In this document: piece after piece, positions 1 through 64,000 of the stretch | How positions within the stretch are numbered: the first letter of the stretch is position 1 | How the letters are laid out: every line of letters begins with the position of its first letter | Sequence record: NC_017969.1 | Direction: 5' to 3' (one strand) | Length of the DNA stretch: 64,000 bases | Origin: Escherichia phage vB_EcoS_AKFV33 | Notes under the pieces: model-generated | Databases searched by the model: none | What the model was told of the DNA's origin: nothing | Seen by the model: the letters and a program-made list of their open reading frames with translations, nothing else | Position numbers and translations under genes: made by a program

Positions 1-6561: not shown

Positions 6562-6996
6562 TTAGAAAAATTCGCTAGCAATCAAAGCAGTTGTTTTACC
6601 TTCATAACGCCCTGGAAACTCTGCCTTAATGGTTTTCATTAAGAGAGCTTTGGTAATGCCGGGGTTTAGCTTAACCAGTTCTGCAAAGTATTTACGAATT
6701 TCAGTTTCAGTCAGTTGACTTGGCTGATACTCTTGCAGCATGGAATAAAGCAGTTGCTCATAGTCTACATCAGTAGGAACTTTCGTACCAACTTTAATAG
6801 CGCGCTGCTTTGCATTTTCTAGAGCCTTAATCTGAGCTTTCAGATAGGCTACGAACTCGGTTCGAGTAACAATATCTTTATCAATACGTTGCAGGTCGCC
6901 AATCATGGTCTGAAGATTAAGCGCCCGCTCTTTATCACCGTGAGTACGTGCTAGACTAAGCAGTCCACGAAGGGTCATTAGGATATTTTCACCCAT
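6562..6996 (-). CDS. GatB/YqeY-like domain protein
   Basis: C-terminal pattern EYQPSQLTETEI...KALLMKTIKAEFPGRYEGKTTALIASE resembles YqeY family. Confidence 0.5.
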   Translation of the reverse strand: MGENILMTLRGLLSLARTHGDKERALNLQTMIGDLQRIDKDIVTRTEFVAYLKAQIKALENAKQRAIKVGTKVPTDVDYEQLLYSMLQEYQPSQLTETEIRKYFAELVKLNPGITKALLMKTIKAEFPGRYEGKTTALIASEFF

Positions 6997-7166
6997 TATT
7001 TCATCCCCAGTGCTTGGTTAAAAGATTGCTCTGTCATAACTGCTGAGACTTTGGCGAAATCAAACTTTTTAGGGTTCGTAGTGATTTCAGCAACGTTAGA
7101 AGTTTTAACAGTTTTCGTAGTACGAATACCGCGAGTGTTAACACCAATAATTACAACTGATTTCAT
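6996..7166 (-). CDS. small hypothetical protein (~56 aa)
   Basis: manual translation MKSVVIIGVNTRGIRTTKTV...; stop overlaps ATG of downstream ORF (TAATG). Confidence 0.3.
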   Translation of the reverse strand: MKSVVIIGVNTRGIRTTKTVKTSNVAEITTNPKKFDFAKVSAVMTEQSFNQALGMK

Positions 7167-7197
7167 ATTTCGCTTCCTCTCATTAATTTATGAAAGT

Positions 7198-7226
7198 ATT
7201 ATACAGAAATTTAAGTAGTTAAGCAA
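7198..7226 (-). promoter_or_regulatory. early promoter (TTGCTT-17-TATAAT)
   Basis: motif plus downstream TTTCATAAATT box. Confidence 0.5.
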
Positions 7227-7234
7227 GTAACTTT

Positions 7235-7702
7235 TTAAGTTTTAGTGACAACAGGTTTATAGAATGTATGTCCCTTAATCTTAGTTGTTTTCTTAAATTT
7301 CTTTGTCCAGTAAGGTTTATCTTTACCACTATGGAAGTATAGTGCTCCATGTGTAGGATCTTGTGGTAAATCAACGTAGTATATCACTCTAGCTAAATTC
7401 TTAGCGGTTTGCCAAGCCTCATCAGTTTTATCAACTTTTGGTCTCTTAGATACCCAAGAGAACTGGTTAGACTGATATACTACTTTACAGTAGGAATCTG
7501 GGAATTTACCGGAGTTTACACGGTTTTTAGTAACATGTGCAATTGCCGTCATTCCCTTTATGCCCTCACCACGACTCTCGAAATAGATATTTTTAGCAAT
7601 GCAATCTATTTCTTTTGCATCGTGCGATGCCTGACTACTAAAGCTGAAGGTAAGGGCAGCTACTAAAAGCAAAGCTGCCTTCATTCTTTTTACTCCTGCC
7701 AA
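7235..7702 (-). CDS. secreted cell-wall hydrolase, SleB-like
   Basis: signal peptide MKAALLLVAALTFSFSSQA; IAKNIYFESRGEG...AIAHVTKNRV...YCKVVYQSNQFSW motifs. Confidence 0.6.
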   Translation of the reverse strand: MAGVKRMKAALLLVAALTFSFSSQASHDAKEIDCIAKNIYFESRGEGIKGMTAIAHVTKNRVNSGKFPDSYCKVVYQSNQFSWVSKRPKVDKTDEAWQTAKNLARVIYYVDLPQDPTHGALYFHSGKDKPYWTKKFKKTTKIKGHTFYKPVVTKT

Positions 7703-8007
7703 TCATATTCAACACGATTGGGATTTTCTTTATACCCTAAGTCAAGCAAATCATTACGCATATTTTGCTTAGCTACTGGGTTCGAGGTTACTAGTACCAC
7801 TTTCTTTGGTCTCTGCCCAAATTCTAAGAGTAAACGAAGAATTTGATAACCTTCCATACCATCTACAGCCAAGTCATTATCCATATAAACGAAATGGCCG
7901 GTGGTATCAGTTTTATTCAGAAACTCTACAGCGGCTTCTGGGGTTCGAATGATAATGTCCATTCCGTGAAGATTACGCACATCATCAATCAAAATATGAA
8001 AAGTCAT
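7690..8007 (-). CDS. stand-alone receiver-domain-like protein (CheY-like fold?)
   Basis: ILIDDV (acidic pair), YMDNDL, VVLVTSNP, AKQ in REC-like order. Confidence 0.4.
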   Translation of the reverse strand: MTFHILIDDVRNLHGMDIIIRTPEAAVEFLNKTDTTGHFVYMDNDLAVDGMEGYQILRLLLEFGQRPKKVVLVTSNPVAKQNMRNDLLDLGYKENPNRVEYDWQE

Positions 8008-8037
8008 AATAGCCTCGTTTCATCAATTTAAAAATAT

Positions 8038-8066
8038 ATTATACATATAATTTAGTAGATTAGCAA
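8038..8066 (-). promoter_or_regulatory. early promoter (TTGCTA-17-TATAAT)
   Basis: motif read on minus strand. Confidence 0.5.
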
Positions 8067-8449
8067 ATACATTTTTAAATTGTGAAACTAGTAAACCGAT
8101 AAACAGCCTAGAGGCGCCACAGGCCATATCTTATGAGCCATGTACCTTTGATCTAGGGTTTGAATCATCAACGAATACTTTGCATCTTTTAGCTTTAGAA
8201 GTTTAGAAGTTTGAGTTCTTTAAACTTTTCAGCTTTCATACTTAAATGTTGATCTTTGAAGTTGTGTCGGTAATATCAACGACGCTTTGTTCTTACGTGT
8301 CAGCTTAAAAGGCTGGTGTAATAAACATAATCTCCAATAGATTATACTTTATAGTATGGTCAGCGGTCTTATTTAACCTCGTATTTCAACCGCTGCTGCG
8401 AGGTAAGATGCTTGGGCTTTCGTCTACCGATTTACTAGCTTTTAAATTA

Positions 8450-9088
8450 TTACTCTACTTCAATGAAGGTAGAAGCGTTAGACTCGGACAGAACAAAGTC
8501 AACATTTGTTGCAAAGTCCTGATATTCCTCGTCATGCTGCTTAATCAGCTTTTCCAGTTCCAGCGGATCAATCAAGAATGGAGTATTCTTGAGTTCCAGC
8601 AGGTTGAGCTGCATTTTAACTTCATCTTCGGAAGTTTTCTTATCGCGGGTAGCCATGCTATCCTGCAAACGCTCATATTTAGCATCAAACTGTGCTTTCT
8701 GCGTATTAAACTTAACCGTAGCGGCATGGAACTGCTTACGCATGTTAGCCAGTAGTTGGGCTTTAAGTTCCATAGAACGCTTAGCTTCAATTGCTTCCGC
8801 AACAGTCATCTTACGAGAGCCAATCTCAACGATTGTTTCCGCATTGCTTTTAATCAGAGCAGCTTTGATACGATCACGCTGGGACATCATATCCAGCAGA
8901 GACTGGAAATCAGTCTTAATACGAGTAGACAGATCAGCTACTTCGATTGCAGCGCCAACTACAACTTGGTTTTTATCCTTACCTTCACCAACAGCGATCA
9001 GAAGCTGCTGTTCAGTAGCTTTACGGATTTTAGCTTCCAGAGATTTGATAGTTGCCAGAGCGCGAGTTTTAGAAATACGAGTAGTCAT
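8450..9088 (-). CDS. hypothetical protein (212 aa), coiled-coil rich
   Basis: ORF track. Confidence 0.5.
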   Translation of the reverse strand: MTTRISKTRALATIKSLEAKIRKATEQQLLIAVGEGKDKNQVVVGAAIEVADLSTRIKTDFQSLLDMMSQRDRIKAALIKSNAETIVEIGSRKMTVAEAIEAKRSMELKAQLLANMRKQFHAATVKFNTQKAQFDAKYERLQDSMATRDKKTSEDEVKMQLNLLELKNTPFLIDPLELEKLIKQHDEEYQDFATNVDFVLSESNASTFIEVE

Positions 9089-9141
9089 TATTTGCTTCCT
9101 TATATGAAGTTTGAGATTTGAATTTGTTTAAAGTTGGTCTA

Positions 9142-9324
9142 TTACAGACCAATTGCCAGCAGAGTGCGTAGAACAGTATCATTACTGTTATCAATTTTAG
9201 GATTAGCACGATTTAGCAGATCAAAGATTTTCTGGATACCTGATTGACGTTCAGCCATACGACGGATACCCAGATTACGAGTAGCTTTCTTACCATTTTT
9301 ACGAACATTTTTAGATACTGGCAT
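9142..9324 (-). CDS. hypothetical basic protein (60 aa)
   Basis: ORF track. Confidence 0.4.
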   Translation of the reverse strand: MPVSKNVRKNGKKATRNLGIRRMAERQSGIQKIFDLLNRANPKIDNSNDTVLRTLLAIGL

Positions 9325-9364
9325 ATATGTTTTCCTTTTATTGTTTTCTCAAATTTATGAATAT

Positions 9365-9393
9365 ATTATACAGAATTTTGGGGCCGGAAGCAA
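9365..9393 (-). promoter_or_regulatory. early promoter (TTGCTT-17-TATAAT)
   Basis: motif plus ATTCATAAATT box. Confidence 0.5.
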
Positions 9394-9394
9394 A

Positions 9395-10096
9395 TCAAAT
9401 TTTCATTTTTTCGATCATAGCTGCAACACAATAGCTTTCAACTAAGGCATCAAATGCAGGATCATGCTTAACCGGATAGATCCCATAACGAATAGTGTCC
9501 ATCTTCTCCATTTTAGCTATTGCCCAGCTAATACCTTCGGTCTCTAGAGCCTTATAACTGTATCCAGCTTGCATCCAGAGATTACGAAGAGATCGAACAT
9601 TGCCCAAATTCCAGAATTTCCACGGAACTACCTCTTCATTGGTTCCAGCATGGAACGTGTTTGCAGAGTAGATAGTCATATCAAACTCTGGGCCATTGCC
9701 ATAATACAAAGCATTTTCACCTAGAGCCAACTCCATAATATTTTGAGCCATAGAGAAGGCAGCATAGTTTGAGCCTAATTTATTAGTGCAATGATGTTTA
9801 CCATTTTGGAAGGCAATCAGTTTTGGATTACGTTCCTTCATGGCTTCCATAATGTGGATAGCAGACGGGCTATTTTTAGCTTGATCCATCCAGAATGCTA
9901 GAGTAGATGCTGTAACTTTGGCACCAGAATTAAGCTGATCCTGCACATCCAAAGTAGCAAATACTAAGTCAGGGTCTTTATCAATCCCATGCATAGCCAC
10001 AAAAGCGAAAGAAGGCATTGCGATATGAGTAGTACCACAATCTCCTGGAGTTCCTAGAGATTCAATATCTAGCATACCAAATGGTTTTACTTTCAT
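9395..10096 (-). CDS. DEDD-family 3'-5' exonuclease
   Basis: Exo I motif MLDIESLG near N-terminus, Exo III-like HDPAFDA near C-terminus. Confidence 0.6.
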   Translation of the reverse strand: MKVKPFGMLDIESLGTPGDCGTTHIAMPSFAFVAMHGIDKDPDLVFATLDVQDQLNSGAKVTASTLAFWMDQAKNSPSAIHIMEAMKERNPKLIAFQNGKHHCTNKLGSNYAAFSMAQNIMELALGENALYYGNGPEFDMTIYSANTFHAGTNEEVVPWKFWNLGNVRSLRNLWMQAGYSYKALETEGISWAIAKMEKMDTIRYGIYPVKHDPAFDALVESYCVAAMIEKMKI

Positions 10097-10124
10097 AACT
10101 TATCCTTTATTGTGTAGAAAACTA

Positions 10125-10361
10125 TTAAAGAGCTGTCTCTTTAATAGACTCCCACTTCTTGGGGTCTTTAAAACCAGGAAGCATATCCTCACTGACATCC
10201 CAGTTCTCTTCCATAGAGAAGTCGGGCCAGTCATTCCAGCTACCTTCCAGCTCTTCATAACAGGTATCCATTACTTCATGACTAGAAAGTCGTATATAAT
10301 CCCTAGCTGACTTATGGGTGCTAGCACGGTTAAAATCATTCTTTGCTACAAAATTACGCAT
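10125..10361 (-). CDS. hypothetical acidic protein (78 aa)
   Basis: ORF track. Confidence 0.45.
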   Translation of the reverse strand: MRNFVAKNDFNRASTHKSARDYIRLSSHEVMDTCYEELEGSWNDWPDFSMEENWDVSEDMLPGFKDPKKWESIKETAL

Positions 10362-10369
10362 AGTTTCTC

Positions 10370-10394
10370 CAAATAAGAGGGGCTTTCGCCCCCT
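10370..10394 (-). terminator. rho-independent terminator
   Basis: GC-rich hairpin GGGGGC-GAAA-GCCCCTC followed by T-rich run on minus strand. Confidence 0.55.
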
Positions 10395-10402
10395 GATTTA
10401 AA

Positions 10403-10618
10403 TCACTTGCCCAGCAGTTTAAGGATATTTTCCATAATAGTTTGGGCAGATTTTTCGCTCTTGTTGGTTTCAGCCAACTTTAAAGCGAGTTCTTCCTGCT
10501 GTTTCTGAATATCCGCAGCAATTTTTTGATCAGCCTCAATACGAGCTTGAAGCTCATCAGTGATAGTGGTAAAGGAAGCAACGATTTCAGTAACGGAACG
10601 TGGTTTCTTAGAGAACAT
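10403..10618 (-). CDS. hypothetical protein (71 aa)
   Basis: ORF track; followed by hairpin terminator. Confidence 0.45.
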   Translation of the reverse strand: MFSKKPRSVTEIVASFTTITDELQARIEADQKIAADIQKQQEELALKLAETNKSEKSAQTIMENILKLLGK

Positions 10619-10681
10619 AAAAATATCCTTGATTAGTTAGAGAATTAGTAGATTGTAGGGGCTTCTGCCCCTATTTATCTA

Positions 10682-11197
10682 TTACTTCGCTTTACGCTTG
10701 CGAGCTGGTTTAGCAGATTTACGAGCAGAATCACCCGTGAACTTAATGCCTACACCGTAACACAGAGCACGAACATTATCTTTACTATACTCTACGCCAA
10801 AGATATTTGGCTTAACAGAACCAAACTGTCCACGAGTATCACGCAATACATCTGCTGTTGGTTTACGCTTCTGGTTAACTGCCTTCTCATAGTCTTTCAT
10901 AGACATACCATTACGAGAGAACAATTCAGCCCCAGCGTTGAAGCTCAGGGAAACTGGGACAGATTTGTGGCCGTAATTTTCTACATACATAACCATTTTG
11001 TAGGATTTACGGGTGGCATTTTTAGCTTTAGGCTTCTTACGAATCGGAGCCGGATTATTCAGTGCTTGCGCAGCCTGAGCATCGGTAGGATGCTTACGCA
11101 GGTGGCGTTCCAGACGAGCTTTGCGATTAGCCTCGGTCTGCGGGAAAGTTTTAACTGCCGGAGCTGCTTGAGTTTTTGCGTTTTTCTGCTTAGCCAT
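10682..11197 (-). CDS. hypothetical basic protein (171 aa), possible nucleic-acid binding
   Basis: Lys/Arg-rich termini. Confidence 0.5.
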   Translation of the reverse strand: MAKQKNAKTQAAPAVKTFPQTEANRKARLERHLRKHPTDAQAAQALNNPAPIRKKPKAKNATRKSYKMVMYVENYGHKSVPVSLSFNAGAELFSRNGMSMKDYEKAVNQKRKPTADVLRDTRGQFGSVKPNIFGVEYSKDNVRALCYGVGIKFTGDSARKSAKPARKRKAK

Positions 11198-11235
11198 TAT
11201 TTGTTTTCCTTTTTGTTTATCAATTTATGAAGTAT

Positions 11236-11264
11236 ATTATACGAGAATTTGAAGCGTTTAGCAA
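11236..11264 (-). promoter_or_regulatory. early promoter (TTGCTA-17-TATAAT)
   Basis: motif plus CTTCATAAATT box. Confidence 0.5.
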
Positions 11265-11280
11265 ATGAATTTTTTAAAAA

Positions 11281-11559
11281 TTATCTACCAACCATCTTAG
11301 CTTGTTCGGCATCTGAGACATATTGATACGCTCCTTTATTATACGCTGGAGCAGTACACATTTTCTTACGCTCAATCTCTTCTTGAGCTTTTCTTTCGCG
11401 TTCAGCTAATTCTTCATCCAGGTAAACTAAACGTTGCTCTGGAGGAGGTGGGAGACGTGTTTCTGGCTCACCAATATTAGCCTTTCTTATTTGACGAGGT
11501 GATTGTGCACGTTTTCTCAATGGCTTAAATCCTAATGAATTTGAGTTATAAATCCGCAT
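11281..11559 (-). CDS. hypothetical protein (92 aa)
   Basis: ORF track. Confidence 0.45.
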   Translation of the reverse strand: MRIYNSNSLGFKPLRKRAQSPRQIRKANIGEPETRLPPPPEQRLVYLDEELAERERKAQEEIERKKMCTAPAYNKGAYQYVSDAEQAKMVGR

Positions 11560-11586
11560 AAAGCCCTCCTCACTTTCAATACGAAT

Positions 11587-11615
11587 ATTATACTAAATTA
11601 GAGGGCTTTAAGCAA
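11587..11615 (-). promoter_or_regulatory. early promoter (TTGCTT-17-TATAAT)
   Basis: motif upstream of rnhA. Confidence 0.5.
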
Positions 11616-11635
11616 GAAAATTTTTAATTTATTTA

Positions 11636-12112
11636 TTACATCTCGGCAAGTTCTTGCTCGGTAATAACTGTGTTACACAATGCATCTACAGCTTCATTAC
11701 CACTAATACCAGAATGACCTTTAACCTTAATAAAGGTAGGGTTAGTATTATGAAAGTTGATATACTGCTGTGTTAATTTAAATGCTTCCTGCCAAAGTTC
11801 TAGATTAAGAGGGACTTCACCATCTGCTTTCTTCCAGCCTTTCCTTTGCCAAGAAAACATCCAACTTTCCATACCATTTTTGCAATAAGCAGAGTCAGTA
11901 TAGATAGCAATTGGTCTATTATCTTTTTTAACAGACCAACGTAGAGCTTCTACAATAGCTGTGAGTTCCATCTCATTATTTGTAGTTTTAGGATTATAAC
12001 CAGATTTAGAACCCAAACGATCGTCGTTATCATCATAGACAATAAAACCCCAAGCACCTGGACCTGGGTTAGACTTACAAGCACCATCTGTGTAAATGTG
12101 GAAAACCGACAT
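11636..12112 (-). CDS. rnhA: ribonuclease H
   Basis: YTDGAC...NPGPGAWG...NNEMELTAI...YTDS...VKGHSGISGNEAVDALC pattern. Confidence 0.8.
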   Translation of the reverse strand: MSVFHIYTDGACKSNPGPGAWGFIVYDDNDDRLGSKSGYNPKTTNNEMELTAIVEALRWSVKKDNRPIAIYTDSAYCKNGMESWMFSWQRKGWKKADGEVPLNLELWQEAFKLTQQYINFHNTNPTFIKVKGHSGISGNEAVDALCNTVITEQELAEM

Positions 12113-12375
12113 TATTTTTCACCTTCTGTTACAACTCTAGTTTTTGGCGGAATTGGAGGCATTGGTGGAACTCTTGGGTACTCTCTTTGTGGACCATTTG
12201 ATGCTAAAGACGGCTCAGGAGGCTTAGGTTTTATAGCCTCTAATTCCCTATCCAAGAATTCCTCTATTGCTCTATCTACAAAGTAGTCATAAGGTAAATG
12301 ATAGTATTCTGATAGAGTAAGAAGTTTGTGTTCTTGCCTTTCTGTTAAATAAATTTTCTTTCTAAAGAGTCCCAT
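12112..12375 (-). CDS. hypothetical protein (87 aa), Pro-rich C-terminus
   Basis: ORF track. Confidence 0.45.
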   Translation of the reverse strand: MGLFRKKIYLTERQEHKLLTLSEYYHLPYDYFVDRAIEEFLDRELEAIKPKPPEPSLASNGPQREYPRVPPMPPIPPKTRVVTEGEK

Positions 12376-12401
12376 ATGTATACCTCCAATTTATAAAATA
12401 T

Positions 12402-12430
12402 ATTATATTTAAATTTCACTAAATAAGCAA
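12402..12430 (-). promoter_or_regulatory. early promoter (TTGCTT-17-TATAAT)
   Basis: motif upstream of 87-aa ORF. Confidence 0.5.
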
Positions 12431-12469
12431 ATGAAATTTAAATATAATAGCCCCGAAGGGCTATTTGAG

Positions 12470-12823
12470 TTAAATTATAATCAAGATTATGAGAGCATAG
12501 GTTAAGTAATGGAGTAACTGATCAAATCCTAAAGCTATCCAAAACTTGGAATCACTTATATCGTATTTACAGCGTTGTGCTTTCCAGTAATCTATGATAA
12601 AGTGTAGGATTAATTCCATTATAGCTAAAGTTATAGCCATTCCTAGTGATGTGAACATAGTAAGAATTATAAAGGTTAGTCCAGCATGTACTAGAGAATG
12701 GGTTAGTAATGGAAGTTTCCATCCTATTTTGTGAGTCTTCCTTAACATGTATGGAGTTTGGAGGGGATAATCAGCCATAAAATGTTTCAGGAAGAATATA
12801 ACAAATAATAATATTGTAAACAT
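12470..12823 (-). CDS. small integral membrane protein
   Basis: three to four hydrophobic helices. Confidence 0.5.
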   Translation of the reverse strand: MFTILLFVIFFLKHFMADYPLQTPYMLRKTHKIGWKLPLLTHSLVHAGLTFIILTMFTSLGMAITLAIMELILHFIIDYWKAQRCKYDISDSKFWIALGFDQLLHYLTYALIILIII

Positions 12824-12826
12824 ATA

Positions 12827-13681
12827 TTATACCGTAAAGGGGTATGCAATAGCAGGATGGTGTTTGTAACCACGAACAGTAAAATCATCCTTACTTACCC
12901 AGGTCAATACATCCTCCAGAGTTCGGATATTTGGATTGATTTCTAGAGTAGGATGTGCAAAAGGTTCACGATCGAATTGCTTATGCTCCATCAAAACATT
13001 ATACTGATCCTCATAGATATGAAGATTGATAATCTTCTGGCGTGCAATTCCTGGTTTAAGGCCTGTAATCTGTGCCATTAATGCTAGAAGCGTATAGCAC
13101 TGAACCATGTTAAATACTTGGCCTAACAGGAAGTCATTAGATCTCTGAAAAGAGTTCAGGTATAATGTATCTCCCAAAATAGAGAACTGATGAGTGTGCA
13201 TACATGGACGTAAGCAACCTTTCGAGAACTCTCCAGGATTCCAGAAGGTTAGAATTTCCCCACGATCATCAATGCCCTTCTTCAGGTTATGATAAATCTT
13301 GGCTAGTTGGTCAAACATAAGACCATCGGAATTAGTCCACTGACGTCCTTGAACACCATAGACTCGTCCCATATCATCCTCACCTTTGCGATATGGATTG
13401 TCTAGCCAAGCTAAGTTTTCATTTGCATTAGCATTCCATGTGTTAACACCAATAGCGCGGAATTGTGCTGCTGAATCATACCCACGCAGATACCCAATCA
13501 TTTCCATTATTGCTTGTTTTGCAAACGCCTTACGAGTAGTAATAAGGGGGAATTCCCCTGCACCTACGTTAAAAGTAAAGTCTGCGTCAATAATGGTGAG
13601 GCAACGAACCCCCGTTCTAGGATTCGTTACCCACTGACCCTCTGATAGAATATGTTTTCCAACTTCGATATACTGATCCAT
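12827..13681 (-). CDS. thyA: thymidylate synthase
   Basis: ThyA-like length and motifs ([21 protein letters not shown]). Confidence 0.85.
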
Positions 13682-14214
13682 TAATAGGTAACCAATTCCT
13701 GTACAAATCGCAGGCTGTTATCACTGTTTGCGCCAGTTGCGTAAACTAAACGAGTAGATTCATAGTTGTAATCTAGAATCGTATTATCCAGATGTACATC
13801 TGCCTCTAGTTTTTGATCACTAAAGATTGTGGATACGAAAGCACTTTCAATATGACCATGAATATACATTTCGTACAGTAATGTTGCGCCACCTAAAACC
13901 ACTGTCTGTTGATCTTTTAAGAATGTAGGCAATGTATCCCCAATCTTAGAAATTGGAATGTAAATATCATGCGTAATATCGTCTGGCAGTGGACGATCAG
14001 CACGAATAAATAGATCAGAAGCCCCAATCATACGTTCCCTAACGGCGTATGGAAGAGCTAAATAAGTACCAGCACCAATGATGATGTTATCTGGATTCAA
14101 CACGTCCAGTTGAGAATAGAAAGCATCTAGTTCTTCTTTGAAGGAACCCCATGGAAGTTTACCGTGGAGGCCGAACTCCCCATTCGGCCCAACTGCATAC
14201 ATTGCTGTAATCAT
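13681..14214 (-). CDS. folA: dihydrofolate reductase
   Basis: N-terminal [15 protein letters not shown]...LPW motif; 1-nt overlap with thyA start. Confidence 0.8.
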
Positions 14215-15356
14215 AAGAAATCTCCAAATTCATTACCCAGATCTTTCAGAGTATCAGTAGAGGTTTCGGTGACTTGACCTACACGATATGCTGCACCAAT
14301 CTGGATTTCTTGTGGAGCAGGCTGTAAAGAAGTGGTATCCAACCAGTTCATGATCCACGGAATAGGGTTTTTGGTGATTACTGGTAAATGACTAGGCCAT
14401 TCTACACCGATGTGCATAAATGCATTACGTCCCACAAAATACAGATATTCTTCTAGAAGTTCTGCATTTAAACCAATCAGACTACGACCTTTGAAAATGA
14501 AATGACCCCATTCAATTTCAGTTTTCAGAGTTTTCAGAAGCTGTGCGGGTGCTTTAGCCAATGCTTCATCCACCAGATCTTTGTCAAACTGCTGGAACAT
14601 AATCTGGATGATTGCTTTAGACATCTGAGTGTGTAGAGCTTCATCTTTAGCGATTAGTTGTAGGTTTTTAGCAATACCTTGCAGAATATCGTTCTCTGCT
14701 AATGCAAAGGTACATGCAAAGGATGCGTAAAACTGCATTGCTTCCAGACCGTAGATTGCAAAGTAAGCGTCTAATAGCTTAGCCTGAGTTTCACGTTTAA
14801 CTTCAGGGAACTCAGTTTCTGGATACGTATTGTCGCCACGATGATCGCGTACTGCGATGAAATACTGACCTAACTGATATAGCTCATCAAATAGCTCAAC
14901 AGAATCAGCGATGCGTGCGAATGCTTCCTGGTTTTTGGTTACAGAATCAATAAATTCTGCTGGATCAGTCAGCACATTACGAATAATATTGCTATAAGCA
15001 CGACTATGCAGATCTTCAAAATAGCTCCACTGCTTGAGCATACCTTCCAATTCTGGGCGACTTACAAGTGGCATAATAGCTGCTTCAGGGGCACGACTGA
15101 TAAAGGAGTCAGTTTGAGTTTGCCATGCTAAGTTCAGGAGTGTAATTTCCTGAATTTCACGCGGGAGATTACCCCACTGCTTTTTATCAGCTTCAAGACT
15201 AATTTCAGTTTCAGTCCAGAACTGGGAACGCTGCAACAGAGCTAATCGCTCTAGTTCGGGGTGTGCCACACGCACATAATCTGCGATACCCAAAGAATCA
15301 CCTAGGAAAAGATCAGCGTTAGTATGGTCCCATTCTAAGTTAAGTAAAGTAGTCAT
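14211..15356 (-). CDS. nrdB: ribonucleotide reductase class Ia beta subunit
   Basis: NrdB-like length and di-iron ligand pattern. Confidence 0.85.
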   Translation of the reverse strand: MTTLLNLEWDHTNADLFLGDSLGIADYVRVAHPELERLALLQRSQFWTETEISLEADKKQWGNLPREIQEITLLNLAWQTQTDSFISRAPEAAIMPLVSRPELEGMLKQWSYFEDLHSRAYSNIIRNVLTDPAEFIDSVTKNQEAFARIADSVELFDELYQLGQYFIAVRDHRGDNTYPETEFPEVKRETQAKLLDAYFAIYGLEAMQFYASFACTFALAENDILQGIAKNLQLIAKDEALHTQMSKAIIQIMFQQFDKDLVDEALAKAPAQLLKTLKTEIEWGHFIFKGRSLIGLNAELLEEYLYFVGRNAFMHIGVEWPSHLPVITKNPIPWIMNWLDTTSLQPAPQEIQIGAAYRVGQVTETSTDTLKDLGNEFGDFL

Positions 15357-15850
15357 TTAGCTTCTCCGTTGTTTGCAAAGTCCCCATGAAGTTCTAGTAG
15401 TTTGATGTCTCTCCATTCTATAGCTTCTTCTAGGGTTTTAAAAGTTTTTGTGTAAGATTTGCCGTCTTTGCCTATCCTAACCTGAAATGAAGTGCCTTTT
15501 ACACGAATATTTTTCATTCCAAGCTGGTTATCCGCTCTTGCACACGAGTTCATAGAATTTTGAGAACTCGTGGCTTCACGGAGATTATCCCAGGCACAGT
15601 TGGACGGATTAGTATCTTTATGGTCGATTTTTCCTTCTGGTATTTCTCCAGTCATATACAAGAAGGCTAGGCGATGAGCTAAATATTGAACTCCTTCAAC
15701 TTTTATACGAAGATACCCTAATTTATCGTAGGTTCCTGCTTTAGCGTTCCATAAATGCTTTGCTAAAGTTTTTCTTGGGAGCCAGGTAAATTCGCCAGTT
15801 TCAGGGTCATAGGAGATTAGCTCTTTTAATCTACTCTGTGTTAATTTCAT
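15353..15850 (-). CDS. HNH homing endonuclease with AP2-type DNA-binding domain
   Basis: IDHKDTNPSNCAWDNLREATSSQN (HNH) plus KNIRVKGTSFQVRIGKDGKSYTKTF (AP2-like); inserted between nrdA and nrdB with own promoter. Confidence 0.75.
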   Translation of the reverse strand: MKLTQSRLKELISYDPETGEFTWLPRKTLAKHLWNAKAGTYDKLGYLRIKVEGVQYLAHRLAFLYMTGEIPEGKIDHKDTNPSNCAWDNLREATSSQNSMNSCARADNQLGMKNIRVKGTSFQVRIGKDGKSYTKTFKTLEEAIEWRDIKLLELHGDFANNGEAK

Positions 15851-15856
15851 ATAGAT

Positions 15857-15885
15857 ATTATAGCAAATCTGGTAGCGATTAGCAA
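15857..15885 (-). promoter_or_regulatory. promoter (TTGCTA-17-TATAAT) dedicated to the HNH endonuclease gene
   Basis: motif between nrdA terminator and HNH start. Confidence 0.5.
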
Positions 15886-15895
15886 GTAAAATTTC

Positions 15896-15930
15896 AAAGA
15901 AAAAGGAGACCCGAAGATCTCCTTGTTTTT
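15896..15930 (-). terminator. hairpin terminator after nrdA (possibly bidirectional)
   Basis: AAGGAGA-loop-TCTCCTT stem flanked by A-run and T-run. Confidence 0.55.
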
Positions 15931-15931
15931 A

Positions 15932-18262
15932 TTAAATAGTACAACCACCGGATGCACAACCGGCTGCTTCTTCTCCAGCACCTCCACCATTTGCGGTATT
16001 GAAGTTAGCGTAATACCAAGTTTTCCACCCATACTTAACAGCAGTCATGAAATCACGAACTACTACTGGGCCAGGAATGATTTCATTCTCAAACTTGGTG
16101 TAGTCATAGTACATATTCGTACTGATAGACTGACTGAAGAATTTCTGCATAGTTGCTACCCATTTGATCCACTCGATACGATCTACATCATAAGCCAGTT
16201 TATAGCTCATTAACGTTTCCCAATCGGTTGCACCTGGAGCAATTGCAATTACTTTATTTACTGCACTACCTTTAATAGATACAATCTTACGAGGCGGTTC
16301 GATAGAGTTAGTAACTCCTAGCAGAACAGAAGAACTTTCTCCTGGCATCTGAGCAGTCAGAACAGAGTTACGCATACCATATTTCAGAATATCTGCACGC
16401 AGAGACTCCCAATCCATTTCTAGACCTACGGATACCAGTTCATCAACAGTTTTCTTGTACGTGTCGATTACCAGAATTCCTTTAGATGGTTTAGTGCGAT
16501 CAAACCACTCGCATGCACCCTGTTCTTTAGCTAGGCGTACAGAGGCTTTATGCAGGAAGTAAGACAGTTTTTCAGCCTCACGGTGAATCCAGTTACGGGC
16601 TTCAATACCTTCATAAGCCAGACCTTCTGCTGCCATTGCACCTGCTGCGTTCATTAGTCCAATACCAACATTACGACGTTTCTTAGCCGTATATTCCATA
16701 GTTGGGAACGGATAATCCTGAATTTCAATAATTGTATCAACGAATTTCAGAAGGATGTAGCAAGTTTTTTCCCACTCAGCCAGAGATTCCATGCGCCCAA
16801 GTACAACACCACCTAAGTTACACAGAGATACTTCACCAATATCCTCCGGCTTCATTTGATCAAGCTGCTCTTTTGTCTTATACAGCTCTGTGATATGATG
16901 GAACGGGCGTGTAGGCTGAGTAATTTCAACACAAAGGTTTGTCATACGGATCGGATCAAGGAAGTTACCGTGACGATTAGATTCCCCGATGTGATGAGCA
17001 TACATACGTCCTGTTTCCATTCGGATACGTAGCCAAGTATCTAGGATTTCTTTTGCAGAGACTTTAGGAGCTGCAGGAACTGTTTTTCCTTCGTGGTCGA
17101 TCTTTGTAAGAGATGCCACACGTTTCTCCGCTGCCACGTAGATTTCTTCAAATTTAGCCTCGTCATCACTATAAAACGCTTCATGAACTTCTGGAGCATA
17201 GAAGTATGACATTAGCGTAATATCTTCGTTTTTAAGATAACGTTTTAACAAAAGATTGTTAAAGCTCAGAGAATAATCCATCTTATCGATTTTATTCTCA
17301 TCTGTAGCACGTTGTTGCTTAACCTGCATCAATTGAATGATTTCAGGGTCGAAGTATGGATAAGACACTGTAGCAGAACCACCACGAGTTTGCTGAGTAT
17401 TGGCCTTTACTGAGCGGTCAATGTGTCGATAATATGGTAGTTTTCCGGAATGCGGGAATGCCCCATTTCGCACCGGATCAGCAATTGATCGGCTTTCAAG
17501 ATGATACCCGATTCCCGCTCTGGCTGCGACCATTTTGAAGACGATGTGCTCGGCGGTGTCGATTGAATCCAACGTGTCAGTGGAATCCACGAGGCAGCAA
17601 CTAGCAAATCCACGGTCACTAGAGCGCAGACCAACCAGTGGCGGCGTAGGAACGTTGATTTTGTGGAGTGACATTGCGTTGTAGAGGTCGATTGCATCTA
17701 GAATTGTCCAGTTAGGTTGAGATAACATCGCCATTGCCATACCCATGTAGGCAAACTGCGGAGTTTCATAAATTTCACCAGTGGCTATGTTACGACGGGA
17801 ATACTTATCAAAGAACTGCTTCAGTCCACCACTAGTAAAAAGACGGTCACGATCATGGTCGATAACCTGATTCAGAGCTTCAAATTGCTCATCGGTAATC
17901 CATGCACTCATGTCTTCCCATGCACCTACGCTAACCATGTGGTCATGGAAGAAGCGCAGAGAAGGCGGTTCGAAGGAATCATAAAGGCGTTTACGCATTT
18001 GCGCAAGACGTAATTCCTTTGCTGGCACATCATATGCTGGATTATCTTTAATAAGACTTTCAGCAGCTTTAATTAATGCATCCATCAGAGTGTCGGAATC
18101 TACAACCCCTTTAGGCAGAGTTTTTTGAGCAGCCATAGTAATGGCTGACCAACTTACATCAACTGTTTTGCAACCATACTCTGCCCAACCATTTAGTTTT
18201 TCAGGAGCAAAGTCTTCTACAGTACCGTCACGTTTAATTACTTTTTCAATGCGATGGCTCAT
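15932..18262 (-). CDS. nrdA: ribonucleotide reductase class Ia alpha subunit
   Basis: ATP-cone start MSHRIEKVIKRDGTVEDF, C-terminal Cys pair CASGGC; start moved to ATG with AAGGAAAG RBS. Confidence 0.9.
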   Translation of the reverse strand: MSHRIEKVIKRDGTVEDFAPEKLNGWAEYGCKTVDVSWSAITMAAQKTLPKGVVDSDTLMDALIKAAESLIKDNPAYDVPAKELRLAQMRKRLYDSFEPPSLRFFHDHMVSVGAWEDMSAWITDEQFEALNQVIDHDRDRLFTSGGLKQFFDKYSRRNIATGEIYETPQFAYMGMAMAMLSQPNWTILDAIDLYNAMSLHKINVPTPPLVGLRSSDRGFASCCLVDSTDTLDSIDTAEHIVFKMVAARAGIGYHLESRSIADPVRNGAFPHSGKLPYYRHIDRSVKANTQQTRGGSATVSYPYFDPEIIQLMQVKQQRATDENKIDKMDYSLSFNNLLLKRYLKNEDITLMSYFYAPEVHEAFYSDDEAKFEEIYVAAEKRVASLTKIDHEGKTVPAAPKVSAKEILDTWLRIRMETGRMYAHHIGESNRHGNFLDPIRMTNLCVEITQPTRPFHHITELYKTKEQLDQMKPEDIGEVSLCNLGGVVLGRMESLAEWEKTCYILLKFVDTIIEIQDYPFPTMEYTAKKRRNVGIGLMNAAGAMAAEGLAYEGIEARNWIHREAEKLSYFLHKASVRLAKEQGACEWFDRTKPSKGILVIDTYKKTVDELVSVGLEMDWESLRADILKYGMRNSVLTAQMPGESSSVLLGVTNSIEPPRKIVSIKGSAVNKVIAIAPGATDWETLMSYKLAYDVDRIEWIKWVATMQKFFSQSISTNMYYDYTKFENEIIPGPVVVRDFMTAVKYGWKTWYYANFNTANGGGAGEEAAGCASGGCTI

Positions 18263-18300
18263 TTGGCTTTCCTTTTTATAGTTATCAGGATTTAAGGAAT

Positions 18301-18329
18301 ATTCTACTTTATTATCGGTCATTAGGCAA
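18301..18329 (-). promoter_or_regulatory. promoter (TTGCCT-17-TAGAAT) upstream of nrdA
   Basis: motif follows hairpin terminator. Confidence 0.45.
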
Positions 18330-18342
18330 ATAAAATTTTCTG

Positions 18343-18376
18343 ATAGAAAAGGCCCGAGTATTTTCATACCCAGGCC
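18343..18376 (-). terminator. rho-independent terminator ending the phoH unit
   Basis: GGCCTGGGTAT-GAAA-ATACTCGGGCC hairpin then TTTTCT on minus strand. Confidence 0.5.
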
Positions 18377-18404
18377 CTGTATATTACCAGTCTAGCTTTT
18401 TAGC

Positions 18405-18626
18405 TTATTCAATTACTTTAGCTCTAGCTACTTCTTTTAATAGAATATCTATGGAGGTGCTCAGCTCGTTATAATTGAATGGTTTATTTGGATTTGAGGT
18501 TACAATTTTCCACGCTAGGGTTGTCTTAGGACTTTCTTCCCCTTCCTTACGTGTAATCATATTAGCAGCACTCAGTGAAGTACGATGTATTTTAGTTTTA
18601 CGGCTCAGATGAACGACGTTTCCCAT
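18405..18626 (-). CDS. hypothetical protein (~73 aa)
   Basis: MGNVVHL...; ATG 2 nt after phoH stop. Confidence 0.4.
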   Translation of the reverse strand: MGNVVHLSRKTKIHRTSLSAANMITRKEGEESPKTTLAWKIVTSNPNKPFNYNELSTSIDILLKEVARAKVIE

Positions 18627-18627
18627 A

Positions 18628-19389
18628 TTACACCTTCCCCATGTCTTTAAAGATGTCATAGAATGCTTTAGACTCAACAGAACGAACGTTATCAATCAAT
18701 TCGATCATTGAGAATGGGGCATTTTCGTATTTCTCATAGACTTCCATAAGGAGTGCTAGACCTGAGTCACCTTTAATGTCTTTCTGAGCTATATCTCCGC
18801 AGATAATTAAACGGCAGTCTTGTCCTACACGAGTTAGAAGACAAATCATTGCCTCAACGGAAATATTCTGAGCTTCATCGACAATTACATAGGAGTTGTT
18901 GAAAGTTCTGCCACGAGCATGTTCGACAGCCAAAAATTTAATTTTCTGACGTTCGACATATCCCTTATAGGCATGATCGCCGATGGCCCATTTCATACCA
19001 TCAGCTATTGGCTCCAACCAAGGCTCTAGCTTTTCTGCTAGATCACCAGGAAGCATACCAAGAGACTTACCTAGAGGTTCATTAGGACGTACGAGGATAA
19101 CTTGCTCAATATCTGAGTGAATGTCTACGAGTTCCTGAGCTGCAAGAACGGACGGAATAAAGGTTTTACCAGTACCTGGCTCACCGATACCCACAGTCAC
19201 TGTGTTGTTCTTGATCATATTGATATATGATTTTTGCTCGCGGTTTTTACCTACTAGGGATTTAGCAACTGGGTTAGCGTAATCATTAGAAAAATCAGCC
19301 TGAATTACGTTATTCTCATACTTGTTGCCACGCTTTCTTGAACCATTGCGGTTCTCTCTTTTTTGACGTGCTTTTCCCATAAATAACAC
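18628..19389 (-). CDS. phoH: PhoH-like ATPase
   Basis: Walker A GIGEPGTGKTF and PhoH-like core. Confidence 0.85.
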   Translation of the reverse strand: MLFMGKARQKRENRNGSRKRGNKYENNVIQADFSNDYANPVAKSLVGKNREQKSYINMIKNNTVTVGIGEPGTGKTFIPSVLAAQELVDIHSDIEQVILVRPNEPLGKSLGMLPGDLAEKLEPWLEPIADGMKWAIGDHAYKGYVERQKIKFLAVEHARGRTFNNSYVIVDEAQNISVEAMICLLTRVGQDCRLIICGDIAQKDIKGDSGLALLMEVYEKYENAPFSMIELIDNVRSVESKAFYDIFKDMGKV

Positions 19390-19453
19390 TCCTATAGTGT
19401 ACTTCGCTAACAGAGGATCAACAAAAAGATCTTGTTTATCAACTTACAAATAT

Positions 19454-19482
19454 ATTATACCAATATATACAGTAAAAAGCAA
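19454..19482 (-). promoter_or_regulatory. early promoter (TTGCTT-17-TATAAT) for the phoH-nrd leftward unit
   Basis: motif in divergent intergenic region. Confidence 0.5.
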
Positions 19483-19682
19483 CTACAATTTTAAATAAGC
19501 CTATGATATTGCATTTAAATAAAAAATTTGCTTGCTTTTAACGTGAGATGTGTGATACTAGATAATCATTTTATATCGCGTACACGAGTGCGTGATTATA
19601 CAATCTTTAATAGAAATTGGCAAATAAAATTTTTTCAAAAATTGATTAAAGTCAAGTTATTTAAGAATGCTAAAAAATTTTA

Positions 19683-19711
19683 TTGACATAGTGGTATTTT
19701 TATATTATACT
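19683..19711 (+). promoter_or_regulatory. strong sigma70 promoter (TTGACA-17-TATACT)
   Basis: consensus -35, 17-bp spacer, near-consensus -10, AGGAG RBS before ATG at 19735. Confidence 0.6.
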
Positions 19712-19734
19712 ATGTACTAAATAGGAGAAATAAA

Positions 19735-20403
19735 ATGCCAAAGAAATTGAGTACGGAAGAAGTCAATAATAGACTTTTAGATAGAGGAATTGTCTTAGTT
19801 GGGGAGTATATAAATGCTAATACTAAGGCTAGTTTTAGATGTTCAGTGGGGCATGTATGGGAAACAAAACCATCAGTGTTACTTAACATGGGATTTGGAT
19901 GTCCATATTGCAGTGGGAAAGCTAAACTAACTCCTGAAGTAATAAACCAGGAATTAAGTAATAAAGGAATACAAATAGTAGGCAAATATGTAAATAATAG
20001 AACTCCGACCCTTTTTAGGTGTGAAAATGGCCATGAGTGGAATACTACTATTAATGCAGTGAAAAATTTAGACAGTAATTGCCCGATATGTAAAAAAGAA
20101 GGCAGGTCTAAAACAAAACTATATGTTATGTATAGTGAATCTTTAGGTACTAAGATTGGTATCTCTAATAAACCGGGAACTAGATTAGGAAAAATTAGCA
20201 GAAATGCTAATATACCAGATCTTAAATTATTTAAAGTATTTGATATCTTAGATTATACTAAGTGCCGTAAAATTGAGAAAGCAGCACATGAGCATTTTAA
20301 AGAATGGAACTGCTATTATAAGGATTTTGATGGTGCTACAGAGTTTTTTGATATTGAACCAGATACAGCAGTAAAATTTATTGAGGAAAATATTAATGAC
20401 TGA
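19735..20403 (+). CDS. GIY-YIG-like (T5orf172-type) protein with duplicated zinc-ribbon modules
   Basis: two repeats of F(R)C..GH.W...CP.C; C-terminal KLYVMYSE...GTKIGISN...R; strong promoter and RBS upstream. Confidence 0.55.
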   Translation: MPKKLSTEEVNNRLLDRGIVLVGEYINANTKASFRCSVGHVWETKPSVLLNMGFGCPYCSGKAKLTPEVINQELSNKGIQIVGKYVNNRTPTLFRCENGHEWNTTINAVKNLDSNCPICKKEGRSKTKLYVMYSESLGTKIGISNKPGTRLGKISRNANIPDLKLFKVFDILDYTKCRKIEKAAHEHFKEWNCYYKDFDGATEFFDIEPDTAVKFIEENIND

Positions 20404-22243
20404 AGCTGAATTATTCGATAATATCTATGGTATTACAGATGGCTTTGCAGACTCTACCCTAAAGCATAATAATGCTAATAAACCCTCTGAGCGTTTTCCT
20501 ACTCAGCGGGATATGATTGCAGGTGAACTAAGTAAATTTTTAACCTTGCAAGAAATGCCCGTACAGATCAGGACAGCACACTCAATCGGAGATATTCATT
20601 TCCATGACTTGGATTATTCCCTTTTGGGCATGACTAACTGTTGTCTAGTAGCTCTGGAAGATATGCTAAAAAATGGTATGAAGGTTGGTAATGCTGAAAT
20701 TAGCACTCCAAACTCTATCACTACTGCGGCGGCTATTACTGCTCAGATTATCACTCAGGTTAGCTCCCATCAGTATGGTGGTACTTCTGTAGATCGCCTT
20801 GATGAAGTATTAGCCCCTTATGTTCGTAAATCCTATGACAAAAATCATGCGTTTGCAAAACGTTGGACTAAGGATGAAGCCAAAGCATCAGTAATGGCTA
20901 CGGAGATGACTGAAAAAGAAGTCTATGACGCTTGTCAGGGTTTAGAATATGAAATCAATACCATGTTCAACTCTAATGGTCAGAGTCCATTTATTACCTT
21001 TGGTTTTGGTCTAGGAACTTCCTGGGAAGCACGTCTAGTACAGAAAGCAGTACTGAAAGTACGCATGGATGGTTTAGGTATCAATAAACGTACAGCTATC
21101 TTCCCGAAACTGGTATTTGTACTTCGCGATGGCGTAAATATGAAACCAGGAGATGTTAATTATGACATCAAGAAGTTAGCTATGAAATGTACTGCTGAAC
21201 GTATGTATCCAGATTATATCAGCTATGACAAGGTTGTAGAAGTTACTGGAGACTATAAAGTTTCTATGGGCTGCCGTTCATTCCTAGCTGCTGCAGAAGA
21301 TGGTGAAACTGCTGGCCGTAATAACTTAGGTGTTGTTTCTGTAAACTTGCCTAGAATTGCTATCGAAGCTGAAGGAAATATTGATCTATTCTTTGATTTG
21401 CTTGAGCTACGTGTGGATACAGCGTTAAAAGCATTGGAGTGGAGAGTTGATCGCTTAAAATACATCCAAGCTAAAGCTGCACCCATCCTCTATATGTCAG
21501 GAGCCTTTGGGTTACGCTTGGAGCCTGATGAATATGTATTCGATCATTTCTATAACCGTGCTTCTGTATCTCTAGGGTATATTGGTTGCCATGAAATGCT
21601 ACAGTTCATGTTCGGCAAAGATGTAGACACAATGTCAGAGACCTGCATCAAGTTTGTTCAGCGTGTATTGCAGTACATGCGAGATAGAGTCGATCAGAAG
21701 AAGGAAGAGACTAAGTTAGGTTATAGCCTGTATGCTACACCGTCAGAGTCCCTATGTGATAGGTTTTGCCGTTTAGACCGTGAATATTTCCCAGAGCATG
21801 AAGATATTCTGTCTAAAGGATACTACACTAACTCGCACCACCTTGATGTAGAGCGTAAAGTTGCTCCTAACGTGAAATTTGATTATGAATCTAACTTTAC
21901 GCCTATTGCTTCTGGTGGGTGCATTTCCTATGTAGAACTACCGGATATGAAACGATTCCCAGATGCACTGGAATGGGTTATTAATTATGCTGCTAGTAAG
22001 GTTCATTACTTCGGTATTAATACCCCAGTGGATTCTTGTGGTAAATGTGGATTCTTAGGTGAAACAATAGCATCCGAAGATGGATTCAAGTGCCCTATCT
22101 GTGGTAATCATGACCCCGAAACTCTTGAAGTAACTCGTCGAGTTTGTGGGTATCTTGGAAATCCAGGTGCTCGTCCGTTTAACCCAGGAAAACAACATGA
22201 GGTTATGGGCAGGGTGAAACATCAGGATATTCGAGCTAAGTAA
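20396..22243 (+). CDS. nrdD: anaerobic ribonucleoside-triphosphate reductase (class III)
   Basis: glycyl radical motif RVCGYLG and C-terminal zinc ribbon; ATG with GAGGAAAA RBS. Confidence 0.9.
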   Translation: MTEAELFDNIYGITDGFADSTLKHNNANKPSERFPTQRDMIAGELSKFLTLQEMPVQIRTAHSIGDIHFHDLDYSLLGMTNCCLVALEDMLKNGMKVGNAEISTPNSITTAAAITAQIITQVSSHQYGGTSVDRLDEVLAPYVRKSYDKNHAFAKRWTKDEAKASVMATEMTEKEVYDACQGLEYEINTMFNSNGQSPFITFGFGLGTSWEARLVQKAVLKVRMDGLGINKRTAIFPKLVFVLRDGVNMKPGDVNYDIKKLAMKCTAERMYPDYISYDKVVEVTGDYKVSMGCRSFLAAAEDGETAGRNNLGVVSVNLPRIAIEAEGNIDLFFDLLELRVDTALKALEWRVDRLKYIQAKAAPILYMSGAFGLRLEPDEYVFDHFYNRASVSLGYIGCHEMLQFMFGKDVDTMSETCIKFVQRVLQYMRDRVDQKKEETKLGYSLYATPSESLCDRFCRLDREYFPEHEDILSKGYYTNSHHLDVERKVAPNVKFDYESNFTPIASGGCISYVELPDMKRFPDALEWVINYAASKVHYFGINTPVDSCGKCGFLGETIASEDGFKCPICGNHDPETLEVTRRVCGYLGNPGARPFNPGKQHEVMGRVKHQDIRAK

Positions 22244-22250
22244 GCTAATC

Positions 22251-22287
22251 AGCCGGGTTGCTAGTCGACCTGGCTTTTATTTTATTT
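22251..22287 (+). terminator. rho-independent terminator after nrdD
   Basis: AGCCGGGT...ACCTGGCT hairpin then TTTATTTTATTT. Confidence 0.55.
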
Positions 22288-22314
22288 GCTTTCAGCCAAA
22301 AATTTATATATAAT
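22286..22314 (+). promoter_or_regulatory. early promoter (TTGCTT-17-TATAAT)
   Basis: motif plus GATTTATAAATTTGAGGAGG leader. Confidence 0.55.
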
Positions 22315-22343
22315 AGATTTATAAATTTGAGGAGGTAGGAATT

Positions 22344-22724
22344 ATGACTTTAAAACCGTATATAGTGGAGTCTACGTGTGGCAGTTTCCACCTGGGTGTG
22401 GATGATATTGCTGAGGCTGTCTTTGCTGCCACAGGTGATTACTCTCATATAGGGGGTGCTGGGTACCCCACCGTTATTGGCGATTGGGTGGAAACAAATC
22501 TAGATGTGTCGCCTTATAACCCGTATTGCTTGTTTGATGAAGACAGAGATGAGGTAAAGTGTAATCTTGAATTTGTGTATAATAGAGTATTAAAAGTATA
22601 CCAACGTAGTCCCGAGGGGTACGAAGATATTACTTGTAGTATTAAACAGTATCTTAAAGATGTATACTCTAGTTTTTCTGACGAAGGCCTAGAAACAGTT
22701 GCAGTGGAGTTTAATAATGACTAA
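22344..22724 (+). CDS. hypothetical protein (126 aa)
   Basis: ORF track; GAGGAGG RBS. Confidence 0.5.
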   Translation: MTLKPYIVESTCGSFHLGVDDIAEAVFAATGDYSHIGGAGYPTVIGDWVETNLDVSPYNPYCLFDEDRDEVKCNLEFVYNRVLKVYQRSPEGYEDITCSIKQYLKDVYSSFSDEGLETVAVEFNND

Positions 22725-22923
22725 GAATGTGAAACACCTTAAATATCGCTTAATCTATAACGGACGTATGGAAACAGAAGATCTGGCCCAATTAGCTATT
22801 AATTCTAATGAGGTTATGGTGCGTGCGCTAGCAATTGAAAAGTTGCGTGCTTCTTATGAAAATCATGTTATGGAACTAGAGGAGAAACTGTATGGACTTC
22901 TTGAATCAGAGTCTAAAAAGTAA
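22699..22923 (+). CDS. hypothetical protein (74 aa)
   Basis: ORF track. Confidence 0.35.
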   Translation: MQWSLIMTKNVKHLKYRLIYNGRMETEDLAQLAINSNEVMVRALAIEKLRASYENHVMELEEKLYGLLESESKK

Positions 22924-23086
22924 TCCAGAAAACATGCTTATTGAGCAATGGAACTTTGGTTATAATGCCGGTATAGCTACTTGTATTGCTAGATTGGATA
23001 TGCTTATTAAGCAAGAAAAGGTACGCCCGGAGGAAGCAATTTTACTCCGAAATATTATCGAAGGATTTAAGCAAGGAATCGTATAG
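22892..23086 (+). CDS. hypothetical protein (64 aa)
   Basis: ORF track. Confidence 0.35.
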   Translation: MDFLNQSLKSNPENMLIEQWNFGYNAGIATCIARLDMLIKQEKVRPEEAILLRNIIEGFKQGIV

Positions 23087-23904
23087 TGCGTAGATTAATT
23101 ATTATTAGCGGTGCAGGTTTGAGTGTTGAAAGTGGTGTACGAGCTTTTCGTACTGATACTGCTAGTGGTAAAGCACTGTGGGATGATTATGATCTAGAAG
23201 AAGTATGTAATATTCATGCCTTTCGTGGTAATTTTTATCATAAAACCCATATGTTTTACAACAAGCGTCGTGAAGAGCTAAAAACTGTTGAACCCAATCT
23301 TGCACACTTGCGTATTGGTGAATGGTATAAACAATATCCAGGTCAAGTAGTAAACTTGACTACCAACGTTGATGACCTTATTGAGCGTGCTGGCGTTCCA
23401 CATAGTGACATTCTGCACATTCACGGATATTTAAAAGAGGTTGTTGTAGCTGATAGCTACAATAGTAGCAATAAACGGATTATTGATGTAGGGTATAATT
23501 CTATTGATCCAGATGATTATAAATGGGTTAAACCTAATGTTATCTTCTTTGGTGAGGTTGCTCCTGCCTATAAAACAATGTATGAGGTTTTTGATGGTAT
23601 CACCAGTCATGATATGATCATCATTGTTGGGTGCTCTAACCAAGTAATTAACTTCTACTGGGAGCTATTTCCTATTCTGAATCTTACTGCTGCAAAACTT
23701 ATGGTAGTTAACTATTACGATAGTGCAGTAGCTATGGAACCAGGCTATCAGGGCATGACTCGTAGTGAAATGTATCAGTTAGAAGAACGTGGTATTCCTT
23801 ACTGGAGTAAAGGTGCTGTGGATGCCTTTAGTGATCCCGATTTTATTGCTCGTGTGGAAGCTCATCTAGAAGGTAAACCCTATGTCCAACAAAAGCATGT
23901 GTGA
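23086..23904 (+). CDS. Sir2-like (sirtuin-fold) protein lacking the zinc-ribbon cysteines
   Basis: N-terminal ISGAGLSVESG, catalytic-position His in IHGYL, VIFFGE motif; no CxxC pairs. Confidence 0.55.
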   Translation: MRRLIIISGAGLSVESGVRAFRTDTASGKALWDDYDLEEVCNIHAFRGNFYHKTHMFYNKRREELKTVEPNLAHLRIGEWYKQYPGQVVNLTTNVDDLIERAGVPHSDILHIHGYLKEVVVADSYNSSNKRIIDVGYNSIDPDDYKWVKPNVIFFGEVAPAYKTMYEVFDGITSHDMIIIVGCSNQVINFYWELFPILNLTAAKLMVVNYYDSAVAMEPGYQGMTRSEMYQLEERGIPYWSKGAVDAFSDPDFIARVEAHLEGKPYVQQKHV

Positions 23905-24064
23905 TCTTTTAGTGTGGCCGGACGGTAGTTGGTGCTACCGTTTCGAATTTGCTACCGATGATTTCTCATGGAAGAGTGATGATTTCTGTGTTATCTATGA
24001 AGATACAGCAGAATGGAAAGAGTTCCTTATTAAGGAGGGAGAATATGGTGAAGAAGATTTTTAA
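23882..24064 (+). CDS. hypothetical protein (60 aa)
   Basis: ORF track. Confidence 0.3.
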   Translation: MSNKSMCDLLVWPDGSWCYRFEFATDDFSWKSDDFCVIYEDTAEWKEFLIKEGEYGEEDF

Positions 24065-24230
24065 GGGTATCTGGAAAGGTCTAGTATGGTTTGTCAACCT
24101 AATCGGTATGATTACCATTTATTCTCTGTTCCTATCTGTTATGTGGGGTAAAGGTGAATTGAAGGTTCCAGTTCCTTTTACTGATGAAGTTAAAGTCTGG
24201 ACGTGGGATGCTACTGGTGGAAATAAGTAA
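24044..24230 (+). CDS. small membrane protein (~62 aa)
   Basis: AAGGAGGG RBS then ATG; one hydrophobic helix. Confidence 0.4.
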
Positions 24231-24723
24231 TACTCCTGTGATTTTCCTGGATATTGATGGGGTGCTCAATTCGAGCATCTCCCACCATCATGCACCTGAT
24301 GATGAAAAGATTTTCTTTGGGAGTGACTGGGTTTTCAAACCGCTTCTCAAGGCTTTTCAAGATTTTATTCGTCCTTCCTCGATAATGATTGTTGGGGTAT
24401 CCTCATGGTTCTCTGTCAGGAATGAGATGGAGAACGTTCAGATTATGACCGGATTAGGTCTTATCGATCGTTTTCTTGGTACAACGGATTTTACTGGTGG
24501 TGGATTATCTAGGGGTAATTCTGTTCTTCGCTTCGTTGAAAAGCATAAGCTCAAACATTGGTGTGTACTGGATGACGCTGGTGCTATGATGTATCAGTAT
24601 CCAACGGTTATAGTCAATGGTAGAACTGGAATAAATCTTCAAGATTTAAAAGCTGTTAGCTATATGCTAGAATTTAGCCCAGATCTTGAAATGTGTAAAT
24701 CCTTACAACAATTTAAGGTGTAA
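24184..24723 (+). CDS. HAD-superfamily phosphatase (possible 5'-deoxyribonucleotidase)
   Basis: motif I VIFLDIDGVLN near N-terminus. Confidence 0.6.
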   Translation: MKLKSGRGMLLVEISNTPVIFLDIDGVLNSSISHHHAPDDEKIFFGSDWVFKPLLKAFQDFIRPSSIMIVGVSSWFSVRNEMENVQIMTGLGLIDRFLGTTDFTGGGLSRGNSVLRFVEKHKLKHWCVLDDAGAMMYQYPTVIVNGRTGINLQDLKAVSYMLEFSPDLEMCKSLQQFKV

Positions 24724-24725
24724 AT

Positions 24726-25154
24726 ATGTTCAATAATGTATTCTCTAAAGAAGCTAACCCAATTTTGGTTAACTTTTGGCGTACTCTCCCAGCTAGCCTG
24801 TATAATGAGGCTATTAACTCTTTGAAAATATGGTGTGAGAATAACGAAATCTCCTTTGCTTTTAAAGATGATATTGATGAGGCTCCCTGTATTGGTTTAA
24901 TTGTGCAGGTAGAGGAGGGTCTTGAAGAGATTGTGGGCTGGAAAGAGTTAGACGAAATGGGCTTAGTTTTTGCGTTAAATTATAAACTGTTTATGCCTGC
25001 TAAGCATCGCCTTGTTGTTAACTATAAAACTAGTGAATCTCCTGGTTTTCAGGTTAATGAACGTTATGGTTGGTCTTACTCACCGGAAGAAGTAAATGAG
25101 GGGATTCAGAAACTTCGACGTTTCGGGTATATGATCCCGGGTTTAACTGCTTAA
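24726..25154 (+). CDS. hypothetical protein (142 aa), paralog of next ORF
   Basis: shares PCIG...W.EL..M.L..ALN..LF.P...PGL with 25164-25556. Confidence 0.5.
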   Translation: MFNNVFSKEANPILVNFWRTLPASLYNEAINSLKIWCENNEISFAFKDDIDEAPCIGLIVQVEEGLEEIVGWKELDEMGLVFALNYKLFMPAKHRLVVNYKTSESPGFQVNERYGWSYSPEEVNEGIQKLRRFGYMIPGLTA

Positions 25155-25163
25155 GGAGGCAGG

Positions 25164-25556
25164 ATGGAACAAGTATATTGGCGTCAGATTGACCCTAGTT
25201 TGGTGAAACGTGCGGAGAAGCTGCTACAACGTTGGTTGGGGGTAAGGCAAGCCTCCTTCTCTTTTCCGGAGCAGCAAACGGATGATCCATGCATTGGCGT
25301 TTTCCTGTCTGGATATGCCGGGGAATGGGAGATGGATTGGAATGAATTGTCCGCTATGAGTTTAATTGTTGCCCTAAATTTCTCTTTGTTCCATCCACGT
25401 GGTTTGGCCATATGTCGTGTGCCTGATGACGGTTGTTCGCCCCATCTTTTACAGGTGGAAGATGATATTTGGGAGTACACTCCAGATATTCTCAAAGAAG
25501 CTAAAGAACAATTAAACCGTGTTGGGATTTATGTTCCAGGCCTAAATGATGAATGA
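25164..25556 (+). CDS. hypothetical protein (130 aa), paralog of previous ORF
   Basis: as above. Confidence 0.5.
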   Translation: MEQVYWRQIDPSLVKRAEKLLQRWLGVRQASFSFPEQQTDDPCIGVFLSGYAGEWEMDWNELSAMSLIVALNFSLFHPRGLAICRVPDDGCSPHLLQVEDDIWEYTPDILKEAKEQLNRVGIYVPGLNDE

Positions 25557-25647
25557 TTTTTATTAGCTGAAATTTGTAATCCGGGCTATTAGTGCTCGGA
25601 TTATTACATAATCTTTCCAGTCGATTGACAGTCAAAATAAATTGTCG

Positions 25648-25678
25648 TTGACAATTTGGATGGATTATGTAATAATAT
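25648..25678 (+). promoter_or_regulatory. promoter with duplicated TTGACA boxes upstream of second HNH gene
   Basis: TTGACA at 25625 and 25648, TAATAA/TAATAT -10 candidates. Confidence 0.4.
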
Positions 25679-25695
25679 ATGTATTGGAGGTGAGG

Positions 25696-26148
25696 ATGTC
25701 ATTCACACAGCAAGAACTTTTAGATAACTTCCGATATGAAGATGGTAAGTTATTTAGAACTACAGGAAGAAATGCAGGGAAAGAATGTTGTGTTTCTACG
25801 GGTAACGGATATTATCGTATATCTCTAGGGAATAGGACTATGCTTCGGCATAGAGCAATATTTTTAATGCATCATGGATACTTACCTGATTTAGTAGATC
25901 ATGTGAATACTATAAAAGGTGATGATCGTATTGAAAATCTTAGAGAGCAGACAGTGTCCGGTAATCTAAGAAATATCAAATATAAGAAAGGAATGCATGT
26001 TTACCCTTCTGGTAGTAAGAACTGGCAAGTAGTATTTACTATTAACCGTAAACGTATAGTTAAAGGAACATATGACAACTATGAGGTTGCATGTTCTATG
26101 GCCAAGATGTTTAGAGGTCAATTATACGGTAGGGAATCAATCCAGTAA
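25696..26148 (+). CDS. HNH homing endonuclease with AP2-type domain (second copy)
   Basis: HRAIFLMHHGYLPDLVDHVNTIKGDDRIENLREQT plus AP2-like C-terminus; start moved to ATG after GGAGGTGAGG RBS. Confidence 0.7.
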   Translation: MSFTQQELLDNFRYEDGKLFRTTGRNAGKECCVSTGNGYYRISLGNRTMLRHRAIFLMHHGYLPDLVDHVNTIKGDDRIENLREQTVSGNLRNIKYKKGMHVYPSGSKNWQVVFTINRKRIVKGTYDNYEVACSMAKMFRGQLYGRESIQ

Positions 26149-26156
26149 AATTTCAT

Positions 26157-26186
26157 TTGCAAGGGAGTATTATTTTATAGTATAAT
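26157..26186 (+). promoter_or_regulatory. early-type promoter (TTGCAA-18-TATAAT) reading into a 500-nt ORF-free region
   Basis: motif plus ATTCCCATAAATGAGAG leader. Confidence 0.45.
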
Positions 26187-26681
26187 ATTCCCATAAATGA
26201 GAGACATTAGTAAAAATTGATTTTGCTAATTTTTCTTGTTTACAATCCGCGATACGGAACAGTTAGGCTGCCCCATTAAGGGTTGTTTTAACTATTACTA
26301 GTGTTTATATTGCATTAGTTAATCTTCAATTAAGTGATCTGTGTACCCTGAATTCGGAAAGGTAAATCCAAACCGTGCATATTTAGCTCGTTATATAGGC
26401 AGAGCTTTATATGGGGGTGCGAACGAAAAGAGCAGCGAATGGCGGCACGTACAGTAGTCACCTACCAATAGGATAGTGAGGACAAATAGAATCGGCTTAG
26501 CGGCCAATGACCTAGGTTCTATTCTGTATATGAGCGAAGAGAGCACAGCACTGAGATATGATAACTTATTCATATTGTTTGATGATAATTGATGTTTACG
26601 TAAATAGTAGTAATAGTTGTTCTATTCTTTCTGAATAGTCCTAAAGAAAAGATTTCTATTAATCAACACAGGAGTATTGTT

Positions 26682-29471
26682 GTGTTTTCTATCCTCCAAG
26701 GTCACGCCGGGTTTTCTCGTGATTTAGCAACAGGTATTTGGCGAGAAATCAAAGCGGAAGATTATACCTTTGCCAAACGATTCTCGAAAGAGCATCCAGA
26801 AGGTAAACCAGCTTCTATGCCCTTCAAATTTGATGTAATAGAAGAGCACGACCCACAAAGCCTTGCCGAAATGTTACCACTTATGAGACGTTTAACGTCT
26901 GACCCTCATATCGTTGCGGTACGAGGTCGATGTCTTGCACCTAAAAATAATGTGCGACGTAAGAAAGGTAACTTTAATGTATCCAACCCTAGCAATATTA
27001 TTGCTATGGACGTGGATGGTATCCTAGATACCGGTGGGTATGACAAGTTTAATCTTGTAGGTATGGCTCGACATATTATTAGGATGTTAAATAGTATTAG
27101 TGAGGATATGTTTCCTCTTGATGCAGGGTTTATCGCTCATGCATCGTCTTCGGCTGGGCTAAAACCAGGTATCCGAATGCACTTAATACTAGAATCTAAT
27201 GTTAAGGTAACTCAGGGTCAAATCAAATTCTTATTTACATCTATCAACGAAAGTAGTAGACAAAAGTATGGCTTTGATATTGCCGACTTAGCTTATTACT
27301 CTTCCGTACAGCTCCATTATTTTGCAGATCCGTTATTTACCGATGGTATAGTAGATCCGTTTAAAGCGGAGAGTAAGCCACGTCTGGTATATGTTAAAGG
27401 TTCGAAGGTAAATTTGCCCAATAATCTGGTTGACTATGAAACAACTAGAGGGGAATTTAAGGAAGAGTTTTATTCTTTACTTGATCAAATTAAAGGCAAA
27501 AAGATTGCTTCTGATAAAGTAGAAGAAACCATCAGCGAATTGGAAGAAGCCGAGGATGGGGTGTACTTGCGTATTATCCCCAAACTCTACCATAGAGCAT
27601 TAGAGGATGGTGTTGATTTCGCATGGCTAGAACGTGAGATTAAACCCGCTTTATCTGAATATATTGCAACTAAAGATAACAGTCGTAATATTCAAGATTA
27701 CTTTAATAACGGTCGTAAGCAGGCTCTCAAAGCGTTTGTTAATAATTCTAAACGTGAGATCCCATTAAATCTGAAGGGTGTTCCACTCAAGAAATTAGAA
27801 GTGGATTCTCCACCAGAAGTTCCGTACCTGAAGATTAACATTGTGCCTCCAAAAGGCCATATAACATTTGTTAAGGCAAGTCTTGGTACTGGTAAGACTA
27901 CGGCAGTAACTAAATGGCTGGACGCAGGTGTTCTTCCTGGCAACTTTTTAGCAGTTACAAATACTAGAGCACTGGTATCTTCAAACGCTAAGAAATTTAG
28001 CGCAGGACAATATGATAAGTCTGTAGATATGCTCAACTTTAAACGTGGAGCTATTGATCGTATGTCTACAACTATCCACTCTTTGCATAAGTTCAAAAGT
28101 TTTATTGGTCAAATAGATACCATTTTTATTGATGAATGTGATGCTGTAATGAATGATCTATTATTCGCACCTGTTGTTAAGCAACGTCGCGAATGTATTC
28201 AAGTTCTACGTGACATCCTCATGACAGCTAAAACTGTAATTCTATCTGATGGGGATATTAGTGCAGAAACAATTGAAGCATATGGTTCTCTAATTGATTT
28301 TGATAAACCAGTAGCATTTTATAATCATCACCGTAAGATGCTGTCAAAAGCTCATGCTTATGAGTTCCCGGATGAATCCAGTATTTGGGTTGCACTTCAG
28401 ACCTCTCTAGAGATGGGTGAGAAATCTATCCTAGTATCTGATTGTGGGCCGGATGAACTGAATGAGAAGGGCATGGCGTTGCGTCGTAATACGGGTGCGT
28501 TAGTTAAGGAAATCCACTCAAACTCTACGTCTGATGTAGATATTCGACGTATTCTGGATTACACAACTAATGAGCTAATTGACCAACAAATTGATTGCTT
28601 ATTATGTAGTCCATCCGTAACTAGTGGTGTTGACTTCAACTATTTTGATAACGTATTCGTTATTACTAGAACCAGCAACCAAGCGCCAAACATGCGTTTC
28701 CAAGCAATCAGGCGCGACCGTGGTGCTCAGAACATTTATTATTTTATTGATAAATCTACGAGTGGATTCTCCGCAGGTTCTGAACAATATAATATTGATG
28801 AGGGTTGGCTGGAGTTAGCACAGCAATTATACGCACGTCGTAGGGAGCTGGAATCTAGGAATTATACTAGTACCTTACGTTATTACTTGCTTGATCAGGG
28901 TGCAACTATTGATATTTTCAGTGAAAGCTGGGGAACTATCGAAGGTGCAGGCAAAGAGTATACAGAAGAGCGAATCAAAGCCATTTTGTATTCAACTCCT
29001 GATTATTGCGCTCCACGTCATGCGGATGCGTATGAAGCTAAACTACTTCTTGTTCGCTACTATCATCTTGAGTCTATTAAAGATGTAACAGTTGAGCATG
29101 TTGAACAATATATCAAGGATAAACCTAATGATCGGGCTGCATTCTTCCATAAAATGCACGAGATGTTCTGGGAAGATATTAAGAAGTGTTCAAATGTCAC
29201 TATCAAACCATTCATAGAAGCTCTGAAAGGTAAGAAGAAAGATTTCTTCCTTAAAACAGGTCAGAGTGCTAACCCAAAATATGCCAGAATGTATCTTGGT
29301 ATGATGGGTATTGGTAAAGATATGAACACGGAGAATATTGTAGACTGGTACAGAACTTATTGTAAAATCGAGTGTATGCCAATCCCATATAAGTTTATGA
29401 CTGATGAGGAGAAACATATGCATGATGAAGCAATGGCAGAGCTAGGTGCTAGAAATGACAGTGAAGAATAA
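26682..29471 (+). CDS. large P-loop NTPase, putative helicase / replication-initiation protein
   Basis: Walker A ASLGTGKTT, DExD-like IFIDECD, TSGVDF; GTG start 7 nt after GGAG. Confidence 0.65.
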   Translation: MFSILQGHAGFSRDLATGIWREIKAEDYTFAKRFSKEHPEGKPASMPFKFDVIEEHDPQSLAEMLPLMRRLTSDPHIVAVRGRCLAPKNNVRRKKGNFNVSNPSNIIAMDVDGILDTGGYDKFNLVGMARHIIRMLNSISEDMFPLDAGFIAHASSSAGLKPGIRMHLILESNVKVTQGQIKFLFTSINESSRQKYGFDIADLAYYSSVQLHYFADPLFTDGIVDPFKAESKPRLVYVKGSKVNLPNNLVDYETTRGEFKEEFYSLLDQIKGKKIASDKVEETISELEEAEDGVYLRIIPKLYHRALEDGVDFAWLEREIKPALSEYIATKDNSRNIQDYFNNGRKQALKAFVNNSKREIPLNLKGVPLKKLEVDSPPEVPYLKINIVPPKGHITFVKASLGTGKTTAVTKWLDAGVLPGNFLAVTNTRALVSSNAKKFSAGQYDKSVDMLNFKRGAIDRMSTTIHSLHKFKSFIGQIDTIFIDECDAVMNDLLFAPVVKQRRECIQVLRDILMTAKTVILSDGDISAETIEAYGSLIDFDKPVAFYNHHRKMLSKAHAYEFPDESSIWVALQTSLEMGEKSILVSDCGPDELNEKGMALRRNTGALVKEIHSNSTSDVDIRRILDYTTNELIDQQIDCLLCSPSVTSGVDFNYFDNVFVITRTSNQAPNMRFQAIRRDRGAQNIYYFIDKSTSGFSAGSEQYNIDEGWLELAQQLYARRRELESRNYTSTLRYYLLDQGATIDIFSESWGTIEGAGKEYTEERIKAILYSTPDYCAPRHADAYEAKLLLVRYYHLESIKDVTVEHVEQYIKDKPNDRAAFFHKMHEMFWEDIKKCSNVTIKPFIEALKGKKKDFFLKTGQSANPKYARMYLGMMGIGKDMNTENIVDWYRTYCKIECMPIPYKFMTDEEKHMHDEAMAELGARNDSEE

Positions 29472-29688
29472 AAAATGGGAAACAAGGAAGTTCCCAGTAA
29501 AAGAACGTAAAGTTCCTGTTTACGACACTTCGGAAAAGCTATGTAGGGTGGTACCGCCCAGATTAGCTGGCATCCCTAACATATCCGAATGGTTACTTAA
29601 ACAACGGAAAACCAACGTGTCTCTTCGCATCGGCTTTGAGTTAGATAAAGTCTATGCTGAACTTGCTTCTTTGCTCAAGGAATCGTAA
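29446..29688 (+). CDS. hypothetical protein (80 aa)
   Basis: ORF track. Confidence 0.35.
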   Translation: MLEMTVKNKKWETRKFPVKERKVPVYDTSEKLCRVVPPRLAGIPNISEWLLKQRKTNVSLRIGFELDKVYAELASLLKES

Positions 29689-29696
29689 AAATTTAT

Positions 29697-29725
29697 TTGC
29701 TTTCAGGAAAATTTTTCTGTATAAT
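29697..29725 (+). promoter_or_regulatory. T5 PN25-type early promoter (TTGCTT-17-TATAAT)
   Basis: TTTATTTGCTTTCAGGAAAATTTTTCTGTATAATAGATTCATAAATTTGAGAGAGGAG matches the classic PN25 sequence from memory. Confidence 0.7.
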
Positions 29726-29756
29726 AGATTCATAAATTTGAGAGAGGAGTTTAAAT

Positions 29757-30461
29757 ATGGCCGGTTCTCGCAGAAAGAAACATATCCATGAAATCCCGGA
29801 TGAAGTCTTCAAAAAAGTTATAGAGCATCTAGAGAACGGTGGTACTAAGAAAGCAGCATGTGAAATGCTTGGCGTATCATCCAATCCAACTATGGAAAGG
29901 ATGATTGAAGAATGGCAAGACCGCCAGATTCAAGTTGCCGAAATGAAGAAAAAGAAACGTGGCACACTCATTGAAGGCATTGAGTTAGCTAACGTTATTG
30001 AGCAGTATTTATCTGGTGATTCTTTTGAAGAGATTGCCGATCGTAATTATCGATCTGTAGCAATGGTTAAATCTGTTCTGGAACGCTATGGTGCTTTGCT
30101 TCGTTTGAACGATATTGTAGACCCATTGAATCCTCCAATTATTCCTGATGATGCTGTAGCAGAAGAATTTGCAGTTGGTGAGCTTGTTTGGGTTCCTGGA
30201 TACCAGTGTATCGGTGAAATCAAAAAAGCAATGGATAATCCTGTTGGTTGTTACCGTGTATGGCTTCTATCAGAAGGCAAACAACAGAACGTTCATTATA
30301 TGAATTACGAGCTGGCTTCTGTTAAACATCTGGAAAAGCTAGGGGTTGATGTAAAATCTCTGGGATACAAGTGGACTCGTGAAGAAGTAATTTCGTTGAT
30401 TAACGAAGCTGTTAAGGCTGCCCTGAAACTTGATAAAGAAAAAGGAAAACGCCGTGAGTAA
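29757..30461 (+). CDS. DNA-binding protein with two HTH-like motifs
   Basis: GTKKAACEMLGVSSNPTMERM and SFEEIADRNYRSVAMVKSV segments; follows PN25-type promoter. Confidence 0.55.
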   Translation: MAGSRRKKHIHEIPDEVFKKVIEHLENGGTKKAACEMLGVSSNPTMERMIEEWQDRQIQVAEMKKKKRGTLIEGIELANVIEQYLSGDSFEEIADRNYRSVAMVKSVLERYGALLRLNDIVDPLNPPIIPDDAVAEEFAVGELVWVPGYQCIGEIKKAMDNPVGCYRVWLLSEGKQQNVHYMNYELASVKHLEKLGVDVKSLGYKWTREEVISLINEAVKAALKLDKEKGKRRE

Positions 30462-30705
30462 ACTAACAGATTTGCTTAAAGATGGGGAAGTAAAAACTCT
30501 GTATCGTAGAAGCTGGGATAATGACAATAATGGCTTAGTGTTACTAACTTTAGACGCTGACTCAGATGTAGTTACCCAACATACCTGGGTAGCTGGTAGT
30601 TATCCCTATAGTGAGGTTGTTACGTTAACAGTATGCGAAGCTATTGCTGACGATTGGGAGATTGCCAGCATTGATGATATGCTTGCTGTTGGCCTGGTGG
30701 AGTAA
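30455..30705 (+). CDS. hypothetical acidic protein (~83 aa)
   Basis: GTG start overlapping upstream stop. Confidence 0.4.
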
Positions 30706-30808
30706 CTACAGAAAAATTTCAGTTGCTTAATCCTATAATTCTTGATATAATATTCTCATAGTTTGAAAGAACTATTCTGTTTAATTCTTAATTAAGGAAA
30801 TATAAAAT

Positions 30809-31219
30809 ATGACTACTCCAACTCAGTGGACTGATGAACTGTTCGAAAAAATGTCTTCCGAATACGTTGCTCGTATGGAGCAATTCCCAGAGGATGAACG
30901 TCCGGGTGTTAGCATGGAAATTGTTAGCGAAATTGCCCAGGAAAATGGTGTAACTCCGAACGGTTTTCGTATGAAGCTGACTAAAGCAGGTTTGTATATC
31001 AAGAAAGCTGCTGGCTCTGCTTCTAAATCTAGCGCATCTACTGGAGAAAAAGCTTCCGGTGGTTCTCGTACCTCCAAAGCCCAAGCTCACGCCGATCTTC
31101 GCTCAGCATTCTCTGATGCTGGCCTAGCACCAGATTTTCTGGATGATGCAATTATCGACAAACTGACCGGTAAAGCGGCTGCTCATCTGGCAGAAGCAAT
31201 CCGAGCTATCACTAAGTAA
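30809..31219 (+). CDS. hypothetical protein (136 aa), host-like codon usage
   Basis: strong preference for GCT/CTG/CGT/GAA/AAA codons. Confidence 0.55.
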   Translation: MTTPTQWTDELFEKMSSEYVARMEQFPEDERPGVSMEIVSEIAQENGVTPNGFRMKLTKAGLYIKKAAGSASKSSASTGEKASGGSRTSKAQAHADLRSAFSDAGLAPDFLDDAIIDKLTGKAAAHLAEAIRAITK

Positions 31220-31255
31220 TTTTTAGATAAATCCACCAACAAAAGGAACACAGTT

Positions 31256-31552
31256 ATGACCAAAGCTGAAATTATCGCACAATGTGAAAAATTTGGTGAG
31301 TTTTATCTTCATTACGAGAAACTTCGTCAGAAAGGAACCACGTACCTTCAGGGTACGATGGAATTTGATCCAGCCCAAGATAAATATCTAGCTGAGCGTA
31401 TTAAACGTGAACGTATTCGTAAAGCGAAAGATGATGAGATCCTTGTCTTCTCTCGTACTAATGATAGCTTCCGTTTTATTCCTGTCGAGAAAGTCCGTCG
31501 TGTGACCAGCCTCCAATCAGAGTTAGATCGTGCTTCTCCAGTAGGCCGATAA
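31256..31552 (+). CDS. hypothetical protein (98 aa)
   Basis: ORF track; followed by terminator. Confidence 0.5.
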   Translation: MTKAEIIAQCEKFGEFYLHYEKLRQKGTTYLQGTMEFDPAQDKYLAERIKRERIRKAKDDEILVFSRTNDSFRFIPVEKVRRVTSLQSELDRASPVGR

Positions 31553-31562
31553 GAAACCAATT

Positions 31563-31591
31563 AGCCCCTATATGGGGCTTTTTGTGTATTT
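31563..31591 (+). terminator. rho-independent terminator
   Basis: AGCCCC-TATAT-GGGGCT then TTTTGTGTATTT. Confidence 0.6.
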
Positions 31592-31602
31592 GGGATATGT
31601 AA

Positions 31603-31911
31603 ATGAGCGAACAGGTAAATCAAAACTATGAAGGACACGTTGATGACCAGTCCATCATACTTTGGGAGAAGGAGGGGGAACAAGTAAGATTAACAGTATC
31701 TGAATTTCGTGGGAATCTATACATGGGTATTCGTTACTGGCTTCTTGATATTAATGATGAATGGTTTCCAACGAAATCTGGCTTCTCTTTTCCTTACACC
31801 CTAGAAACAACATCACAGCTTTTCTATGCGTTTACACAGATTCTTAGCGAATCTGAGGTTTTACATGAAGTACAGAAACGAGCTGAAGAACTCAAAGCCA
31901 AGAATGCCTAG
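31603..31911 (+). CDS. hypothetical protein (102 aa), possible PC4-like ssDNA-binding fold
   Basis: weak pattern only. Confidence 0.45.
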   Translation: MSEQVNQNYEGHVDDQSIILWEKEGEQVRLTVSEFRGNLYMGIRYWLLDINDEWFPTKSGFSFPYTLETTSQLFYAFTQILSESEVLHEVQKRAEELKAKNA

Positions 31912-31938
31912 TTCTTGGCTTTTTCTTTATAAATGTAC

Positions 31939-31967
31939 TTGCTTTCAACTCAGTTTTGTTATATAAT
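31939..31967 (+). promoter_or_regulatory. early promoter (TTGCTT-17-TATAAT) upstream of ligase N-terminal gene
   Basis: motif plus TTTATATAAATTAACGAGAG leader. Confidence 0.55.
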
Positions 31968-31998
31968 ATTTATATAAATTAACGAGAGATATAAATAA

Positions 31999-32970
31999 AT
32001 GACTAATGTAAAAGAATTTATTAAACGCTGTCAAGAAGCATATTATCAAGGTATGTCTTTAATCTCTGATGAGGAGTATGATTGCCTGGTAAAACGCTTC
32101 CCATTAGAAGAAGAGATCGGACCTAAGGGTGATATTCCACATCTATATCGTATGTATTCTTTACAGAAAGTTTATTATAATCGTGGAGATAAACCCCCAT
32201 TTAACCCATTAGGTCAGGTAGAAACTGATAAGTTAGATGGTTGTGCGATTTCTCTGTTATATATTAATGGCGAATTTGTTCAAGCACTAACTCGTGGTAA
32301 TGGTATTCTAGGGAATGATGTCACAAGCAACGTAAGATTGCTGAACATCCCTCAAAAGATTTCCCAAAAAGTACCTACTCAAATCACTGGTGAAGTTCTA
32401 ATTACAAAAGAAGTAGAAAATAAACGTAACTTTGCCTCTGGTGCTATTAACCTCAAAGATAGCGATGATTTCGTACAACGTATCGGGGAAGGTGGTTTAA
32501 TCTTCGTTGCATACGGTATCCAGTGTTCTGCTGAATCTGTAGGTATTACAGAAACGTATTTAAAAGATATGCTTTGGCTAGAGAATGAGAACTTCTTAAC
32601 AGTTGTTAATGTGCGTTCCTTCTTTAAATGGATTCCGACGGACGGTAAAGTTGTTCGTATTAATGATAACAACAAATTCTTCCGTGAAGGCTGGACTAAT
32701 AAATTCCCTCGTGGAGCATTCGCTATTAAAGAGGATGAAGAAGGCGAGATTACAACTCTTACTAAAGTTGAATGGCAGGTAGGAGCTTCTGGTAAAGTAA
32801 CTCCAGTTGGTTATTTCGAACCGGTAATTATTGATGATGCTACAATTGTTAAAGCGACTCTTAATAACGTTGATTATATTAACTCTCTTGATCTAGAGAT
32901 CGGTTGCCAGATTCGAGTGATTCGTGCTGGTGGTGTAATCCCGTGCATAGTAGAGCGAGTATATGATTAA
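31999..32970 (+). CDS. ligA: NAD-dependent DNA ligase, N-terminal (adenylation/OB) half
   Basis: KxDG motif ETDKLDGCAIS and LTRGNGILGNDVT; ORF ends before zinc finger/HhH/BRCT. Confidence 0.8.
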   Translation: MTNVKEFIKRCQEAYYQGMSLISDEEYDCLVKRFPLEEEIGPKGDIPHLYRMYSLQKVYYNRGDKPPFNPLGQVETDKLDGCAISLLYINGEFVQALTRGNGILGNDVTSNVRLLNIPQKISQKVPTQITGEVLITKEVENKRNFASGAINLKDSDDFVQRIGEGGLIFVAYGIQCSAESVGITETYLKDMLWLENENFLTVVNVRSFFKWIPTDGKVVRINDNNKFFREGWTNKFPRGAFAIKEDEEGEITTLTKVEWQVGASGKVTPVGYFEPVIIDDATIVKATLNNVDYINSLDLEIGCQIRVIRAGGVIPCIVERVYD

Positions 32971-33020
32971 TACATAACCCTTTGCTACCCATCTACCATA
33001 TAGGAATTATAAAGTGGTTA

Positions 33021-33049
33021 TTGACATTTTCGCCGCTTAGGTATATACT
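33021..33049 (+). promoter_or_regulatory. sigma70 promoter (TTGACA-17-TATACT) between the ligase halves
   Basis: consensus -35 and spacing. Confidence 0.5.
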
Positions 33050-33113
33050 ATTATCATTCAGTTGAGGGATAGAAAGTTATGGCGAGGGTAAGCAAAGTTA
33101 GTTAAAATTGTAG

Positions 33114-33142
33114 TTGCTAAATGCTTAAATACTTGCTATAAT
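33114..33142 (+). promoter_or_regulatory. early promoter (TTGCTA-17-TATAAT) upstream of ligase C-terminal gene
   Basis: motif plus TTTATATAAATTGATAAGG leader. Confidence 0.55.
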
Positions 33143-33172
33143 ATTTATATAAATTGATAAGGAAGAAATTTG

Positions 33173-33943
33173 ATGAAAATCGAAATTCCAACACAATGTC
33201 CCTCTTGTGGTTCTAAGCTAGATCTTGTCAACGGACAATTATTCTGTCGGAATAAGTCCAACTGTCCAGCGCAATCAAGTAAGTTAATTGAGAACTTCTG
33301 TACAAAAATGAAGTTAAAGGGCTTTGGTCCAAAAACTATTGAGAAGCTGGAGCTGACGAAGATTTCAGAACTATTTTACCTAACCGAAGAAGATTTGGTT
33401 AGAGCCGTGGGTAGCAAGGTTGCCGCTAAGTTAATTAGCGAATTAAATACTAAAGTTCGCGGAGACATTGACTTTGGTTCAGTTCTCGGTTCTTTAGGAA
33501 TCCCTCTAATTGGAGAGGTTGCAGCAAAGAAATTATCCCAAAATTGCACTAGCTTCCACGATGTGAAGGCTGACGGCAAGGCTGGAGAAAATTATAAAGC
33601 CTGGCTAAATTCCCCACAGGGCAAGGATGTTATCGAATTACCGTGGAAATTCTCAACTGGTGCTAAAACTAAAACCGTCGTTACTGATGATTTAGTTGCC
33701 CAGCCAAATGGAATCGCGGTATGTATTACCGGATCTTTGCAAGATTTTGCAAATCGAACGGATGCAACAAACTATTTAGAAGGTCTAGGATACACGGTTA
33801 AGAAATCCGTTACCAAAGACGTAAAATACCTGATCTGTGAGGATGAATCAAAACGTTCTTCCTCATCTTATAAGAAAGCCGAAACGAATGGGATAGAAAT
33901 CCTGTCGATTAAAGAACTATTGGAGAAAAATAATAATGTCTAA
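33173..33943 (+). CDS. ligA: NAD-dependent DNA ligase, C-terminal (zinc finger-HhH-BRCT) half
   Basis: CPSCGS...C...C zinc finger, HhH-like GIPLIGEVAAKKL, BRCT-like tail. Confidence 0.8.
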   Translation: MKIEIPTQCPSCGSKLDLVNGQLFCRNKSNCPAQSSKLIENFCTKMKLKGFGPKTIEKLELTKISELFYLTEEDLVRAVGSKVAAKLISELNTKVRGDIDFGSVLGSLGIPLIGEVAAKKLSQNCTSFHDVKADGKAGENYKAWLNSPQGKDVIELPWKFSTGAKTKTVVTDDLVAQPNGIAVCITGSLQDFANRTDATNYLEGLGYTVKKSVTKDVKYLICEDESKRSSSSYKKAETNGIEILSIKELLEKNNNV

Positions 33944-34703
33944 ACTGAACTGGAACGTAGAAGGTGTAACCGAGTCTCTGAAAGCAAAAGCCACTGCTCT
34001 GGGTGTTTCTGTAATCTCTCAAGAACAAGTAGCCGCTATCGCTGCTGAACTGGCTGCTGAAACTGGCAAAGATGTTACCGCTCGCTCTGTTGGCTCTAAA
34101 CTGCGTAAAGAAGGTTTTGAAGTACAGAAAGCTAACGAAGTACAGAAATCCCCGTGGACTCCTGAGCAGGAAGCTGAACTGGTTGATTTCCTGAACGCTC
34201 ATGCTGGTCAGTATACCTATGCTGAAATCGCTGCTGCTGTAGCTGGTGGTCAGTTCGGTGCTAAGCAGGTACAGGGTAAGATTCTGAGCCTGGAAATGAC
34301 CGCTTCTGTTAAGCCAACCGAAAAAGCTGCTGCTGTTCGTTCCTTCACTCCGGATGAAGAAACTGATTTTGTTAATCAGGTTGTTGCTGGCGCTACTATT
34401 GAAGCTATCGCTGCTCACTTCGGTCGTAATATCAAGCAGATCCGTGGTAAAGCTCTGAGTTTGCTTCGTGAAGGTCGTATCGCTGCTATGCCGGTACAGG
34501 AAACTTCAAGTGCTAAAACTCGTGAAGATCTGTTAGAAGGTCTGGATCTGGTTAACATGACTGTTGCTGAGATCGCTGAGAAAACTGGTAAGTCTGAGCG
34601 CGGTGTTAAATCTATGCTGTCTCGTCGTGGTCTGGTTGCTAAGGACTATGATGGTGCCGCTAAGCGTGCTAAACTGGATGCAAAAGCTGCGGCTGCTGAA
34701 TAA
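33936..34703 (+). CDS. protein with four tandem HTH-like repeats, host-like codon usage
   Basis: four ~50-aa repeats; Ala-rich; GCT/CTG/CGT codon bias. Confidence 0.55.
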   Translation: MSKLNWNVEGVTESLKAKATALGVSVISQEQVAAIAAELAAETGKDVTARSVGSKLRKEGFEVQKANEVQKSPWTPEQEAELVDFLNAHAGQYTYAEIAAAVAGGQFGAKQVQGKILSLEMTASVKPTEKAAAVRSFTPDEETDFVNQVVAGATIEAIAAHFGRNIKQIRGKALSLLREGRIAAMPVQETSSAKTREDLLEGLDLVNMTVAEIAEKTGKSERGVKSMLSRRGLVAKDYDGAAKRAKLDAKAAAAE

Positions 34704-34720
34704 TCTGGTAAATTAAACCT

Positions 34721-34757
34721 AAGGGGAGGGGGCTATGCTCCTTCCCCTTTTTGCATT
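34721..34757 (+). terminator. rho-independent terminator
   Basis: AAGGGGAGG-loop-CCTTCCCCTT then TTTTGCATTT. Confidence 0.55.
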
Positions 34758-34785
34758 TAGAAGGCACGAAAGCGTGCAAAGGAGA

Positions 34786-36258
34786 ATGACCTTGTTTAAC
34801 GTGCAAGCTGTAGTGTTGAAGATGCTTCTAGCTTCCGAACAGAAGCAAATAGCATTGGAAACATTCTCAAAACTGCATAAAGATCATTTTAATGACGCTT
34901 TCTCCTCAATTTACCAAGCCGTCCAGAATTATTATAAAAAATATAACACAATGCCGTCCATTGACGCACTTATGCTTGAAGCTAATAGGAACGCCCGCCT
35001 TTCTCAAGCTCTAGTCGTCTTAGCTAACACTCAAATTCCAGAAGTGAGCATGGAACAGGCACTTGAAGTCCTAGAGGCTGAATATACACAGGATTTATTC
35101 CTGAAGCTTCTAGAAACAGACGTGCTTCAAGATTTAACAATGCTGGATCAGGGAGAAATTCTCAACCGAGTTGCCTCCCTTCACTTAAAATTAGAAGAGA
35201 AAGTAACGAATACTGGAAAAGTATTCAACGCAGATAACATGCGTATTTTCCAGAGAGAAGAAGATACCAAACTGAACTTAATCGCTCTTGGTATTTGTAA
35301 TGAGTTCGACGCTCAAATTGGTTTAGCTCGCACAGAAACGTTACTGCTTGGTGGTTGGCGTGGTACTGGTAAATCCATTATCTGTTCAAACATACAGGTT
35401 CAGCAATATTTGAATGGAGATATTGCTCCATACTTCTCAATTGAGATGAAAGAACATGAAGTATTTAGACGTAATCTAGCCATGTTAGCCGGGGTATCAG
35501 CACTAGCAATGCGTAATAATACTCTAGAAGGTGCAGCTCTATTGAGATTAGCCAGAACTAGAGCTAGAATGTTTAATGGGGGTGAAGAGCTTTTTGATAA
35601 CTTCGTTAAACAGTACACAATGGCTAAGATGAGTGATTTCTACGATATGGAGAGTAAGCTAATAGAGGGATATGAACTACATACTCCTATGATTATCGTT
35701 TATGACCCTGAACTGTCCATTACAACAGTTGACGTAGAATTAAATAAATTAGTTGCTAGATATGGTGATAAAGTTACAGTAGCTTTACTGGACTATATTA
35801 ACCAAACCCGACTTCCAGATTCTAAAACCATTGATATGTATGACTGGAAAGAACAGATGGTTGTTAGCTCGTCTTTCAAATCTATCTGCCAGAAACATAA
35901 CGTGGCTGGTGTAGCTCCTTACCAGATCGATCAAGATGGTAGAACACGTATGTCAAAGGGTATTCTTGATTCCGCAGACATGGCTGCTAATCTTAATGCT
36001 GCAAAAGCTGATAATGGTCAAGGTGCTATTATGTTTGACTTCGTTAAGACTCGTTCTTCTGATAGCGTGAAGTTTATGCCTAAAATGAACTGGGAAACCT
36101 TGCGGATGGATAACACTACCAACCTAGCGATGGAAGATATATCTCAAATGGAAGCTGAGTTCGTTATCCCTATTGAGAAGGATAAGCCGGCTCAACCTAA
36201 ACGTGCTAAGAAAGACAAAACCGAAAATTCAACAGGTGAACAGGCCAGCGATATATGA
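34786..36258 (+). CDS. replicative helicase, DnaB/RecA-like ATPase domain
   Basis: Walker A GGWRGTGKS; start moved to ATG after AAGGAG because upstream codons are the terminator hairpin. Confidence 0.7.
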   Translation: MTLFNVQAVVLKMLLASEQKQIALETFSKLHKDHFNDAFSSIYQAVQNYYKKYNTMPSIDALMLEANRNARLSQALVVLANTQIPEVSMEQALEVLEAEYTQDLFLKLLETDVLQDLTMLDQGEILNRVASLHLKLEEKVTNTGKVFNADNMRIFQREEDTKLNLIALGICNEFDAQIGLARTETLLLGGWRGTGKSIICSNIQVQQYLNGDIAPYFSIEMKEHEVFRRNLAMLAGVSALAMRNNTLEGAALLRLARTRARMFNGGEELFDNFVKQYTMAKMSDFYDMESKLIEGYELHTPMIIVYDPELSITTVDVELNKLVARYGDKVTVALLDYINQTRLPDSKTIDMYDWKEQMVVSSSFKSICQKHNVAGVAPYQIDQDGRTRMSKGILDSADMAANLNAAKADNGQGAIMFDFVKTRSSDSVKFMPKMNWETLRMDNTTNLAMEDISQMEAEFVIPIEKDKPAQPKRAKKDKTENSTGEQASDI

Positions 36259-37145
36259 GTAGAATAACAGAACTACTTGATCTGAAAGGCATTGAATATA
36301 AAGACACAGGTGGGGACATCCTCATCTGTTGTCTCAATCCAGATCATGACGATAAACACCCAAGTTTGCGTATTGATCCTGAAACAGGTATTATGCACTG
36401 CTTGAGTTGTGGCTTCGGTAAAGGTATACCGAGCATTTACCATTATTTTAATGAGACTCAGTACCGACAGTCTCCAAGACTATCGCAGGTACGTAAAAAG
36501 ATTTCAGAGATTAGGAATGGATCTACAAATCTTGCAATTCCTGAATCTGCTTACCTTTTCGAAGGTGATTTCCGAGGTATAAGTTCTAAGACCTTGAAGA
36601 AATATTTTGCTTTCCAACACCAAGCAGACTGGGAAGGCAGAATTGTATTCCCAATCACAGATGCTGTTGGACGCAATATCCTATTTTTGGGTCGTTCTAT
36701 AAACAGTTCTGCCCCTCCTAAATACTTAGTAAAACCAAAACAAGTTTCACCACCGATTTTCCCTGTACGATATAATACTCCAGTTCTTATTCTAGTTGAA
36801 GGTATCTTTGATATGCTGAACCTAGAGGATAATGGTATAGACTATGCTTCTTGCTGCTTTGGTACACATCAGTTTACTTCAGATAACATTGCAGATAAGT
36901 TTAGCCCTTATATTATTGCTGGTGTTAAAGTTGTTGTTATCTTACTAGATAATGATGCTTCTGGTAATAAAGCTGCACAAGCACTGGCTAAGCTAATTCG
37001 TACAAAAACGCGTTTAACACCTGTAGTTGCTAACTTTCTTCTACCTGAAGGTAAAGACCCAGGTGACTTAAATAAAGAAGAAATTGATATGTTAGCAAAA
37101 CGTATTGAAATTTTAGTTGCTGAATCGCTTAAAGATTTGGTATAA
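36255..37145 (+). CDS. DNA primase, DnaG-like
   Basis: zinc finger CCLNPDHDDKHPS...HCLSCGFG and Toprim VVILLDNDASGNKAA. Confidence 0.8.
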   Translation: MSRITELLDLKGIEYKDTGGDILICCLNPDHDDKHPSLRIDPETGIMHCLSCGFGKGIPSIYHYFNETQYRQSPRLSQVRKKISEIRNGSTNLAIPESAYLFEGDFRGISSKTLKKYFAFQHQADWEGRIVFPITDAVGRNILFLGRSINSSAPPKYLVKPKQVSPPIFPVRYNTPVLILVEGIFDMLNLEDNGIDYASCCFGTHQFTSDNIADKFSPYIIAGVKVVVILLDNDASGNKAAQALAKLIRTKTRLTPVVANFLLPEGKDPGDLNKEEIDMLAKRIEILVAESLKDLV

Positions 37146-37207
37146 TATATTGGTAAGTTAGAGAAGAAACACTGAAGTTATACTTACTTACCAAGAGGAG
37201 ATTAAAT

Positions 37208-39775
37208 TTGAAAATCGCAGTAGTTGATAAAGCCCTAAACAACACTCGTTACGATAAACATTTCCAGCTATACGGCGAGGAAGTTGATGTATTTCATATG
37301 TGTAACGAGAAGTTATCTGGTCGTTTGCTTAAAAAGCACATTACTATTGGAACACCAGAAAACCCATTTGATCCGAATGATTATGATTTTGTTATACTAG
37401 TAGGTGCCGAACCTTTCCTGTATTTCGCAGGTAAGAAAGGCATTGGTGACTATACTGGTAAACGTGTAGAATATAATGGATACGCTAACTGGATTGCGAG
37501 TATTAGCCCAGCCCAGTTACACTTTAAACCTGAAATGAAACCAGTTTTCGATGCAACAGTAGAGAATATCCACGATATTATCAATGGTCGTGAGAAGATT
37601 GCAAAAGCTGGTGATTACCGTCCTATTACTGACCCTGATGAGGCAGAAGAATATATCAAGATGGTGTATAATATGGTTATCGGACCTGTCGCATTCGACT
37701 CCGAAACCTCAGCACTATACTGTCGAGATGGTTATCTGCTTGGTGTTTCTATGTCTCACCAAGAGTATCAGGGTGTATATATCGATTCTGATTGTCTCAC
37801 AGAGGTTGCAGTATATTATCTCCAGAAAATTCTGGATAGTGAAAACCATACTATTGTTTTTCACAACTTGAAGTTTGATATGCACTTTTATAAGTACCAT
37901 CTGGGACTTACTTTTGATAAAGCGCATAAAGAACGCAGGCTTCATGATACCATGTTGCAACACTATGTTCTAGATGAACGTCGTGGTACTCATGGCTTGA
38001 AATCTCTAGCAATGAAGTATACCGATATGGGTGACTATGACTTTGAACTAGATAAGTTCAAGGAGGATTACTGCAAAGCACATAAAATCAAGAAAGAAGA
38101 TTTCACCTATGATTTAATTCCGTTTGATATTATGTGGCCTTACGCTGCGAAAGATACTGATGCCACCCTACGTTTGCACAACTTCTTCTTACCAAAAATT
38201 GAGAAGAATGAAAAACTTTGTAGTCTGTATTATGATGTCCTAATGCCTGGTTGTGTATTTCTCCAGCGTGTTGAGGATCGTGGTGTACCTATTTCTATTG
38301 ATCGTTTAAAAGAAGCTCAGTACCAGTTAACCCATAATCTGAATAAAGCTCGTGAAAAACTGTATACTTATCCAGAAGTCGTTCAGCTAGAGAAAGATCA
38401 GAACGAAGCGTTTAACCCAAACTCTGTTAAACAACTCCGTGTTCTTCTGTTTGATTATGTTGGCTTAACTCCAACAGGTAAATTGACGGATACTGGAGCA
38501 GATTCTACGGATGCAGAAGCTCTGAACGAACTGGCTACGCAGCATCCAATTGCTAAGACTCTACTAGAGATTCGTAAGCTGACTAAGCTGATCTCTACTT
38601 ATGTTGAGAAGATTCTTCTGAGTATTGATGCAGATGGTTGCATTCGTACTGGTTTCCACGAACATATGACTACTTCTGGTCGTCTGAGTTCTTCTGGTAA
38701 ACTGAACTTGCAACAGCTACCTCGTGATGAATCTATTATCAAGGGTTGTGTAGTAGCTCCTCCTGGGTATCGTGTAATCGCATGGGACTTAACAACTGCG
38801 GAAGTTTATTATGCTGCTGTTCTATCTGGTGATAGAAATATGCAACAGGTATTTATCAACATGAGAAATGAACCTGATAAATACCCGGACTTCCACTCTA
38901 ACATCGCACACATGGTATTTAAGCTCCAATGCGAACCCCGTGATGTTAAAAAGCTGTTCCCAGCTTTGCGTCAAGCAGCTAAAGCAATCACCTTTGGTAT
39001 TCTGTATGGTTCTGGCCCAGCTAAAGTAGCTCATTCTGTTAACGAAGCTCTTCTGGAACAGGCTGCTAAGACAGGAGAACCGTTTGTTGAATGTACTGTT
39101 GCGGATGCGAAGGACTATATTGAAACTTACTTCGGTCAGTTCCCGCAGCTTAAGCGTTGGATTGATAAGTGCCACGATCAGATCAAGAATCATGGATTTA
39201 TCTATAGTCACTTTGGTCGTAAACGTCGTCTGCATAATATCCATTCCGAAGACCGTGGTGTTCAGGGTGAAGAAATTCGTTCTGGATTTAACGCAATCAT
39301 TCAGTCTGCTTCTTCTGATAGTCTCCTTTTAGGTGCTGTAGATGCAGATAATGAGATCATTTCTCTTGGCCTAGAACAAGAGATGAAGATTGTTATGCTG
39401 GTTCATGACTCCGTAGTTGCTATTGTTCGTGAGGATTTGATCGACCAATACAATGAAATCCTGATTCGTAATATTCAGAAAGACCGTGGTATCAGTATTC
39501 CTGGCTGTCCGATTGGTATTGATTCAGATTCTGAAGCTGGAGGTTCTCGTGACTATTCTTGTGGTAAGATGAAGAAACAGCATCCATCAATCGCTTGTAT
39601 TGATGATGATGAATATACTCGTTATGTCAAGAGTGTATTACTTGATGCAGAGTTCGAGTATAAGAAACTAGCTGCAATGGATAAAGAGCATCCAGATCAT
39701 AGCAAATACAAGGATGATAAGTTTATTGCTGTATGTAAAGATTTGGATAACGTGAGAAGGATTCTCGGTGCTTGA
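37208..39775 (+). CDS. family A DNA polymerase with 3'-5' exonuclease domain
   Basis: exo motifs FDSETSALY and YAAKDTDATL; motif B QAAKAITFGILYGSG; motif C VHDSVV; TTG start after AGGAG. Confidence 0.9.
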   Translation: MKIAVVDKALNNTRYDKHFQLYGEEVDVFHMCNEKLSGRLLKKHITIGTPENPFDPNDYDFVILVGAEPFLYFAGKKGIGDYTGKRVEYNGYANWIASISPAQLHFKPEMKPVFDATVENIHDIINGREKIAKAGDYRPITDPDEAEEYIKMVYNMVIGPVAFDSETSALYCRDGYLLGVSMSHQEYQGVYIDSDCLTEVAVYYLQKILDSENHTIVFHNLKFDMHFYKYHLGLTFDKAHKERRLHDTMLQHYVLDERRGTHGLKSLAMKYTDMGDYDFELDKFKEDYCKAHKIKKEDFTYDLIPFDIMWPYAAKDTDATLRLHNFFLPKIEKNEKLCSLYYDVLMPGCVFLQRVEDRGVPISIDRLKEAQYQLTHNLNKAREKLYTYPEVVQLEKDQNEAFNPNSVKQLRVLLFDYVGLTPTGKLTDTGADSTDAEALNELATQHPIAKTLLEIRKLTKLISTYVEKILLSIDADGCIRTGFHEHMTTSGRLSSSGKLNLQQLPRDESIIKGCVVAPPGYRVIAWDLTTAEVYYAAVLSGDRNMQQVFINMRNEPDKYPDFHSNIAHMVFKLQCEPRDVKKLFPALRQAAKAITFGILYGSGPAKVAHSVNEALLEQAAKTGEPFVECTVADAKDYIETYFGQFPQLKRWIDKCHDQIKNHGFIYSHFGRKRRLHNIHSEDRGVQGEEIRSGFNAIIQSASSDSLLLGAVDADNEIISLGLEQEMKIVMLVHDSVVAIVREDLIDQYNEILIRNIQKDRGISIPGCPIGIDSDSEAGGSRDYSCGKMKKQHPSIACIDDDEYTRYVKSVLLDAEFEYKKLAAMDKEHPDHSKYKDDKFIAVCKDLDNVRRILGA

Positions 39776-40265
39776 TTTCAAATTGCCCGTATATGCTTTA
39801 CGGGCTTTTGTATCAATTGAGCAAGAAGGTGATTATTCCGTAATTACAACAAGATATAATAAATATGTGCTAGATAACAGGAAGTTGCCTGGCACTTTTT
39901 CTCAACGTAGGCTTATTCTATTTGAGAAACGGAAAGAATTACCATATAAGCTCTATCCTATTAGGGGTAGAATATCAATGTTGTCTCAATTAGTTGGGTC
40001 AAAGCGTAGCCAATTTATAGATTCTGATGGAAATCTTATTAACTGGAAGAAAACTACATTTTATGATGTTGTCACCTCTAAAGTTTTGCATTCAGCTAGA
40101 ATTTATAACGGAAAATACCAATGCTATGTAGCTAAAGTTCCATATCCATTTGTATTATCCTATGTTCCAGCTTATATAAGCTATATTCTGGTAAATAATA
40201 GCCCTGTTATTTACCAAGTCCATCAAGAGGAGCCTGAAATTCCTAGACTTAGAATAAAATTATGA
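39768..40265 (+). CDS. hypothetical protein (165 aa), AT-rich ORFan
   Basis: GTG start overlapping polymerase stop. Confidence 0.4.
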   Translation: MLDFKLPVYALRAFVSIEQEGDYSVITTRYNKYVLDNRKLPGTFSQRRLILFEKRKELPYKLYPIRGRISMLSQLVGSKRSQFIDSDGNLINWKKTTFYDVVTSKVLHSARIYNGKYQCYVAKVPYPFVLSYVPAYISYILVNNSPVIYQVHQEEPEIPRLRIKL

Positions 40266-41614
40266 AGGTTGTTATATCTAATAAAGCCTATTTCAAGCCC
40301 GATGATGAACTTTGGGATTATTGTAGTAAGCAAACCACTTATCACATTGAGACAATGACTAGTAAATACCCTATTATGTATAAGAATAGTGGTGTTGTTG
40401 CTAAAGAGATTAAGTGGATTCCTATCACGCGTCTGGATTTACTAGATGCTAAAGGAGTAAAATACGAATTAGTCGATAAACGCACATTAGCTCCGGTAGA
40501 TATACCAAAACCTAAGTTCAAGCTGCGCGAAGAAGATCAGCTTCCAATATACGAAGAATGCGATGATACCTGTATTATTAATGGTAAGCCTGGATTTGGT
40601 AAAACTATCCTAGCCCTTGCACTTGCGTATAAATTTGGCCAGAAAACTTTGGTAATTTGTACCAACACATCTATTCGTGAAATGTGGGCGGCAGAAGTTC
40701 GTAAATGGTTTGGGTTTGAACCAGGTATCATAGGTTCTGGGAAATACAATATTGATCCACCAATTGTGGTCAGTAATATTCAAACAGTGAATAAACATGC
40801 GAATAATCTTTCTAAAGTATTCGGTACTGTTATAGTTGATGAAGTTCACCATTGTGTGGCTACAACTTTCACTAACTTCCTAGAAATATCATGTGCTCGC
40901 TATAAGATCGGACTATCTGGAACATTAAAACGGAAAGATGGTCTACAAGTCATGTTCAAAGATTTCTTTGGATATAAGATCTTTAGCCCACCGGTTAATA
41001 ATACTATTGCTCCTACAATCCATAGGTACTCCGTGCCTGTTGAGCTATCAGGAAACCAAAACGTACCGTGGGCATTACGTGCTAATGATGTGTATAATCA
41101 TCCTGAATATAGGGAGACTATTATAAATCTAGCACATTTATATGTGAATATGGGGCATAAAGTACTCATTGTAAGTGACAGAACAGAGTTAATCCAAACA
41201 GTACTAGAAGCTCTTGCACAGCGTGGTGTTACAACATATGAAATTATAGGGGCAACTCACTTAGATGACCGATTAAAAATTCAGGAAGATATAGCAAAAG
41301 GTGGACCTTGTGTACTTGCAGCCGCTCAAAGTATCTTCTCTGAGGGTATTTCCCTTAATGAATTATCTTGCTTAATAATGGGCAGTCTCATTAATAATGA
41401 GTCTCTCATTGAACAGCTCGCAGGCCGTGTTCAACGTATTGTCGATGGTAAACTAGACCCTATTGTTGTGGATCTAATTATGAAAGGCGGCACTGGACTA
41501 AGACAGGCTTCTGGACGTATGGCAGTATATCGTAACAACGGGTGGAAAACTATTACCATGACTCCTGAGAAAGCAGTTCAATTAGCTAAAATTGCATTTG
41601 GCAACAGCTCATAA
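40262..41614 (+). CDS. SF2 ATP-dependent DNA helicase
   Basis: Walker A GKPGFGKT, DEVHH box. Confidence 0.8.
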   Translation: MKVVISNKAYFKPDDELWDYCSKQTTYHIETMTSKYPIMYKNSGVVAKEIKWIPITRLDLLDAKGVKYELVDKRTLAPVDIPKPKFKLREEDQLPIYEECDDTCIINGKPGFGKTILALALAYKFGQKTLVICTNTSIREMWAAEVRKWFGFEPGIIGSGKYNIDPPIVVSNIQTVNKHANNLSKVFGTVIVDEVHHCVATTFTNFLEISCARYKIGLSGTLKRKDGLQVMFKDFFGYKIFSPPVNNTIAPTIHRYSVPVELSGNQNVPWALRANDVYNHPEYRETIINLAHLYVNMGHKVLIVSDRTELIQTVLEALAQRGVTTYEIIGATHLDDRLKIQEDIAKGGPCVLAAAQSIFSEGISLNELSCLIMGSLINNESLIEQLAGRVQRIVDGKLDPIVVDLIMKGGTGLRQASGRMAVYRNNGWKTITMTPEKAVQLAKIAFGNSS

Positions 41615-41626
41615 ATGATGTATAAT
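41598..41626 (+). promoter_or_regulatory. early promoter (TTGGCA-17-TATAAT) overlapping helicase 3' end
   Basis: motif plus ATACATAAATTTGAGAGAG leader. Confidence 0.45.
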
Positions 41627-41697
41627 ATATACATAAATTTGAGAGAGAAAGTTTCGGATTGATAAGAAAGTCCGAAGCAGAAAAATAAAAATTTTAG

Positions 41698-41727
41698 TTG
41701 CTAAATTCTCTCGAAATCTAGTATAAT
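41698..41727 (+). promoter_or_regulatory. early promoter (TTGCTA-18-TATAAT), tandem to previous
   Basis: motif plus ATACATAAATTCGAGGAG leader. Confidence 0.5.
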
Positions 41728-41834
41728 ATATACATAAATTCGAGGAGAAAATAAAAATTAAATTCTTCGATTATGAAAAGCTATACTTACTAGCTAGAGG
41801 AAATTCCGACCTAATTATTAAGCTATTCAAAAGA

Positions 41835-42119
41835 ATGCTTACAGAGCCTGATGCTCACCAATTATTGGTCGGTTCCTCATTCATTTTGAATGAATCAACA
41901 ATAGTTGATAATCCAAATAAATTGTCTAACAGACAACTGGCAGAATATCTAGGAATTTTAAGTCTACGAAATTATGCCGAATACAAGTTTACAAACGATC
42001 CTAGTTTGGACATACAATATGTTCCAGTATGGATACCACGTTTAGTAATCGACACTAACCCACTAATCGCAATTAACAAATCAAAATTAATCTTTAAAGA
42101 GGAAATAAAATATGGCTAA
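41835..42119 (+). CDS. hypothetical protein (94 aa)
   Basis: ORF track; overlaps RBS of next gene. Confidence 0.3.
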   Translation: MLTEPDAHQLLVGSSFILNESTIVDNPNKLSNRQLAEYLGILSLRNYAEYKFTNDPSLDIQYVPVWIPRLVIDTNPLIAINKSKLIFKEEIKYG

Positions 42120-42885
42120 GTCTTGGGGCGAAACTACTGGCGGTTCTAACGATAAAATCGAATTCCTGAAGTTCAACAACGGTATCACTCGTGTTCGTAT
42201 CGTTTCTGGTGTTCTTCCACGTTATGTCTATTGGCTGACTAATAAAGAGGGTAACGTAGCTCCTTTCGAATGTCTCCGTTTTAACCGTGACAAAGAGAGC
42301 TTTGTTCGTGGTAAAGCTGACCCGGTTCATGAGATGGGCTTCTTTGAGAAAGAGCTGGATAAAGATGGTAATCGTGTTCCCCTGAAACCGAAGAAAAACT
42401 ATATCGCTTTTGTTATCGACCGTTCTGATAACAAACTGAAAGTAATGGAAGTCAAGGCTACTATTCTGAAGGGCATCCAGTCTATCATGAAGCAGCTGAG
42501 CCTGGCAACTCCGTTTGATATTGATATTTCTATCGAGAAAAAAGGTAAAGGTTTCGATACTGAGTATGATGTACAGCAGATTGCTGCTATGCAGTTCCAG
42601 ATTAAGCTGCAAGATCCTAACAGTGCAGAATCTAAGCAATATGCTGCGGATGTCGATCTGATCGGTGAAGCTATGTGTGATAAAGATGGCGACATCATTA
42701 AGTTCGAAAAAGTTCCTTCTCTGGAACAAACCTATCCGGTTCCTACCTATGAAGAGCAGAAAGAAGCAATTCTAGCCTTCATGGAGGGTCGCGAGAATAA
42801 AGATGATGATGCCAAATCTGGTAATAGCAATGCAGGTTCCCAGAAAGGTATTGACTCAGAAGCTGCAAGCGATCTGGACGACTAA
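42112..42885 (+). CDS. putative ssDNA-binding protein with acidic C-terminal tail
   Basis: tail ...SEAASDLDD as in phage SSBs; host-like codon usage; AAAGAGGAA RBS. Confidence 0.45.
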   Translation: MAKSWGETTGGSNDKIEFLKFNNGITRVRIVSGVLPRYVYWLTNKEGNVAPFECLRFNRDKESFVRGKADPVHEMGFFEKELDKDGNRVPLKPKKNYIAFVIDRSDNKLKVMEVKATILKGIQSIMKQLSLATPFDIDISIEKKGKGFDTEYDVQQIAAMQFQIKLQDPNSAESKQYAADVDLIGEAMCDKDGDIIKFEKVPSLEQTYPVPTYEEQKEAILAFMEGRENKDDDAKSGNSNAGSQKGIDSEAASDLDD

Positions 42886-42892
42886 TAAATAG

Positions 42893-42918
42893 AGGGGCTT
42901 CGGCCCCTTTCTTTTTAA
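42893..42918 (+). terminator. rho-independent terminator
   Basis: AGGGGC-TTCG-GCCCCT then TTCTTTTT. Confidence 0.6.
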
Positions 42919-42921
42919 CCA

Positions 42922-43899
42922 ATGAGAATATTATTTAGTGCTGATCATCATATCAAACTAGGACAAGATAAAATTCCAAAGGAATGGCAGAAGCGTCGCT
43001 TCCTGATGCTAGGAGAACGGTTAAATGATATATTCCATAATCATAACTGTGATCTTCATATTGCTGGTGGTGATATACTTGATGTTGCCGACCCGTCGTC
43101 AGAAGAAATAGAACTGCTTGAACAGTTCATGTCAAGACTTGACCATCCAGGCAAAATCTTTACTGGAAATCATGAAATGTTAACGAAAACCATTTCATGC
43201 CTATATCATTATGCAGGAGTTATTAATAAAGTAACGAGTGGGAAGTGGGAGGTAGTTACCAAACCATATCGTTCCCCTGAATTTGATATTGTTCCGTATG
43301 ATGAAATCCATAAGTCTAAGTGGAAACCATCTGAATCAAAACTATGTTTCACGCATGTTCGTGGTGAAATCCCTCCACATGTAAAACCAGAAATTGATCT
43401 AACTAAGTACAACTGTTATGATACTGTAATTGCTGGCGATTTACACTCTTATACTAATAGCCAGACTATCGGATCTACCAGACTCCTCTACCCAGGGTCT
43501 CCATTAACTACATCGTTCCATAGAGAACGCACAAAAGGTACAAATGGTTGCTTTATCGTTGATACCGACACATTAAAAGTAGAATGGATTGAACTAGGTG
43601 ATTTACCACAACTGATTCGTAAAACAATCGGAGTTGGTGAAGAGATGGAACCTAGTGATTATGATCGTGTAGTCTATGAAGTTACTGGTGACGTTGTTCA
43701 ATTAAAGTCTATCAAAGACTCTGATTTATTAGATAAGAAGATTAACCATCGAGTTACTAAAGACGCTAAGTTAAATCTTGTTGATCTTGATATGTTAGGT
43801 GAACTTGAACTTTACTTCCGTGAAGTTGAGAAGCTATCTCAAGGCGACATTGATAGAATCTTGGCTAGAGCTGCGAAATATGTCAAAGATTACAATTAA
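42922..43899 (+). CDS. SbcD/Mre11-like nuclease
   Basis: DHH, GGDILD and GNHE phosphoesterase motifs. Confidence 0.8.
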   Translation: MRILFSADHHIKLGQDKIPKEWQKRRFLMLGERLNDIFHNHNCDLHIAGGDILDVADPSSEEIELLEQFMSRLDHPGKIFTGNHEMLTKTISCLYHYAGVINKVTSGKWEVVTKPYRSPEFDIVPYDEIHKSKWKPSESKLCFTHVRGEIPPHVKPEIDLTKYNCYDTVIAGDLHSYTNSQTIGSTRLLYPGSPLTTSFHRERTKGTNGCFIVDTDTLKVEWIELGDLPQLIRKTIGVGEEMEPSDYDRVVYEVTGDVVQLKSIKDSDLLDKKINHRVTKDAKLNLVDLDMLGELELYFREVEKLSQGDIDRILARAAKYVKDYN

Positions 43900-45718
43900 G
43901 ACACTAAAATTTAGTAACGTTATGTCTTACGGTAAGGACATCGTAATCCATTTCGATAAGAATCCAGTTACTCAACTAATTGGGGGCAATGGGCTAGGGA
44001 AATCCACCATTGCTACTGTTATTGAAGAACTCTTTTATAATAAGAACTCACGCGGTATTAAGAAAGATGCTCTGTTCTCTTGGTCTTCCCCGAAAAAAGA
44101 GTATGATATGCACGCTTACTTCTCGAAAGATGAAGATGAGTACGAACTGCATAAAGTAGTTAAATCAACTGCTAAAGTAACTCTTATTAAGAATGGAGAA
44201 GATATTAGTGGACACACGGCAACTCAAACATACAAGATGATTGAAGAGATTATGGGTGGTGACTTCCAAACATTCACCAAACTGATTTATCAATCAGTGG
44301 GTTCCAATCTAGACTTTCTAAAAGCAACAGATGCAACACGTAAGGCTTTTCTTGTTAACTTGTTCAATCAAGAACAGTATAAAGAAATGTCAGAAACTAT
44401 TAAGGCTGACCGTAAAGAAATAGCAAATACCTTAAATAATTTGCAGGGCCAAATGGCTGTAATTACGAAAATCCTTAATGGAAAGAATAATCTGGGAACT
44501 TTGCAGGAACCTGTAGAAGTACCAGAGTTTGATGAAGAGCCATTAGCACAAGAACTTACTGAATCGAAAATTAAGGCGGCATTAGCCAAGTCTCAAGAGG
44601 CTAATATTACTAAATTGCGTAATTTGGACAAAGCTGTACAAGTTGCCGAACAATCTTTCGAGCCTTTCAAAAATTTACCCGCGCCCACTGACCAAAATGA
44701 AGAGATCTCGAGTGTTACGCGTGACCTAACGATTGTGACCTCACGTGCGAGCGAAGTTAAGAAACGTTATCAGAAGTTCAAGCAAGAGGCTTCAAATACT
44801 GAATGTCCTACCTGTGGTACTCATCTGGATACAACTGCTGCGCAAAAAGCAATGGATATGGCTAGAACAGAATATGATCCTCTGTTCAAAGAGAAGCAAT
44901 CTCTTGAAGCTAAGCTAGAACAGTTGAAGAAAGAACAACTTGAGTACGTTGCATATACTAGAGCAAAGGATGCTTTGGATAAGGCAGTAGCAGCTAGAGA
45001 CGAGTTCAAAAATTCAATGAGTGATGCTTCTTTTGAAGAACTCAATGTGCAAATCCTACAGGTGCAAATCCGACAATTAGAACAGGAAATAGCTGATGGA
45101 CGTTCTAAGGTTGCAATTGCTAAAGAACATAATGCAAATGTTGAGTTAGCCAATGCAAAATATAAGGCGAAACTAGAACAGATTGAGAAAGCTGAGGCAG
45201 AAATGTCTGAGATTACTTCCAAACTGGATGGAGTATCAGAAGCTGTTGCTGATCTCGATATTCTGATTGCTGCATTAAAGAATCTAGTAGGATATAAGCT
45301 AGAGCATAGTGTGAAAGTATTTGAAGAACTAATTAATAAATACCTTTCCATTATGACTGGTGGTAAGTTCGCACTTGGATTTGAGCTTGATGAAACAAAA
45401 TTACAAGTAGTAATCTTCAATGATGGAAATCGTACCAGTATGGAGAACTGCTCTACTGGTCAACAGAGTAGAATTAACCTAGCAACCCTGTTAGCTATTC
45501 GGATGCTGTTAACATCTATTAGTAAAGTTAATATTAATCTTCTATTCCTTGATGAAGTAATTAGCTTTATTGATACAAAAGGACTTGATACTCTTGTTGA
45601 ATTATTAAATGAGGAAGAAAGTCTAAATTCTATCATTGTTTCTCATGGGCATACGCATCCACTAGCTCATAAGATTACTGTCAAAAAAGATGCAGAAGGA
45701 TTTTCCTACTTAGAATAA
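43880..45718 (+). CDS. SbcC/Rad50-like ATPase
   Basis: Walker A GGNGLGKST, central CPTCG zinc hook, coiled coils, C-terminal LLFLDEV. Confidence 0.8.
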   Translation: MSKITIKTLKFSNVMSYGKDIVIHFDKNPVTQLIGGNGLGKSTIATVIEELFYNKNSRGIKKDALFSWSSPKKEYDMHAYFSKDEDEYELHKVVKSTAKVTLIKNGEDISGHTATQTYKMIEEIMGGDFQTFTKLIYQSVGSNLDFLKATDATRKAFLVNLFNQEQYKEMSETIKADRKEIANTLNNLQGQMAVITKILNGKNNLGTLQEPVEVPEFDEEPLAQELTESKIKAALAKSQEANITKLRNLDKAVQVAEQSFEPFKNLPAPTDQNEEISSVTRDLTIVTSRASEVKKRYQKFKQEASNTECPTCGTHLDTTAAQKAMDMARTEYDPLFKEKQSLEAKLEQLKKEQLEYVAYTRAKDALDKAVAARDEFKNSMSDASFEELNVQILQVQIRQLEQEIADGRSKVAIAKEHNANVELANAKYKAKLEQIEKAEAEMSEITSKLDGVSEAVADLDILIAALKNLVGYKLEHSVKVFEELINKYLSIMTGGKFALGFELDETKLQVVIFNDGNRTSMENCSTGQQSRINLATLLAIRMLLTSISKVNINLLFLDEVISFIDTKGLDTLVELLNEEESLNSIIVSHGHTHPLAHKITVKKDAEGFSYLE

Positions 45719-45721
45719 AAC

Positions 45722-46204
45722 ATGGCTGTAGATAGTAGAGAGAAAGGTAAACGCGGTGAATATCAGGTAAGAGATATTCTACGTGAGCGTACAGGTCTTG
45801 AGTGGGAACGTGTTCCTGGCTCTGGTGCTTTTGGCCAGAGCCATGGACTGAAGGGTGACATCTACCTTCCACCACAAAGTGGACACATTAGTAAATACTG
45901 CTTCGAAGTTAAGTGGTATAAAGATGATAATATATCAAGTAATTTATTTAATGTTGGTGAATCCACTCTAGAGAAGTGGTGGCAGCAGTGCTCACGTGAA
46001 GGTGAGCAGATGAACTCAAAACCTGCATTAATATTCAAGAAAGACAGAGGACAGTGGTTAATAGCTTTGGATAGCTCAGACCCGATGGTTGACAACTTAA
46101 TGAGTCGTACCCATATGGTGTTAAATAAGAAAGACATGGAAATCGTAATTGGTTTATTTGAGCCGTGGCTACATCATGCATCTGTTGAGGACTTAATTAA
46201 ATAA
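45722..46204 (+). CDS. putative PD-(D/E)xK-type nuclease
   Basis: GDIYL...FEVKW arrangement; position between SbcC-like and flap endonuclease. Confidence 0.5.
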   Translation: MAVDSREKGKRGEYQVRDILRERTGLEWERVPGSGAFGQSHGLKGDIYLPPQSGHISKYCFEVKWYKDDNISSNLFNVGESTLEKWWQQCSREGEQMNSKPALIFKKDRGQWLIALDSSDPMVDNLMSRTHMVLNKKDMEIVIGLFEPWLHHASVEDLIK

Positions 46205-47079
46205 TGAGTAAATCCTGGGGAAAATTTATTGAAGAAGAGGAAGCTGAAATGGCTTCCCGTCGTAACCTAATGATTGTCGATGGAACTAACTTAGGCTTTC
46301 GCTTCAAACATAACAATAGTAAAAAACCATTTGCCTCAAGTTATGTTTCCACTATTCAGTCTCTAGCAAAATCTTATTCTGCTAGAACTACAATAGTTTT
46401 AGGGGATAAAGGGAAGTCTGCATTCCGCTTAGAGCATCTACCAGAGTATAAAGGGAATCGAGATGAGAAATACTCTCAGCGTACGGAAGAGGAGAAAGCG
46501 TTAGATGAGCAGTTCTTCGAGTATTTGAAAGATGCTTTCGAACTATGTGAAACTACATTCCCAACTTTCACTATTCGTGGTGTAGAAGCAGATGATATGG
46601 CAGCTTATATTGTTAAGCTGATCGGGCATCTATATGATCACGTTTGGCTGATTTCTACTGACGGTGACTGGGATACTTTATTAACTGATAAAGTATCTCG
46701 CTTCTCTTTCACAACACGTCGTGAATACCATCTTCGTGATATGTATGAGCATCATAATGTTGACGATGTAGAGCAGTTTATCTCTCTGAAAGCAATTATG
46801 GGTGATTTAGGAGATAATATCCGTGGTGTTGAAGGTATTGGGGCAAAACGCGGATATAATATTATTCGTGAATTTGGTAACGTTCTGGATATTATTGATC
46901 AGCTTCCACTGCCTGGAAAACAGAAATATATACAGAATTTAAATGCTTCGGAAGAATTGCTTTATCGAAACCTAATTCTGGTTGATTTACCTACCTACTG
47001 TGTGGATGCTATTGCTGCTGTAGGTCAAGATGTATTAGATAAGTTTACAAAAGATATTTTGGAGATTGCAAAACAATGA
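46204..47079 (+). CDS. 5'-3' exonuclease / flap endonuclease (T5 D15-like)
   Basis: N-terminus MSKSWGKFIEEEE...NLMIVDGTNLGFR matches remembered T5 D15. Confidence 0.85.
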   Translation: MSKSWGKFIEEEEAEMASRRNLMIVDGTNLGFRFKHNNSKKPFASSYVSTIQSLAKSYSARTTIVLGDKGKSAFRLEHLPEYKGNRDEKYSQRTEEEKALDEQFFEYLKDAFELCETTFPTFTIRGVEADDMAAYIVKLIGHLYDHVWLISTDGDWDTLLTDKVSRFSFTTRREYHLRDMYEHHNVDDVEQFISLKAIMGDLGDNIRGVEGIGAKRGYNIIREFGNVLDIIDQLPLPGKQKYIQNLNASEELLYRNLILVDLPTYCVDAIAAVGQDVLDKFTKDILEIAKQ

Positions 47080-47522
47080 TTAAAATTAAACTAACTCATC
47101 CAGATTGTATGCCTAAGATTGGTTCCGAAGATGCCGCAGGTATGGATCTGCGAGCATTCTTTGGTACTAACCCTGCTGCAGATTTACGTGCTATTGCACC
47201 AGGCAAATCCTTAATGATTGACACCGGTGTCGCGGTAGAAATTCCGCGAGGTTGGTTCGGTTTGGTAGTTCCACGTAGTTCTTTAGGTAAACGCCATCTG
47301 ATGATTGCAAATACAGCAGGGGTGATCGACTCAGACTATCGTGGAACTATTAAGATGAACCTGTTCAACTACGGTTCTGAAATTCAAACTCTGGAGAATT
47401 TTGAAAGACTTTGTCAGCTAGTAGTAGTACCACACTACTCAACTCATAATTTTGAAATCGTTGACGAACTAGGAGAGACTAATCGTGGGGAAGGTGGATT
47501 TGGAAGTTCAGGAAGCAAATAA
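47076..47522 (+). CDS. dut: dUTPase
   Basis: dUTPase motifs AAGMDLRA, PRSSLG, GVIDSDYRG. Confidence 0.9.
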   Translation: MIKIKLTHPDCMPKIGSEDAAGMDLRAFFGTNPAADLRAIAPGKSLMIDTGVAVEIPRGWFGLVVPRSSLGKRHLMIANTAGVIDSDYRGTIKMNLFNYGSEIQTLENFERLCQLVVVPHYSTHNFEIVDELGETNRGEGGFGSSGSK

Positions 47523-47748
47523 TTTTACTGATCCTAATATGATAGGTATTGATACTAATATGTCAACTTATCAGATTAAAACTGCTGAACCAGAAACGGT
47601 TGTACTAAAAACAGATAAAGAAGGTAATGTTATTTTCTGGGATCCTGAAGGTTTTGTGAATCTTTGTACTAATACAGATAATGAGCATTTAAAAATACTA
47701 TTAGCTATTTATAATCTTGGTATTATAGAAGGTTGTAGAAGAGAATAA
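47485..47748 (+). CDS. hypothetical protein (87 aa or shorter)
   Basis: ORF track; followed by bidirectional terminator. Confidence 0.3.
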   Translation: MGKVDLEVQEANNFTDPNMIGIDTNMSTYQIKTAEPETVVLKTDKEGNVIFWDPEGFVNLCTNTDNEHLKILLAIYNLGIIEGCRRE

Positions 47749-47751
47749 TAG

Positions 47752-47788
47752 AAAAAACCCCAGCGGATTTTGTCCGCTGGGGTTTCTT
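47752..47788. terminator. bidirectional rho-independent terminator between convergent units
   Basis: AAAAAA-CCCCAGCGG-ATTTTGT-CCGCTGGGG-TTTCTT. Confidence 0.65.
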
Positions 47789-48123
47789 ATTATGATATTA
47801 GCTAATATTTTTAGTTTGCCCCTATTTGAGTGGGTTATTTAGATGTTTTTAGTGCCACTATCCCTGCCACCAAATCCTACGTTTGTCTACTTAGATACTA
47901 GACAAATCCTAGTAGACTACAAGGGTTGGGGCTACTCTAGGCCTATCTCTACCATGCCAGGATCATGAATGCCTTTTAAGCTCCGTTGTTATATTTGGTA
48001 TATTAAAATACTATACCCTCTCGTTGGCGATAACACCGAAGTTGGCCATACATATTACGGCCAACATCAGAATAGGATAGAAAATTCTACATCTACAGAA
48101 TTTTTATAGGAATCCAGGTAACG

Positions 48124-49797
48124 TTACTTCTGTACCATTAGGTTGACCAGCTCTCTGAGTTCAGCTAATTCAGCTTTCACCTCAGCCAACTCCCTATCCT
48201 GCTCCTGTACTACTGCCACGATATCTGCTAGTATCGCACGATCGTTCAGGTTGAGCATTCCAGACATGCTACCGGAAAACGCGTAAATCTCATCCGCTTC
48301 TTTAGCTTCCTGAGCAATAAATCCTCGATCTTTACGCCCATCTGATAGCCATTCAAACTCACGCGCAATAAGGTGGTTAATACGGTCGCGGGGGGTGTTA
48401 CCTTCCGTATTGGTGATGTCTGTGATCTTGTCTTTTAGGCGACGATCTGAACCGCCAGGTTGGATAAGGCCTAAATTAGTGTCGATACATGAATTTTCCC
48501 ATTTAAACGCCCAATATTTATTACCGCCTACGGCTCTAGTAATATTTAGTTGTACGGCTCTAAATTGTGTACTACCTTCACGTATGCCACCAAATTCCCA
48601 TCTATCATCATACCAATGACCACGAATAATATTTACGTAGGTATTACCTTCGCTACTAGGAGTAACATTGAAAAACTCGATGGCGTTGGGCTCTCCAGTA
48701 TTACCTACATAGAAACCACCTAGCCCTGGAACCGTTACCGCACCACCTGAGCTAACAGACATTACCTCCCTAGACGTACCTTCTTGTCCTTTCACTTCAA
48801 GCGCAGAATAAAAATCTGTCCCAAAACGGATCTTGGTACGCAATTGTGAGACGTATGCTTCCGCACCTGCAATATTGTACACAGATCGCACAGCGCCGCC
48901 ATATGCCGTTACGCCGCTTGCGGGTTCGGTTGCATCGCCATTAATGACACTCCATGATGTATTTGCTGCAATAAATCCACCGGACGCACGGATTACCCAC
49001 ACACCGACAAAGTTGCGCGTAAGGATTTCATCAGTGGATGCGCCATAAATCGGACTTGAAATTGAAGCATTGAAGTCACAGGTGTTATAACGTCCAGAAA
49101 GAGCTGTACTTCCTGGTGGGATTCCGTCACCTCTTCCGTCAGGGAAAGCATTATTGCTTGCATTAAAACAACCACCTGTTTGACCTAATACTTGGCCGTA
49201 GGTTTGAGAGGCATAAGTGGTGAAAAAACCTGTAATATTAGGCGCAGCGGATTCGAACAGTTGCCCATTTGCACCACTATTCCCACCATCTCCACGGCCA
49301 TAAAGAGCACGTATTGATCCCTCCTGCACCCCATTCTTATCTGGAACACGAAAGGTTGTTGTCCCATCCCCAGATGAGTACTTACCACGCTGAAATTTAT
49401 CCGCTAACCATACGGAATCCTCTATAACACCAACCATTTGAGCGTATGCCCAAAGCTCCGGCCAGTCAGCCCTGTTAAGAAGCTGCCCATCAGAAACTAC
49501 TTCATAAGGTTGAATATACGCACGGCTATCGCGAAGGTGGAAATCACCAACACCGTAATTCATAACACCATTCATAGTGGGACCGACTGTACCGGTGTTA
49601 ATCTTATTCTCTACCCAACGTTTAGTTGCGGCATCATAGTCCCCAACAGGATCTCCCGCAAGAGGGGTGGACCCAATAGGACGCACATTTAACCATGCTG
49701 CTGCACGGTCTGCAAGATCGGATAAATTGTTGTTTTTATCCATCTTTTCGTCTTTAAGTTTTGTAATATCCTGGGGGATATTAGTATAAGTAGTCAT
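48124..49797 (-). CDS. L-shaped tail fibre protein B-like, C-terminal intramolecular chaperone (S74-type)
   Basis: C-terminal ...RINHLIAREFEWLSDGRKDRGFIAQEAKE... then coiled-coil tail; GAGGTG RBS. Confidence 0.65.
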   Translation of the reverse strand: MTTYTNIPQDITKLKDEKMDKNNNLSDLADRAAAWLNVRPIGSTPLAGDPVGDYDAATKRWVENKINTGTVGPTMNGVMNYGVGDFHLRDSRAYIQPYEVVSDGQLLNRADWPELWAYAQMVGVIEDSVWLADKFQRGKYSSGDGTTTFRVPDKNGVQEGSIRALYGRGDGGNSGANGQLFESAAPNITGFFTTYASQTYGQVLGQTGGCFNASNNAFPDGRGDGIPPGSTALSGRYNTCDFNASISSPIYGASTDEILTRNFVGVWVIRASGGFIAANTSWSVINGDATEPASGVTAYGGAVRSVYNIAGAEAYVSQLRTKIRFGTDFYSALEVKGQEGTSREVMSVSSGGAVTVPGLGGFYVGNTGEPNAIEFFNVTPSSEGNTYVNIIRGHWYDDRWEFGGIREGSTQFRAVQLNITRAVGGNKYWAFKWENSCIDTNLGLIQPGGSDRRLKDKITDITNTEGNTPRDRINHLIAREFEWLSDGRKDRGFIAQEAKEADEIYAFSGSMSGMLNLNDRAILADIVAVVQEQDRELAEVKAELAELRELVNLMVQK

Positions 49798-49807
49798 TAA
49801 TCACCTC

Positions 49808-50074
49808 TTATGCCCATTTGCGTACACCGGGATTCTCAATAATGAATTGTTCGATGTCTGACAAGTCTATATTATCTCCTACTATCCTTATATTTATGTA
49901 ATAACCTTCTTTACCAATAATAGCAGGGGTTTTACTTTTAGGGTCGTCTACCATGGGGATAAAACCAATTTCATCTATAAACACGTTACCGTAGTTTGTC
50001 TTAAGCCACCCACTATCAACGACAACATCCCGATAATGTTTTTCATCCTTGAATTGTAAATTAATATCTTTCAC
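49808..50074 (-). CDS. 88-codon ORF contiguous and in frame with upstream fibre gene
   Basis: GTG start is the codon immediately after the TAA of 50075-52429. Confidence 0.4.
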   Translation of the reverse strand: MKDINLQFKDEKHYRDVVVDSGWLKTNYGNVFIDEIGFIPMVDDPKSKTPAIIGKEGYYINIRIVGDNIDLSDIEQFIIENPGVRKWA

Positions 50075-52429
50075 TTAAACTTTCTCCCGCATTTGACTAT
50101 CTGTTAATACTCTATTCCATATTCTAAGGTTACGAATATGACCATACAATTTAGTTGAATCTGAAGGTCTACCGCCTATTTCTACTAACGAGTCCGAGTC
50201 CGTTCCTTTCCAGGTAGAACCGTGTGAGGTACCACCCTTATTCCCATTAACAAACGAGGTGACATCTCCATTACCACTAAAAATAAAACCAAATACATGA
50301 GGAGAAAATTGTTTTTCAAATGCATAACCTCTGGATAATATAGTTGATCCACCCTCATTTACCACATACGCGTAAGGTGTAGCGGAGGTACTGTCAAATT
50401 CCGCAACAAATGCTTTTCCTTCTACGTAGTATGGCTTATTATCAATTATCATTGGGTATGTATTATTTAGTTGAAAGCTATCCCAGTTAATACTTACCTC
50501 AGCAAGTAATGAAATATTAGTTCCTGAGAAATTATTTCTTGCAGGTATAGTAATATAATCTACAGCCCTTGTTGCAGGTGTACTCCCCGTAATAATGAAG
50601 GAGGATGCACAAAACCCTTTTTCAAATTGCGGGGTACAAAATGATATTGTATCTCCAACCTGTACAGGTTGATCATTCTCCCTACAATAATTTACAGATC
50701 CAATAGAGTTACCACCACGTTCTACAAATTTACATGTAGCTTCAACTTTCAACCATCCGTTGTCTTCTCTATATATTCTATGTGTTATAGTACCTCTCCC
50801 TTCTACTACAGAAGAAACTTCACCGGTTTCGCAACTTATGAAAGATCTAGCGCCGAGAATAAGACCTCCGTCCTCACCTACTAAATAAAATTGCGGTGTG
50901 ATATAGATACCCAAGTTTGCTTTTACTCGTATAGATAAAGAAACGTATTCATTTTGCTGACAGTTGATTGCATTTACTGTTTCACAATAAAATAATGAAG
51001 GATACTCACCTTGTGCTTTTTCGTTTACTGTCGCCGTTGCATATGCAAAACCATACTTATCAATATTATAAGTAACATCACTACGGTATTTATCCGTATT
51101 TAATGAAGCGGGGTCATTACTATAAGTGATATAGTTTGTCCGCTGGCCTTCAATTAAGAGTCCTTGCTTTTCAAATCTAGGCTCATCGATATTGGCAATA
51201 CAAAACTCACCGTGTTTGTTTATATATGTTGCATTTGATGCGCGGGAGAAACTGACAACCTTATCCGAGGGCATTGTAATAACATCTTCACCAACTGTTA
51301 TTTTCTTGTATCCTGGCGAGTAACCTGCAAGCATATCAAGCGAGTCATTAAAGGGAATCCATACGTCAGGGAATGGTTGAAGATCCGGACCCCTGTTAGC
51401 TGCAACTTCCGCACGGTCTGCTTCTGCTTTTGCACGGTCTGCTTCTGCCTTAGAGCTGTTTGCACTACCAGCAGCATTGCTAGCTTGTTGCCCGGCCTCA
51501 ATAGCACTATTACCAGCTTGTGTAGCAGAAGCAGCAGCTTGGTTTTTTAAAGCTGTTGTATCAGATACCGCGCTATCCTTAATACCTTGTGTATCCGTTT
51601 TTAATTGCTCAACATCTGCTTTTAAAGTTGTTATCTCGGATACCGCGCTATTTTTAATGGCCTGGGTATCAGATTTTAACTGTTCTACATCCGCTTTTAA
51701 AGCTGTTGTCTCTGTTACAGCACTATTTTTAATGGCCTGGGTATCAGATTTTAACTGTTCGACATCTGATTTAAGTCCTTGAATAGCAGCTACAGATTGG
51801 CTGGCAGAAGTTGCAGATCCAGCAGCATTAGTTTCACTAGTCTTCGCATTAGTTTCGCTAGTCTTCGAGTTGGTTTCAGAGATTTTTGCCGCAGATGCCG
51901 ATGCAGCAGCTTGCCCAGAAAATATTTCCGCCTCATTCCTAAAACCGCTAGAATCAGCCGCTGATTGAGCTGCATTAGTCTCACTTGCCTTTGCATTAGT
52001 CTCACTAATTTTTGCAGCAGCAGCTGATGCGTCTTCACTAGTCTTCGCATTAGTTTCGCTAGTCTTCGAGTTGGTTTCAGAGGTTTTTGCAGCTGCAGCT
52101 GATTCTGCAGATTTAGTAGCAGAAGCGGCAGACTGAGTAGCAGAAGTAGCTGATTGAGTAGCAGAAGCTTCTGAAGCTCCAGCGGAAATAGCAGCATCAT
52201 TTTCAGATTCTTTAGCATTAAGTTCTGAGGTTTTAGCAGCTATTTCAGAATCTTTTGCAGCCGCAGCAGATTTAGCGGCGGCCTCTATAGAAGATACTAA
52301 CTCATTAGCAGTAATAGAGCTAATAGAATTTCCAAGAGTTACTGTGTATCTAGGAAATTTACTAGCAGTAGCTTTAGTATCATCAATATTTAATATTTGT
52401 TGTACAATAATCTTAGTAGTTATTGCCAT
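50075..52429 (-). CDS. L-shaped tail fibre protein A-like (Ala/Ser-rich repeats)
   Basis: N-terminal SETN/AKTS repeats and three 25-aa repeats; no C-terminal chaperone domain. Confidence 0.65.
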   Translation of the reverse strand: MAITTKIIVQQILNIDDTKATASKFPRYTVTLGNSISSITANELVSSIEAAAKSAAAAKDSEIAAKTSELNAKESENDAAISAGASEASATQSATSATQSAASATKSAESAAAAKTSETNSKTSETNAKTSEDASAAAAKISETNAKASETNAAQSAADSSGFRNEAEIFSGQAAASASAAKISETNSKTSETNAKTSETNAAGSATSASQSVAAIQGLKSDVEQLKSDTQAIKNSAVTETTALKADVEQLKSDTQAIKNSAVSEITTLKADVEQLKTDTQGIKDSAVSDTTALKNQAAASATQAGNSAIEAGQQASNAAGSANSSKAEADRAKAEADRAEVAANRGPDLQPFPDVWIPFNDSLDMLAGYSPGYKKITVGEDVITMPSDKVVSFSRASNATYINKHGEFCIANIDEPRFEKQGLLIEGQRTNYITYSNDPASLNTDKYRSDVTYNIDKYGFAYATATVNEKAQGEYPSLFYCETVNAINCQQNEYVSLSIRVKANLGIYITPQFYLVGEDGGLILGARSFISCETGEVSSVVEGRGTITHRIYREDNGWLKVEATCKFVERGGNSIGSVNYCRENDQPVQVGDTISFCTPQFEKGFCASSFIITGSTPATRAVDYITIPARNNFSGTNISLLAEVSINWDSFQLNNTYPMIIDNKPYYVEGKAFVAEFDSTSATPYAYVVNEGGSTILSRGYAFEKQFSPHVFGFIFSGNGDVTSFVNGNKGGTSHGSTWKGTDSDSLVEIGGRPSDSTKLYGHIRNLRIWNRVLTDSQMREKV
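51545..51775 (-). repeat. intragenic tandem repeat, three copies of ~75 nt
   Basis: near-identical 75-nt units encoding 25-aa repeats within fibre gene. Confidence 0.7.
51835..52083 (-). repeat. intragenic dispersed direct repeat (~48 nt, two copies ~200 nt apart)
   Basis: CACTAGTCTTCGCATTAGTTTCGCTAGTCTTCGAGTTGGTTTCAGAG at 51835 and 52036. Confidence 0.65.
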
Positions 52430-52851
52430 TATCTAGTTACCCCATCACTGATAAATACTTTACCCTCCATTATACGAAAAGAGCTAATAGCTGATCCTAT
52501 GACATCTCGTGTCATAATTATATCATAGTATCCTGCAAAACGTTGGCGAGGGTTATACTTATCTCTCTCTTTGGTAGCTTTTTCACCGATATTATCTATA
52601 GCCTCTACAGGTAAACTTATAGCTATAGCACCTTGAGCAGCATCAATAATTTTAGTAGTAAAAGATGCCAAAGTTTCCGCGTTCTCATCAAGCCCGGCCT
52701 TTATAGTACCCCTTAGGGAATACCCTGTTAAGTTAACAGGGGTATTTGTAGGTGGATAAGTACTATCATCAACATCTAAGAATTGCATCATTAGACCATA
52801 AGGTACTTTCTCATCTATCACTAAGTCTATAACTCTATTTTCAGTACTCAT
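52429..52851 (-). CDS. tail collar protein (T5 p132-like, 140 aa)
   Basis: size and position match T5 tail gene order. Confidence 0.5.
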
Positions 52852-52857
52852 TATTTA

Positions 52858-54930
52858 TTACCTTATATGGATATACCCACTATTTAGGTCTATCTTCATC
52901 TTGTAGTATGCCTCAGGATTTCCTGATAACGCAGCGTTCCTATCATAAATGATGTTAACACCGATCTGAGATAAGAAAGCATTTCCTGCTACAATTTTAT
53001 CTGCCGTCACCGTCCCGTTAACAATCATGTTTCCGTGGAGAACCATTGCAGGGTTAACCCAACCAGACCCGTTCCATTGCCTTGTAAATGCTGATTGTGG
53101 GGCATTACTGTTAAATTCAGTTAATACATCATATTTAACTGGGGGAGAACCGAAGTTACTTTGAAAGAAGGAATTAGCTTGTCCATCATCCCAACCACCT
53201 AAACCTGCTATACCTACAGAGTACATCCCAGGACCACGTTGTCCATCATGCCCTATAGTACCTTCAGTACCACTCCACTGAACCACATCTGACCAGCTAG
53301 TACCCTCTAATAACCTATTAGTAACTGGATCAAGCGTACCTGTAGTGGTATAGATATTTTGTGTCATATCTGTACGGTTAGGTGGAGTTTTTGACCAACT
53401 AGGAGGCGGATAATCTTGTTCTAGTGGTTTAGCGGGTAGAGATGTTGCTAACTTATAAACAAATACTGTTTGCTTACCTTGCATACCAGTACCCAGATCT
53501 ACATCGCCATTAGGAGTTCCAATAACTACTCCACTAGAAATACGTAGCACATCACCATCATAACGTATCCATTGTGTGGCGTTACCAATGTCTAGTTTAG
53601 CTTTGGCAGAAGTATTATCCATACCCATCCAAATACCGGAGTTATTATCACCCCAAGATTTACCTTGAGTGTAAATTGCTGGATTATCCTTACCAGATAA
53701 GTTAGTCATGATAAAGTTCGCAGCATTAATATCTCTAGTAATTACTTTACCATCAACGTTAACAACACGGTTTATAGGATCAAAAGAAATAGGTGCTTTT
53801 CCTTCTTCATCTAGCAGACCAATGTTAATAGCACCAGTAGCTGCGTCGATTAAGAATGTCTGTCTCCAGATTTCTCCATCTTTCATGCTGCCCTTAATAA
53901 AGGCATAATTAACATCAATACCCGTCTCATTGACAAAGCTGTTGTCTAGAGGAGTATCTTCATTCAATATAAATGTTACAGGAGCTGATTCTGTTATATC
54001 TTGCTTATTTGGTCCCCAGGCAATTGATGATACCTTAAAAGTATGCTCAACTTTCCATGGGAATGATATAATTGTTGCAGCTCTAGCAGCCCCAACGTTT
54101 ATCTTTTGAGCTTTAGCCCAACCAGTCTTAGCGTATTCTTCAGAGTTTATATAAGTAACCAGAAATTCACGGACATTAGCACCAGCACCACGTTCCCAGT
54201 CCCATTCTATTCTAACATCATATCGTTCCTTACCGTCTGCGATTCGTGCAGCTTTAAAGGCAATGTTAGTAGGTGCAGTAGGTGGTACGAAATTATAAGC
54301 TACAGTGAAAACGCTAGGATATTCATAATAACCAGATGAGTCAACTGTAACACCATCTGGCATCGTAACTTGACCAGATATTCTGATCTTATAGTCACCA
54401 ACAGGAACACCACCAAATTTGATAGTAGGTCCCAGTGCGCCTATATAATATTTAACCCATTCACTATCTTCTGACGCAGTACTTTTTAATTCAATAGTGC
54501 AGTAACTAGCTTCACCAGCAGTCTCTACAACAACTATTGGAGCACCAACACCAACGTCAACGGGTTCTGATTCAGATCTTGCTGCAGTAATTATTGGCTT
54601 TTCCTTTGTTCTAAAGTTAGTTTCATTAGAGAGGTTGATACCAATCTTAGCTTCCAGTAACTCTGAGTCAATAATTGAGTCATAGAAAGCCCCCTGAATC
54701 TCATAGGAAGTAGAGGGGGTTAGATTATTAATCATTACGAAGAAAGTATCTATACCGGTGTAATCACGTCTATCTATACTTTCTCCTCTTTTTAACCAAA
54801 AAGATCTACCAATAACATCATAATCAGTATAAATGGAGTGCTGGACATAAGCCAAAGTATATCCAGTCATTATACTATTTAAGACCATTTTGGCTGGTGC
54901 ATTATTTGAAATCATTAAATGGATGCCCAC
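52858..54930 (-). CDS. central straight fibre protein (T5 pb4-like)
   Basis: size (690 aa) and position downstream of baseplate hub. Confidence 0.55.
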   Translation of the reverse strand: MGIHLMISNNAPAKMVLNSIMTGYTLAYVQHSIYTDYDVIGRSFWLKRGESIDRRDYTGIDTFFVMINNLTPSTSYEIQGAFYDSIIDSELLEAKIGINLSNETNFRTKEKPIITAARSESEPVDVGVGAPIVVVETAGEASYCTIELKSTASEDSEWVKYYIGALGPTIKFGGVPVGDYKIRISGQVTMPDGVTVDSSGYYEYPSVFTVAYNFVPPTAPTNIAFKAARIADGKERYDVRIEWDWERGAGANVREFLVTYINSEEYAKTGWAKAQKINVGAARAATIISFPWKVEHTFKVSSIAWGPNKQDITESAPVTFILNEDTPLDNSFVNETGIDVNYAFIKGSMKDGEIWRQTFLIDAATGAINIGLLDEEGKAPISFDPINRVVNVDGKVITRDINAANFIMTNLSGKDNPAIYTQGKSWGDNNSGIWMGMDNTSAKAKLDIGNATQWIRYDGDVLRISSGVVIGTPNGDVDLGTGMQGKQTVFVYKLATSLPAKPLEQDYPPPSWSKTPPNRTDMTQNIYTTTGTLDPVTNRLLEGTSWSDVVQWSGTEGTIGHDGQRGPGMYSVGIAGLGGWDDGQANSFFQSNFGSPPVKYDVLTEFNSNAPQSAFTRQWNGSGWVNPAMVLHGNMIVNGTVTADKIVAGNAFLSQIGVNIIYDRNAALSGNPEAYYKMKIDLNSGYIHIR

Positions 54931-57764
54931 TCCACAGACTGTTCTCCATCATCCCCTTCAGCTCTAATACGAAAATACAATTTTCTATTTATACCTAGAG
55001 CACCACTGTTCTGGAGAGCAAAATCTGCCTTATTATATGTTAATAAATAGTCATAAGTATACTGATTTTCAATACGTACACTTCTTAACATCCTATTTTG
55101 CGAATCGTGTATTTCAAGGGTATAAAATATACTCTCTATTATATCTTCTTCAGGTATTCTATCCCAGGCTAGTTTCACATCTGGGCCAACAAACTCAGTT
55201 ACATCTCCAGAAGCAGTATTAATTACCCTAAAATTAGATACTACACTAAGGTTTTTAGCAGAGTTAAGTTCTATAGACAGAGTCACCGGGGAACTTCTTC
55301 TACCATTAATATCTACTGCCCTTATCTCAAATATAGCCAGACCTGCTGGTTCTCCAATTATTTCTTGGATCATACGTTCGTTAGGGTTGGTCTCTAACTG
55401 TTGTACTATGTAAGGTTCGGCATGGCCTGAGTGCACAATAGAGTAATAGACTACATTATTGGTTAGACTCGGAAGCCAGGATAACTCACCATTTTTACCT
55501 ATAGAACCTACTAAACCGCCAGGAGTAGGGGTATACTTAAAGTCTCTAGGAGGAAGCACATTGTTACTAATATCTGGTATATCATTACCACTATTATCTA
55601 CTTGATCAGAGTTGATAAATACATCCTCTCCATACTCTTGTAGGGTAACATTTATCTTTCCTTCCCTAGAGTTTTCCACTTCGTCTACTAGGAAGTACTT
55701 CTTATCCCATCCGTAACGGTCGTATGTAAATGCAATAGCATCATTAGGCTCAATACCGATGAATTGATATGGCAATGAGAAAGAAAGTGTTCTTGAGTAT
55801 CTAGATTTCTTAAGTTCCCTATCAGCAAAACTTCTTGCAGTATAATAATTAGTAATATTAGCAAAAGATAGTTGTAGTTTTTTATCCAGGTTCTTGTCTT
55901 GTTCCTTATACTTGGAGTTATAGAATGTAATGGAATTAGTTTTCCAGCTAAGGGCTGGGTCTACGATAGATGCTTGAACTGAGTTGAATTTATTTCTACC
56001 AGTAGTATCTGATAGCTCCAAATCACCATAAGTATCTAGAAAATTAATCTCTAATGGAGTATTAGAGTATTTTTCTACAGTAACCCTGTACTGGCCAGAT
56101 AAGTTGTTAATAGCCCCACCGTAGGACTCTAATAAACCTTGCACATTTTTAAATACTGATTCAGATGTATCCAGAATAGTATTCATTTGTACTATTTGTC
56201 TATTTTCTGCTAGTGGATCAGTCCACCCAACGTATCTCCAATATGGCTGCCAAGATACCTGATAGGATTCATCTATAATATCTAAAATAGCTGCTTCCTG
56301 TATTAATTGCTGAAGGGGGAACTGATCAATGGTAATATTAGCACCGTATCTATCAGAGGTTAAGTAATCAAGTGTTTGCCAAATACCATTTAAACTAGTA
56401 CTATTAGCAGTTACTCTACCATCAGAATGATAGACTTTTACTTTTTTACCTTGAATTTCAGCACTAACTTCAGGAATCTCAGTCCTATTTTCATTAATAG
56501 TGAAGCGCACCACTGCGTATGCAGTATCTAATAGTTTATACCTAGCATCCCAGTACTCCGGTCCATTGCCATTCATATTCTGAAGGTAGAACCCACGTTC
56601 TTTAGCTATATCTACTAGTACTTCAGAAGCCGTTTGATCAGATTTTCCATGATACGTCCAAATTCTTATGTCACCATTACCATCATTATACTTATACTCC
56701 TGCCCATGCACGGAAGGACTACTAGAAGGTGTTCCTGACGCTATTCTTTGCATGGTGTCCCCAGCCACTTTTTTAGTACCAAAGCAGGTTCTAGCGGAGC
56801 TATCATTAGCATCTACGCAGATCATAGGGTTATCACCAAAAGAGAAATCAAGAAAACCATCAATCTCCCCCTCAGCAAAGGCGTATACGACATAAACTAT
56901 GTTGGGATTGTGTAGTTCTGTATCAGCAAAAATTGGTATTCCTGGTATTTTCTGTACTCCATAAACTACTGGGATATATTTAGCAGCAAGGTTAAAATCT
57001 ATATCTACTTCCTTAGTGACAGTTTCATAGTATTTTTTAAGGCTGTAGCTTCTAGATAAGCCAAATAGTTTTTTCTTTGATTTTAGCTTATACCTTTCTT
57101 CCTGTACTTGGTACTTTGCTAGTATAGATATACTCTTATTAGAATGAAAGAACCCATAGTCTTCTTGGTACTCAGGTCTTTTAGCACCATTAGATGGTAC
57201 TAACTGTCCAGCTACAACTTCAAGTCCCCTATGGGAGGCGTCATCAGTATATCTACCATTAACTCTATCAAAATCATAGAATTGGTTAGAACAATTCCAG
57301 GTAATTGTAGAGGTTCCTACTCCAGAGGTACTAATGTTATCTTTAATGCCCCCTCCAGTAATCCTCCCCCTAAAGTATAGTAGAGGACCATTTGTATCTG
57401 GGTCTACTGGTAGAATAGAACCATCTTCGGTAATAATTGCTTGATGAATTGATACGGTTCTATCTAAGAAGGATACACCATTTTGCACTAGTTTTAGTAC
57501 TTCATCCTGTGCTGTACCAGTAATAGTAAAAGATAGACTACCAATAGATAAATCTCTATTTTGTTTGTGTGTGCTAATAGACTTAACTTTACCCGCCTGG
57601 TATAGGATGCCATTATATAGTACATCCCTAAAATAATCAGTTAAATAAATAAAAGCAGTACTAGTACCAGTAGAGCCAGGTAACTCTAGAGAAATTAGAC
57701 TAGCAGTTTTTATTCTGCTATTATTTTTTAAGTAGTTTCTAGCACTATCTAGTATTTTTTTCAT
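54915..57764 (-). CDS. baseplate hub protein (T5 pb3-like)
   Basis: 949 aa, position after Dit. Confidence 0.6.
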   Translation of the reverse strand: MKKILDSARNYLKNNSRIKTASLISLELPGSTGTSTAFIYLTDYFRDVLYNGILYQAGKVKSISTHKQNRDLSIGSLSFTITGTAQDEVLKLVQNGVSFLDRTVSIHQAIITEDGSILPVDPDTNGPLLYFRGRITGGGIKDNISTSGVGTSTITWNCSNQFYDFDRVNGRYTDDASHRGLEVVAGQLVPSNGAKRPEYQEDYGFFHSNKSISILAKYQVQEERYKLKSKKKLFGLSRSYSLKKYYETVTKEVDIDFNLAAKYIPVVYGVQKIPGIPIFADTELHNPNIVYVVYAFAEGEIDGFLDFSFGDNPMICVDANDSSARTCFGTKKVAGDTMQRIASGTPSSSPSVHGQEYKYNDGNGDIRIWTYHGKSDQTASEVLVDIAKERGFYLQNMNGNGPEYWDARYKLLDTAYAVVRFTINENRTEIPEVSAEIQGKKVKVYHSDGRVTANSTSLNGIWQTLDYLTSDRYGANITIDQFPLQQLIQEAAILDIIDESYQVSWQPYWRYVGWTDPLAENRQIVQMNTILDTSESVFKNVQGLLESYGGAINNLSGQYRVTVEKYSNTPLEINFLDTYGDLELSDTTGRNKFNSVQASIVDPALSWKTNSITFYNSKYKEQDKNLDKKLQLSFANITNYYTARSFADRELKKSRYSRTLSFSLPYQFIGIEPNDAIAFTYDRYGWDKKYFLVDEVENSREGKINVTLQEYGEDVFINSDQVDNSGNDIPDISNNVLPPRDFKYTPTPGGLVGSIGKNGELSWLPSLTNNVVYYSIVHSGHAEPYIVQQLETNPNERMIQEIIGEPAGLAIFEIRAVDINGRRSSPVTLSIELNSAKNLSVVSNFRVINTASGDVTEFVGPDVKLAWDRIPEEDIIESIFYTLEIHDSQNRMLRSVRIENQYTYDYLLTYNKADFALQNSGALGINRKLYFRIRAEGDDGEQSVEWASI

Positions 57765-58375
57765 AAACTTTCCCGTAAATTTAATGAGATGCCGGAATAT
57801 GTTCCGTTATTATTTAATGTAGATCCGAAAGCATCACCATTCATGAGTTTTGTTCTAAATAGTATCCCATTAAATACTGGTTTTTCAGCTCCAGTAGTAG
57901 TTACAAATAAATCAGGATATACGTTAATAGACCATGAATTACCAGATCTATTAAATGATGTTATTTTATAAACTTTTGGGTGATTGGATAACTTAAATAA
58001 ATCACCTGGTTTAGGAATACCGGTAAGAACACCTTTTGTATCCATAGTAATATTGGAACCTTTCTGTCCAGCAGGTATATTTACTAAGTTAGTATTACCC
58101 CTAACCCTAAAAGCCTCATACTGAGGTAGTATAACATCAATGTAGCCTCCTGTCCTCTTATACTCTAGAATAAAGGAATCTAGAACACTGAATTCATCAG
58201 GAAACAATTCTGGGTAAGAAATGTTTATACCCCAGTACTGAGCGGATACCTTAACTTCGTTAACTTTACCATTAGGTAACTCATCACGAATTACTGGGTC
58301 ATTATCAATCAGGTTAACATTTTCGAATCCTAAGCCTGAAAGTTCTGGATTCGTGTATGGGTCTGGTAATCTCAT
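57761..58375 (-). CDS. distal tail protein Dit (T5 pb9-like)
   Basis: 204 aa, immediately downstream of tape measure. Confidence 0.6.
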   Translation of the reverse strand: MRLPDPYTNPELSGLGFENVNLIDNDPVIRDELPNGKVNEVKVSAQYWGINISYPELFPDEFSVLDSFILEYKRTGGYIDVILPQYEAFRVRGNTNLVNIPAGQKGSNITMDTKGVLTGIPKPGDLFKLSNHPKVYKITSFNRSGNSWSINVYPDLFVTTTGAEKPVFNGILFRTKLMNGDAFGSTLNNNGTYSGISLNLRESL

Positions 58376-58402
58376 AGTTAATTTCTCCTCTTTAATAACA
58401 AT

Positions 58403-58431
58403 ATTATAATAGTATTAGAAAATTTTATCAA
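58403..58431 (-). promoter_or_regulatory. sigma70-like promoter (TTGATA-17-TATAAT) inside the tail gene block
   Basis: motif immediately after the tape-measure terminator. Confidence 0.4.
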
Positions 58432-58450
58432 GAAATTTTTATTTTTCCAT

Positions 58451-58478
58451 AAAGAAAAGGAGGACTCAAAGTCCTCCT
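58451..58478 (-). terminator. rho-independent terminator after tape measure gene
   Basis: GGAGGAC-TTTGA-GTCCTCC then TTTTCTTT on minus strand. Confidence 0.6.
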
Positions 58479-58484
58479 CCAGTT

Positions 58485-61400
58485 TTAAGAATTTCCTAAT
58501 GTTTTCAGACTAGCACCGTTCTCATTCAGAGCTAATTCTACTGCGTCTCTCAGAGCACCACTATTACTAGAGGCAAACTCTCTAAAACTTGCAGCATCCA
58601 TAGCACTAATATTCAGGATGATAGGTCTTCCTGAAGTTGAGTTAGACGAGGTTTTTAGCTCATCATTAGGTGTAGCTTTCATAGGAACCATAGGGGTAAC
58701 TACTTCTGTACCATGCTCACCCATTTGATAGCTAACCCCTGGATACATATTACCCCCCTCAGCACGAGGAACGAAAGAGTTGGCACTACCTATACCTTGA
58801 TCGCCACGAATATAAGATAGTTCACCTGCATTAGCAGACATGGACACATCTATATTCTTCTGACGCTCTCCTAAGGTTAAGTAACTAGTTGTATCCGCCC
58901 CAGAATCCGCAATACTTGACATACTAGATGCAGAGGATGCCTGAGCAAGAGCTAATGCACCTGCCAAACCTGCCGCTACCATCAGAGGGATAGAGAACGG
59001 GTATGGTACAGCTGTTGCTGCCTGCATAACTGCTACTGCAGTTTGGATGATAATCTGCTTCTTAGCTGCATCTTGTTGAATCTTCAGCTTTTCAGCTTCC
59101 AACTTCTTCAACTTAGCTTTAGATGCTTCTGATTTACCATCTCGTTTCTGCTCTGCTGCAATAGCCTGATCAATCGCACTAACCTGTTGACTAGTACTAT
59201 ATTGAATCATAGAGGCTACAGTCTGCATACCTGCTGCGATCGTGGAAGTAGTGTCTAAAGACCCCATAGAGAACTGAATCATAGCATTGGTTAAATTACC
59301 CATGCTTTGAGCTACAGCAGTTGCTTCGGAATTTAACTCAGATAGTTTAGAAATTGCCTGATCATAAGAAGCCATTCTATTTCCCATATCAGCAAAATCT
59401 TTATCTTCTCCAGATAGTCCAGTTGTAGGAGTATACACAGCACCTAAAGAAGATCCAACAGAAGCTTGCATCTCCGCATTTCTCTGTGCCCTTAAACCTG
59501 CTAGTTGTGCCCTAGTTTCAGCTATCTTTTTATTATACTCCGCTTGTGCCGCAGCATTACCTAATGTTTTCTGCTTTAAGTCTTCATATAATTTTAGCTG
59601 TTCCTGTAAGCGCTCCGCATTTCCCATTAGTGGTTTAGCAGTAAATTGTCTTTGCTGTTCTTCCTCTCTACCAGCAGCCATTGAAGCAATCTGATCTTGG
59701 CGGAATTTCCAGATTTCACGTTCAATTTGGGCTTGAGCACGTCTAGACTGTTCAGCCTCTTTCTGTTTATCAGCTTGTTTTGTATACCATTCGTACTTCT
59801 CCTTTTCAATGGTCAATTCAAGATTTAACTGTGCTAGACGATACTGAGTATCTGTCATAGTACGGTTATTTAAGAGAGCTATCTCACGATCTACACCCAG
59901 GATTTTATCTGTATAATCCTTAACCTTCTTCTGAGCCTCCATACCCTGATTAGTAAGTTTAAGTTTCTCCAGCTGAATTTTTTCAATTTCTTTCTCAACA
60001 GCTTTATTTCCCTGATTAGTTTGAAGTACACGGCGTAAAGCAGCTTCTTGCTCTTCTAACTGTTGGAGTTCTAAACGCCTACCAGCTTCCTGTGCTTTTT
60101 CTTTATCTTTAGTTTGGTTGTATACATCAGCTATCTTCTGTTGAACTGCTAACTGGTTCTTAGTCTCATTACCAGTTAGTTTAACGTACTCAGATAAGGC
60201 CTGAGACGCAGTTTTCATTTCAGACAGAGTATTATAGCCTAGGTTAAGATTTTTAACGTATTCATCAGCACTCTTACCAGTACCTAGAGATAGAGATTCT
60301 ATGTTTTTTATAGCATCTGCTAAAGTAGCACTAGTTTTAGCAGCAGTATCTGTATTCTGAGCAACGTTCTGTATATCATTAGCTAAGTCACTAGCAGTTT
60401 TCTTAGTCTGATTGTATGCTTTCTGCTGCTCAGTTAGTCCTTTTAATACAGTAGAGTTAAAATCATATACAGCACCAGGATCAGTAGTATCTCTCTGTAG
60501 ATTAATTTGCTTCTGAAACTCTGGACTAGCCTTTGCAGCAGCAGCCCCGGCAGCTTGATACGCTGATTTCCAAGCATTGAGGTTCTCTGTAGAATCCTCT
60601 ACTTCTTTACCAAGTCTAGTTACTTGTAAACCCATAGCTGCAGTTTCTGCTACAAATTGCTTATTGGCCTCCGAAGCACCTGCTGCTGCAAGACCAACAG
60701 GAATACCTTCACCAACTTGACGTATAGCTAGTTTTGTATAGAAATCTGCTTGTTCCATTCGTTTATCGAACTCAGATTTTAGCTTATTACGCTTATCAAG
60801 AGATTCCTTATACATATCTAGAGCTTTATTATAGCCTTCTTCAGAAGCAGCTAAACTTAAAGCAACAGCACCAACGTTGGTAGGGTCTATCTGTCTATTA
60901 GTTTTTTCTTGGGCCCTAGCTGCCTCAGCAGATATAGAAGCCTGAGATGTATAAAATACTGTGTTGATAGCATCAATTACTGGCCCTAAATACTTAGCAG
61001 CAGCTTGTTGTATTTTTCTTAGTGCAGCATCTGCATTAGCAGCAAATTGCTCCCATGGAGTTGCACGTAGTACTTCATCTAGGTAGCCAAACCGCTTAGT
61101 AGATTCAGCAATTACCGCGTTAGCGTATGCTTGTTGTTTCTGGAAAGTGGTAAGACTATTAACATTATATGTTATACCTGTGTTTGCAGCATTTAACTGT
61201 TTAACATAATCAGCGTATGCGTCATTAAGACGGATGGTGACACCAAGTTCATCCAGAAGTTCGATTTCTTGTTTAGATACGCCCTTAATTACACGGTTAA
61301 GTGCATCAGTCATATCAACGCCAAGAACAGCAGCCGCACGACGAGCTACTAAACCAAATTTATTAAGTTGTTCAGCATCAAATCCATAAGCAGATGCTGA

Positions 61401-62165
61401 AGATGCCTGTCTCATTGCTTCCTCAAAAGAAATAGCATATCCAGCAGCTTCTTGTAGTGATCTAGCAAGGGTCTGAACAGGAGTACCTGTCTGAGTACCT
61501 ACTATAACACCAAATTTTTCTAGACGATTCAGCTGATCACCTAGTTTAAGTTGTTCGAATGCAGATTGCAAAACGAAGATGTTGGAAGCAAGAGCTGCGT
61601 ACATAATAGGTAAACTACCACCGATCTTAGCCATTGCCGCAAAATCACGAGTTGCACCACGTGCTGAACCAGAAGTATTACCAATAGCTCTAGAAGCTCT
61701 ACCAGCGGCACCAGCAGTGTCATTAAAACCTCTAGCTGTACCACCTAATGCTCTATTAGTATCATATAGTCTATCCTGTACTTTTTCTGTTGCAGCTGCA
61801 ACATCATTACCCATTGTTTTAACAGATCTAGAAACTCCATCGAATCCAATTTCTAGTTTATCTGTTACTTCAATAAGCTGGATAGCCAGGTAGTCTAGCT
61901 TATCACCAATACCATCAATGGATTTAGTGATACCAGCCATACCCCTACTAGCTTGCATTTTAGTAAGACTTTTCGCTGCTCTGTCTGCTGCCCTCTCAAT
62001 GGAATAAAGAGTTCTGGGCATTTTACCTAACTGCTCATTTGTCAGTTCGGAAGCAGCAGCAGCATTTTCCAACGCATCAGATACGTTTTCAATAGACTTT
62101 GCAGTACGAGTTGCCCCCTTCTGTTTAACGTCTATTAGTAATTCTCGTATTAGCTTATCAGTCAT
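58485..62165 (-). CDS. tail tape measure protein (T5 pb2-like)
   Basis: 1226 aa, Ala/Gln-rich coiled-coil core, hydrophobic segment AVAVMQAATAVPYPFSIPLMVAAGLAGALALA. Confidence 0.85.
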   Translation of the reverse strand: MTDKLIRELLIDVKQKGATRTAKSIENVSDALENAAAASELTNEQLGKMPRTLYSIERAADRAAKSLTKMQASRGMAGITKSIDGIGDKLDYLAIQLIEVTDKLEIGFDGVSRSVKTMGNDVAAATEKVQDRLYDTNRALGGTARGFNDTAGAAGRASRAIGNTSGSARGATRDFAAMAKIGGSLPIMYAALASNIFVLQSAFEQLKLGDQLNRLEKFGVIVGTQTGTPVQTLARSLQEAAGYAISFEEAMRQASSASAYGFDAEQLNKFGLVARRAAAVLGVDMTDALNRVIKGVSKQEIELLDELGVTIRLNDAYADYVKQLNAANTGITYNVNSLTTFQKQQAYANAVIAESTKRFGYLDEVLRATPWEQFAANADAALRKIQQAAAKYLGPVIDAINTVFYTSQASISAEAARAQEKTNRQIDPTNVGAVALSLAASEEGYNKALDMYKESLDKRNKLKSEFDKRMEQADFYTKLAIRQVGEGIPVGLAAAGASEANKQFVAETAAMGLQVTRLGKEVEDSTENLNAWKSAYQAAGAAAAKASPEFQKQINLQRDTTDPGAVYDFNSTVLKGLTEQQKAYNQTKKTASDLANDIQNVAQNTDTAAKTSATLADAIKNIESLSLGTGKSADEYVKNLNLGYNTLSEMKTASQALSEYVKLTGNETKNQLAVQQKIADVYNQTKDKEKAQEAGRRLELQQLEEQEAALRRVLQTNQGNKAVEKEIEKIQLEKLKLTNQGMEAQKKVKDYTDKILGVDREIALLNNRTMTDTQYRLAQLNLELTIEKEKYEWYTKQADKQKEAEQSRRAQAQIEREIWKFRQDQIASMAAGREEEQQRQFTAKPLMGNAERLQEQLKLYEDLKQKTLGNAAAQAEYNKKIAETRAQLAGLRAQRNAEMQASVGSSLGAVYTPTTGLSGEDKDFADMGNRMASYDQAISKLSELNSEATAVAQSMGNLTNAMIQFSMGSLDTTSTIAAGMQTVASMIQYSTSQQVSAIDQAIAAEQKRDGKSEASKAKLKKLEAEKLKIQQDAAKKQIIIQTAVAVMQAATAVPYPFSIPLMVAAGLAGALALAQASSASSMSSIADSGADTTSYLTLGERQKNIDVSMSANAGELSYIRGDQGIGSANSFVPRAEGGNMYPGVSYQMGEHGTEVVTPMVPMKATPNDELKTSSNSTSGRPIILNISAMDAASFREFASSNSGALRDAVELALNENGASLKTLGNS

Positions 62166-62182
62166 GTTTTATTTTTCCCAAT

Positions 62183-62213
62183 AAAAAAGGCTCTGGGCAA
62201 ATCACCCAGAGCC
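62183..62213 (-). terminator. rho-independent terminator between chaperone ORF and tape measure gene
   Basis: GGCTCTGGG-TGATTTG-CCCAGAGCC then TTTTTT on minus strand. Confidence 0.6.
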
Positions 62214-62248
62214 AAGCCTCATCGTGGAACGCCCATTGGAGGAAACTT

Positions 62249-62617
62249 TTATCGTGCACGAGATCTAGCATGTGGCTTAACGTTAGGAATTCTTCCGTTT
62301 TGCGGTTTATGCTTCTCAGCACGTTTACGTGCAGCATCTACAGCTTTAGCATCAAATATATTGATAATGTGTAGAACAAATTCTTTCTCTATAGGATCAG
62401 TAATCCCATAAATATCGAATAAAACACCTAGAGCAGCTTTGTCTTTGCCTATAAATATAGGAAAGTCACCCGGTATGAAACAGTCAACTAGACTGTTATA
62501 GATATTCATACTAATAGCTACAATAGGTGGAAAGTCTTCAAGTTCAACAGGCATAGCCTTAGGGTCGGGTTCTATACCCATTGACTCACAAAGTATTAAA
62601 TATTGTTGTTTAGTCAT
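62249..62617 (-). CDS. tail assembly chaperone-like protein (possible frameshift product)
   Basis: directly upstream of tape measure; frame open 30 codons upstream into previous ORF; no obvious RBS. Confidence 0.4.
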   Translation of the reverse strand: MTKQQYLILCESMGIEPDPKAMPVELEDFPPIVAISMNIYNSLVDCFIPGDFPIFIGKDKAALGVLFDIYGITDPIEKEFVLHIINIFDAKAVDAARKRAEKHKPQNGRIPNVKPHARSRAR

Positions 62618-62678
62618 TTTAGATGCTGAGCTTTTAATACACTTATCTGCAAAATCAGCAACAGCATCTAGTAGTTCT

Positions 62679-63083
62679 TTACGCTTTTGGGCTACGAAAA
62701 GTATCTAAGTGGAACACTGTCTGGTTGATCCAAGAATCAAACGCAGCAGAGTTCTGCATAAGCATTACAGCATTATCACGACTAAAGGGAACTTCAGTAG
62801 CGGGATCAGCGTCTGTTTCAATCAGCATCAGTTTTTCAACATCACCAACAGTTAAGCCAGTCCAGCCTTTAATAGCTGCGTCAATAAATGCTTCAATGAA
62901 CTTATCATCATCCTGTACCTGAACCAAAGTACCATTAACCCATTCATCGCGTTTAGCAGAAGAAATAACACGTTTAGAGGTAGCACGAGACATATAGTTA
63001 AGTTCTAGTTTAAAATTCGGCATACCTGGGTAGGAAAGAGTAATAGTACGAGTATCAAGAGTAATATCTTTTAAATTAATCAT
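62679..63083 (-). CDS. tail assembly chaperone-like protein
   Basis: position upstream of tape measure. Confidence 0.5.
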   Translation of the reverse strand: MINLKDITLDTRTITLSYPGMPNFKLELNYMSRATSKRVISSAKRDEWVNGTLVQVQDDDKFIEAFIDAAIKGWTGLTVGDVEKLMLIETDADPATEVPFSRDNAVMLMQNSAAFDSWINQTVFHLDTFRSPKA

Positions 63084-63979
63084 TTTTTAATTTCTCCAAA
63101 GAAATCTATTCTCACTGGGTCTGAAGAAGCAGTAGGTATAATATCCCACTCAACTCTATACACATCTGAGAACTCTAGGCGTTTTGTAATACGTGCTGAA
63201 GGAAAATCTATAGAAATATTATTATTTCTTATATTTAAAGGTACATCTGTCTCCGGTTCGATATTGTAAACCATATCTCCTGCAAAACGTTTTAGGTAAT
63301 ATAGAGAAATGGTTGCCGAAGCATTCATTTCATTTACATAAGCTCTTTTATTATTATAAATTTTATTTATATCAAAAACACTCTTATCCTCTCTCCAGGA
63401 GCACTGCTGTTGGAAAGACAAAGAGGCAGAAATAAGACCGGGTAAGATGCTGCCATTAGTAGAAGCTATTACTGGGCTGTAAGACATTACTTCACCCTGT
63501 ATAATAGAAGAAGCTTCTCTATAGGTAGATACTTCTGAGAATTTCCCAGACTCAATACCAACATTAAGAATTGGTATATTCTTATCTAAAGAAAAATCTA
63601 CTGTAGATACATAGCAGTTTTCAAAATATACACAGTTATTATCTTTGTTTACTATATAGATATTGAACATAATAGGTTCAATATTACTACTATATAGTGG
63701 GAGTAAGAAAGTATTACCTTTTCTATCAAAACCTAACCATTCAAAGAAGTTAGCTTCAGTAAGAGTATTACTAAAATTTACTGCTAGAGAGATAGAAGAG
63801 GGGGTTTGAGCATTTATAATAGAGTCTGCATAGTTAGTTCTACGATGAACAGTCCTACGAAGAGTCTTGAATTCCTCGTAGGAAGTCTGTATATCATAGT
63901 TTGATAGGGCATCAAAATGAAATGCCCTACCATCATACTCAACTATAACTTTTGACTCTCTCATTAGAGAGTAGTACAT
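63080..63979 (-). CDS. tail collar/minor tail protein (T5 p140-like, 299 aa)
   Basis: size and position. Confidence 0.45.
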   Translation of the reverse strand: MYYSLMRESKVIVEYDGRAFHFDALSNYDIQTSYEEFKTLRRTVHRRTNYADSIINAQTPSSISLAVNFSNTLTEANFFEWLGFDRKGNTFLLPLYSSNIEPIMFNIYIVNKDNNCVYFENCYVSTVDFSLDKNIPILNVGIESGKFSEVSTYREASSIIQGEVMSYSPVIASTNGSILPGLISASLSFQQQCSWREDKSVFDINKIYNNKRAYVNEMNASATISLYYLKRFAGDMVYNIEPETDVPLNIRNNNISIDFPSARITKRLEFSDVYRVEWDIIPTASSDPVRIDFFGEIKK

Positions 63980-64000
63980 TTAATTAGCCACCTGCTGTTA

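Follow-up and report, generated by a model that had tools for sequence, protein, structure and literature searches.

Two neighbouring genes of a T5-like phage raise the question of whether an exported cell-wall hydrolase and a small receiver-like protein, read from one transcript, belong to a single working system or simply lie side by side, and what each of them might do. The genes are found in a stretch of 64,000 nucleotides from Escherichia phage vB_EcoS_AKFV33 (sequence record NC_017969.1), here called the window. An initial annotation, made from the letters of the window, had described the open reading frames (ORFs) at 7235-7702 and 7690-8007 as an early-region pair, in which a secreted SleB-like enzyme is expressed together with a stand-alone protein that could accept a phosphoryl group. 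Both ORFs are real and are where they were claimed to be, on the minus strand, with the receiver-like ORF upstream in the same unit. They are orthologues of T5.084 and T5.083 of phage T5, and on balance it is probable that they are independent accessory genes which happen to be read from a single short sigma-70 transcript of the early block. The assignment of both proteins to their folds and families is firm and close to certain; the activity proposed for each of them is put forward more tentatively, with slightly more doubt than belief in either case.

Gene organisation and relation to phage T5

The window phage is a T5-like siphovirus (Tequintavirus). Over bases 6500-9200 its closest relative is Salmonella phage vB_SalS_SA001, also a Tequintavirus, with 99.4% DNA identity, and 445 phage records matched this region. 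Eleven tRNA genes are present in the window between positions 666 and 5873, and beyond them, in the leftward direction, are genes for thymidylate synthase, DHFR and ribonucleotide reductase according to the SA001 annotation.

The receiver-like protein, a member of the cREC family described below, and the hydrolase are 96% and 97% identical to T5.084 and T5.083, respectively (NC_005859, 42745-43062 and 42290-42739). Gene order, strand, spacing and flanking promoters are all alike in T5 and the window, and there is no substantial difference between the two loci. In T5 one promoter is annotated upstream of T5.084 and another, P-D/E 33, directly downstream of T5.083, and the gene products are annotated as a 'hypothetical protein, similar to KVP40.0304' of 105 aa and an 'endolysin' of 149 aa. 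Both genes are already known, being annotated in T5 and hundreds of its relatives, and both domain families are represented in Pfam. The SleB-like gene of AKFV33 has previously been remarked upon as a second endolysin distant from the holin (PMC3326045), as it has in Salmonella T5-like phages, where the question of which enzyme is mainly used was left for future study (PMC11180984). A search of the literature found nothing on T5.083 as a phage gene, the sole text match to T5.084 was an unrelated neuroscience preprint, and no experimental paper on the cREC family was found.

Table 1. Features of the two-gene locus, in window coordinates
Feature	Position	Strand	Description and basis
sigma-70-type promoter of the two-gene unit	8038..8066	-	TTGCTA-17 nt-TATAAT; 10/12 matches in a consensus scan; T5 equivalent annotated upstream of T5.084
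cREC gene (T5.084 orthologue)	7690..8007	-	105 aa, predicted cytoplasmic, minimal receiver fold; PF20274
Shine-Dalgarno AGGAG of the hydrolase gene	7693..7697	-	within the last cREC codons; direct sequence reading
SleB/CwlJ-type single-domain cell-wall hydrolase gene (T5.083 orthologue)	7235..7684	-	149-aa precursor; PF07486, phrog_938, PDB 4f55/4fet
predicted signal peptide, residues 1-19 MKAALLLVAALTFSFSSQA	7628..7684	-	hydropathy and -3/-1 rule; predicted signal peptidase I cut after SQA
next promoter	7198..7226	-	TTGCTT-17 nt-TATAAT; read from sequence, below scan threshold; T5 'promoter P-D/E 33'

The two genes are co-transcribed as a unit between two sigma-70-type promoters (Table 1). 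Only 5 nt separate the cREC stop codon (7690-7692) from the ATG of the hydrolase gene, and the second promoter is situated 9 nt past the hydrolase stop codon (7237-7235), where it opens the next unit (ORFs 6996-7166 and 6562-6996) and delimits the pair downstream. The SleB-type ORF of the initial annotation is real but its start has to be moved. ORF 7235-7702 is a mechanical ORF opened by TTG at 7702, and the true start is the ATG at 7684, giving 149 aa; this is almost certain because of the spacing to the Shine-Dalgarno sequence, the MK start found in all homologues and the 450-nt length of the GenBank gene.

Pairwise Nei-Gojobori comparison of alleles from T5-like phages gave dN/dS values of 0.09 for cREC and 0.12 for the hydrolase, with values of 0.05-0.14 for neighbouring genes. 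Such purifying selection indicates that both genes are real and constrained, well beyond chance. An Rfam scan of positions 5700-9400 returned tRNA and tRNA-like matches alone, all of them outside both genes, and no hidden RNA element. PADLOC gave no match for either protein, and a role for either as a defence-system component was rejected on this result.

Fold, export signal and relationships of the hydrolase

A signal peptide and SleB-type motifs had been read in the downstream protein, and both readings hold. The protein matches the whole of the Hydrolase_2 profile (PF07486; E 2.2e-25, 89.7 bits against a cut-off of 27, profile positions 1-100 of 100) and also PHROG 938 (phrog_938, 'endolysin'; E 5.5e-30). 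With phmmer its residues 22-141 were aligned to the SleB catalytic-domain structures 4f55 and 4fet (E 2.6e-8), YFESRGE being matched to YGESRGE. When an AF2 model built from 60 homologues (pLDDT 91.6) was compared with the PDB by Foldseek, SleB chains alone were returned at E<=0.001, with a probability of 1.00 and target-normalised TM of 0.71-0.79 for 4f55 and 4fet. The catalytic Glu36 of YFESRGE, whose counterpart in the 4f55 alignment is the Glu of YGESRGE, is present in all 60 homologues, as are Y34, G44, R55, C66 and Q74, and C28 is nearly so. [quoted passage not shown]

The N-terminus of the hydrolase (MKAALLLVAALTFSFSSQA, followed by SHD) has one Lys in the n-region, a hydrophobic core of 13 residues and S-Q-A at positions -3 to -1, and an equivalent hydrophobic segment is found in 57 of the 60 homologues. 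The predicted mature protein has 130 aa, a mass of 15 kDa and a pI of 9.7, and the conservation of Cys28 and Cys66 in an exported enzyme suggests that a disulfide may form in the periplasm. An alternative use of this N-terminus is that of a signal-anchor-release (SAR) endolysin, in which the hydrolase would be anchored to the inner membrane in an inactive state and set free only when the holin dissipates the membrane potential. SAR endolysins keep a weakly hydrophobic transmembrane segment of about 20 residues uncleaved at the N-terminus, and P1 Lyz offers a precedent for disulfide caging. The hydrophobic segment of the phage hydrolase is rich in Ala, Ser and Thr, the protein has conserved cysteines, and tethering would account for tolerated early synthesis. 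However, a hydrophobic core of about 13 residues is short for such a segment, and the good S-Q-A motif that comes next points to cleavage of the signal; both conserved cysteines are in the mature domain with none in the N-terminal segment. A SAR endolysin is for these reasons considered improbable, and a cleaved export signal is the preferred reading.

The hydrolase is not a SleB orthologue, since it falls below the cut-off of the SleB equivalog TIGR02869 (50.3 bits against 236.5, covering profile positions 79-201 only) and has no N-terminal peptidoglycan-binding domain. SleB proper requires muramic-delta-lactam, which E. coli peptidoglycan does not contain, and therefore activity of the phage enzyme on the host wall is an assumption. 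T6EC3, a T6SS effector with the SleB fold, rounds and bursts E. coli when expressed, and its toxicity depends on the equivalent Glu (PMC11148199). This toxicity in E. coli implies that a SleB-type domain is able to attack E. coli peptidoglycan in spite of the missing muramic lactam.

The receiver-like protein and its family

The upstream gene encodes a protein of 12 kDa with a pI of 4.9 and no hydrophobic N-terminus. As it is acidic and has no signal peptide it is predicted to be cytoplasmic, while the hydrolase is predicted to be exported. It matches cREC_REC (PF20274) with an E of 3.8e-15 and 56.8 bits against a cut-off of 27, over profile positions 2-86 of 88. This family, the 'cyclic-phosphate processing Receiver', was defined by Iyer, Anantharaman, Krishnan, Burroughs and Aravind (Viruses 2021, 13:63, PMC7824862). 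An exhaustive HMMER search of 1.84 billion representative proteins returned 232 cREC relatives (E <= 0.001), and among the best 150 of the 232 nearly all are stand-alone proteins of about 100 aa. The earlier view of a stand-alone receiver fold with no output domain is borne out by the PF20274 match. Both the receiver fold and the Hydrolase_2/SleB profile match, whose absence had been named as counting against the initial annotation, were found.

The conserved residues of cREC are D8, D9, R11, R21, D43, D45, G53, P67, T74, N76, P77 and Y92. In family alignments of 143 and 128 diverse sequences the two adjoining aspartates D8 and D9, together with G53, are invariant and position 74 holds either T or S throughout, and conservation exceeds 90% at R11, R21, D43, D45, L46, G47, P67, N76, L87 and Y92. 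An hhalign comparison with CheY, which is weak alone (probability 30%) and consistent with the structure, paired D43 with D57, G53 with G65, T74 with T87, Y92 with Y106 and N95 with K109; D8 and D9 are found at CheY D12 and D13. The receiver fold and the conserved aspartates of the catalytic pocket are present, and the protein keeps the Mg/phosphoryl pocket (D8, D9, D43, T74 and Y92). The Asp, Thr and Lys residues had been read as following the order of a CheY-like domain, and this is correct for D8/D9, D43 and T74 but not for the Lys, which is absent; N95 is at the place of K109, in a column that is not conserved in the family.

The structure of the protein also departs from that of classical receivers. 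DSSP assigned strands to residues 4-7, 18-20, 39-42, 69-72, 93-94 and 100-102 of the cREC model and helices only to 23-32, 53-62 and 77-89, so that compared with CheY the model is without alpha1 and alpha5. In CheY these two helices pack over one side of the sheet, with alpha1 as the principal site at which histidine kinases dock. The score against the classical Response_reg profile (PF00072) was below threshold, with 12.5 bits against a cut-off of 30.2, and a classical two-component receiver was rejected on this score together with the absent helices and the absent Lys. It is also reported that the cREC family has never been linked to histidine kinases (PMC7824862). Given this, and the absence of alpha1, alpha5 and the Lys109 equivalent, a role as a signalling phospho-acceptor is unlikely, and this part of the initial annotation is not sustained.

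A different role that would make use of a receiver pocket is that of a phosphate sink or decoy for host two-component kinases or acetyl phosphate, by which the host stress response would be shut down. Single-domain receivers that serve as phosphate sinks are an established class, and the equivalents of CheY D12/D13, D57, T87 and Y106 are conserved in cREC. Such a role is nevertheless very unlikely, as the kinase-docking helix alpha1 and the Lys109 equivalent are absent and members of the family, according to PMC7824862, are never accompanied by histidine kinases. In our own Pfam survey of 148 neighbour proteins from 21 non-T5 cREC loci no family was present in more than three loci, and no histidine-kinase family was among the best 25 of the 88 Pfam families listed, which also speaks against a phosphate sink.

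What cREC has in addition to the pocket is an invariant Asp two residues past the pocket Asp, forming a D-x-D motif, and two invariant Arg. The D-x-D at the end of beta3 may, as we infer by analogy, copy the nucleophile and general acid/base of the HAD phosphatases, and the motif together with the two Arg would seem to fit an enzyme or a binder of phosphate ligands better than a signalling switch. From gene neighbourhoods, cREC proteins have been predicted to process cADPR or 2',3'-cyclic phosphates (PMC7824862). Among the loci surveyed here, a Paenibacillus cREC gene has a Macro-domain gene directly upstream, in an operon that also encodes two polymerases, one of the Y family and one of DnaE type, and on one viral contig a P-loop (AAA_33) kinase gene is directly downstream of cREC; the viral contigs were scanned for cREC with a 21-sequence subset of the alignment. 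In targeted scans each of these partners was seen once, which is two of about 20 cREC loci, and they agree, if thinly, with the published ADP-ribose/RNA-end theme. The T5-type cREC gene has no apparent adjoining RNA ligase, Macro or NAD-processing partner. Genes for cREC are found in or beside tRNA clusters in T5-like phages, KVP40-like phages and three further sets of loci (the L033 group, L044 and L049). An argument for RNA repair from this proximity was rejected, since tRNA genes are also close to the unrelated SleB-like loci; such a position therefore probably marks a common region for accessory genes.

Adjacency of the two genes

The cREC and SleB-like genes are adjacent in most Markadamsvirinae loci, and this adjacency is confined to the Demerecviridae. 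It could be taken to reflect a functional pair, in which a phosphoryl signal sensed or passed on by the receiver-like protein would govern the exported hydrolase, with periplasmic remodelling or superinfection control as the outcome. Co-transcription, the short distance between the genes and their adjacency in most T5-like genomes speak for this. Against it, the products are predicted to be in different compartments, and cREC is under the Response_reg cut-off and lacks alpha1, alpha5 and the Lys109 equivalent. Within the Demerecviridae the genes are also separable. A homing endonuclease gene has come between them in phage Ace and in the NR01-type locus L029, an 85-aa ORF in KKP_3711, and in Pectobacterium phage My1 the two are five genes and 2.8 kb apart in a different order. 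Alleles of the two genes, as judged from identities, recombine independently: in L046/L047 cREC has 51% identity and the hydrolase 97%, whereas in L029 cREC has 95% and the hydrolase 68%, with an identical C-terminal third.

Altogether 65 fetched loci were compared with profile HMMs built from our own alignments. No SleB-type ORF was detected in the fetched flanks of any of 28 cREC loci outside the Demerecviridae, a set that included viral contigs, KVP40-like Vibrio phages, CPR and Betaproteobacteria MAGs, Paenibacillus and Clostridium, and no cREC gene was detected at five SleB-like loci of other large phages. A functional module was rejected on this comparison and on the insertions and rearrangements between the genes inside the Demerecviridae. 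The working pair of the initial annotation is thus given up, and a signal passing from cREC to the hydrolase is regarded as highly improbable. The adjacency is instead inherited synteny in a plastic region rich in homing endonucleases, although a shared role remains conceivable in view of the 5-nt spacing and of the co-transcription that most Markadamsvirinae loci have conserved.

Position of the hydrolase gene relative to the lysis genes

The hydrolase gene was also said to lie in the early region and not with the lysis genes, and this is correct in so far as it is about 22 kb from the T5 holin/endolysin cassette, yet the cassette is in the same leftward block. In T5 the lys and holin genes, which adjoin one another, are at 19.9-21.0 kb, the spanins at 22.5-23.2 kb and T5.083 at 42.3 kb, and no holin-like gene was seen among the neighbours of the hydrolase gene in the window. 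As the lysis cassette shares the leftward gene block with T5.083, and has similar annotated promoters, map position alone does not mark T5.083 as unusually early. In other large phages the SleB-like homologues are found among genes for Thy1, Metallophos, dGTP_diPhyd_N (dGTP diphosphohydrolase), RNase H and ribonucleotide reductase. Large virulent phages thus repeatedly place an exported SleB-type enzyme in an early or metabolic module, independently of cREC.

These observations bear on the possibility that the hydrolase serves early remodelling of the peptidoglycan and not lysis, whether for superinfection exclusion, for cell shape or division, or for an envelope-spanning structure. The early-type promoter, the distance from the lysis cassette, the association of homologues with nucleotide metabolism instead of lysis and the predicted signal peptide, which would make export independent of the holin, are all consistent with such a function. 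The function of superinfection exclusion in T5 is, however, attributed already to another product, the Llp lipoprotein, neither a partner nor an immunity gene was seen, and the presence of the bona fide T5 holin and endolysin genes in the same leftward block means that map position says little. Early remodelling is on this evidence unlikely, and assistance to lysis is preferred.

Proposed roles of the two proteins

If the hydrolase is an accessory muralytic enzyme, it would be exported to the periplasm without the help of the holin and be stabilised there by its disulfide. As a putative lytic transglycosylase it would cleave the glycan strands of the host peptidoglycan, so that the sacculus would be weakened and lysis assisted alongside the holin-dependent T5 endolysin. 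An exported muralytic enzyme that is active early would be harmful before progeny are ready, and therefore some unseen control must exist.

The cREC protein would not be a two-component phospho-acceptor but a small phosphoesterase with an Asp nucleophile, or a binder of a phosphate-bearing ligand of the nucleotide type. Candidate ligands, following the proposal made for the family, are 2',3'-cyclic RNA ends or cyclic phosphates derived from ADP-ribose, and the protein might serve in RNA-end repair or counter-defence. A more specific and more doubtful suggestion is that the T5-type cREC is the smallest known catalytic receiver domain, in which D43 would act as the nucleophile and D45 as the general acid/base, and that it opens cyclic phosphates either of the 2',3'-cyclic tRNA ends left by host anticodon nucleases or of NAD-derived immune signals. 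If this were true cREC would be a widespread and unrecognised phage enzyme of counter-defence or RNA repair, and its position at tRNA clusters would then be meaningful.

Conservation of the cREC domain extends from T5 to the jumbo phages of Vibrio and to some bacteria, and its function is a question that can be put in a classic model phage. The hydrolase presents a puzzle of its own, as to why large virulent phages of Gram-negative hosts export an enzyme of the SleB/CwlJ type independently of the holin. The genetics of T5 make the roles of both genes easy to test.

Comparison with known systems

The window protein resembles the cREC family (PF20274) in its stand-alone form of about 100 aa and in the signature DD...DxD...T/S-x-NP, and the family occurs in phages that include the KVP40-like Vibrio jumbo phages. 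It differs in that T5-like cREC genes are not beside the RNA ligase, Macro, NADAR and WYL genes that form the contexts behind the predicted function of the family, and in that the T5 clade is without the C-terminal R/K which most family members have. Compared with CheY and Spo0F (PF00072), the window cREC has neither alpha1 and alpha5 nor a Lys109 equivalent, with no kinase partner seen, whereas it adds the invariant Asp at D+2 and the two invariant Arg.

The hydrolase and Bacillus SleB (4f55, 4fet) have the catalytic-domain fold in common, with 28-31% identity, and share the catalytic Glu of YxE(S/A)RGE. SleB has an N-terminal peptidoglycan-binding domain that the phage hydrolase does not, and in its single-domain build the latter resembles CwlJ. 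Conversely the Cys28/Cys66 pair is found in the phage hydrolase and not in SleB (4f55/4fet alignment). The setting also differs, the phage enzyme being made in a Gram-negative host without muramic-delta-lactam.

Muralytic enzymes that reach the wall without a holin pore are exemplified by Lys44 of the Oenococcus phage fOg44, which is exported by Sec, and by the SAR endolysin Lyz of P1. These are the main endolysins of their phages and are encoded in the lysis cassette, whereas in T5 the main endolysin, lys, is a separate gene 22 kb from T5.083. T6EC3 is comparable in having a SleB-like catalytic domain that acts from the E. coli periplasm with Glu-dependent toxicity. Unlike the phage hydrolase, it is delivered by a T6SS, was found by structure rather than sequence, and is partnered by an immunity protein, which is predicted to be periplasmic (PMC11148199). 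The phage hydrolase, with no immunity gene seen nearby, would instead take the Sec route predicted from its N-terminus.

Homing endonucleases around cREC

In two of the comparison loci (L029 and L005), genes for homing endonucleases have been inserted exactly at the junction between the gene for the minimal receiver-fold protein, cREC, and that for the exported SleB-like hydrolase. The hydrolase of L029 is 68% identical overall, with a divergent allele in the N-terminal two-thirds and an identical C-terminal third, and this allele replacement resembles a co-conversion tract. Certain T5-like phages carry a divergent cREC allele joined in frame to an HNH homing endonuclease; the two make up a single ORF of 273 aa, and the cREC part lacks a separate start codon. 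The fused cREC is only 51% identical to that of the window, against 97-99% for the flanking genes.

Features of the window and of the comparison loci
Feature	Sequence	Position	Strand	Remark
SPFH/Band 7 (stomatin/prohibitin-like) membrane protein, 315 aa	window	4817-5764	-	
ORF-poor stretch	window	5874-6560		
Rfam tRNA model match	window	6376-6447	-	35.5 bits (gathering score 29)
ORF-poor stretch	window	8008-8449		about 440 bp
212-aa protein	window	8450-9088	-	no Pfam match
233-aa protein	window	9395-10096	-	matches Rv2179c-like 3'-5' exoribonuclease family
Homing endonuclease insertion, divergent hydrolase allele	L029	5312-5776; 5777-6217		cREC/SleB-like junction
Homing endonuclease insertion	L005	4323-4847		cREC/SleB-like junction
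HNH-cREC fusion ORF	L046	4482-5303		protein P0033; also L047
cREC in or beside tRNA cluster	L033	3394-7334		
cREC in or beside tRNA cluster	L044	4882-5372		
cREC in or beside tRNA cluster	L002	517-6351		
Paenibacillus cREC operon	L056	2872-9337		also L057

Neighbouring genes and non-coding stretches

The 212-aa protein is called a 'tail fiber protein' in many records despite its early-region position, and this label is probably a propagated misannotation. The 233-aa protein appears, depending on the record, as 'metallopeptidase', 'exonuclease' or 'recombination-related exonuclease'. The SPFH/Band 7 gene, flanked by tRNA genes, corresponds to T5.080, annotated 'lipoprotein'.

The stretch separating the 212-aa gene from cREC has no ORF of at least 40 aa on the coding strand and gave no match in an Rfam scan; the cREC promoter is confined to its last ~60 bp, and a promoter is the sole annotation of its T5 counterpart. 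The Rfam tRNA match, at which ARAGORN made no call, sits in the other ORF-poor stretch, the counterpart of the T5 'RNAX, stable RNA with unknown functions'.

Genomic context in other phages and in Paenibacillus

As in T5, the tRNA gene cluster contains or directly adjoins cREC in several unrelated large phages, and tRNAs are also found near the SleB-like genes of other phages (L063-L065). In Paenibacillus chromosomes cREC lies within a conserved operon, in which a Y-family polymerase (IMS), a 110-aa ORF, a Macro-domain protein and cREC are followed, ~0.9 kb beyond cREC, by a DnaE-type polymerase. This mutagenesis-type cassette links cREC to an ADP-ribose-processing domain (Macro).

Follow-up and report, generated by a model that had tools for sequence, protein, structure and literature searches.

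A predicted, doubly pseudoknotted RNA encoded directly behind a conserved protein gene in T5-like phages and distant relatives

In the T5-like phage DNA studied here (a window of 64,000 nucleotides of Escherichia phage vB_EcoS_AKFV33, NC_017969.1, with 100% identity to Salmonella phage vB_SalS_SA001), the ~440 intergenic bases behind a 212-aa gene, apparently "empty" before this analysis, contain a predicted structured non-coding RNA of ~357 nt. It is encoded on the minus strand at positions 8085-8441 and runs from the 5' arm to the 3' arm of a closing helix, P1. Within P1 lie a local H-type pseudoknot, a set of variable hairpins, an array of heptads, a 3' domain made of helices P5 and P6, and a long-range interaction forming pseudoknot 2; the whole RNA is under strong purifying selection. 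The original prediction, of a structured non-coding stretch at 8067-8450, underestimated the find, as the RNA belongs to a very widespread family that is missing from the catalogues and tied to the protein encoded upstream. The constant linkage to this protein, across hundreds of phages and in a handful of bacteria, and the lack of a catalogued family make it look like a new protein-plus-RNA module, and we somewhat favor the view that the stretch is an ncRNA gene whose product forms, with the protein, a dedicated ribonucleoprotein or two-component module. We infer that the two partners work together, and our best guess is that the RNA is the subunit of a protein-RNA module linked to tRNA/RNA metabolism.

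The partner gene (8450-9088, minus strand) belongs to phrog_1491, and the RNA, whose 5' end is 8 nt past the stop codon of this gene, is predicted to be cotranscribed with it. A promoter scan revealed none between the gene and the RNA, no terminator-like sites were detected in 7600-9300, and in T5 itself neither a terminator nor a tRNA follows the RNA. The sole match of the family core profile in the window was located at 8267-8092 on the minus strand (E = 1.6e-28). The features that we propose as defining the family were all found at 8085-8441, namely P1 flanked by GAA(A) and GGCU, the pseudoknot, the array, the AAAUCC-P5/P6 domain and a site directly 3' of a phrog_1491-type gene.

Structure beyond chance was evident in the predicted minus-strand fold (-97.8 kcal/mol, z = -5.3), which none of 100 shuffles equaled, the plus-strand fold being weaker (z = -2.8). 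Helices contained 62 G·U/U·G versus 10 A·C/C·A combinations, an asymmetry that fits a minus-strand RNA only, and compensatory changes were present in four of them. Between genera the RNA diverged by 5.8% and the third codon positions in the adjacent gene by 29%; relative to synonymous sites, the RNA changed about fivefold more slowly. Covariation was abundant, and a structured ncRNA on the transcribed strand is therefore supported. From the original observation the stems, the repeat, the structure and the lack of a credible ORF on the transcribed (minus) strand were all retained, the sole candidate ORF being one of 34 aa at 8023-8127; the claim that did not hold was a GC content above that of the flanking DNA. 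The GC content was 0.359 over positions 8067-8450 and 0.378 in the RNA core, compared with 0.43 for the 212-aa gene, 0.384 for a 105-aa gene downstream and 0.39 for the whole window, so the stretch was GC-richer only with respect to the AT-rich promoter region at 8008-8084 (GC 0.195).

P1 is formed on the minus strand by AAGCUAGUAAAUCGGUAGAC (8422-8441) and GUUUAUCGGUUUACUAGUUU (8085-8104), and in the window it comprises 20 bp, including five G·U pairs possible only in the minus-strand RNA. Across the family this helix measures 12-20 bp and typically begins 5-20 nt past the stop codon of the partner gene. Among 27 diverse homologues it was 94.7% paired, with 13 of 14 pairs changed on both sides, and its covariation score was 0.76; shuffles scored 0.21, with none of 500 reaching the value of the helix, and slid registers 0.12-0.20. 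Covariation was tested with our own scripts on composite alignments consisting of the P1 arms and the 3' domain; the 5' arm of P1 was placed partly by a complementarity search, and its position coincides with an independent GAA junction motif.

The segment following the 5' strand of P1, J1 (GAAAGCCCAAGCAUCUU, 8405-8421, minus strand), carries a conserved GAAA(A), of which the GAA directly after P1 is nearly invariant among homologues. The overlapping stem-loops that had first drawn attention to the stretch, CAGCGGT (8361-8367) with ACCGCTG (8389-8395) and, in the plus-strand reading, CCTCG (8377-8381) with CGAGG (8399-8403), are indeed present; they interleave, and represent the two helices of one H-type pseudoknot (8361-8403, minus strand). 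In the RNA, S1 of pseudoknot 1 pairs CCUCG (8399-8403) with CGAGG (8377-8381), and S2 pairs CAGCGGU (8389-8395) with ACCGCUG (8361-8367). This pseudoknot scored 36, with a shuffle maximum of 26, and the same topology recurred 18-21 nt past P1 in about 22 of 26 lineages with unrelated sequences at this position, giving a mean score of 29.0 versus 20.7 for shuffles. Pseudoknot 2 connects AUCUUA at the 3' end of J1 (8404-8409) to the P6 loop, UAAGAU (8128-8133). Over 14 lineages, and with some windows of the test chosen by hand, the complementarity between J1 and the P6 loop was 14.5 for matched and 8.8 for mismatched combinations, a difference reached by none of 20000 permutations; the own loop was the best partner in 13 of the 14.

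In the 3' domain (8107-8161, minus strand) a conserved AAACCC leads into P5, which pairs CCUAGA (8152-8157) with UCUAGG (8107-8112) plus A8159 with U8105 and encloses the hairpin P6, formed by GGCU (8136-8139) and GGCC (8122-8125); a second GGCU (8105-8108) adjoins P1. P5 was 99.1% paired, with four of five pairs covarying. P6, which was scored in two column sets because MAFFT misaligned it between sub-families, was 86-100% paired, also with covariation. The overall score for P5/P6 was 0.455 versus 0.112 in shuffles, none of 500 being as high. The conserved unpaired junction motifs across the family are GAAA, AAAUCC and GGCUG.

Between the 3' domain and pseudoknot 1 lie two regions of different character. 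The first is an A-rich, probably single-stranded array of ~85 nt (8178-8261, minus strand, GC 0.29), made up of UYARAG-type units (UUCAAAG, UUUAAAG, CUCAAAC, UCUAAAC, UCUAAAG, UGCAAAG and others) and a small central hairpin. The tandem repeat reported for this stretch proved to be two units of the array: the two exact copies of TTTAGAAG on the plus strand (8194-8209), behind which a third copy is partly present as TTTGAG, read as two copies of CUUCUAAA on the RNA strand. The array is kept in all members. In 23 of them the motif YARA[G/C] was 3.6-fold more frequent than in shuffles, and of 38 intervals between motifs 20 measured 7 nt and seven measured 14 nt. The second region contains the lineage-variable hairpins (8266-8357, minus strand; AUACU/AGUAU, AAUCU/AGAUU, CAGC/GCUG and GUCG..CGAC). 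Within T5-like phages CAGC/GCUG is replaced by CAGA/UCUG, a compensatory change, and GUUGAU..ACCGAC by GUUGGU..ACCAAC. In distant members this region is missing or different, and the Tepidibacter copy of the RNA is only about 260 nt long.

In all of the ~68 loci (68/68) the RNA was located behind a homologous gene, on the same strand, with protein identity down to 27-40%. Of the IMG/VR loci retrieved by way of the protein, the core profile matched 63 of 63, and it also matched five further loci; every match was on the same strand as the gene, 106-397 nt past its stop codon and mostly at 106-250. RNA length over the family is 260-450 nt. The carriers are phages of Gram-negative and Gram-positive hosts and two bacterial chromosomes, those of Tepidibacter and Solibacillus, where gene, RNA and terminator stand alone amid unrelated genes. 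The partner protein family comprises about 3,257 clusters at 50% identity and is mislabelled "tail fiber protein" across databases (phrog_1491); Pfam, NCBIfam and PADLOC contained no match to it. The protein is a helical bundle, unlike the SmpB-like barrel, it has no recognizable RNA-binding domain, and it is acidic to neutral (pI 5.2-7.9), which is atypical for a protein that coats RNA.

What follows the 3' arm of P1 differs among relatives. A tRNA gene begins 3-6 nt past this arm in nine loci, an intrinsic terminator is found after it in other relatives, including the bacterial copies, and in PMBT31 an HNH endonuclease gene has been inserted directly behind it. In a Klebsiella-phage type the distance from P1 to the tRNA is 4 nt. 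Same-strand tRNAs were present within 1.5 kb in 26 of 35 viral loci. Neighboring genes encode a cRec domain protein and a 3'-5' exoribonuclease; other phages have genes for RNA ligases, a Macro domain protein and a kinase-like AAA_33 protein nearby (PMC7824862). This association with tRNA and RNA-repair genes may be no more than a feature of the early-gene region in large phages, and the bacterial copies lack it.

The Rfam scan proposed along with the original prediction did not place the RNA in any family of Rfam 15. At gathering score the whole window contained tRNAs only, and 7900-8600 at E <= 10 gave one chance match to mir-84 (E = 5). Fourteen distant loci yielded just tRNAs and, elsewhere in them, the skipping-rope RNA; the bacterial copies produced only chance matches far below gathering scores (miRNA-type matches on the terminator hairpin, Enterococcus sRNA_1300 and RAGATH-27). 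No description was found in the literature, and a prior account may be contained in a study of coevolutionary ncRNA-protein mining (bioRxiv 10.64898/2026.09.22.753630). Papers on phage K and ICP1 report that phage lncRNAs are abundant; no link between these and the present family was established.

Several known systems share some traits with this RNA. ROOL and GOLLD RNAs are encoded by phages and prophages, often beside tRNA islands, have no known function, and contain several pseudoknots in structured domains joined by a disordered linker (PMC12286853). They resemble the present RNA in being phage-borne, multi-pseudoknotted and tRNA-adjacent, a comparison of genomic niche and ornate pseudoknotted character alone. 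In the functional sense, their class is defined by the RNA alone assembling into a homo-oligomeric nanocage. The present RNA did not match their Rfam models, and with 260-450 nt it is shorter than they are (about 580-800+ nt); furthermore, it always stands directly behind one conserved protein gene, whereas ROOL has no identified protein partner. A precedent for an ncRNA with a private protein is OLE, a large structured bacterial RNA beside which the gene of its partner protein, OapA, is encoded. Sequence, structure and protein are unrelated in the two cases, and the present RNA is downstream of its gene, on what is predicted to be the same transcript. OLE belongs to extremophilic Firmicutes, whereas the present RNA is found mainly in phages; PMC12286853 also mentions OLE.

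tmRNA has paired 5' and 3' ends, a pseudoknot near the 5' side and then a long A-rich unstructured segment, with a 3' arm stacked on the closing helix whose loop is contacted by the 5' strand, and in many bacteria smpB is directly upstream of ssrA. The RNA studied here has a similar overall layout and a partner gene immediately upstream. However, ARAGORN, run on the window and on 39 loci, detected no tmRNA, the Rfam tmRNA models had no match, and by eye neither a 7-bp acceptor stem nor a T-loop or CCA end is present. Where a tmRNA has a tag reading frame with a resume codon and a stop, the array by inspection contains stop triplets at intervals of 10-20 nt in each of its frames; we thus rejected tmRNA identity and retain tmRNA/SmpB as an architectural analogy only. 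The AAAUCC...GGCUG motifs together with P1 bear a superficial resemblance to the 3' end (P4/P1) of M1 RNA from E. coli. The P4 core of RNase P RNA, GGAAAGUCC ... ACAGAA..GGCUUA, encloses the specificity and catalytic domains; P5 encloses a hairpin of only about 45 nt. RNase P RNA was rejected, as there was no Rfam match at E <= 10 and no BLAST similarity to E. coli genomes. A type III toxin-antitoxin RNA was discarded as well. ToxI-like RNAs have tandem repeats of some 34-36 nt placed upstream of the gene for a ToxN/AbiQ-type endoribonuclease, whereas the repeats here measure 7-8 nt and are downstream of the gene; the protein, moreover, is a helical bundle that matched nothing in PADLOC or Pfam. 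A plain intrinsic terminator or 3' hairpin does not account for a structure of 357 nt with long-range helices and no terminator site. Comparable, too, are the stable low-molecular-weight RNAs cotranscribed with phage tRNA clusters, namely T4 species 1 and 2 and the RNAIV and rna2 annotated in the T5 record AY692264 (record positions 32841-33086). These phage RNAs have no known function and lie within tRNA transcription units, and tRNA-processing enzymes can make their ends; in contrast to the present RNA, they are about 100-140 nt long and have no linked protein, and RNAIV and rna2 lie elsewhere in T5.

In the mechanism that we propose for the module, the RNA would be made as a 3' extension of the transcript of the 212-aa gene, and either a terminator or RNase P, by cleaving off a tRNA that abuts the RNA, would define its 3' end. 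The 3' strand of P1 follows P5/P6 without a break, and the loop of P6 pairs with the strand just 5' of pseudoknot 1. The double-pseudoknot core could act as a rigid scaffold presenting the unstructured A-rich heptad array, which in turn might offer a multivalent platform for single-strand binding, occupied either by copies of the partner protein or by a host factor that binds or cleaves RNA. The module may act in the conflict between phage and host, on the side of tRNA/RNA repair, and in bacterial chromosomes the gene, the RNA and the terminator make up a self-contained unit.

Some points weigh against the module: strict adjacency is equally expected if the RNA merely relied on the promoter of the gene, in T5 itself no terminator or tRNA follows the RNA, and the protein is neither basic nor endowed with a recognizable RNA-binding domain. 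These properties of the protein would suit a rather unlikely reading, in which an ornate RNA of the ROOL/GOLLD kind folds, and perhaps assembles, by itself, its A-rich linker being disordered and the protein gene supplying a promoter only. Its phage-borne, multi-pseudoknotted character and usual location beside tRNA genes agree with this (PMC12286853), as do self-complementary loop or junction sequences in some members (UGUACA in L080, UUGUACAA in L091 and L094). Nevertheless, adjacency in 68/68 loci would be hard to explain when protein identity falls to 27-40%, and so would the joint presence of protein and RNA in two bacterial chromosomes without tRNAs or phage genes; the RNA is also much smaller, at 260-450 nt, and did not match the ROOL/GOLLD models. 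More doubtful still is that the structure is a cis-acting 3'-UTR element of the 212-aa mRNA, which might stabilize the mRNA against 3' exonucleases, serve as an operator for translation or autoregulation, or insulate it from the transcription unit that comes next. The lack of its own promoter, the start 5-20 nt after the stop codon and the succession of gene, structure and terminator in bacteria and several phages are in line with such a role, yet two pseudoknots, conserved unpaired motifs and a periodic array exceed what stabilization needs, and where a tRNA abuts the RNA, RNase P presumably yields a discrete 3' end.

We give little credence to the RNA being a decoy or sponge on its own, whose AAAG|UU-type repeats would mimic sites favored by host single-strand endoribonucleases of the RNase E/RNase Y type or A-rich targets of Hfq/S1, so that titration of the host factor would protect phage transcripts or tRNAs. 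The comparison with AAAG|UU derives from the site preferences of RNase E and RNase Y. Even though a periodic, conserved, A/U-rich array that is predicted to be unstructured and sits on a stable scaffold, with RNA-repair and tRNA genes nearby, is what a decoy would look like, this leaves the obligate partner protein and the bacterial chromosomal copies unexplained, the hosts span Gram-negatives and Gram-positives with different RNases, and no direct evidence was found. Finally, there might be no RNA gene at all, but a DNA-level element (an inverted repeat, an origin or a promoter cluster), a decayed, small or antisense ORF, or a chance structure. The T5 st0 and GEC_vB_N3 records do annotate here a plus-strand ORF (T5p083), a 34-aa minus-strand ORF and, at 8028-8094, divergent promoters, and the promoter region is an imperfect palindrome. 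The plus-strand reading (T5p083 and the plus-strand promoter of AY692264) was rejected, since the ORF is broken in the window and the helices show the G·U to A·C asymmetry of 62:10; the 34-aa ORF overlaps the promoter of the next gene and lost its ATG in a close relative (L018). Considering also the compensatory changes in four helices and the 7-nt, not codon-like, period of the array, this explanation is scarcely tenable and already largely refuted.

If the module reading is correct, the RNA could tentatively be regarded as the founding example, in the classical model phage T5 with seventy years of study behind it, of an undescribed ribonucleoprotein class that manipulates the tRNA/translation or RNA-decay machinery and has spread to thousands of phage lineages and to Firmicutes chromosomes. 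Such a class would combine a ~210-aa helical protein with a doubly pseudoknotted RNA displaying a heptad-periodic, A-rich array, and its codon-like UAA/CAA/UAG/CAG-AG units could serve to capture tRNAs, host ribonucleases or factors associated with the ribosome. Large RNAs with several pseudoknots and deeply conserved unpaired nucleotides have time and again proved to be ribozymes, sensors akin to riboswitches, or assemblies such as the cages of ROOL and GOLLD. Given the 3,257 protein clusters, the module would be among the commoner uncharacterized features of large tRNA-carrying phages, and the tractable genetics of T5 and E. coli, together with an obvious protein partner, make the role of tRNA-island-associated phage RNAs directly testable. 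At the minimum, the annotation is corrected and a candidate family is gained for RNA databases: RNA annotation was absent from the T5-like records examined, and ~470 related GenBank records contain the element.

It is also pertinent to mention that the RNA shares its intergenic gap with a separate element outside it, a T5-type early promoter (TTGCTA-17-TATAAT, 8038-8066, minus strand) identified by the promoter scan, which serves the downstream 105-aa cRec gene. This promoter resembles others in the window and is also annotated in the T5 and BF23 records.

On the minus strand, which carries every local gene, the 212-aa ORF encoding the partner protein (8450-9088) and a 105-aa ORF (7690-8007) are separated by a 442-bp gap (8008-8449). 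The low end of this gap holds a T5 early promoter (TTGCTA-17-TATAAT, minus strand, 8066-8038), similar to other promoters of the window and also annotated in the T5 and BF23 records; subtracting it leaves the ~360 nt that constitute our finding. The surrounding region (7600-9200) matched 439 T5-like records, was 100% identical to Salmonella phage vB_SalS_SA001 (Tequintavirus), and belongs to a window in which the T5 tRNA cluster is present. The structured noncoding stretch of the original prediction was borne out by folding (minus strand -97.8 kcal/mol, z = -5.3; plus strand z = -2.8) and by the lack of a credible minus-strand ORF, the sole one being of 34 aa, overlapping the promoter and losing its ATG in a close relative. 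The stretch is not GC-richer than its surroundings, as had been claimed, since its GC content was 0.36-0.38 vs. 0.43 and 0.38 in the flanking genes and 0.39 in the window.

With the minus strand as the sense strand, the RNA is closed by P1, a helix of 20 bp including five G·U pairs (8441-8422 with 8104-8085), bordered in every member by two conserved motifs, GAA(A) 5' and GGCU 3'. Its 5' arm was placed partly via a complementarity search, though it coincides with the independent GAA motif. When 27 lineages were compared in a composite alignment, P1 was 94.7% paired, 13 of 14 pairs having changed on both sides, and in the same alignment the whole-structure covariation score was 0.76 vs. 0.21 in shuffles (0 of 500 as high) and 0.12-0.20 in slid registers. 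The two overlapping stem-loops noticed originally are both present, and are exactly the interleaved helices of pseudoknot 1: CCUCG (8403-8399) with CGAGG (8381-8377), and CAGCGGU (8395-8389) with ACCGCUG (8367-8361). In about 22 of 26 lineages this H-type topology recurs 18-21 nt past P1, built from unrelated sequences (UCCUG/CAGGA and ACCUAUG/CAUAGGU; GCGUCC/GGACGU and UUCUCGC/GCGAGAG; ACCCU/AGGGU and GGAGAGC/GCUCUCC), with a mean score of 29.0 vs. 20.7 in shuffles. Variable hairpins follow (8357-8266), missing or replaced in distant members and showing a compensatory CAGC/GCUG to CAGA/UCUG change in T5-group variants. The A-rich array (8261-8178, GC 0.29) consists of UYARAG-type units, 3.6-fold enriched over shuffles and with a dominant 7-nt spacing; two of them make up the predicted tandem repeat, TTTAGAAG twice at 8194-8209. 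Judged by eye, several members may share a small, covarying central hairpin in the array.

The 3' domain opens with a conserved (U)CGAU.AAAUCC, followed by P5 (99.1% paired, four of five pairs covarying), which encloses the P6 hairpin (86-100% paired, with covariation) and whose 3' strand meets P1 without a gap. Covariation, the check on which the proposed structure depended, was abundant across lineages in P1, P5 and P6. The P6 loop can base-pair with the end of J1, the strand between P1 and pseudoknot 1, and the partners of this pseudoknot 2 change together: AUCUUA/UAAGAU in T5, AUCUUG/CAAGAU in Klebsiella-type phages, and, in further lineages, UUACGC/GCGUAA, UUACA/UGUAA, UAAACA/UGUUUA, CAAAUG/CAUUUG, AAUUAUUC/GAAUAAUU, UAAAUG/CAUUUA, UAUAGA/UCUAUA and UCAGAC/GUCUGA. 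With a few windows chosen by hand, the J1/loop score was 14.5 when matched vs. 8.8 when mismatched (0 of 20000 permutations as high) and in 13 of 14 lineages J1 scored best with its own loop; with broader windows the figure was 2 of 5000 permutations.

Throughout Tequintavirus and Epseptimavirus the gap keeps 93-100% identity; between these genera the RNA diverged by 5.8% vs. 29% at the third codon positions of the gene next to it, implying strong purifying selection on noncoding DNA. The element is far older than the T5-like phages. Using the 212-aa protein as query, we gathered 63 homologous loci from IMG/VR, with protein identities down to 27-40%; a crude alignment already revealed a common noncoding element behind the gene, and an nhmmer core profile, with a single match site in the window, gave a same-strand match in every locus, 106-397 nt past the stop codon (mostly 106-250). 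At 50% identity the protein family splits into 3257 clusters (E <= 1e-3), with lengths of ~205-217 aa throughout, and occurs in 738 phage records, with Salmonella, Escherichia, Pseudomonas, Vibrio, Bacillus, Klebsiella, Erwinia, Lactococcus, Clostridioides and others as hosts. The protein itself is a ~210-aa helical bundle without family match in the early/tRNA region. Its label in phrog_1491 and many GenBank records, 'tail fiber protein', looks like a propagated misannotation.

Rfam 15 held no family matching the RNA from the window, 14 distant loci or the bacterial copies, and ARAGORN detected no tmRNA. A resemblance to the P4/P1 region of RNase P was noticed, and covariance models and BLAST gave it no support; a ToxI-like antitoxin was rejected, since such an RNA would have longer repeats lying on the other side of the gene, and since the protein is not among the known defence components. 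The element was unannotated in the records examined, without a database family match, and undescribed in the literature searched, a scope outside which one 2026 ncRNA-protein mining preprint falls. We regard it as a new class of RNA that has a protein partner of its own, its closest analogues being ROOL and GOLLD in niche and tmRNA in layout.

P1 usually starts 5-20 nt past the stop codon, and no promoter-like site was found between the gene and P1. At the opposite end, a same-strand tRNA begins 3-6 nt past P1 in nine loci (at least four lineages), where RNase P would make the 3' end of the RNA, and an intrinsic terminator follows the RNA in loci L096, L105/L106, L112 and KIL4. The Salmonella phage PMBT31 (L005, 1591-2103) carries a 170-aa HNH_3 homing-endonuclease ORF inserted exactly between the P1 3' arm and the next promoter, with the RNA intact. 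Tepidibacter hydrothermalis (L108, CP120733, 6001-6940) and Solibacillus silvestris (L111, 6001-6960) possess a lone gene and RNA with a strong intrinsic terminator, among ordinary chromosomal genes and away from any tRNA or phage gene; the Tepidibacter copy retains P1, pseudoknot 1, the array, P5/P6 and the J1/loop match AAAUAUAU/AUAUAUUU. These stand-alone bacterial units are the strongest argument for protein and RNA being one functional module.

The 105-aa ORF directly after the RNA encodes a cRec domain protein (PF20274, E = 3.8e-15), a domain whose predicted role is cyclic-phosphate processing and which has been tied to RNA ligases and RNA repair (PMC7824862). The second gene upstream of that for the 212-aa protein, after a 60-aa ORF, encodes a 233-aa Rv2179c-like 3'-5' exoribonuclease (9395-10096, minus strand; Pfam E = 1.6e-8). 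Neighbours in other phages include a T4-type RNA ligase, an AAA_33 kinase-like protein, Macro domains or an RNA_ligase family gene, and tRNAs lie within 1.5 kb in 26 of 35 viral loci.

Together, the comparisons show a predicted scaffold, compact and with two pseudoknots, in which P1 closes the structure and P5/P6 runs on into P1, and which bears a conserved periodic A-rich single strand. The RNA, judging from gene order, is co-transcribed with the 210-aa protein gene and inseparable from it. Protein and RNA probably act together as a module, although we hold this with restrained confidence. The array would serve as a multivalent binding platform, its ligand being either the partner protein or a host factor that binds or cleaves single-stranded RNA, the 3' ends would be fixed by tRNA processing or terminators, and the module would work on the tRNA/RNA-repair side of infection.

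An RNA-only assembly resembling ROOL and GOLLD, with which the element shares its niche, seems unlikely beside the bacterial units that keep gene and RNA together. A cis-acting 3' UTR, which would suit the position behind the stop codon, is less probable still, and a stand-alone decoy, built on the RNA without its partner, is quite improbable. An explanation not involving RNA at all is hardly credible: the cells of P1 and P5 contain 62 G·U/U·G against 10 A·C/C·A, implying that the structure is one of the minus-strand RNA rather than of DNA or of a transcript antisense to it.

Regarding the opposite strand, the promoter region (8014-8091) is a 77% imperfect palindrome, and divergent promoters are annotated here in the T5 st0 record, making a plus-strand transcript antisense into the RNA conceivable. 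Some records carry a long ORF on the plus strand, opposite the 212-aa gene and starting inside the RNA (T5p083, AY692264; gp110, GEC_vB_N3; window 8309-9106), which in this window is broken across frames (8408-8755 and 8589-9107). The exoribonuclease is named 'exonuclease' in PHROG and 'metallopeptidase' or peptidase M14 in GenBank. The same early region encodes an SPFH/Band 7 protein (4817-5764, minus strand) and a SleB-like cell-wall hydrolase (PF07486; 7235-7702, minus strand). A SleB-type Hydrolase_2 gene and M14 peptidase genes lie a few kb from the Solibacillus unit, and in T5 a SleB-type hydrolase is two genes downstream, possibly by coincidence. In L038 and L040, marine or metagenomic phages, a skipping-rope RNA (RF02924, 61-63 bits; 2142-2232) lies ~270 nt upstream of the protein gene start, so that two structured RNAs flank the gene. 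Suppressor-type tRNAs (UUA, CUA anticodons) adjoin the module in two phages (L074, 265-337; L102, 3203-3289), and the array units read UAA, UAG, CAA or CAG followed by AG, a link that may be coincidental. Two RF00005 matches without an ARAGORN call (4011-4085 and 6376-6447, minus strand; 38.2 and 35.5 bits) may be divergent or degenerate tRNAs of the T5 cluster.

Follow-up and report, generated by a model that had tools for sequence, protein, structure and literature searches.

An HNH endonuclease gene separating nrdA from nrdB has already been described in T5-like phages, for example ORF96 of phage AKFV33 (PMC3326045). In phage T4, the gap between these two genes is occupied by the gene for MobE, a free-standing HNH homing endonuclease that nicks the nrdB gene of T2 at nt 122-126, the point of recombination lying in the first 189 nt (PMC2790892). 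Homing endonucleases of the HNH-AP2 type have been reported from phages, cyanobacteria, and protists (Magnani et al. 2004, as cited in PMC10448857), and HNH-AP2 or IPA-HNH genes adjoin essential phage genes, including those for ribonucleotide reductases (PMC10448857).

The window analyzed here, a stretch of 64,000 nt from Escherichia phage vB_EcoS_AKFV33 (NC_017969.1), comes from a T5-like phage that is about 97.5% identical to Spc35. The comparisons set out below support the view that its ORF 15353-15850 is a putative free-standing HNH-AP2 homing endonuclease gene that has invaded the nrdA-nrdB gap (Table 1). The presence of such a gene at this site is a textbook case that is already annotated and covered in the literature on T5-like phages: copies with 99.6% identity are annotated as HNH homing endonuclease, and the element is annotated in Spc35, Th1, SE11 and other phages. 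The upstream gene, nrdA, ends with a TAA codon at 15934-15932, while its 5' end is ambiguous, the product being annotated as either 811 or 776 aa among relatives.

Table 1. Features of the nrdA-nrdB region (window positions; aa, residues of the endonuclease)
Feature	Position	Strand	Basis or remark
nrdA, class Ia ribonucleotide reductase large subunit	15932..18367	-	Pfam Ribonuc_red_lgC, E 1.5e-119, and annotations in relatives
Intrinsic terminator hairpin after nrdA, 9-bp stem, UUCG loop	15903..15924	-	Folding; present in insert-free allele
Resident nrdB promoter	15857..15885	-	-35 TTGCTA 15885-15880; extended -10 TG 15865-15864; -10 TATAAT 15862-15857
Predicted transcription start, A of endonuclease ATG	15850	-	7th nt after -10 hexamer; promoter geometry
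Putative HNH-AP2 homing endonuclease gene, lineage 'type A'	15353..15850	-	165 aa + stop
HNH_3 catalytic domain, aa 56-100	15551..15685	-	
Key residues	D76-H77 15625-15620; N89 15586-15584; N98 15559-15557; N101 15550-15548	-	
C-terminal AP2-type DNA-binding domain, aa ~111-158	15377..15520	-	Three beta-strands, then helix
Replacement Shine-Dalgarno for nrdB, GGAG	15364..15367	-	Inside endonuclease codons G162-E163
ATGA overlap, endonuclease stop/nrdB start	15353..15356	-	Sequence
nrdB, class Ia ribonucleotide reductase small subunit	14211..15356	-	Pfam Ribonuc_red_sm, E 9.6e-36
nrdB nt 1-186, haplotype block linked to the endonuclease gene	15171..15356	-	Identity contrasts

The HNH-AP2 identity of the encoded protein, proposed in an earlier note on this DNA, was borne out. 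The protein matches the full Pfam HNH_3 profile (PF13392) with 60.5 bits (E 1.2e-16, aa 56-100; the curated cut-off is 24.8 bits) and phrog_99, 'HNH endonuclease', with an E value of 1.2e-60. Among 50 homologues, no variation occurs at D76, H77, N98, and N101, and N89 is at least 90% conserved. The D-H...N motif aligns with DHKDGN...N of I-HmuI, and the protein has the features of the beta-beta-alpha-metal fold, in an I-HmuI-like form. The C-terminal AP2-type domain was assigned by an indirect route, as it is too diverged for direct detection with Pfam: the AP2 profile gave no match at E <= 10, either to the whole endonuclease or to its C-terminal 65 aa. Conservation and confident folding extend to the N-terminal 25 residues, the dN/dS ratio is 0.04-0.13 (0.04 in comparison to STWB21, at a dS of 0.44), and none of the six copies examined has a disrupted ORF, not even that of Sugarland with 73.5% nucleotide identity; from the dN/dS values and the intact ORFs, we infer that the gene is expressed and functional. 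A search of the window for paralogues gave one candidate, a weak HNH_3-like segment at ~25807-25974.

The type-A allele is rare among relatives and was found at 90% nucleotide identity or more in 27 of 442 related records (about 6%), and in only 4 of the 82 Sugarlandvirus records. The comparison with insert-free relatives that the earlier note had called for revealed that empty alleles are the majority: in an evenly spaced sample of 57 sites, 33 (about 58%) were empty, 20 carried other HNH inserts of ~500 bp, and 4 carried the type-A allele. Five divergent endonuclease lineages alternate at this gap, which is empty in phage fp01. An exact-match scan of IMG/VR recovered the type-A junction in 0 contigs and the native-leader junction in 19, and contributes little over the GenBank survey. 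Two findings had been named as arguments against an invasion, namely conservation of the ORF in all relatives and the lack of HNH catalytic residues; as insert-free alleles are common and the catalytic residues are present, neither applies.

A hairpin terminator between nrdA and the endonuclease gene had been postulated and is indeed present: AAGGAGATC-UUCG-GGUCUCCUU is followed by UUUUUCUUUG, with the U-tract at 15902-15893, and has a folding energy of -12.5 kcal/mol (z = -3.4), with equally good folds in 2 of 200 shuffles. The sigma-70 promoter that follows (TTGCTA, a 17-nt spacer, TGcTATAAT; 10/12 plus the extended -10 TG) is the top match in 14000-19500, a region that is not enriched in promoter-like sites overall (10 sites versus 13.3 expected). 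However, both elements also occur in alleles that lack the insert. The hairpin is identical in the empty fp01 allele and in T5, SA001, falkor, and SE18, and the entire segment from the nrdA stop through TATAATAT, including terminator and promoter, is 100% identical in fp01, where the promoter drives nrdB via a 29-nt leader. The empty allele of the Klebsiella phage IME260 retains its promoter, and in alleles of the EPS7/S113 type the promoter and the native leader are located downstream of the endonuclease gene, adjoining nrdB. Because terminator and promoter are shared with empty alleles and lie 3' of the endonuclease gene in EPS7 and S113, this punctuation is ancestral; as judged from the alleles compared, it belongs to the phage and predates the insert, and the endonuclease gene captured the nrdB promoter. 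Thus, a promoter does exist upstream of the endonuclease gene, at 15885-15857, as the earlier note had claimed, but it is invariant in empty alleles and not 'dedicated', and the proposal that the insert uncoupled nrdA from nrdB does not hold, since the same terminator and promoter are already found in insert-free alleles.

The insertion point is the 5' untranslated region of nrdB, immediately 3' of the -10 box of the resident promoter. The insert proper (~15357-15854), which begins just after TATAATAT, has replaced the native 29-nt leader of nrdB together with its Shine-Dalgarno motif, and the nrdB-frd-thy transcript now has the endonuclease gene in first place. In turn, this gene supplies nrdB with a new GGAG, at a distance of 7 nt from the start codon, and with the predicted 4-nt overlap, an ATGA in which the endonuclease stop codon TGA (15355-15353) shares bases with the nrdB ATG (15356-15354). 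An equivalent GGAG is present in the T5, phiLLS, SE18, and Sugarland alleles, and the Sugarland record annotates a ribosome-binding site at this position. Folding did not reveal any RNA structure, beyond that of shuffled sequences, that would sequester the nrdB start or the 5' end of the endonuclease mRNA (z +0.9 and +0.3).

The endonuclease gene and the first ~186 nt of nrdB appear to travel between genomes as one block, which fits co-conversion. In comparison to the empty fp01 allele, nrdB nt 1 to ~186-191 are 81.7% identical versus ~98% in the remaining nrdA and nrdB (p 1e-22), with substitutions in the tract that are almost all synonymous. In comparison to falkor, nrdB nt 1-186 are 99.0% identical versus 89% in the flanks, and the block of endonuclease gene plus tract 98.6% versus 89.0% (Fisher p 4e-22). 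The end of the tract is nearly constant in two genome backgrounds and lies ~10 nt earlier (nt ~175) in Klebsiella phages, a second genus. The target of the endonuclease, or polymorphisms that confer immunity, probably lie in this tract, a placement inferred only from polymorphism patterns, and ordinary recombination breakpoints could leave such tracts, too. Nevertheless, the majority of empty alleles, an element more conserved than its flanks, and a co-conversion tract together uphold the invasion of the gap that had been proposed.

The explanation of the whole locus that we consider highly probable is that a homing endonuclease gene inserted into the nrdB 5' untranslated region, captured the promoter, and spread by homing. 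During a mixed infection, the AP2 domain would bind an nrdB allele that lacks the insert, at a site in roughly its first 190 nt, the endonuclease would nick or cut it in that region (a nickase activity, as in I-HmuI and T4 MobE, may be involved), and recombinational repair from the carrier genome would copy the gene plus nrdB nt 1 to ~186, while the synonymous changes in the tract would confer immunity on carriers; with less certainty, the endonuclease would be translated from a leaderless mRNA at a probably low level. It has also been suggested that the endonuclease gene arrived as an autonomous cassette, bringing along promoter and terminator, and so split a formerly co-transcribed nrdA-nrdB operon. 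This would agree with the real promoter and terminator directly 5' of the ORF and with the T5 record, which annotates a predicted promoter at the same position, just upstream of hegH, but it is extremely improbable and already refuted by the empty alleles fp01 and IME260, in which the two elements are identical and directly precede nrdB; the arrangement in EPS7 and S113 and the position of the insert boundary contradict it as well. Domestication of the protein appears improbable, whether it would regulate the nrd operon as a DNA-binding protein of the AP2 type or would attack competing phages or the DNA of the host as a non-homing nuclease. Purifying selection is strong, and such nuclease genes act as markers of exchange boundaries and are open to co-option (PMC10448857), yet most close relatives lack the gene, the gap is occupied alternately by five divergent lineages, the protein has kept its catalytic residues, and a linked nrdB tract with synonymous changes only is the signature expected of homing with target immunity. 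Even less credible is a decaying, untranslated remnant that was silenced by the loss of leader and Shine-Dalgarno motif and persists only because its deletion would remove the nrdB ribosome-binding site. The lack of a Shine-Dalgarno motif at the endonuclease ATG and the reliance of nrdB on the GGAG in the 3' end of the ORF would be in line with decay, but a dN/dS of 0.04 at considerable divergence from STWB21, an ORF that is intact even in the distant Sugarland copy, and a conserved and confidently folded N-terminus are not.

Within the favored history of promoter capture and homing, the one detail that looks new is the geometry at the start of the endonuclease mRNA, which recurs in Klebsiella phage Sugarland. 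The junction is TATAAT-ATCTAT-ATG in the window and TATAAT-ATTCAC-ATG in Sugarland; TATAAT, 6 nt, and ATG follow one another in the window, Spc35, falkor, STWB21, and Sugarland, while the intervening 6 nt are not the same in the T5-like group as in Sugarland. No Shine-Dalgarno motif precedes the ATG, a pyrimidine occupies position -1, and the RNA is free of structure at its 5' end. Because the ATG coincides with the +1 predicted from promoter geometry and lacks a Shine-Dalgarno motif, the mRNA is probably leaderless, and expression of the endonuclease is therefore probably low. It is possible, although we would put it at somewhat less than an even chance, that the type-A lineage has evolved a 'promoter-capture, leaderless' mode of expression, in which the AUG coincides precisely with the +1 of the resident nrdB promoter, a strong one. 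From a single primary transcript, the endonuclease would be translated weakly from the 5'-AUG and nrdB normally, via the Shine-Dalgarno motif in the last endonuclease codons. Sister lineages B-D at the same gap retain a ~24-nt leader with GGAG, and the type-A junction could have arisen from a type-D-like leader by loss of about 16-18 nt, whereby ...CTATAT-[TAAGGAGATATACTGT]-G AAA becomes ATG AAA. The geometry has been kept under purifying selection in two phage genera, and the fact that type A lost the leader yet stayed under purifying selection points to another functional mode of initiation. If true, this would be a compact arrangement by which a selfish nuclease gene keeps its own dose low and leaves the essential host gene expressed. 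A search of the literature on T5 transcription start maps or leaderless homing endonuclease genes retrieved nothing relevant.

Rather doubtful, but deserving serious attention, is the contrary reading that the endonuclease is translated mainly from nrdA read-through transcripts or from a start upstream of +1, independently of a Shine-Dalgarno motif on AU-rich sequence, and that the leaderless geometry is an accident of integration. Enterobacteria translate leaderless mRNAs inefficiently, and the true source of translated mRNA could therefore be nrdA read-through; the T4 mobE gene is promoterless and co-transcribed with nrdA. Furthermore, UAUAAUAUCUAU, which precedes the ATG, is AU-rich and unstructured, and the junction lies at TATAATAT microhomology in both genera, so that the Sugarland spacing could be a by-product of integration there and not a selected feature. 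However, the hairpin with its U-tract resembles an efficient terminator, an A at the seventh nucleotide past a near-consensus extended -10 with a pyrimidine before it is a canonical +1, and lineages B-D have kept their leader at the very same site.

The finding is ordinary overall, and its main value is a clean-up: the corrected ownership of promoter and terminator is relevant for the annotation and engineering of T5-like phages, in which the promoter of Table 1 should be treated as the nrdB promoter. As the GGAG of nrdB is located inside the endonuclease ORF, a precise deletion of this ORF would remove the only ribosome-binding site of nrdB. In addition, the comparative data offer a ready experimental system, with five HNH-AP2 lineages in competition, many empty sites, and a linked tract of ~186 nt that has sharp bounds. 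It could serve to locate the target of an AP2-guided HNH nuclease and to test the convergence of T5-like and T4-like phages on the same 5' target region of nrdB.

T4 MobE shares the niche of the window gene and has its target in the 5' part of nrdB, where the linked tract described here ends at about nt 186; its nick position aligns with codons 40-41 of the window NrdB, in the stretch with the densest substitutions. MobE was rejected as a homologue (BLASTP E = 40 over 3 residues), belongs to PF01844 and not to HNH_3, and has no AP2 domain. Furthermore, mobE lacks a promoter and has an internal terminator, whereas the window gene directly follows a near-consensus promoter and no mobE-like internal terminator was found on the minus strand inside 15353-15850. 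I-HmuI of Bacillus phage SPO1 (PDB 1u3e) is an HNH nicking endonuclease; it is intron-encoded, has a different C-terminal DNA-binding module without AP2, and is only 22-24% identical to the window protein. The architecture of an N-terminal HNH and a C-terminal AP2 domain is shared with the HNH-AP2 group and the IPA-HNH genes of ICP1, although the HNH_3 domain is canonical in the window protein and divergent in the IPA-HNH group. The T5 counterpart is hegH (putative H-N-H endonuclease P-TflVIII), whose name still includes 'putative'; the designation P-TflVIII is also carried by the 99.6%-identical copy of Spc35. T5 hegH occupies the same locus, in the nrdA-nrdB gap and 3' of the same promoter, and encodes a protein of the same family and architecture (HNH_3 plus AP2-like), but it has a different 5' junction, with a ~24-nt leader, GGAG, and a TTG start, in contrast to the window allele, in which this leader is absent. 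As its identity to the window protein is only 42% over 161 aa, T5 hegH represents a separate lineage and is treated as a sister of the type-A gene and not as its orthologue.

Insert-free alleles are the majority at the nrdA-nrdB site of T5-like phages (Demerecviridae), to which the window belongs: in an evenly spaced sample of 60 of the 442 records matching 14900-16400, 33 sites were empty (span ~1032 nt), four carried the type-A endonuclease allele found in the window (1501 nt), 20 carried other inserts of ~500-520 bp and three were uninformative. DNA at least 90% identical to the endonuclease gene was present in 27 records. The region 14000-18500 is matched by 527 phage records and is 97.5-97.6% identical to that of Citrobacter phage CitS1 and the Salmonella phages SE11 and Spc35. 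Klebsiella phage Sugarland has a member of the type-A lineage at the nrdA-nrdB site (78% amino-acid identity); among the 82 Sugarlandvirus records only four carry it.

The insert is linked to a short tract of nrdB. Between the window and the Epseptimavirus falkor, the block comprising the intergenic region, the endonuclease gene and nrdB up to nt 191 is 98.6% identical, whereas the remainder of nrdA and nrdB is only 89.0% identical (Fisher p 4e-22). The opposite is seen with fp01, a close relative with an empty site: nt 1-191 of nrdB are only 81.7% identical, the rest ~98% (p 1e-22). The ~35-39 substitutions in the tract change only two amino acids, and the tract ends at nt 186-200 in Tequintavirus and Epseptimavirus backgrounds alike, and at about nt 175 when Sugarland is compared with the empty allele of the Klebsiella phage IME260.

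Profile searches assign the encoded protein to Pfam HNH_3 (E 1.2e-16) and to phrog_99, "HNH endonuclease" (E 1.2e-60). When it is aligned with 49 full-length homologues, D76, H77, N98 and N101 do not vary and N89 hardly does; these catalytic residues correspond to the DH...N...N motif of I-HmuI, a nicking endonuclease whose structure was the sole solved one retrieved by sequence search (E 2e-4). The C-terminus itself gave no Pfam AP2 match; PF00847 (AP2) is matched by 32 of the 50 aligned proteins, and the HNH-AP2 label of the earlier note is therefore correct. Proteins built in this way form an established family of homing endonucleases (Magnani et al. 2004, as cited in PMC10448857). The ORF is intact in all six copies examined and under strong purifying selection (dN/dS 0.13 versus falkor, 0.04 versus STWB21 at dS 0.44). 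Taken together, presence and absence, block-versus-flank identity, the tract and selection form the pattern classically seen in populations with a free-standing homing endonuclease gene, and they are strong comparative evidence for that reading, which the earlier note had proposed; the observations run counter to an ORF present in all relatives and devoid of HNH catalytic residues. They also suggest that the target lies in the conserved 5' part of the nrdB coding sequence.

Features of the nrdA-nrdB region and of other parts of the window (window coordinates; gene order on the minus strand phoH, nrdA, endonuclease gene, nrdB, frd, thy)
Feature	Position	Strand	Remarks
nrdA	15932-18367	-	
Possible nrdA starts	18262-18367	-	18367, 811 aa (so annotated in fp01, T5); ~105 nt downstream, 776 aa (so annotated in Spc35, SA001, phiLLS)
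Hairpin	15924-15903	-	9 bp, UUCG loop, then UUUUUCUUUG; -12.5 kcal/mol, z = -3.4
Sigma-70 promoter match	15885-15857	-	TTGCTA-17 nt-TATAAT, extended -10 TG; top score within 14000-19500
nrdA-nrdB intergenic region	15855-15931		~77-81 nt across genomes
Insert	about 15357-15854		
Endonuclease ORF	15353-15850	-	165 aa
GGAG	15367-15364	-	within endonuclease codons G162-E163; 7 nt from nrdB ATG
ATGA overlap	15356-15353	-	endonuclease TGA, nrdB ATG
nrdB	14211-15356	-	
frd patch	13650-14100	-	dihydrofolate reductase gene
DUF3307 membrane-protein ORF	12470-12823		gap in STWB21
222-aa ORF	19735-20403	+	DUF4379/CapR treble-clef zinc-finger and T5orf172 domains
HNH_3-like segment	~25807-25974	+	tblastn match to the endonuclease: 57 aa aligned, 38.6% identity, E 1.5e-5

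All sequence features listed in the earlier note were found in the window. The promoter scan of 14000-19500, taken whole, gave no enrichment over shuffles. It should be stressed, however, that the promoter and terminator, which had been regarded as the endonuclease's own, are not. The window is 100% identical to the empty fp01 allele from the nrdA stop through TATAATAT, a stretch spanning hairpin, U-tract, -35, spacer and -10. Downstream of the promoter, fp01 has a 29-nt leader, TCCTGAAATAGTGAGAAAGAGGAAAATCA, and then the nrdB ATG. Sugarlandvirus gives the same picture: TGTTATAATATTC is retained in the empty allele of IME260, with a 31-nt leader containing GAGAGGAAA after it. The fifth endonuclease lineage, that of EPS7 and S113, lies upstream of the promoter, which remains intact with its native leader beside nrdB. 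The terminator-promoter punctuation is therefore, judged by sequence comparison, ancestral, and the insertion did not uncouple nrdA from nrdB, as had been claimed. What the insert replaced is the nrdB leader: nrdB is now served by a GGAG within the endonuclease gene, equivalents of which are present in all other occupied alleles, and its start also relies on the overlap with the endonuclease stop.

At least five HNH-AP2 lineages alternate in the gap, with pairwise identities of 31-47% outside the A/C pair. Type A (window, Spc35, falkor, Sugarland) follows the promoter without a leader, types B (T5 hegH "P-TflVIII", SA001), C (phiLLS, 66% identical to A) and D (SE18, HZ_ZJUN2) follow it with a ~24-nt leader containing GGAG, and type E (EPS7, S113) precedes it. 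The intergenic region shows 0-3 differences across Tequintavirus and Epseptimavirus genomes (loci L001-L006, L008, L010, L011), while the flanking coding DNA diverges by 10-14% among the same genomes; all lineages downstream of the promoter may use it as their upstream anchor for recombination. In the relatives with type B-D leaders (L002, L003, L008, L010, L011), the Shine-Dalgarno motif AAGGAGAT repeats the sequence that forms the 5' arm of the nrdA terminator (AAGGAGATC) farther upstream; in read-through transcripts, pairing with the terminator's 3' arm (GGTCTCCTT) could, in principle, mask it.

In type A, no Shine-Dalgarno motif was found upstream of the endonuclease ATG. Six nucleotides separate the -10 hexamer from this ATG (TATAAT-ATCTAT-ATG), so that its A (15850) is the seventh and falls on the canonical +1; the base before it is a pyrimidine. 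Sugarland has equal spacing with other intervening bases (TATAAT-ATTCAC-ATG), and its annotation marks a ribosome binding site for nrdB and none for the HNH gene. The predicted RNA has no paired bases in its first 12 nt, and a deletion of ~16-18 nt in a type-D-like leader would give the exact type-A ATG AAA junction. From the +1 geometry, the Sugarland spacing, the unpaired 5' end and the deletion route we propose that the captured nrdB promoter would yield a leaderless endonuclease mRNA. The main alternative is Shine-Dalgarno-independent translation from nrdA read-through transcripts, for which the promoterless T4 mobE is a precedent; the literature yielded no transcription start site data for T5-like phages. 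The leaderless, promoter-capturing arrangement is regarded as probable.

Further features were noted elsewhere in the window. The 222-aa ORF lies on the opposite strand and represents a second gene of homing-endonuclease type; the falkor and STWB21 alignments have large gaps over 19650-20400, so this ORF, downstream of phoH, is probably a further sporadic insertion. The HNH_3-like segment presumably represents another HNH homing endonuclease gene. In part of frd, identity to falkor and STWB21 falls to ~59-61%, and in the 13950 bin it is only 81-82% even for the very close fp01 and Spc35; by these alignments this is a local mosaic patch within a conserved gene. The region 12000-12830 is also variable, with 12000-12400 heavily gapped versus falkor.

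Differences among T5-like genomes are due mostly to homing endonuclease genes (PMC10644984). Public records already contain annotated copies of the element described here, and published work has reported an HNH endonuclease in the nrdA-nrdB gap of T5 and AKFV33 and compared it with T4 mobE (PMC3326045). The new details are modest, namely the probable leaderless promoter capture and the sharply bounded nrdB tract. T4 MobE, a free-standing HNH homing endonuclease encoded in the same gap, introduces its nick into T2 nrdB at nt 122-126, on the non-coding strand, and recombination is resolved inside the first 189 nt of nrdB (PMC2790892). In the window NrdB the nicked position corresponds to codons 40-41, in the conserved LALLQRSQFW region, and lies within the densest portion of the substitution tract. 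Homology with MobE was ruled out (BLASTP E = 40); MobE belongs to PF01844 and is without an AP2 domain, whereas the window endonuclease is HNH_3. The likeness of the two enzymes comes from convergence on one niche rather than from a common family.

Follow-up and report, generated by a model that had tools for sequence, protein, structure and literature searches.

The open reading frame at positions 19735-20403 of the window, which is the whole 64,000-nt stretch of Escherichia phage vB_EcoS_AKFV33 analyzed here (NC_017969.1), is probably a free-standing homing endonuclease gene of a T5-like phage, belonging to the T5orf172 branch of the GIY-YIG superfamily; judged from sequence comparison, a probability of about 0.8 is given to this reading. 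The surrounding region is collinear with T5-like phages (Demerecviridae, Markadamsvirinae) at 92-98% identity, and the genes follow in the order td, frd, nrdB, HNH, nrdA, ..., PhoH, the 19735 open reading frame, nrdD, ..., HNH, origin-binding protein. The AKFV33 genome paper numbers the same gene order as ORF93-ORF112, in which the 19735 gene is ORF100 and is given only as a DNA-binding-domain protein (PMC3326045). The 222-aa product is 100% identical to the deposited "endonuclease [Escherichia phage vB_EcoS_AKFV33]" and is named T5 Orf172 DNA-binding domain protein in UniRef. No NCBIfam family was found for the protein, and no paralogue of its gene within the window.

Domain architecture of the gene product

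The gene, its ribosome-binding site and the domains of its product are as follows.

19735..20403, + strand: putative homing endonuclease coding sequence, T5orf172 family (222 aa)
19723..19727, + strand: Shine-Dalgarno sequence AGGAG, 7 nt 5' of the endonuclease ATG, read from the sequence
19753..19920, + strand: zinc-finger module 1, helix plus treble clef (aa 7-62; DUF4379/CapR matches, conserved ligands, AF2 secondary structure)
19933..20094, + strand: zinc-finger module 2 (aa 67-120; second DUF4379 stretch and likeness to module 1)
20113..20400, + strand: T5orf172/GIY-YIG-like nuclease domain (aa 127-222; Y130, K140-I141-G142, R150, E181, H185, E203)

The first-pass annotation had proposed a GIY-YIG-like protein with duplicated zinc ribbons and had called for a domain search for a nuclease family. 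In that search, two families of the GIY-YIG clan in Pfam were matched over aa 135-218, T5orf172 (PF10544; E 2e-8, 35.1 bits against a cut-off of 20) and MUG113 (PF13455; E 4.8e-6, 27.5 against a cut-off of 22.3). Because both exceed their curated cut-offs, the protein does have a nuclease-family profile match, and its predicted fold, of which the best PDB matches are GIY-YIG nucleases, agrees with this assignment. The T5orf172 profile is also matched by 12 of 13 aligned homologues, and PHROG 681, described as "endonuclease", matches the protein at 5.8e-51.

The duplication of the zinc module was likewise borne out. The Pfam family DUF4379, a "probable treble clef zinc finger", matches two stretches (4e-11), and CapR is matched at 2.9e-8. 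The two treble-clef modules (aa 4-62 and aa 64-122) are 41% identical to each other (E 5e-17), and each carries four zinc ligands in the arrangement C-x3-H...C-x2-C, namely C36/H40/C56/C59 and C96/H100/C116/C119. In the homologue alignment the ligands of both modules are invariant or at least 90% conserved, all four being invariant in module 2.

The AF2 model of the protein has a pLDDT of 89.4, and its C-terminal domain is predicted as beta-beta-alpha-beta-alpha-alpha, within which the GIY-YIG core (a three-stranded sheet with flanking helices, beta-beta-alpha-beta-alpha) is present. None of Y130, G142, R150, E181 and E203 varies among 13 homologues of 25-87% identity. Judged by the order of the motifs and the predicted fold, and with the alignment in PMC8263062 as a guide, Y130 (strand 1), R150 (helix 1) and E203 (the metal-binding Glu) appear to be the equivalents of the catalytic residues of I-TevI (R27/E75) and Odn (E180). 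The gene is under strong purifying selection, with a dN/dS of 0.034 against EH7 and of 0.057 against NBEco002 (dS 1.26), which represent the two other sub-lineages of this allele, and the zinc modules and the nuclease domain, taken one by one, give similar ratios. A very low dN/dS with saturated dS could also mean a function useful to the phage.

Distribution among related phages

Among the matches listed, the gene was found in 5 of 433 phage records matching the left flank; these counts include GenBank/RefSeq duplicates and are therefore numbers of records, not of independent isolates. The five carriers are EH7, vB_SalS_KFSSM and Kenya-K20, at about 97% identity, and NBEco002, at 86% and under two accessions, so that the allele of the window is known from four distinct phages; its reading frame is intact in all five records. 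The empty junction, queried with the sequence of T5_ev219, is present in full length in 356 records, and the site is empty in about 80% of related records (both among the matches listed).

Two sister genes occupy the same site in other phages. One encodes a 287-aa protein with three zinc modules and 48% identity, and occurs in Shivani, H8, SHSML-45 and others, in 27 records in all among the matches listed. The other, of 223 aa and 46% identity, occurs in ESCO40, NR01 and YJin-2024a, and in YJin-2024a it is joined with the other nrdD lineage. Remnants at this site are found in phC11, phA11, Kenya-K36/K42 and HildyBeyeler, where the promoter, a start codon changed from ATG to ATA and the last 64 codons are left; the remnant of phC11 is the Shivani gene with a 665-bp internal deletion. 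In Gostya9 and DT57C even less of the sister gene is left at the site. No decayed copy of the window-type allele was found among the matches listed of the 433 left-flank records.

The nrdD junction and the linked tract

The gene had been placed upstream of nrdD, and it lies directly so, its stop codon overlapping the start of nrdD. The features of the junction are listed below.

~19636..20667, no strand assigned: endonuclease-linked tract, a putative mobile cassette comprising a promoter variant, the 5'UTR, the gene and the recoded 5' end of nrdD (about 270 nt)
20396..22243, + strand: nrdD, anaerobic ribonucleotide reductase, the start overlapping the endonuclease stop (ATGACTGA, 20396-20403)
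20383..20387, + strand: Shine-Dalgarno sequence GAGGA for nrdD, inside the endonuclease coding sequence, 8 nt before ATG 20396
22251..22275, + strand: terminator-like hairpin and T-run 3' of nrdD, from a consensus scan only

The TGA of the endonuclease gene (20401-20403) overlaps nrdD beginning at ATG 20396, which is also the start annotated for nrdD in relatives, rather than the upstream TTG of the mechanical list of open reading frames. The hairpin at 22251-22275 is the probable end of a two-gene transcription unit.

The N-terminus of the window nrdD is recoded and nine codons shorter than that of the empty allele, in which NrdD begins MNRNEELKYKEMQALIRN... In the occupied alleles NrdD starts at the equivalent of codon 10 (MTEAELFDN..., MTENELIEN... 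and MNKDELIRN...), and both the Shine-Dalgarno sequence and the ATG of nrdD lie inside the endonuclease gene. On the left, the window and the empty-site phage T5_ev219 agree fully (100%) over 350 nt, and their homology ends at about 19635. Rightward of the conserved NNANKP codons (20468), the first four 50-nt bins match the empty allele at 84, 72, 68 and 80%, and the rest of nrdD matches it at 92-100%; the flanks of the site are 95-100% identical. The tract thus delimited by the left break and the rightward jump in identity, about 19636-20667, is the unit by which carriers differ from non-carriers, and it stands in place of the promoter spacer, the 5'UTR and the initial 270 nt of nrdD. A comparable junction is seen in YJin-2024a, where about 85 nt beside the gene hold a cluster of substitutions, beyond which identity to the empty allele is 100%. 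A gene accompanied by recoded flanking sequence is the pattern expected of homing with co-conversion and target-site immunity.

Promoter of the putative endonuclease gene and nrdD

One promoter is predicted upstream of the two genes.

19683..19711, + strand: sigma-70-type promoter TTGACA-17-TATACT for the endonuclease gene and nrdD (11/12 match)

The first-pass annotation had called this the strongest consensus promoter in the window. The site itself is real and scores 11/12, and its rank does not hold, since it ties with eight others: in a consensus scan of the window, no site reached 12/12 and nine reached 11/12. These include the divergent promoter on the PhoH side (19623-19595), the HNH promoter at 25648 and a site at 33021, the hexamers of which are identical to those of 19683-19711. 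Promoter-like matches in the 12-31 kb region numbered 53, against 59 +/- 9 in shuffled sequence, and because the scan count is no higher than in shuffled sequence, a consensus match alone is weak evidence.

Conservation across alleles is the better argument for a functional promoter at 19683-19711. Whether empty or occupied, each allele of the locus carries a TTGACA-17-TATAAT-like promoter at the corresponding position, and in the empty-site, NBEco002 and Shivani alleles the match there is a full 12/12. The upstream element, the spacer and the 5'UTR vary by allele; the window and Shivani types have the spacer start TAGTGG in common. Since the empty allele already has a promoter there, the element did not supply one to a site that had none, and this possibility was discarded. 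The element sits between the resident position of the nrdD promoter and nrdD, with a promoter variant of its own.

Two HNH endonuclease genes in the same region

Three endonuclease-like genes had been proposed for this part of the genome, two of them adjoining ribonucleotide reductase genes, and this count was confirmed. The other two are of the HNH type.

15353..15850, - strand: HNH_3 endonuclease gene between nrdA and nrdB (Pfam HNH_3 1.2e-16; AP2-like C-terminal motif in the alignment)
25648..25676, + strand: promoter TTGACA-17-(TG)AATAAT before the second HNH gene, with a near-consensus extended -10
25696..26148, + strand: HNH_3 endonuclease gene with a predicted AP2-like C-terminal DNA-binding domain (HNH_3 2.3e-11; PHROG 99 1.5e-41)

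The gene at 15353-15850 does lie amid the class Ia ribonucleotide reductase genes, as had been claimed. For the gene at 25696-26148, which is preceded by a GGAGG site, the description as HNH-AP2 was upheld in its HNH part, whereas its AP2 part is favored by the predicted fold and not by the Pfam profile. The predicted C-terminal fold, three strands and a helix, matches AP2 domains, in a model that was built on a four-sequence alignment because the word-indexed homologue search gave two relatives. No match to the AP2 profile (PF00847) was obtained in Pfam at E values up to 1, the only C-terminal profile match being Arm-DNA-bind_3 (E 0.039, below the cut-off), and no NCBIfam family was found for the protein. 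Between the two HNH proteins, 57 residues align at 39% identity. No other endonuclease domains were found in ten other open reading frames of the first 13 kb.

Both genes vary among relatives. Among the matches listed, the 15353 gene was present in 30 of 440 related records and the 25696 gene in 40 of 439, so that, with the figure for the 19735 gene given above, the presence/absence polymorphism that had been suggested as a check is strong for all three genes. At the nrdA/nrdB site the remaining records are empty or carry a different HNH gene, as in phage 2-3, TrudiRoth and EPS7, where it is annotated as a homing endonuclease. In the AKFV33 paper, ORF96 (the 15353 gene) and ORF111 were called homing endonucleases, with an identity of 42% between ORF96 and the T5 HNH enzyme and of only 32% between ORF111 and a protein of a Pseudomonas phage (PMC3326045).

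Alternative explanations

The nuclease could instead be a weapon against competing phages, satellites or host DNA, as ICP1 Odn is against PLE, or part of a defence or counter-defence system. Such a role is that of Odn, a T5orf172 nuclease (PMC8263062), and a match of the present protein to the PADLOC candidate system PDC-S57 (6.8e-6) points the same way; being weak and restricted to the nuclease domain, this match was set aside as evidence for a defence system. Odn mimics a replication initiator with its RepA_N domain, whereas the N-terminus of the present protein is made up of generic zinc-finger repeats, and Pfam gave no RepA_N match in it. Moreover, at this one homologous site alleles are replaced together with co-converted flanks, the outcome that homing produces, and the cutting of competitor genomes at the allelic site would be mechanistically equal to homing or marker exclusion. 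A role as a weapon is very improbable. Domestication as a DNA-binding regulator is very improbable. The zinc modules would then bind the region of the nrdD promoter, which is also the gene's own, and tune transcription, as in PLE CapR or in I-TevI autorepression, the nuclease activity being lost or irrelevant. This would suit the homology to the CapR domain at 2.9e-8, the derivation of the repressor CapR from such a gene (PMC8096241), the position immediately 3' of a strong promoter common to the gene and nrdD, the strong purifying selection and the annotation as a "DNA-binding domain" protein alone in the AKFV33 paper (PMC3326045). The T5orf172 domain is complete, however, its Tyr, Arg and Glu are invariant, and it is constrained as much as the zinc fingers (dN/dS 0.057). 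About 80% of relatives, among the matches listed, have nrdD without any such protein, and the allelic series, sharp junctions and remnants are signatures of mobility. A moonlighting repressor role may exist on top of homing.

It is also conceivable that the gene is an inactive relic of a homing endonuclease, kept only since its 3' end bears the ribosome-binding site and start codon of nrdD. The Shine-Dalgarno sequence and ATG of nrdD do lie inside the gene, and the phC11-type remnants retain exactly the promoter and the last 64 codons, as this explanation would have it. Yet the frame is intact in all five records, dN/dS is 0.03-0.06 in all three domains despite a dS of 1.26 between two sub-lineages, and the catalytic and zinc-binding residues are all present; a gene needed for its 3' end alone should have suffered internal deletions, as the sister allele has. 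A relic is accordingly the least probable of the explanations considered here. The reading as a homing endonuclease gene is preferred.

A possible route of homing

If the gene is a homing endonuclease gene, an early sigma-70 promoter at 19683 would transcribe it together with nrdD, up to the hairpin at 22251, and nrdD would be translationally coupled to it. During mixed infection, the zinc-finger modules would bind the nrdD promoter/5' region of a phage without the gene, in a stretch of about 195 bp that differs in the occupied allele, and the GIY-YIG domain would cut nearby, probably within the same ~195 bp replaced in carriers; sequence comparison narrows the target region only to this extent. 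Recombinational repair on the carrier template would bring the gene, along with the polymorphisms that flank it, into the recipient. The recoded 5' end of nrdD and the altered promoter spacer would make the carrier immune to its own enzyme.

A further idea, tentative and rather unlikely as it stands, is that the cassette has become locked into the nrdD operon ("operon capture"), having removed the first nine codons and the original ribosome-binding site of nrdD, whose Shine-Dalgarno sequence and start codon the 3' end of the cassette gene now supplies, and having brought a promoter variant. If this were true, clean loss of the element would be selected against, and decay would proceed only by internal deletion sparing the promoter and the last codons; the phC11-type remnants have exactly the shape that operon capture predicts. 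Operon capture would be a mechanism of retention beyond homing, and the zinc-finger modules could in addition autoregulate the shared promoter.

Relation to known systems

The gene is of an already known kind. T5orf172 genes with repeated CapR/DUF723/DUF4379 zinc fingers are, according to Barth, Dunham and Seed (2023, PMC10448857), abundant in T5-like phages, variable in presence, frequently decayed and located at boundaries of genetic exchange, and ribonucleotide reductase genes occur in 33% of their neighbourhoods. The same article also states that homing by T5orf172 genes is still without experimental verification (PMC10448857). The genes described there, from ICP1 and T5-like phages, have the same architecture as the 19735 gene, with N-terminal repeats of CapR/DUF4379 type followed by a C-terminal T5orf172 domain, and they are free-standing, variable among close relatives and placed beside ribonucleotide reductase, terminase or capsid genes. 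No difference in kind from them was found; the promoter-nrdD locus of Markadamsvirinae and its series of alleles receive no special mention in the available text of PMC10448857. Novelty is low, because the class was described in 2023 (PMC10448857) and the protein is already deposited and named endonuclease. The family is also very large: among 1.84 billion representative proteins, 15,107 match with E values of 1e-3 or lower and 657 with 1e-30 or lower, and many of the matches have up to eleven zinc-module stretches.

The nrdD locus can serve as a test bed for T5orf172 homing in easily grown phages of E. coli and Salmonella, since the site is available empty, in at least three diverged occupied forms whose genes have two or three zinc modules, and with deletion remnants. 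Simple crosses at this locus could measure target specificity, immunity by nrdD recoding and the length of co-conversion tracts. The analysis also corrects the AKFV33 genome paper, in which two homing endonucleases were counted and the 19735 gene was listed only as DNA-binding (PMC3326045).

Several individual proteins can be compared with the 19735 product. The zinc-finger domain of CapR binds DNA in a cysteine-dependent manner, and its ligands are four cysteines (CxxC...CxC), in contrast to C-H-C-C in the 19735 protein (PMC8096241). ICP1 Odn (gp88), the one T5orf172 protein with demonstrated nuclease activity, cleaves DNA in vitro, and the E180A exchange of its conserved Glu abolishes cleavage (PMC8263062); it shares with the 19735 protein a T5orf172 catalytic domain with conserved Arg and Glu, but its DNA-binding domain is a RepA_N mimic aimed at the replication origin of a satellite, and it acts as an anti-parasite weapon and not as a homing element. 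T5.154 of phage T5 (AAS77193) is 38% identical over 96% of the length and has two zinc modules and a T5orf172 domain, whereas its gene lies between those for the large terminase and the portal and the annotated open reading frame has an N-terminal extension.

The HNH genes of the window have counterparts too, in T4-type MobE and the T5 HNH endonucleases (F-TflI, II and IV; P-TflVIII). Points of likeness are the HNH_3 domain and the placing of a free-standing HNH gene between nrdA and nrdB, which the AKFV33 paper notes for ORF96 (PMC3326045).

I-TevI and the Seg proteins of T4 combine a GIY-YIG catalytic domain with a separate DNA-binding region that includes a zinc finger, as the 19735 protein does, but their catalytic domain is N-terminal where that of the 19735 protein is C-terminal, and they belong to Pfam family PF01541 as against PF10544. 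The GIY-YIG homing endonuclease genes of T4 are free-standing or intron-borne, lie near genes of nucleotide metabolism and co-convert flanking markers.

Two nrdD Lineages and the Endonuclease Gene at the nrdD 5' End

The nrdD genes of T5-like phages fall into two lineages, which share only about 66% nucleotide identity (window 20396-22331 compared with the nrdD loci L004, L005 and L006 of phages Shivani, ESCO40 and phC11), unlike the flank on the PhoH side, which is 93-98% identical among the same phages. In the second lineage, an endonuclease gene or the remnant of such a gene sits at the 5' end of nrdD in all 50 records found. The lineage split, together with the gene or remnant at the 5' end, fits a picture in which nuclease genes would mark the boundaries of genetic exchange.

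The last eight or so codons of the endonuclease genes (EEIINDRE or EENIND) align as DNA with the first codons of nrdD in the empty allele (NEELKYKEM), as was seen by comparing 4334-4370 of L002, a locus carrying the empty allele, with approximately 3140-3172 of the Shivani locus L004 and with window 20375-20403. Because this alignment holds at the DNA level, it is proposed that the endonuclease gene may owe its tail to the displaced 5' end of nrdD, read in another frame.

The Shivani-type endonuclease gene is also found as a deletion remnant, located in phC11 as follows:

L006 2483-2677, deletion remnant of the Shivani-type endonuclease gene

The phC11-type remnant has ATA in place of the start codon and an internal deletion of 665 bp between short A/T-rich repeats, while retaining the promoter as well as the final 64 codons, inside which lie the ribosome-binding site and start codon of nrdD. 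This form also occurs in phA11, Kenya-K36/K42 and HildyBeyeler, and deletion remnants that are shorter still occur in Gostya9 and DT57C.

Neighbouring Features of the Window

The 345-bp gap from the PhoH-like gene to the endonuclease gene contains a back-to-back promoter pair, each member matching 11 of 12 consensus positions, and the minus-strand promoter lies within the portion conserved in all relatives:

19595-19623, minus strand, promoter
19683-19711, plus strand, promoter

Directly past the nrdD terminator, window 22332-22712 has no counterpart in the EH7, T5_ev219 and Shivani-type loci, where the alignments show gaps. This stretch is another variable cassette. It holds an ORF for which no Pfam family was matched. 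The genes at 23086-25556 all fall in the interval from nrdD to the second HNH gene:

22344-22724, ORF of 126 aa
23086-23904, Sir2-family gene
24184-24723, HAD_SAK_2 phosphatase-like gene
24726-25154 and 25164-25556, two DUF7415 paralogues in tandem

A tRNA cluster was also located:

666-5873, minus strand, 11 tRNA genes (Lys, Asp, Asn, Cys, Phe, Trp, Glu, Tyr, Leu, Ser, Arg)

Among the larger ORFs of the tRNA region that were tested, none has an HNH domain, which agrees with a remark in the AKFV33 genome paper that the endonucleases of the T5 tRNA region are absent (PMC3326045).

Related Elements in Other Phages and Proteins

The annotation of Shivani nrdA (L004 1-914) states an intein splice site, and no such element is present in the NrdA of the window (811 aa). 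An intein there would give a related phage one more selfish element in this ribonucleotide reductase neighbourhood. The zinc-finger module has relatives in proteins (P0025-P0171, from the protein search) that reach 1,629 aa in length. Since up to 11 stretches are matched per protein, the module is evidently used in long arrays, far above the two or three copies of the T5-like phages.

Follow-up and report, generated by a model that had tools for sequence, protein, structure and literature searches.

The DNA analysed here is a stretch of 64,000 nucleotides from Escherichia phage vB_EcoS_AKFV33 (NC_017969.1; hereafter the window). In it, nrdD (20381-22243) and the replication-origin-binding gene (26682-29471) flank a block of early genes, placed as in T5, in agreement with a preliminary description, made from the sequence alone, of a variable stretch between nrdD and the replication genes. 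At the site of the hairpin that forms the upstream edge of the block, the T5 annotation has a terminator and an early promoter. The features of the block are as follows.

22251-22275, plus strand: terminator-like hairpin after nrdD, upstream edge of the block
22344-22724, plus strand: T5.100-like acidic protein, 126 aa, pI 4.2
22717-22923, plus strand: T5.101-like small protein, phrog_5236, its ATG overlapping the 3' end of the preceding gene
22892-23086, plus strand: 64-aa ORF, phrog_5827, its stop overlapping the Sir2 GTG
23086-23904, plus strand: sirtuin, T5.102 homologue, class III (CobB-SIRT5-like), without zinc ligands, as assigned from profile, alignment and fold
23882-24064, plus strand: 60-aa acidic ORF, phrog_5116, pI 4.05
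24045-24230, plus strand: 61-aa basic protein, phrog_11166, with one hydrophobic stretch, probably membrane-spanning, and a strong AAGGAGG ribosome-binding site before it
24184-24723, plus strand: HAD_SAK_2 phosphatase, T5.105 homologue, assigned from Pfam and motifs, start at 24184, 24208 or 24217
24726-25154, plus strand: DUF7415 protein, T5.106 homologue, first of two paralogues
25164-25556, plus strand: DUF7415 protein, T5.107 homologue, second paralogue, final gene of the block

The ORF at 23086-23904 is T5.102 of T5-like phages, annotated as "Sir2-like" since 2004-05 and found in about 1000 phage records; T5.102 itself is 92.5% identical to the window sirtuin, and V5-type members are 60% identical. 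The two tiny ORFs, the small probable membrane protein and the HAD phosphatase that had been described around it are all present, and each of the small ORFs neighbouring the sirtuin matches a conserved PHROG family. In phage rutana the T5.100-like protein has diverged in step with Sir2, and in phage AAS21 it is encoded between HAD and Sir2; the AF2 model of this protein was unusable (pLDDT 42). Phage DT57C keeps the DUF7415 pair although Sir2 and HAD are gone from it, so the pair probably does not belong to a module with the two enzymes, and the T5.106-like protein probably works independently. The T5.100-like protein was rejected as an obligatory third partner, being detected in only 12 of 31 T5-like loci.

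Sequence and predicted structure of the two enzymes

The sirtuin ORF encodes 272 aa and starts with a GTG codon whose first base is the G of the preceding ORF's TAG stop, with AAGGA found upstream. Pfam search at E up to 1 revealed SIR2 (PF02146; E = 1.5e-24, 87.4 bits with the cut-off at 24, aligned over model positions 1-178 of 180) as the sole match, with no match to Tpt1 or ADP-ribosyltransferase families, and phmmer comparison with E. coli CobB gave 9e-18. The SIR2 match is far beyond chance. The motifs read as a sirtuin-fold signature in the preliminary description lie where it placed them (GAG at 9, SG at 16, IHGYL at 112 and VIFFGE at 152), and the key residues are GAGxS 9-13, F21, R22, Y58-x-x-R61, N94, D96, H113 and FFGE 154-157. 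The absence of a SIR2 match or of catalytic residues, which that description had named as grounds for giving up the assignment, was checked for, and both the profile match and the residues are present.

Comparison with 28 homologues (55-85% identity) revealed that GAGxS, S16, G17, F21, R22, N94, D96, H113 and F154/F155/E157 are invariant. Within the NAD-binding motif GAGxSxxSGxxxFR, the invariant positions are G9, A10, G11, S13, S16, G17, F21 and R22; in the TQNID stretch N94 and D96 are invariant and Gln is replaced by Thr (T93); and at the catalytic HG both H113 and G114 are invariant and aligned with the HG of CobB. Y58 and R61 of the Y-x-x-R pair are likewise invariant, with FYNKRR aligned to the FYNARR of CobB, and we take them to be the counterparts of Y102 and R105 of SIRT5, in which the pair binds the anionic acyl group. 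F21, H113, V152 and F154, residues that line the sirtuin acyl-lysine tunnel, are all retained in the window sirtuin. The Pro of the canonical GxSxxVxP is Asn or Asp in window-type sirtuins and variable across the wider family. Judged from the alignment and the predicted structure, ORF 23086-23904 is a real sirtuin with complete catalytic and NAD-binding residues, and is predicted to be competent.

The AF2 model (pLDDT 88, pTM 0.87) has the sirtuin fold. Its best Foldseek matches are CobB structures (1s5p and entries beginning 6rx, E about 1e-16, TMt 0.82-0.85), and every fold hit is a sirtuin; the structure prediction called for in the preliminary description came out as it expected. The best NCBIfam matches are also CobB models, and their equivalog cut-offs are missed (NF040867, 89 bits vs 320; NF001753, 99 bits vs 243).

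The reported lack of CxxC zinc-binding cysteines was borne out. The whole protein has two Cys (C41 and C183) and no CxxC, and residues 115-148, where the four-cysteine zinc site would lie, contain none, with 0-1 Cys there in the aligned homologues. The interval from HG to KPNV is 34 residues, equal in length to the zinc-ribbon stretch of CobB, and it is predicted as beta strands with high confidence in the structure model. Alignment and model show the ribbon segment retained, its metal ligands lost without deletion. The phage sirtuin family to which the protein belongs is recognisable by DIGY within the ribbon together with the Y-x-x-R pair, and includes both zinc-bearing TQN branches and zinc-free TTN branches. 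That viral Sir2 proteins can lose their zinc ligands has been on record since 2016.

The ORF at 24184-24723 matches Pfam HAD_SAK_2 (PF18143; E = 2.9e-20, 73.5 bits with the cut-off at 27.5, aligned over model positions 1-138 of 139) and carries FLDIDGVLN. HAD motifs I-IV are intact, with D23, D25, S73, S74, R110 and D130 invariant and D131 nearly so in 17 homologues (29-75% identity). No sizeable cap insert is visible in the protein, and HAD enzymes without a sizeable cap usually act on macromolecules. The preliminary description of a nucleotide phosphatase next door stands as to an intact HAD phosphatase and fails as to the generic nucleotide substrate, the HAD_SAK_2 family being predicted to act on RNA ends. 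Comparison with PDB sequences gave no match even at E up to 10. The role of the HAD_SAK_2 family in RNA repair or at RNA ends is itself a computational prediction (PMC9503650).

Neighbourhoods of homologues in other phages

Of 31 T5-like loci, 28 have HAD_SAK_2 at 0.8-1.3 kb downstream of Sir2. The order is inverted (HAD, 118-aa ORF, SIR2) in Pantoea phage AAS21 and in a single metagenomic contig, both of which lack most other block genes; the Sir2-HAD linkage persists in distant T5-like phages despite the inversion. Phage DT57C has lost both enzymes; what remains there is a fusion in which a piece of Sir2 (about aa 171-220) is joined to the C-terminal part of HAD (about aa 139-179).

In Vequintavirinae, with homologues 60% identical, SIR2 stands in a packed run of metallophosphoesterase, T4-type RNA ligase 1 (Rnl1), cREC, AAA_33 kinase, SIR2 and DNA ligase genes. 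Rnl1, kinase, metallophosphoesterase and DNA ligase all recur in 11 IMG/VR loci, and on a 607-kb megaphage contig a 35%-identical sirtuin homologue has an Rnl1 gene two positions upstream. The queried RNA-repair neighbours are absent from 16 of the 59 loci, and the neighbourhoods of Phapecoctavirus-like and Felix-O1-like loci were uninformative. Because phages of one lineage inherit their neighbourhoods in common, these represent only about four independent associations.

Within 10 kb of Sir2, no Rnl1-type ligase was found in any T5-like locus, no polynucleotide kinase was seen in T5-like loci, and an Rnl2-type query found nothing at any Sir2 locus. An Rnl1 tblastn search matched 667 phage records, 14 of them Salmonella-named as against more than 270 Salmonella T5-like records, with no T5-like phage among the matches listed. 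RNA ligase is likely absent from T5-like phages, as judged from this search and the 10-kb flanks rather than from whole-genome profiles.

Genes of NAD metabolism accompany some homologues. HAD_SAK_2 is found just upstream of Prs, with Nampt next, in a subset of Vequintavirinae (directly in ChuuTotoro, with one ORF between in L014), and in V5-like phages the Sir2 cluster has Prs and Nampt at a distance of 5-8 kb. On a T4-like contig Nampt is directly upstream of a zinc-free TTNVD Sir2 homologue, and in a jumbo phage the gene after the homologue resembles a nucleoside 2-deoxyribosyltransferase. In T5-like loci no NAD-salvage genes adjoin the module. Some other phages have HAD_SAK_2 without Sir2 in the 10-kb stretch examined.

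Possible function and comparison with known systems

We tentatively favour the reading that the sirtuin and the phosphomonoesterase, expressed early as a pair, heal RNA ends, mainly those of tRNA cut by host nucleases. In both Tpt1 and sirtuin chemistry, C1'' of NAD+ is attacked and nicotinamide released, and a step via the ribose 2''-OH follows. To the fold, residues, zinc-ligand loss, HAD motifs and linkages found here, we add by inference what the acceptor is, in which order the steps run and which enzyme ligates at the end. The sirtuin would be an NAD+-consuming ADP-ribosyl transferase that substitutes for Tpt1/KptA: an RNA 2'-phosphate would attack C1'' of NAD+ as nicotinamide leaves, and His113 would activate the ribose 2''-OH, so that the phosphate is removed as ADP-ribose cyclic phosphate. 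HAD_SAK_2 would dephosphorylate either the RNA terminus or the by-product, phospho-ADP-ribose. Because no Rnl1 ligase and no polynucleotide kinase were found in T5-like loci, the pathway appears incomplete in this phage, and a host enzyme would be required for the final ligation in T5-like phages.

The competent-looking sirtuin, the Rnl1-type neighbourhoods, the persistent Sir2-HAD linkage, the joint loss in DT57C and the invariance of Y58 and R61 suggest such a role. In yeast, a pathway of Tpt1, Cpd1 and Poa1 is established, and from it we infer that the cREC, metallophosphoesterase and HAD partners would suit a phosphorylated ADP-ribose product, which supports RNA repair; the deacylase reaction yields no phosphorylated ADP-ribose. 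Our survey of neighbourhoods agrees with the Tpt1/KptA-like RNA-repair role at which Iyer et al. had arrived independently (2022; PMC9503650, section 3.7.3). Counting against RNA repair are the tunnel residues, kept as in true deacylases, the loci without repair neighbours, the occurrence of HAD_SAK_2 beside Prs and Nampt or without Sir2, and the function of HAD_SAK_2, itself a prediction.

The tunnel residues and the Y-x-x-R pair would also suit a conventional CobB/SIRT5-type NAD+-dependent lysine deacylase, probably for acidic acyl groups, that remodels host or phage proteins during takeover, with the HAD protein unrelated to it. We regard this as possible and somewhat doubtful. In sequence as well as in fold, the nearest relatives of known structure are E. 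coli CobB, Sir2Af1/2 and SIRT5, CobB models lead the NCBIfam matches, and a deacylase is the reading given by GenBank records and PMC5107563. The bit scores of 89-99 are nonetheless far from the equivalog cut-offs of 243-320, the zinc ligands are gone, the Pro of GxSxxVxP is replaced, and a deacylase leaves unexplained why RNA ligase, kinase and phosphoesterase genes, and HAD_SAK_2, are repeatedly linked to it.

It is unlikely that the pair acts on small NAD-derived molecules, for instance by synthesising or degrading a phosphorylated form of ADP-ribose that serves as metabolite or signal, or by supplying an NAD recycling loop. The Prs and Nampt genes near HAD_SAK_2 or Sir2 in Vequintavirinae, V5-like phages and the T4-like contig, and the deoxyribosyltransferase-like gene of the jumbo phage, are consistent with it; the T5-like module lacks adjoining salvage genes, the HAD protein without a sizeable cap falls in a class that usually acts on macromolecules, and the reading has no known candidate ligand. 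The suggestion of the preliminary description, that the protein counters NAD-depleting immunity or is an NADase for host takeover, is very improbable: it draws support only from the broad notion that phages and hosts compete over NAD, while the sirtuin uses up NAD+ and so cannot restore it, PADLOC gave no matches for five block proteins (Sir2, HAD, T5.100-like and both DUF7415), no sensor domain or SIR2_2-type defence sirtuin match was found, NAD-salvage genes do not adjoin the module, and the module is dispensable in DT57C.

Returning to RNA repair, a wider version, for which we would claim less, is that the whole family with DIGY and Y-x-x-R, in both its TQN and TTN branches, might transfer ADP-ribose from NAD+ to RNA phosphates. 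It would then be the first sirtuin to act on nucleic acid and would have come to replace Tpt1/KptA by convergence, with HAD_SAK_2, cREC or metallophosphoesterase partners clearing the by-product.

The gene, the zinc-ligand loss, the neighbourhood and the RNA-repair hypothesis are already on record, the T5-like sirtuin with its "Swiss-army-knife HAD" having been described in 2022 (PMC9503650), and the locus therefore adds little as a genome-scan finding. In the literature on phage sirtuins, experimental work on function was not found. If RNA repair is correct, sirtuins would gain a new substrate class, and T5-type phages would own an unrecognised means to survive tRNA-cutting host nucleases, which bears on host range and phage therapy. 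T5 is genetically tractable and DT57C provides a natural deletion, so the question is directly testable.

Among known systems, E. coli CobB, human SIRT5 and Archaeoglobus Sir2Af1 (class III, PF02146) have the fold, GAGxS, N/D, HG, Y-x-x-R and FGE loop in common with the window sirtuin. The window sirtuin differs from the CobB type in lacking zinc cysteines, in having TTNVD for TQNID and GCSNQVIN for GxSxxVxP, in its identity of about 24%, well under the CobB equivalog cut-offs, and in a phage gene neighbourhood that is RNA-repair-like, not metabolic. With Tpt1/KptA the likeness is one of functional analogy only, in that other phages place the sirtuin homologue with ligase, kinase and cyclic-phosphodiesterase-like genes; the folds are unrelated, Tpt1 having the ADP-ribosyltransferase fold. 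Defence-associated Sir2 NADases (ThsA, DSR1/DSR2, SIR2-HerA and SPARSA) share the Sir2 fold and a setting of phage-host conflict, and they are not known to carry a zinc ribbon either. They are host-encoded, fused to or paired with sensor domains and of other sequence families, whereas the window sirtuin is single-domain, comes from a virulent phage and matches PF02146 only. The Sir2/CobB proteins of Vibrio phages KVP40, phiSt2 and phiGrn1 are likewise reported to lack the zinc ligand and to be associated with NAD salvage genes (PMC5107563); they are only about 34-42% identical to the window sirtuin and have no HAD_SAK_2 neighbour. The closest system is the phage sirtuin clade of Iyer, Burroughs, Anantharaman and Aravind (2022; PMC9503650), of which the window sirtuin is a member with no material difference, and its neighbourhood corresponds to their type 3 (sirtuin with Swiss-army-knife HAD), the type example of which is Escherichia phage SP15.

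The gene block between nrdD and the replication genes

A megablast search with 22300-25600 matched 444 phage records, nearly all of them T5-like Escherichia or Salmonella phages, with vB_EcoS_FFH_1 as the best match (96.6%) and T5 at 92%. The preliminary description had placed the sirtuin gene between nrdD and the replication genes, and the same arrangement was found in T5: the counterpart block there (T5.100-T5.107) is flanked by nrdD (T5.099) on one side and by the replication-origin-binding gene (T5.108) on the other, opens with an early promoter and closes with a terminator. The relevant features of the window are:

666-5873, minus strand: eleven tRNA genes (Lys, Asp, Asn, Cys, Phe, Trp, Glu, Tyr, Leu, Ser, Arg)
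22892-23086: small ORF (64 aa), conserved PHROG family match
23086-23904, plus strand: sirtuin, 272 aa, GTG start
23882-24064: small ORF (60 aa), conserved PHROG family match
24045-24230: small ORF, conserved PHROG family match
24184-24723, plus strand: HAD protein, Pfam HAD_SAK_2 ("HAD domain in Swiss Army Knife RNA repair proteins"), E = 2.9e-20
24726-25154 and 25164-25556: adjacent DUF7415 paralogues at the end of the block
25642-26148: HNH_3 homing-endonuclease gene, inserted after the second DUF7415 gene, ahead of the origin-binding gene

The tiny ORFs reported around the sirtuin are members of conserved families; the product of 24045-24230 is basic with one hydrophobic stretch, and a strong AAGGAGG lies upstream. 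The DUF7415 proteins are 32% identical to each other, and the T5 record notes their similarity to ORFs of the T4-like Aeromonas phage Aeh1. T5 has no gene at the spot of the HNH_3 insertion; a near-consensus promoter-like site (25648-25676) precedes the HNH_3 gene. The tRNA genes are background relevant to any role against tRNA-cutting defences.

The neighbouring phosphatase with a DxDGV motif was verified as a HAD_SAK_2 protein with its catalytic motifs present (D23/D25, S73/S74, R110, D130/D131). These residues are invariant in 17 homologues (down to 29% identity), D131 nearly so, and motifs I and II are not separated by any sizeable insert, an architecture that usually goes with macromolecular substrates.

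Two further ORFs were observed nearby. The T5.100-like protein (22344-22724) is conserved and acidic, with 126 aa, no family match and a low-confidence AlphaFold model (pLDDT 42); in Pantoea phage AAS21 a homologue separates HAD from Sir2. A 222-aa ORF (19735-20403) overlaps the nrdD start and carries repeated Cys-pair motifs, and its C-terminal part looks, by eye, like a T5orf172/GIY-YIG-type homing-endonuclease domain.

The sirtuin and its family

The sirtuin GTG overlaps by one base the TAG that ends the 64-aa ORF just upstream. The signatures named in the preliminary description, GAG, SG, IHGYL and VIFFGE, lie at residues 9, 16, 112 and 152. The protein has only two cysteines (C41 and C183) and, as claimed there, no CxxC. 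It scores 87.4 bits against Pfam SIR2 (cut-off 24), and phmmer against solved structures returned E. coli CobB (9e-18), then Sir2Af and SIRT5. The AlphaFold model, built from an alignment of 28 homologues, has a pLDDT of 88 and matched CobB, Sir2Af1 and SIRT5 in Foldseek at TM 0.7-0.85; the sirtuin fold assignment is correct. Because the HG-to-KPNV segment (34 residues) is about as long as the zinc-ribbon stretch of CobB and is confidently modelled as beta strands, the ribbon is present and its metal ligands are lost; the segment holds zero or one cysteine in 28/28 aligned homologues.

Among 28 homologues (55-85% identity), G9, A10, G11, S13, S16, G17, F21, R22, Y58, R61, N94, D96, H113, G114, F154, F155, E157, G182, S184 and N209 are invariant, the catalytic His (H113) and Asn (N94) included. 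With this complete NAD-binding and catalytic set, the protein should, judging from sequence, cleave NAD+. Y58-x-x-R61 aligns to FYNARR of CobB, and corresponds to SIRT5 Y102/R105, a pair that binds an anionic group. TTNVD and GCSNQVIN replace the TQNID and GTSxxVxP of canonical sirtuins. No PADLOC model matched, and because the scores against the NCBIfam CobB equivalog models (89-99 bits) are far below their cut-offs (243-320), the protein falls outside the CobB orthologues.

Searching 1.84 billion representative proteins with a profile gave 114 matches at E up to 1e-30. The TxN motif and the ribbon segment could both be read in 116 of the best 150 matches: the four ribbon cysteines were lost in 35/41 TTN-type (TTNVD) sequences, whereas 63/75 TQN-type (TQN[IV]D) sequences kept them (P-value = 1.6e-13, Fisher test, relatedness ignored). 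Many members of both types have an (I/V)GY ribbon motif. The few family clusters checked were mostly metagenomic, one being labelled as phage.

Searching by tblastn, we found the sirtuin in 996 phage records. T5-like phages carry two strongly diverged alleles, one about 90-97% and the other about 51% identical to the sirtuin of the window. Compared with window 20381-25556, Salmonella phage rutana is divergent in Sir2 (52%), T5.100-like (53%) and the 64-aa ORF (26%), while the interleaved nrdD (94%), T5.101 (86%), 60-aa ORF (90%) and HAD (86%) are close; this could reflect mosaic exchange or co-adaptation of Sir2 and T5.100-like.

Neighbourhoods in other phages

Homologues at 58-60% identity lie in tightly packed runs in Raoultella phage Ro1 (metallophosphoesterase, T4-type RNA ligase 1, cREC, AAA_33 kinase, SIR2, DNA ligase) and in two metagenomic V5-like contigs, where the kinase and metallophosphoesterase genes immediately precede Rnl1, cREC and SIR2 and are transcribed divergently from them. 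We surveyed 59 IMG/VR loci with 10 kb flanks. Rnl1, kinase, metallophosphoesterase and DNA ligase were all present in 11 V5-like loci, a twelfth ending at the contig edge, and HAD_SAK_2 lay 0.8-1.3 kb downstream of Sir2 in 28/31 T5-like loci. None of the queried partner genes was found in 16/59 loci, and Pfam scans of two of these gave nothing informative. In a 607-kb megaphage contig (7582-10708), an Rnl1-type gene is followed by an arginase-family gene, a 109-aa ORF and a 35%-identical Sir2 homologue with four Cys, DIGY and Y-x-x-R motifs; as this homologue keeps its cysteines, association with the ligase does not depend on zinc loss.

The two genes have swapped order (HAD, 118-120-aa ORF, SIR2) in Pantoea phage AAS21 and in one metagenomic contig, where they are still together although nrdD, the small ORFs and both DUF7415 genes are absent. 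Phage DT57C lacks the N-terminal core of Sir2 and has a second deletion that joins part of Sir2 (about aa 171-220) to part of HAD (about aa 139-179); both catalytic cores and the intervening small ORFs are gone and the DUF7415 genes kept. Since both enzymes were lost, the module is dispensable. PHROG 18062 (92 aa, named Sir2) resembles this chimera: it matches the HAD protein over its C-terminal half and has a weak match to Sir2 residues 169-216. RefSeq and PHROG name the HAD gene "Sir2 (NAD-dependent deacetylase)" in the window, T5 (T5.105, 5847-6353) and DT57C (3480-3752); this misannotation has been carried into many T5-like records.

The proposed reaction and its alternatives

As the most likely mechanism, held tentatively, the sirtuin would ADP-ribosylate a phosphate acceptor, after which the HAD protein would remove phosphate. 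An early-expressed, zinc-free class III-like sirtuin would use NAD+ to modify an acceptor, most plausibly an RNA 2'-phosphate left by nuclease damage, and the HAD enzyme would then take the terminal phosphate from RNA or from the phospho-ADP-ribose product. By analogy, cREC, metallophosphoesterase and HAD may be the enzyme kinds needed downstream of a phosphorylated ADP-ribose product, where Cpd1 and Poa1 act in yeast. Any repair pathway in T5-like phages would need host enzymes, because no kinase or ligase was seen near the module within the 10-kb IMG/VR flanks; no Rnl1-type ligase of T5-like phages was among the matches listed in a tblastn search with Rnl1.

Protein deacylation, perhaps desuccinylation, is somewhat less likely: the residues that line the sirtuin acyl-lysine tunnel are kept, but such a reaction would probably create no need for cREC-, metallophosphoesterase- or HAD-type partners. 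Small-molecule processing of NAD or ADP-ribose is unlikely, and draws on other neighbourhoods. In Serratia phage ChuuTotoro (7001-10217) and a related contig (6001-9569), HAD_SAK_2 is just upstream of ribose-phosphate pyrophosphokinase (Prs), followed by nicotinamide phosphoribosyltransferase (Nampt); HAD and Prs overlap by 4 nt in the former, and a 116-aa ORF separates them in the latter. The family is thus linked to NAD or PRPP metabolism in some Vequintavirinae. In a T4-like contig, Nampt is the gene immediately before a Sir2 homologue. No Sir2 annotation occurred in the 38 kb of ChuuTotoro viewed. The Prs and Nampt links fit any NAD-consuming role, small-molecule processing included, and count against the favoured mechanism, as does the occurrence of HAD_SAK_2 in T4-like phages with no Sir2 in the 10-kb stretch examined. 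The counter-defence against NAD-depleting immunity raised in the preliminary description is very improbable, since the sirtuin uses up NAD+ and does not restore it.

Earlier publications already cover the gene, the absence of zinc ligands, the gene neighbourhood and the mechanistic hypothesis; a literature search found no experimental characterisation of the phage sirtuin. Genome records of T5 have labelled T5.102 "Sir2-like" or "cobB" since 2004-05, and in some GenBank records the HAD gene is named "RNA repair protein". Skliros et al. (2016; PMC5107563) described Sir2/CobB of phages KVP40 and phiSt2 as lacking the zinc ligand and listed T5 as one of the carriers. Iyer, Burroughs, Anantharaman and Aravind (2022; PMC9503650, section 3.7.3) defined a separate clade of phage sirtuins, found in three types of neighbourhood, and proposed a KptA/Tpt1-like role, the removal of RNA 2'-phosphate in repair. 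The proposed sirtuin reaction would parallel the two-step chemistry of Tpt1. Our main addition is the argument from partner enzymes.
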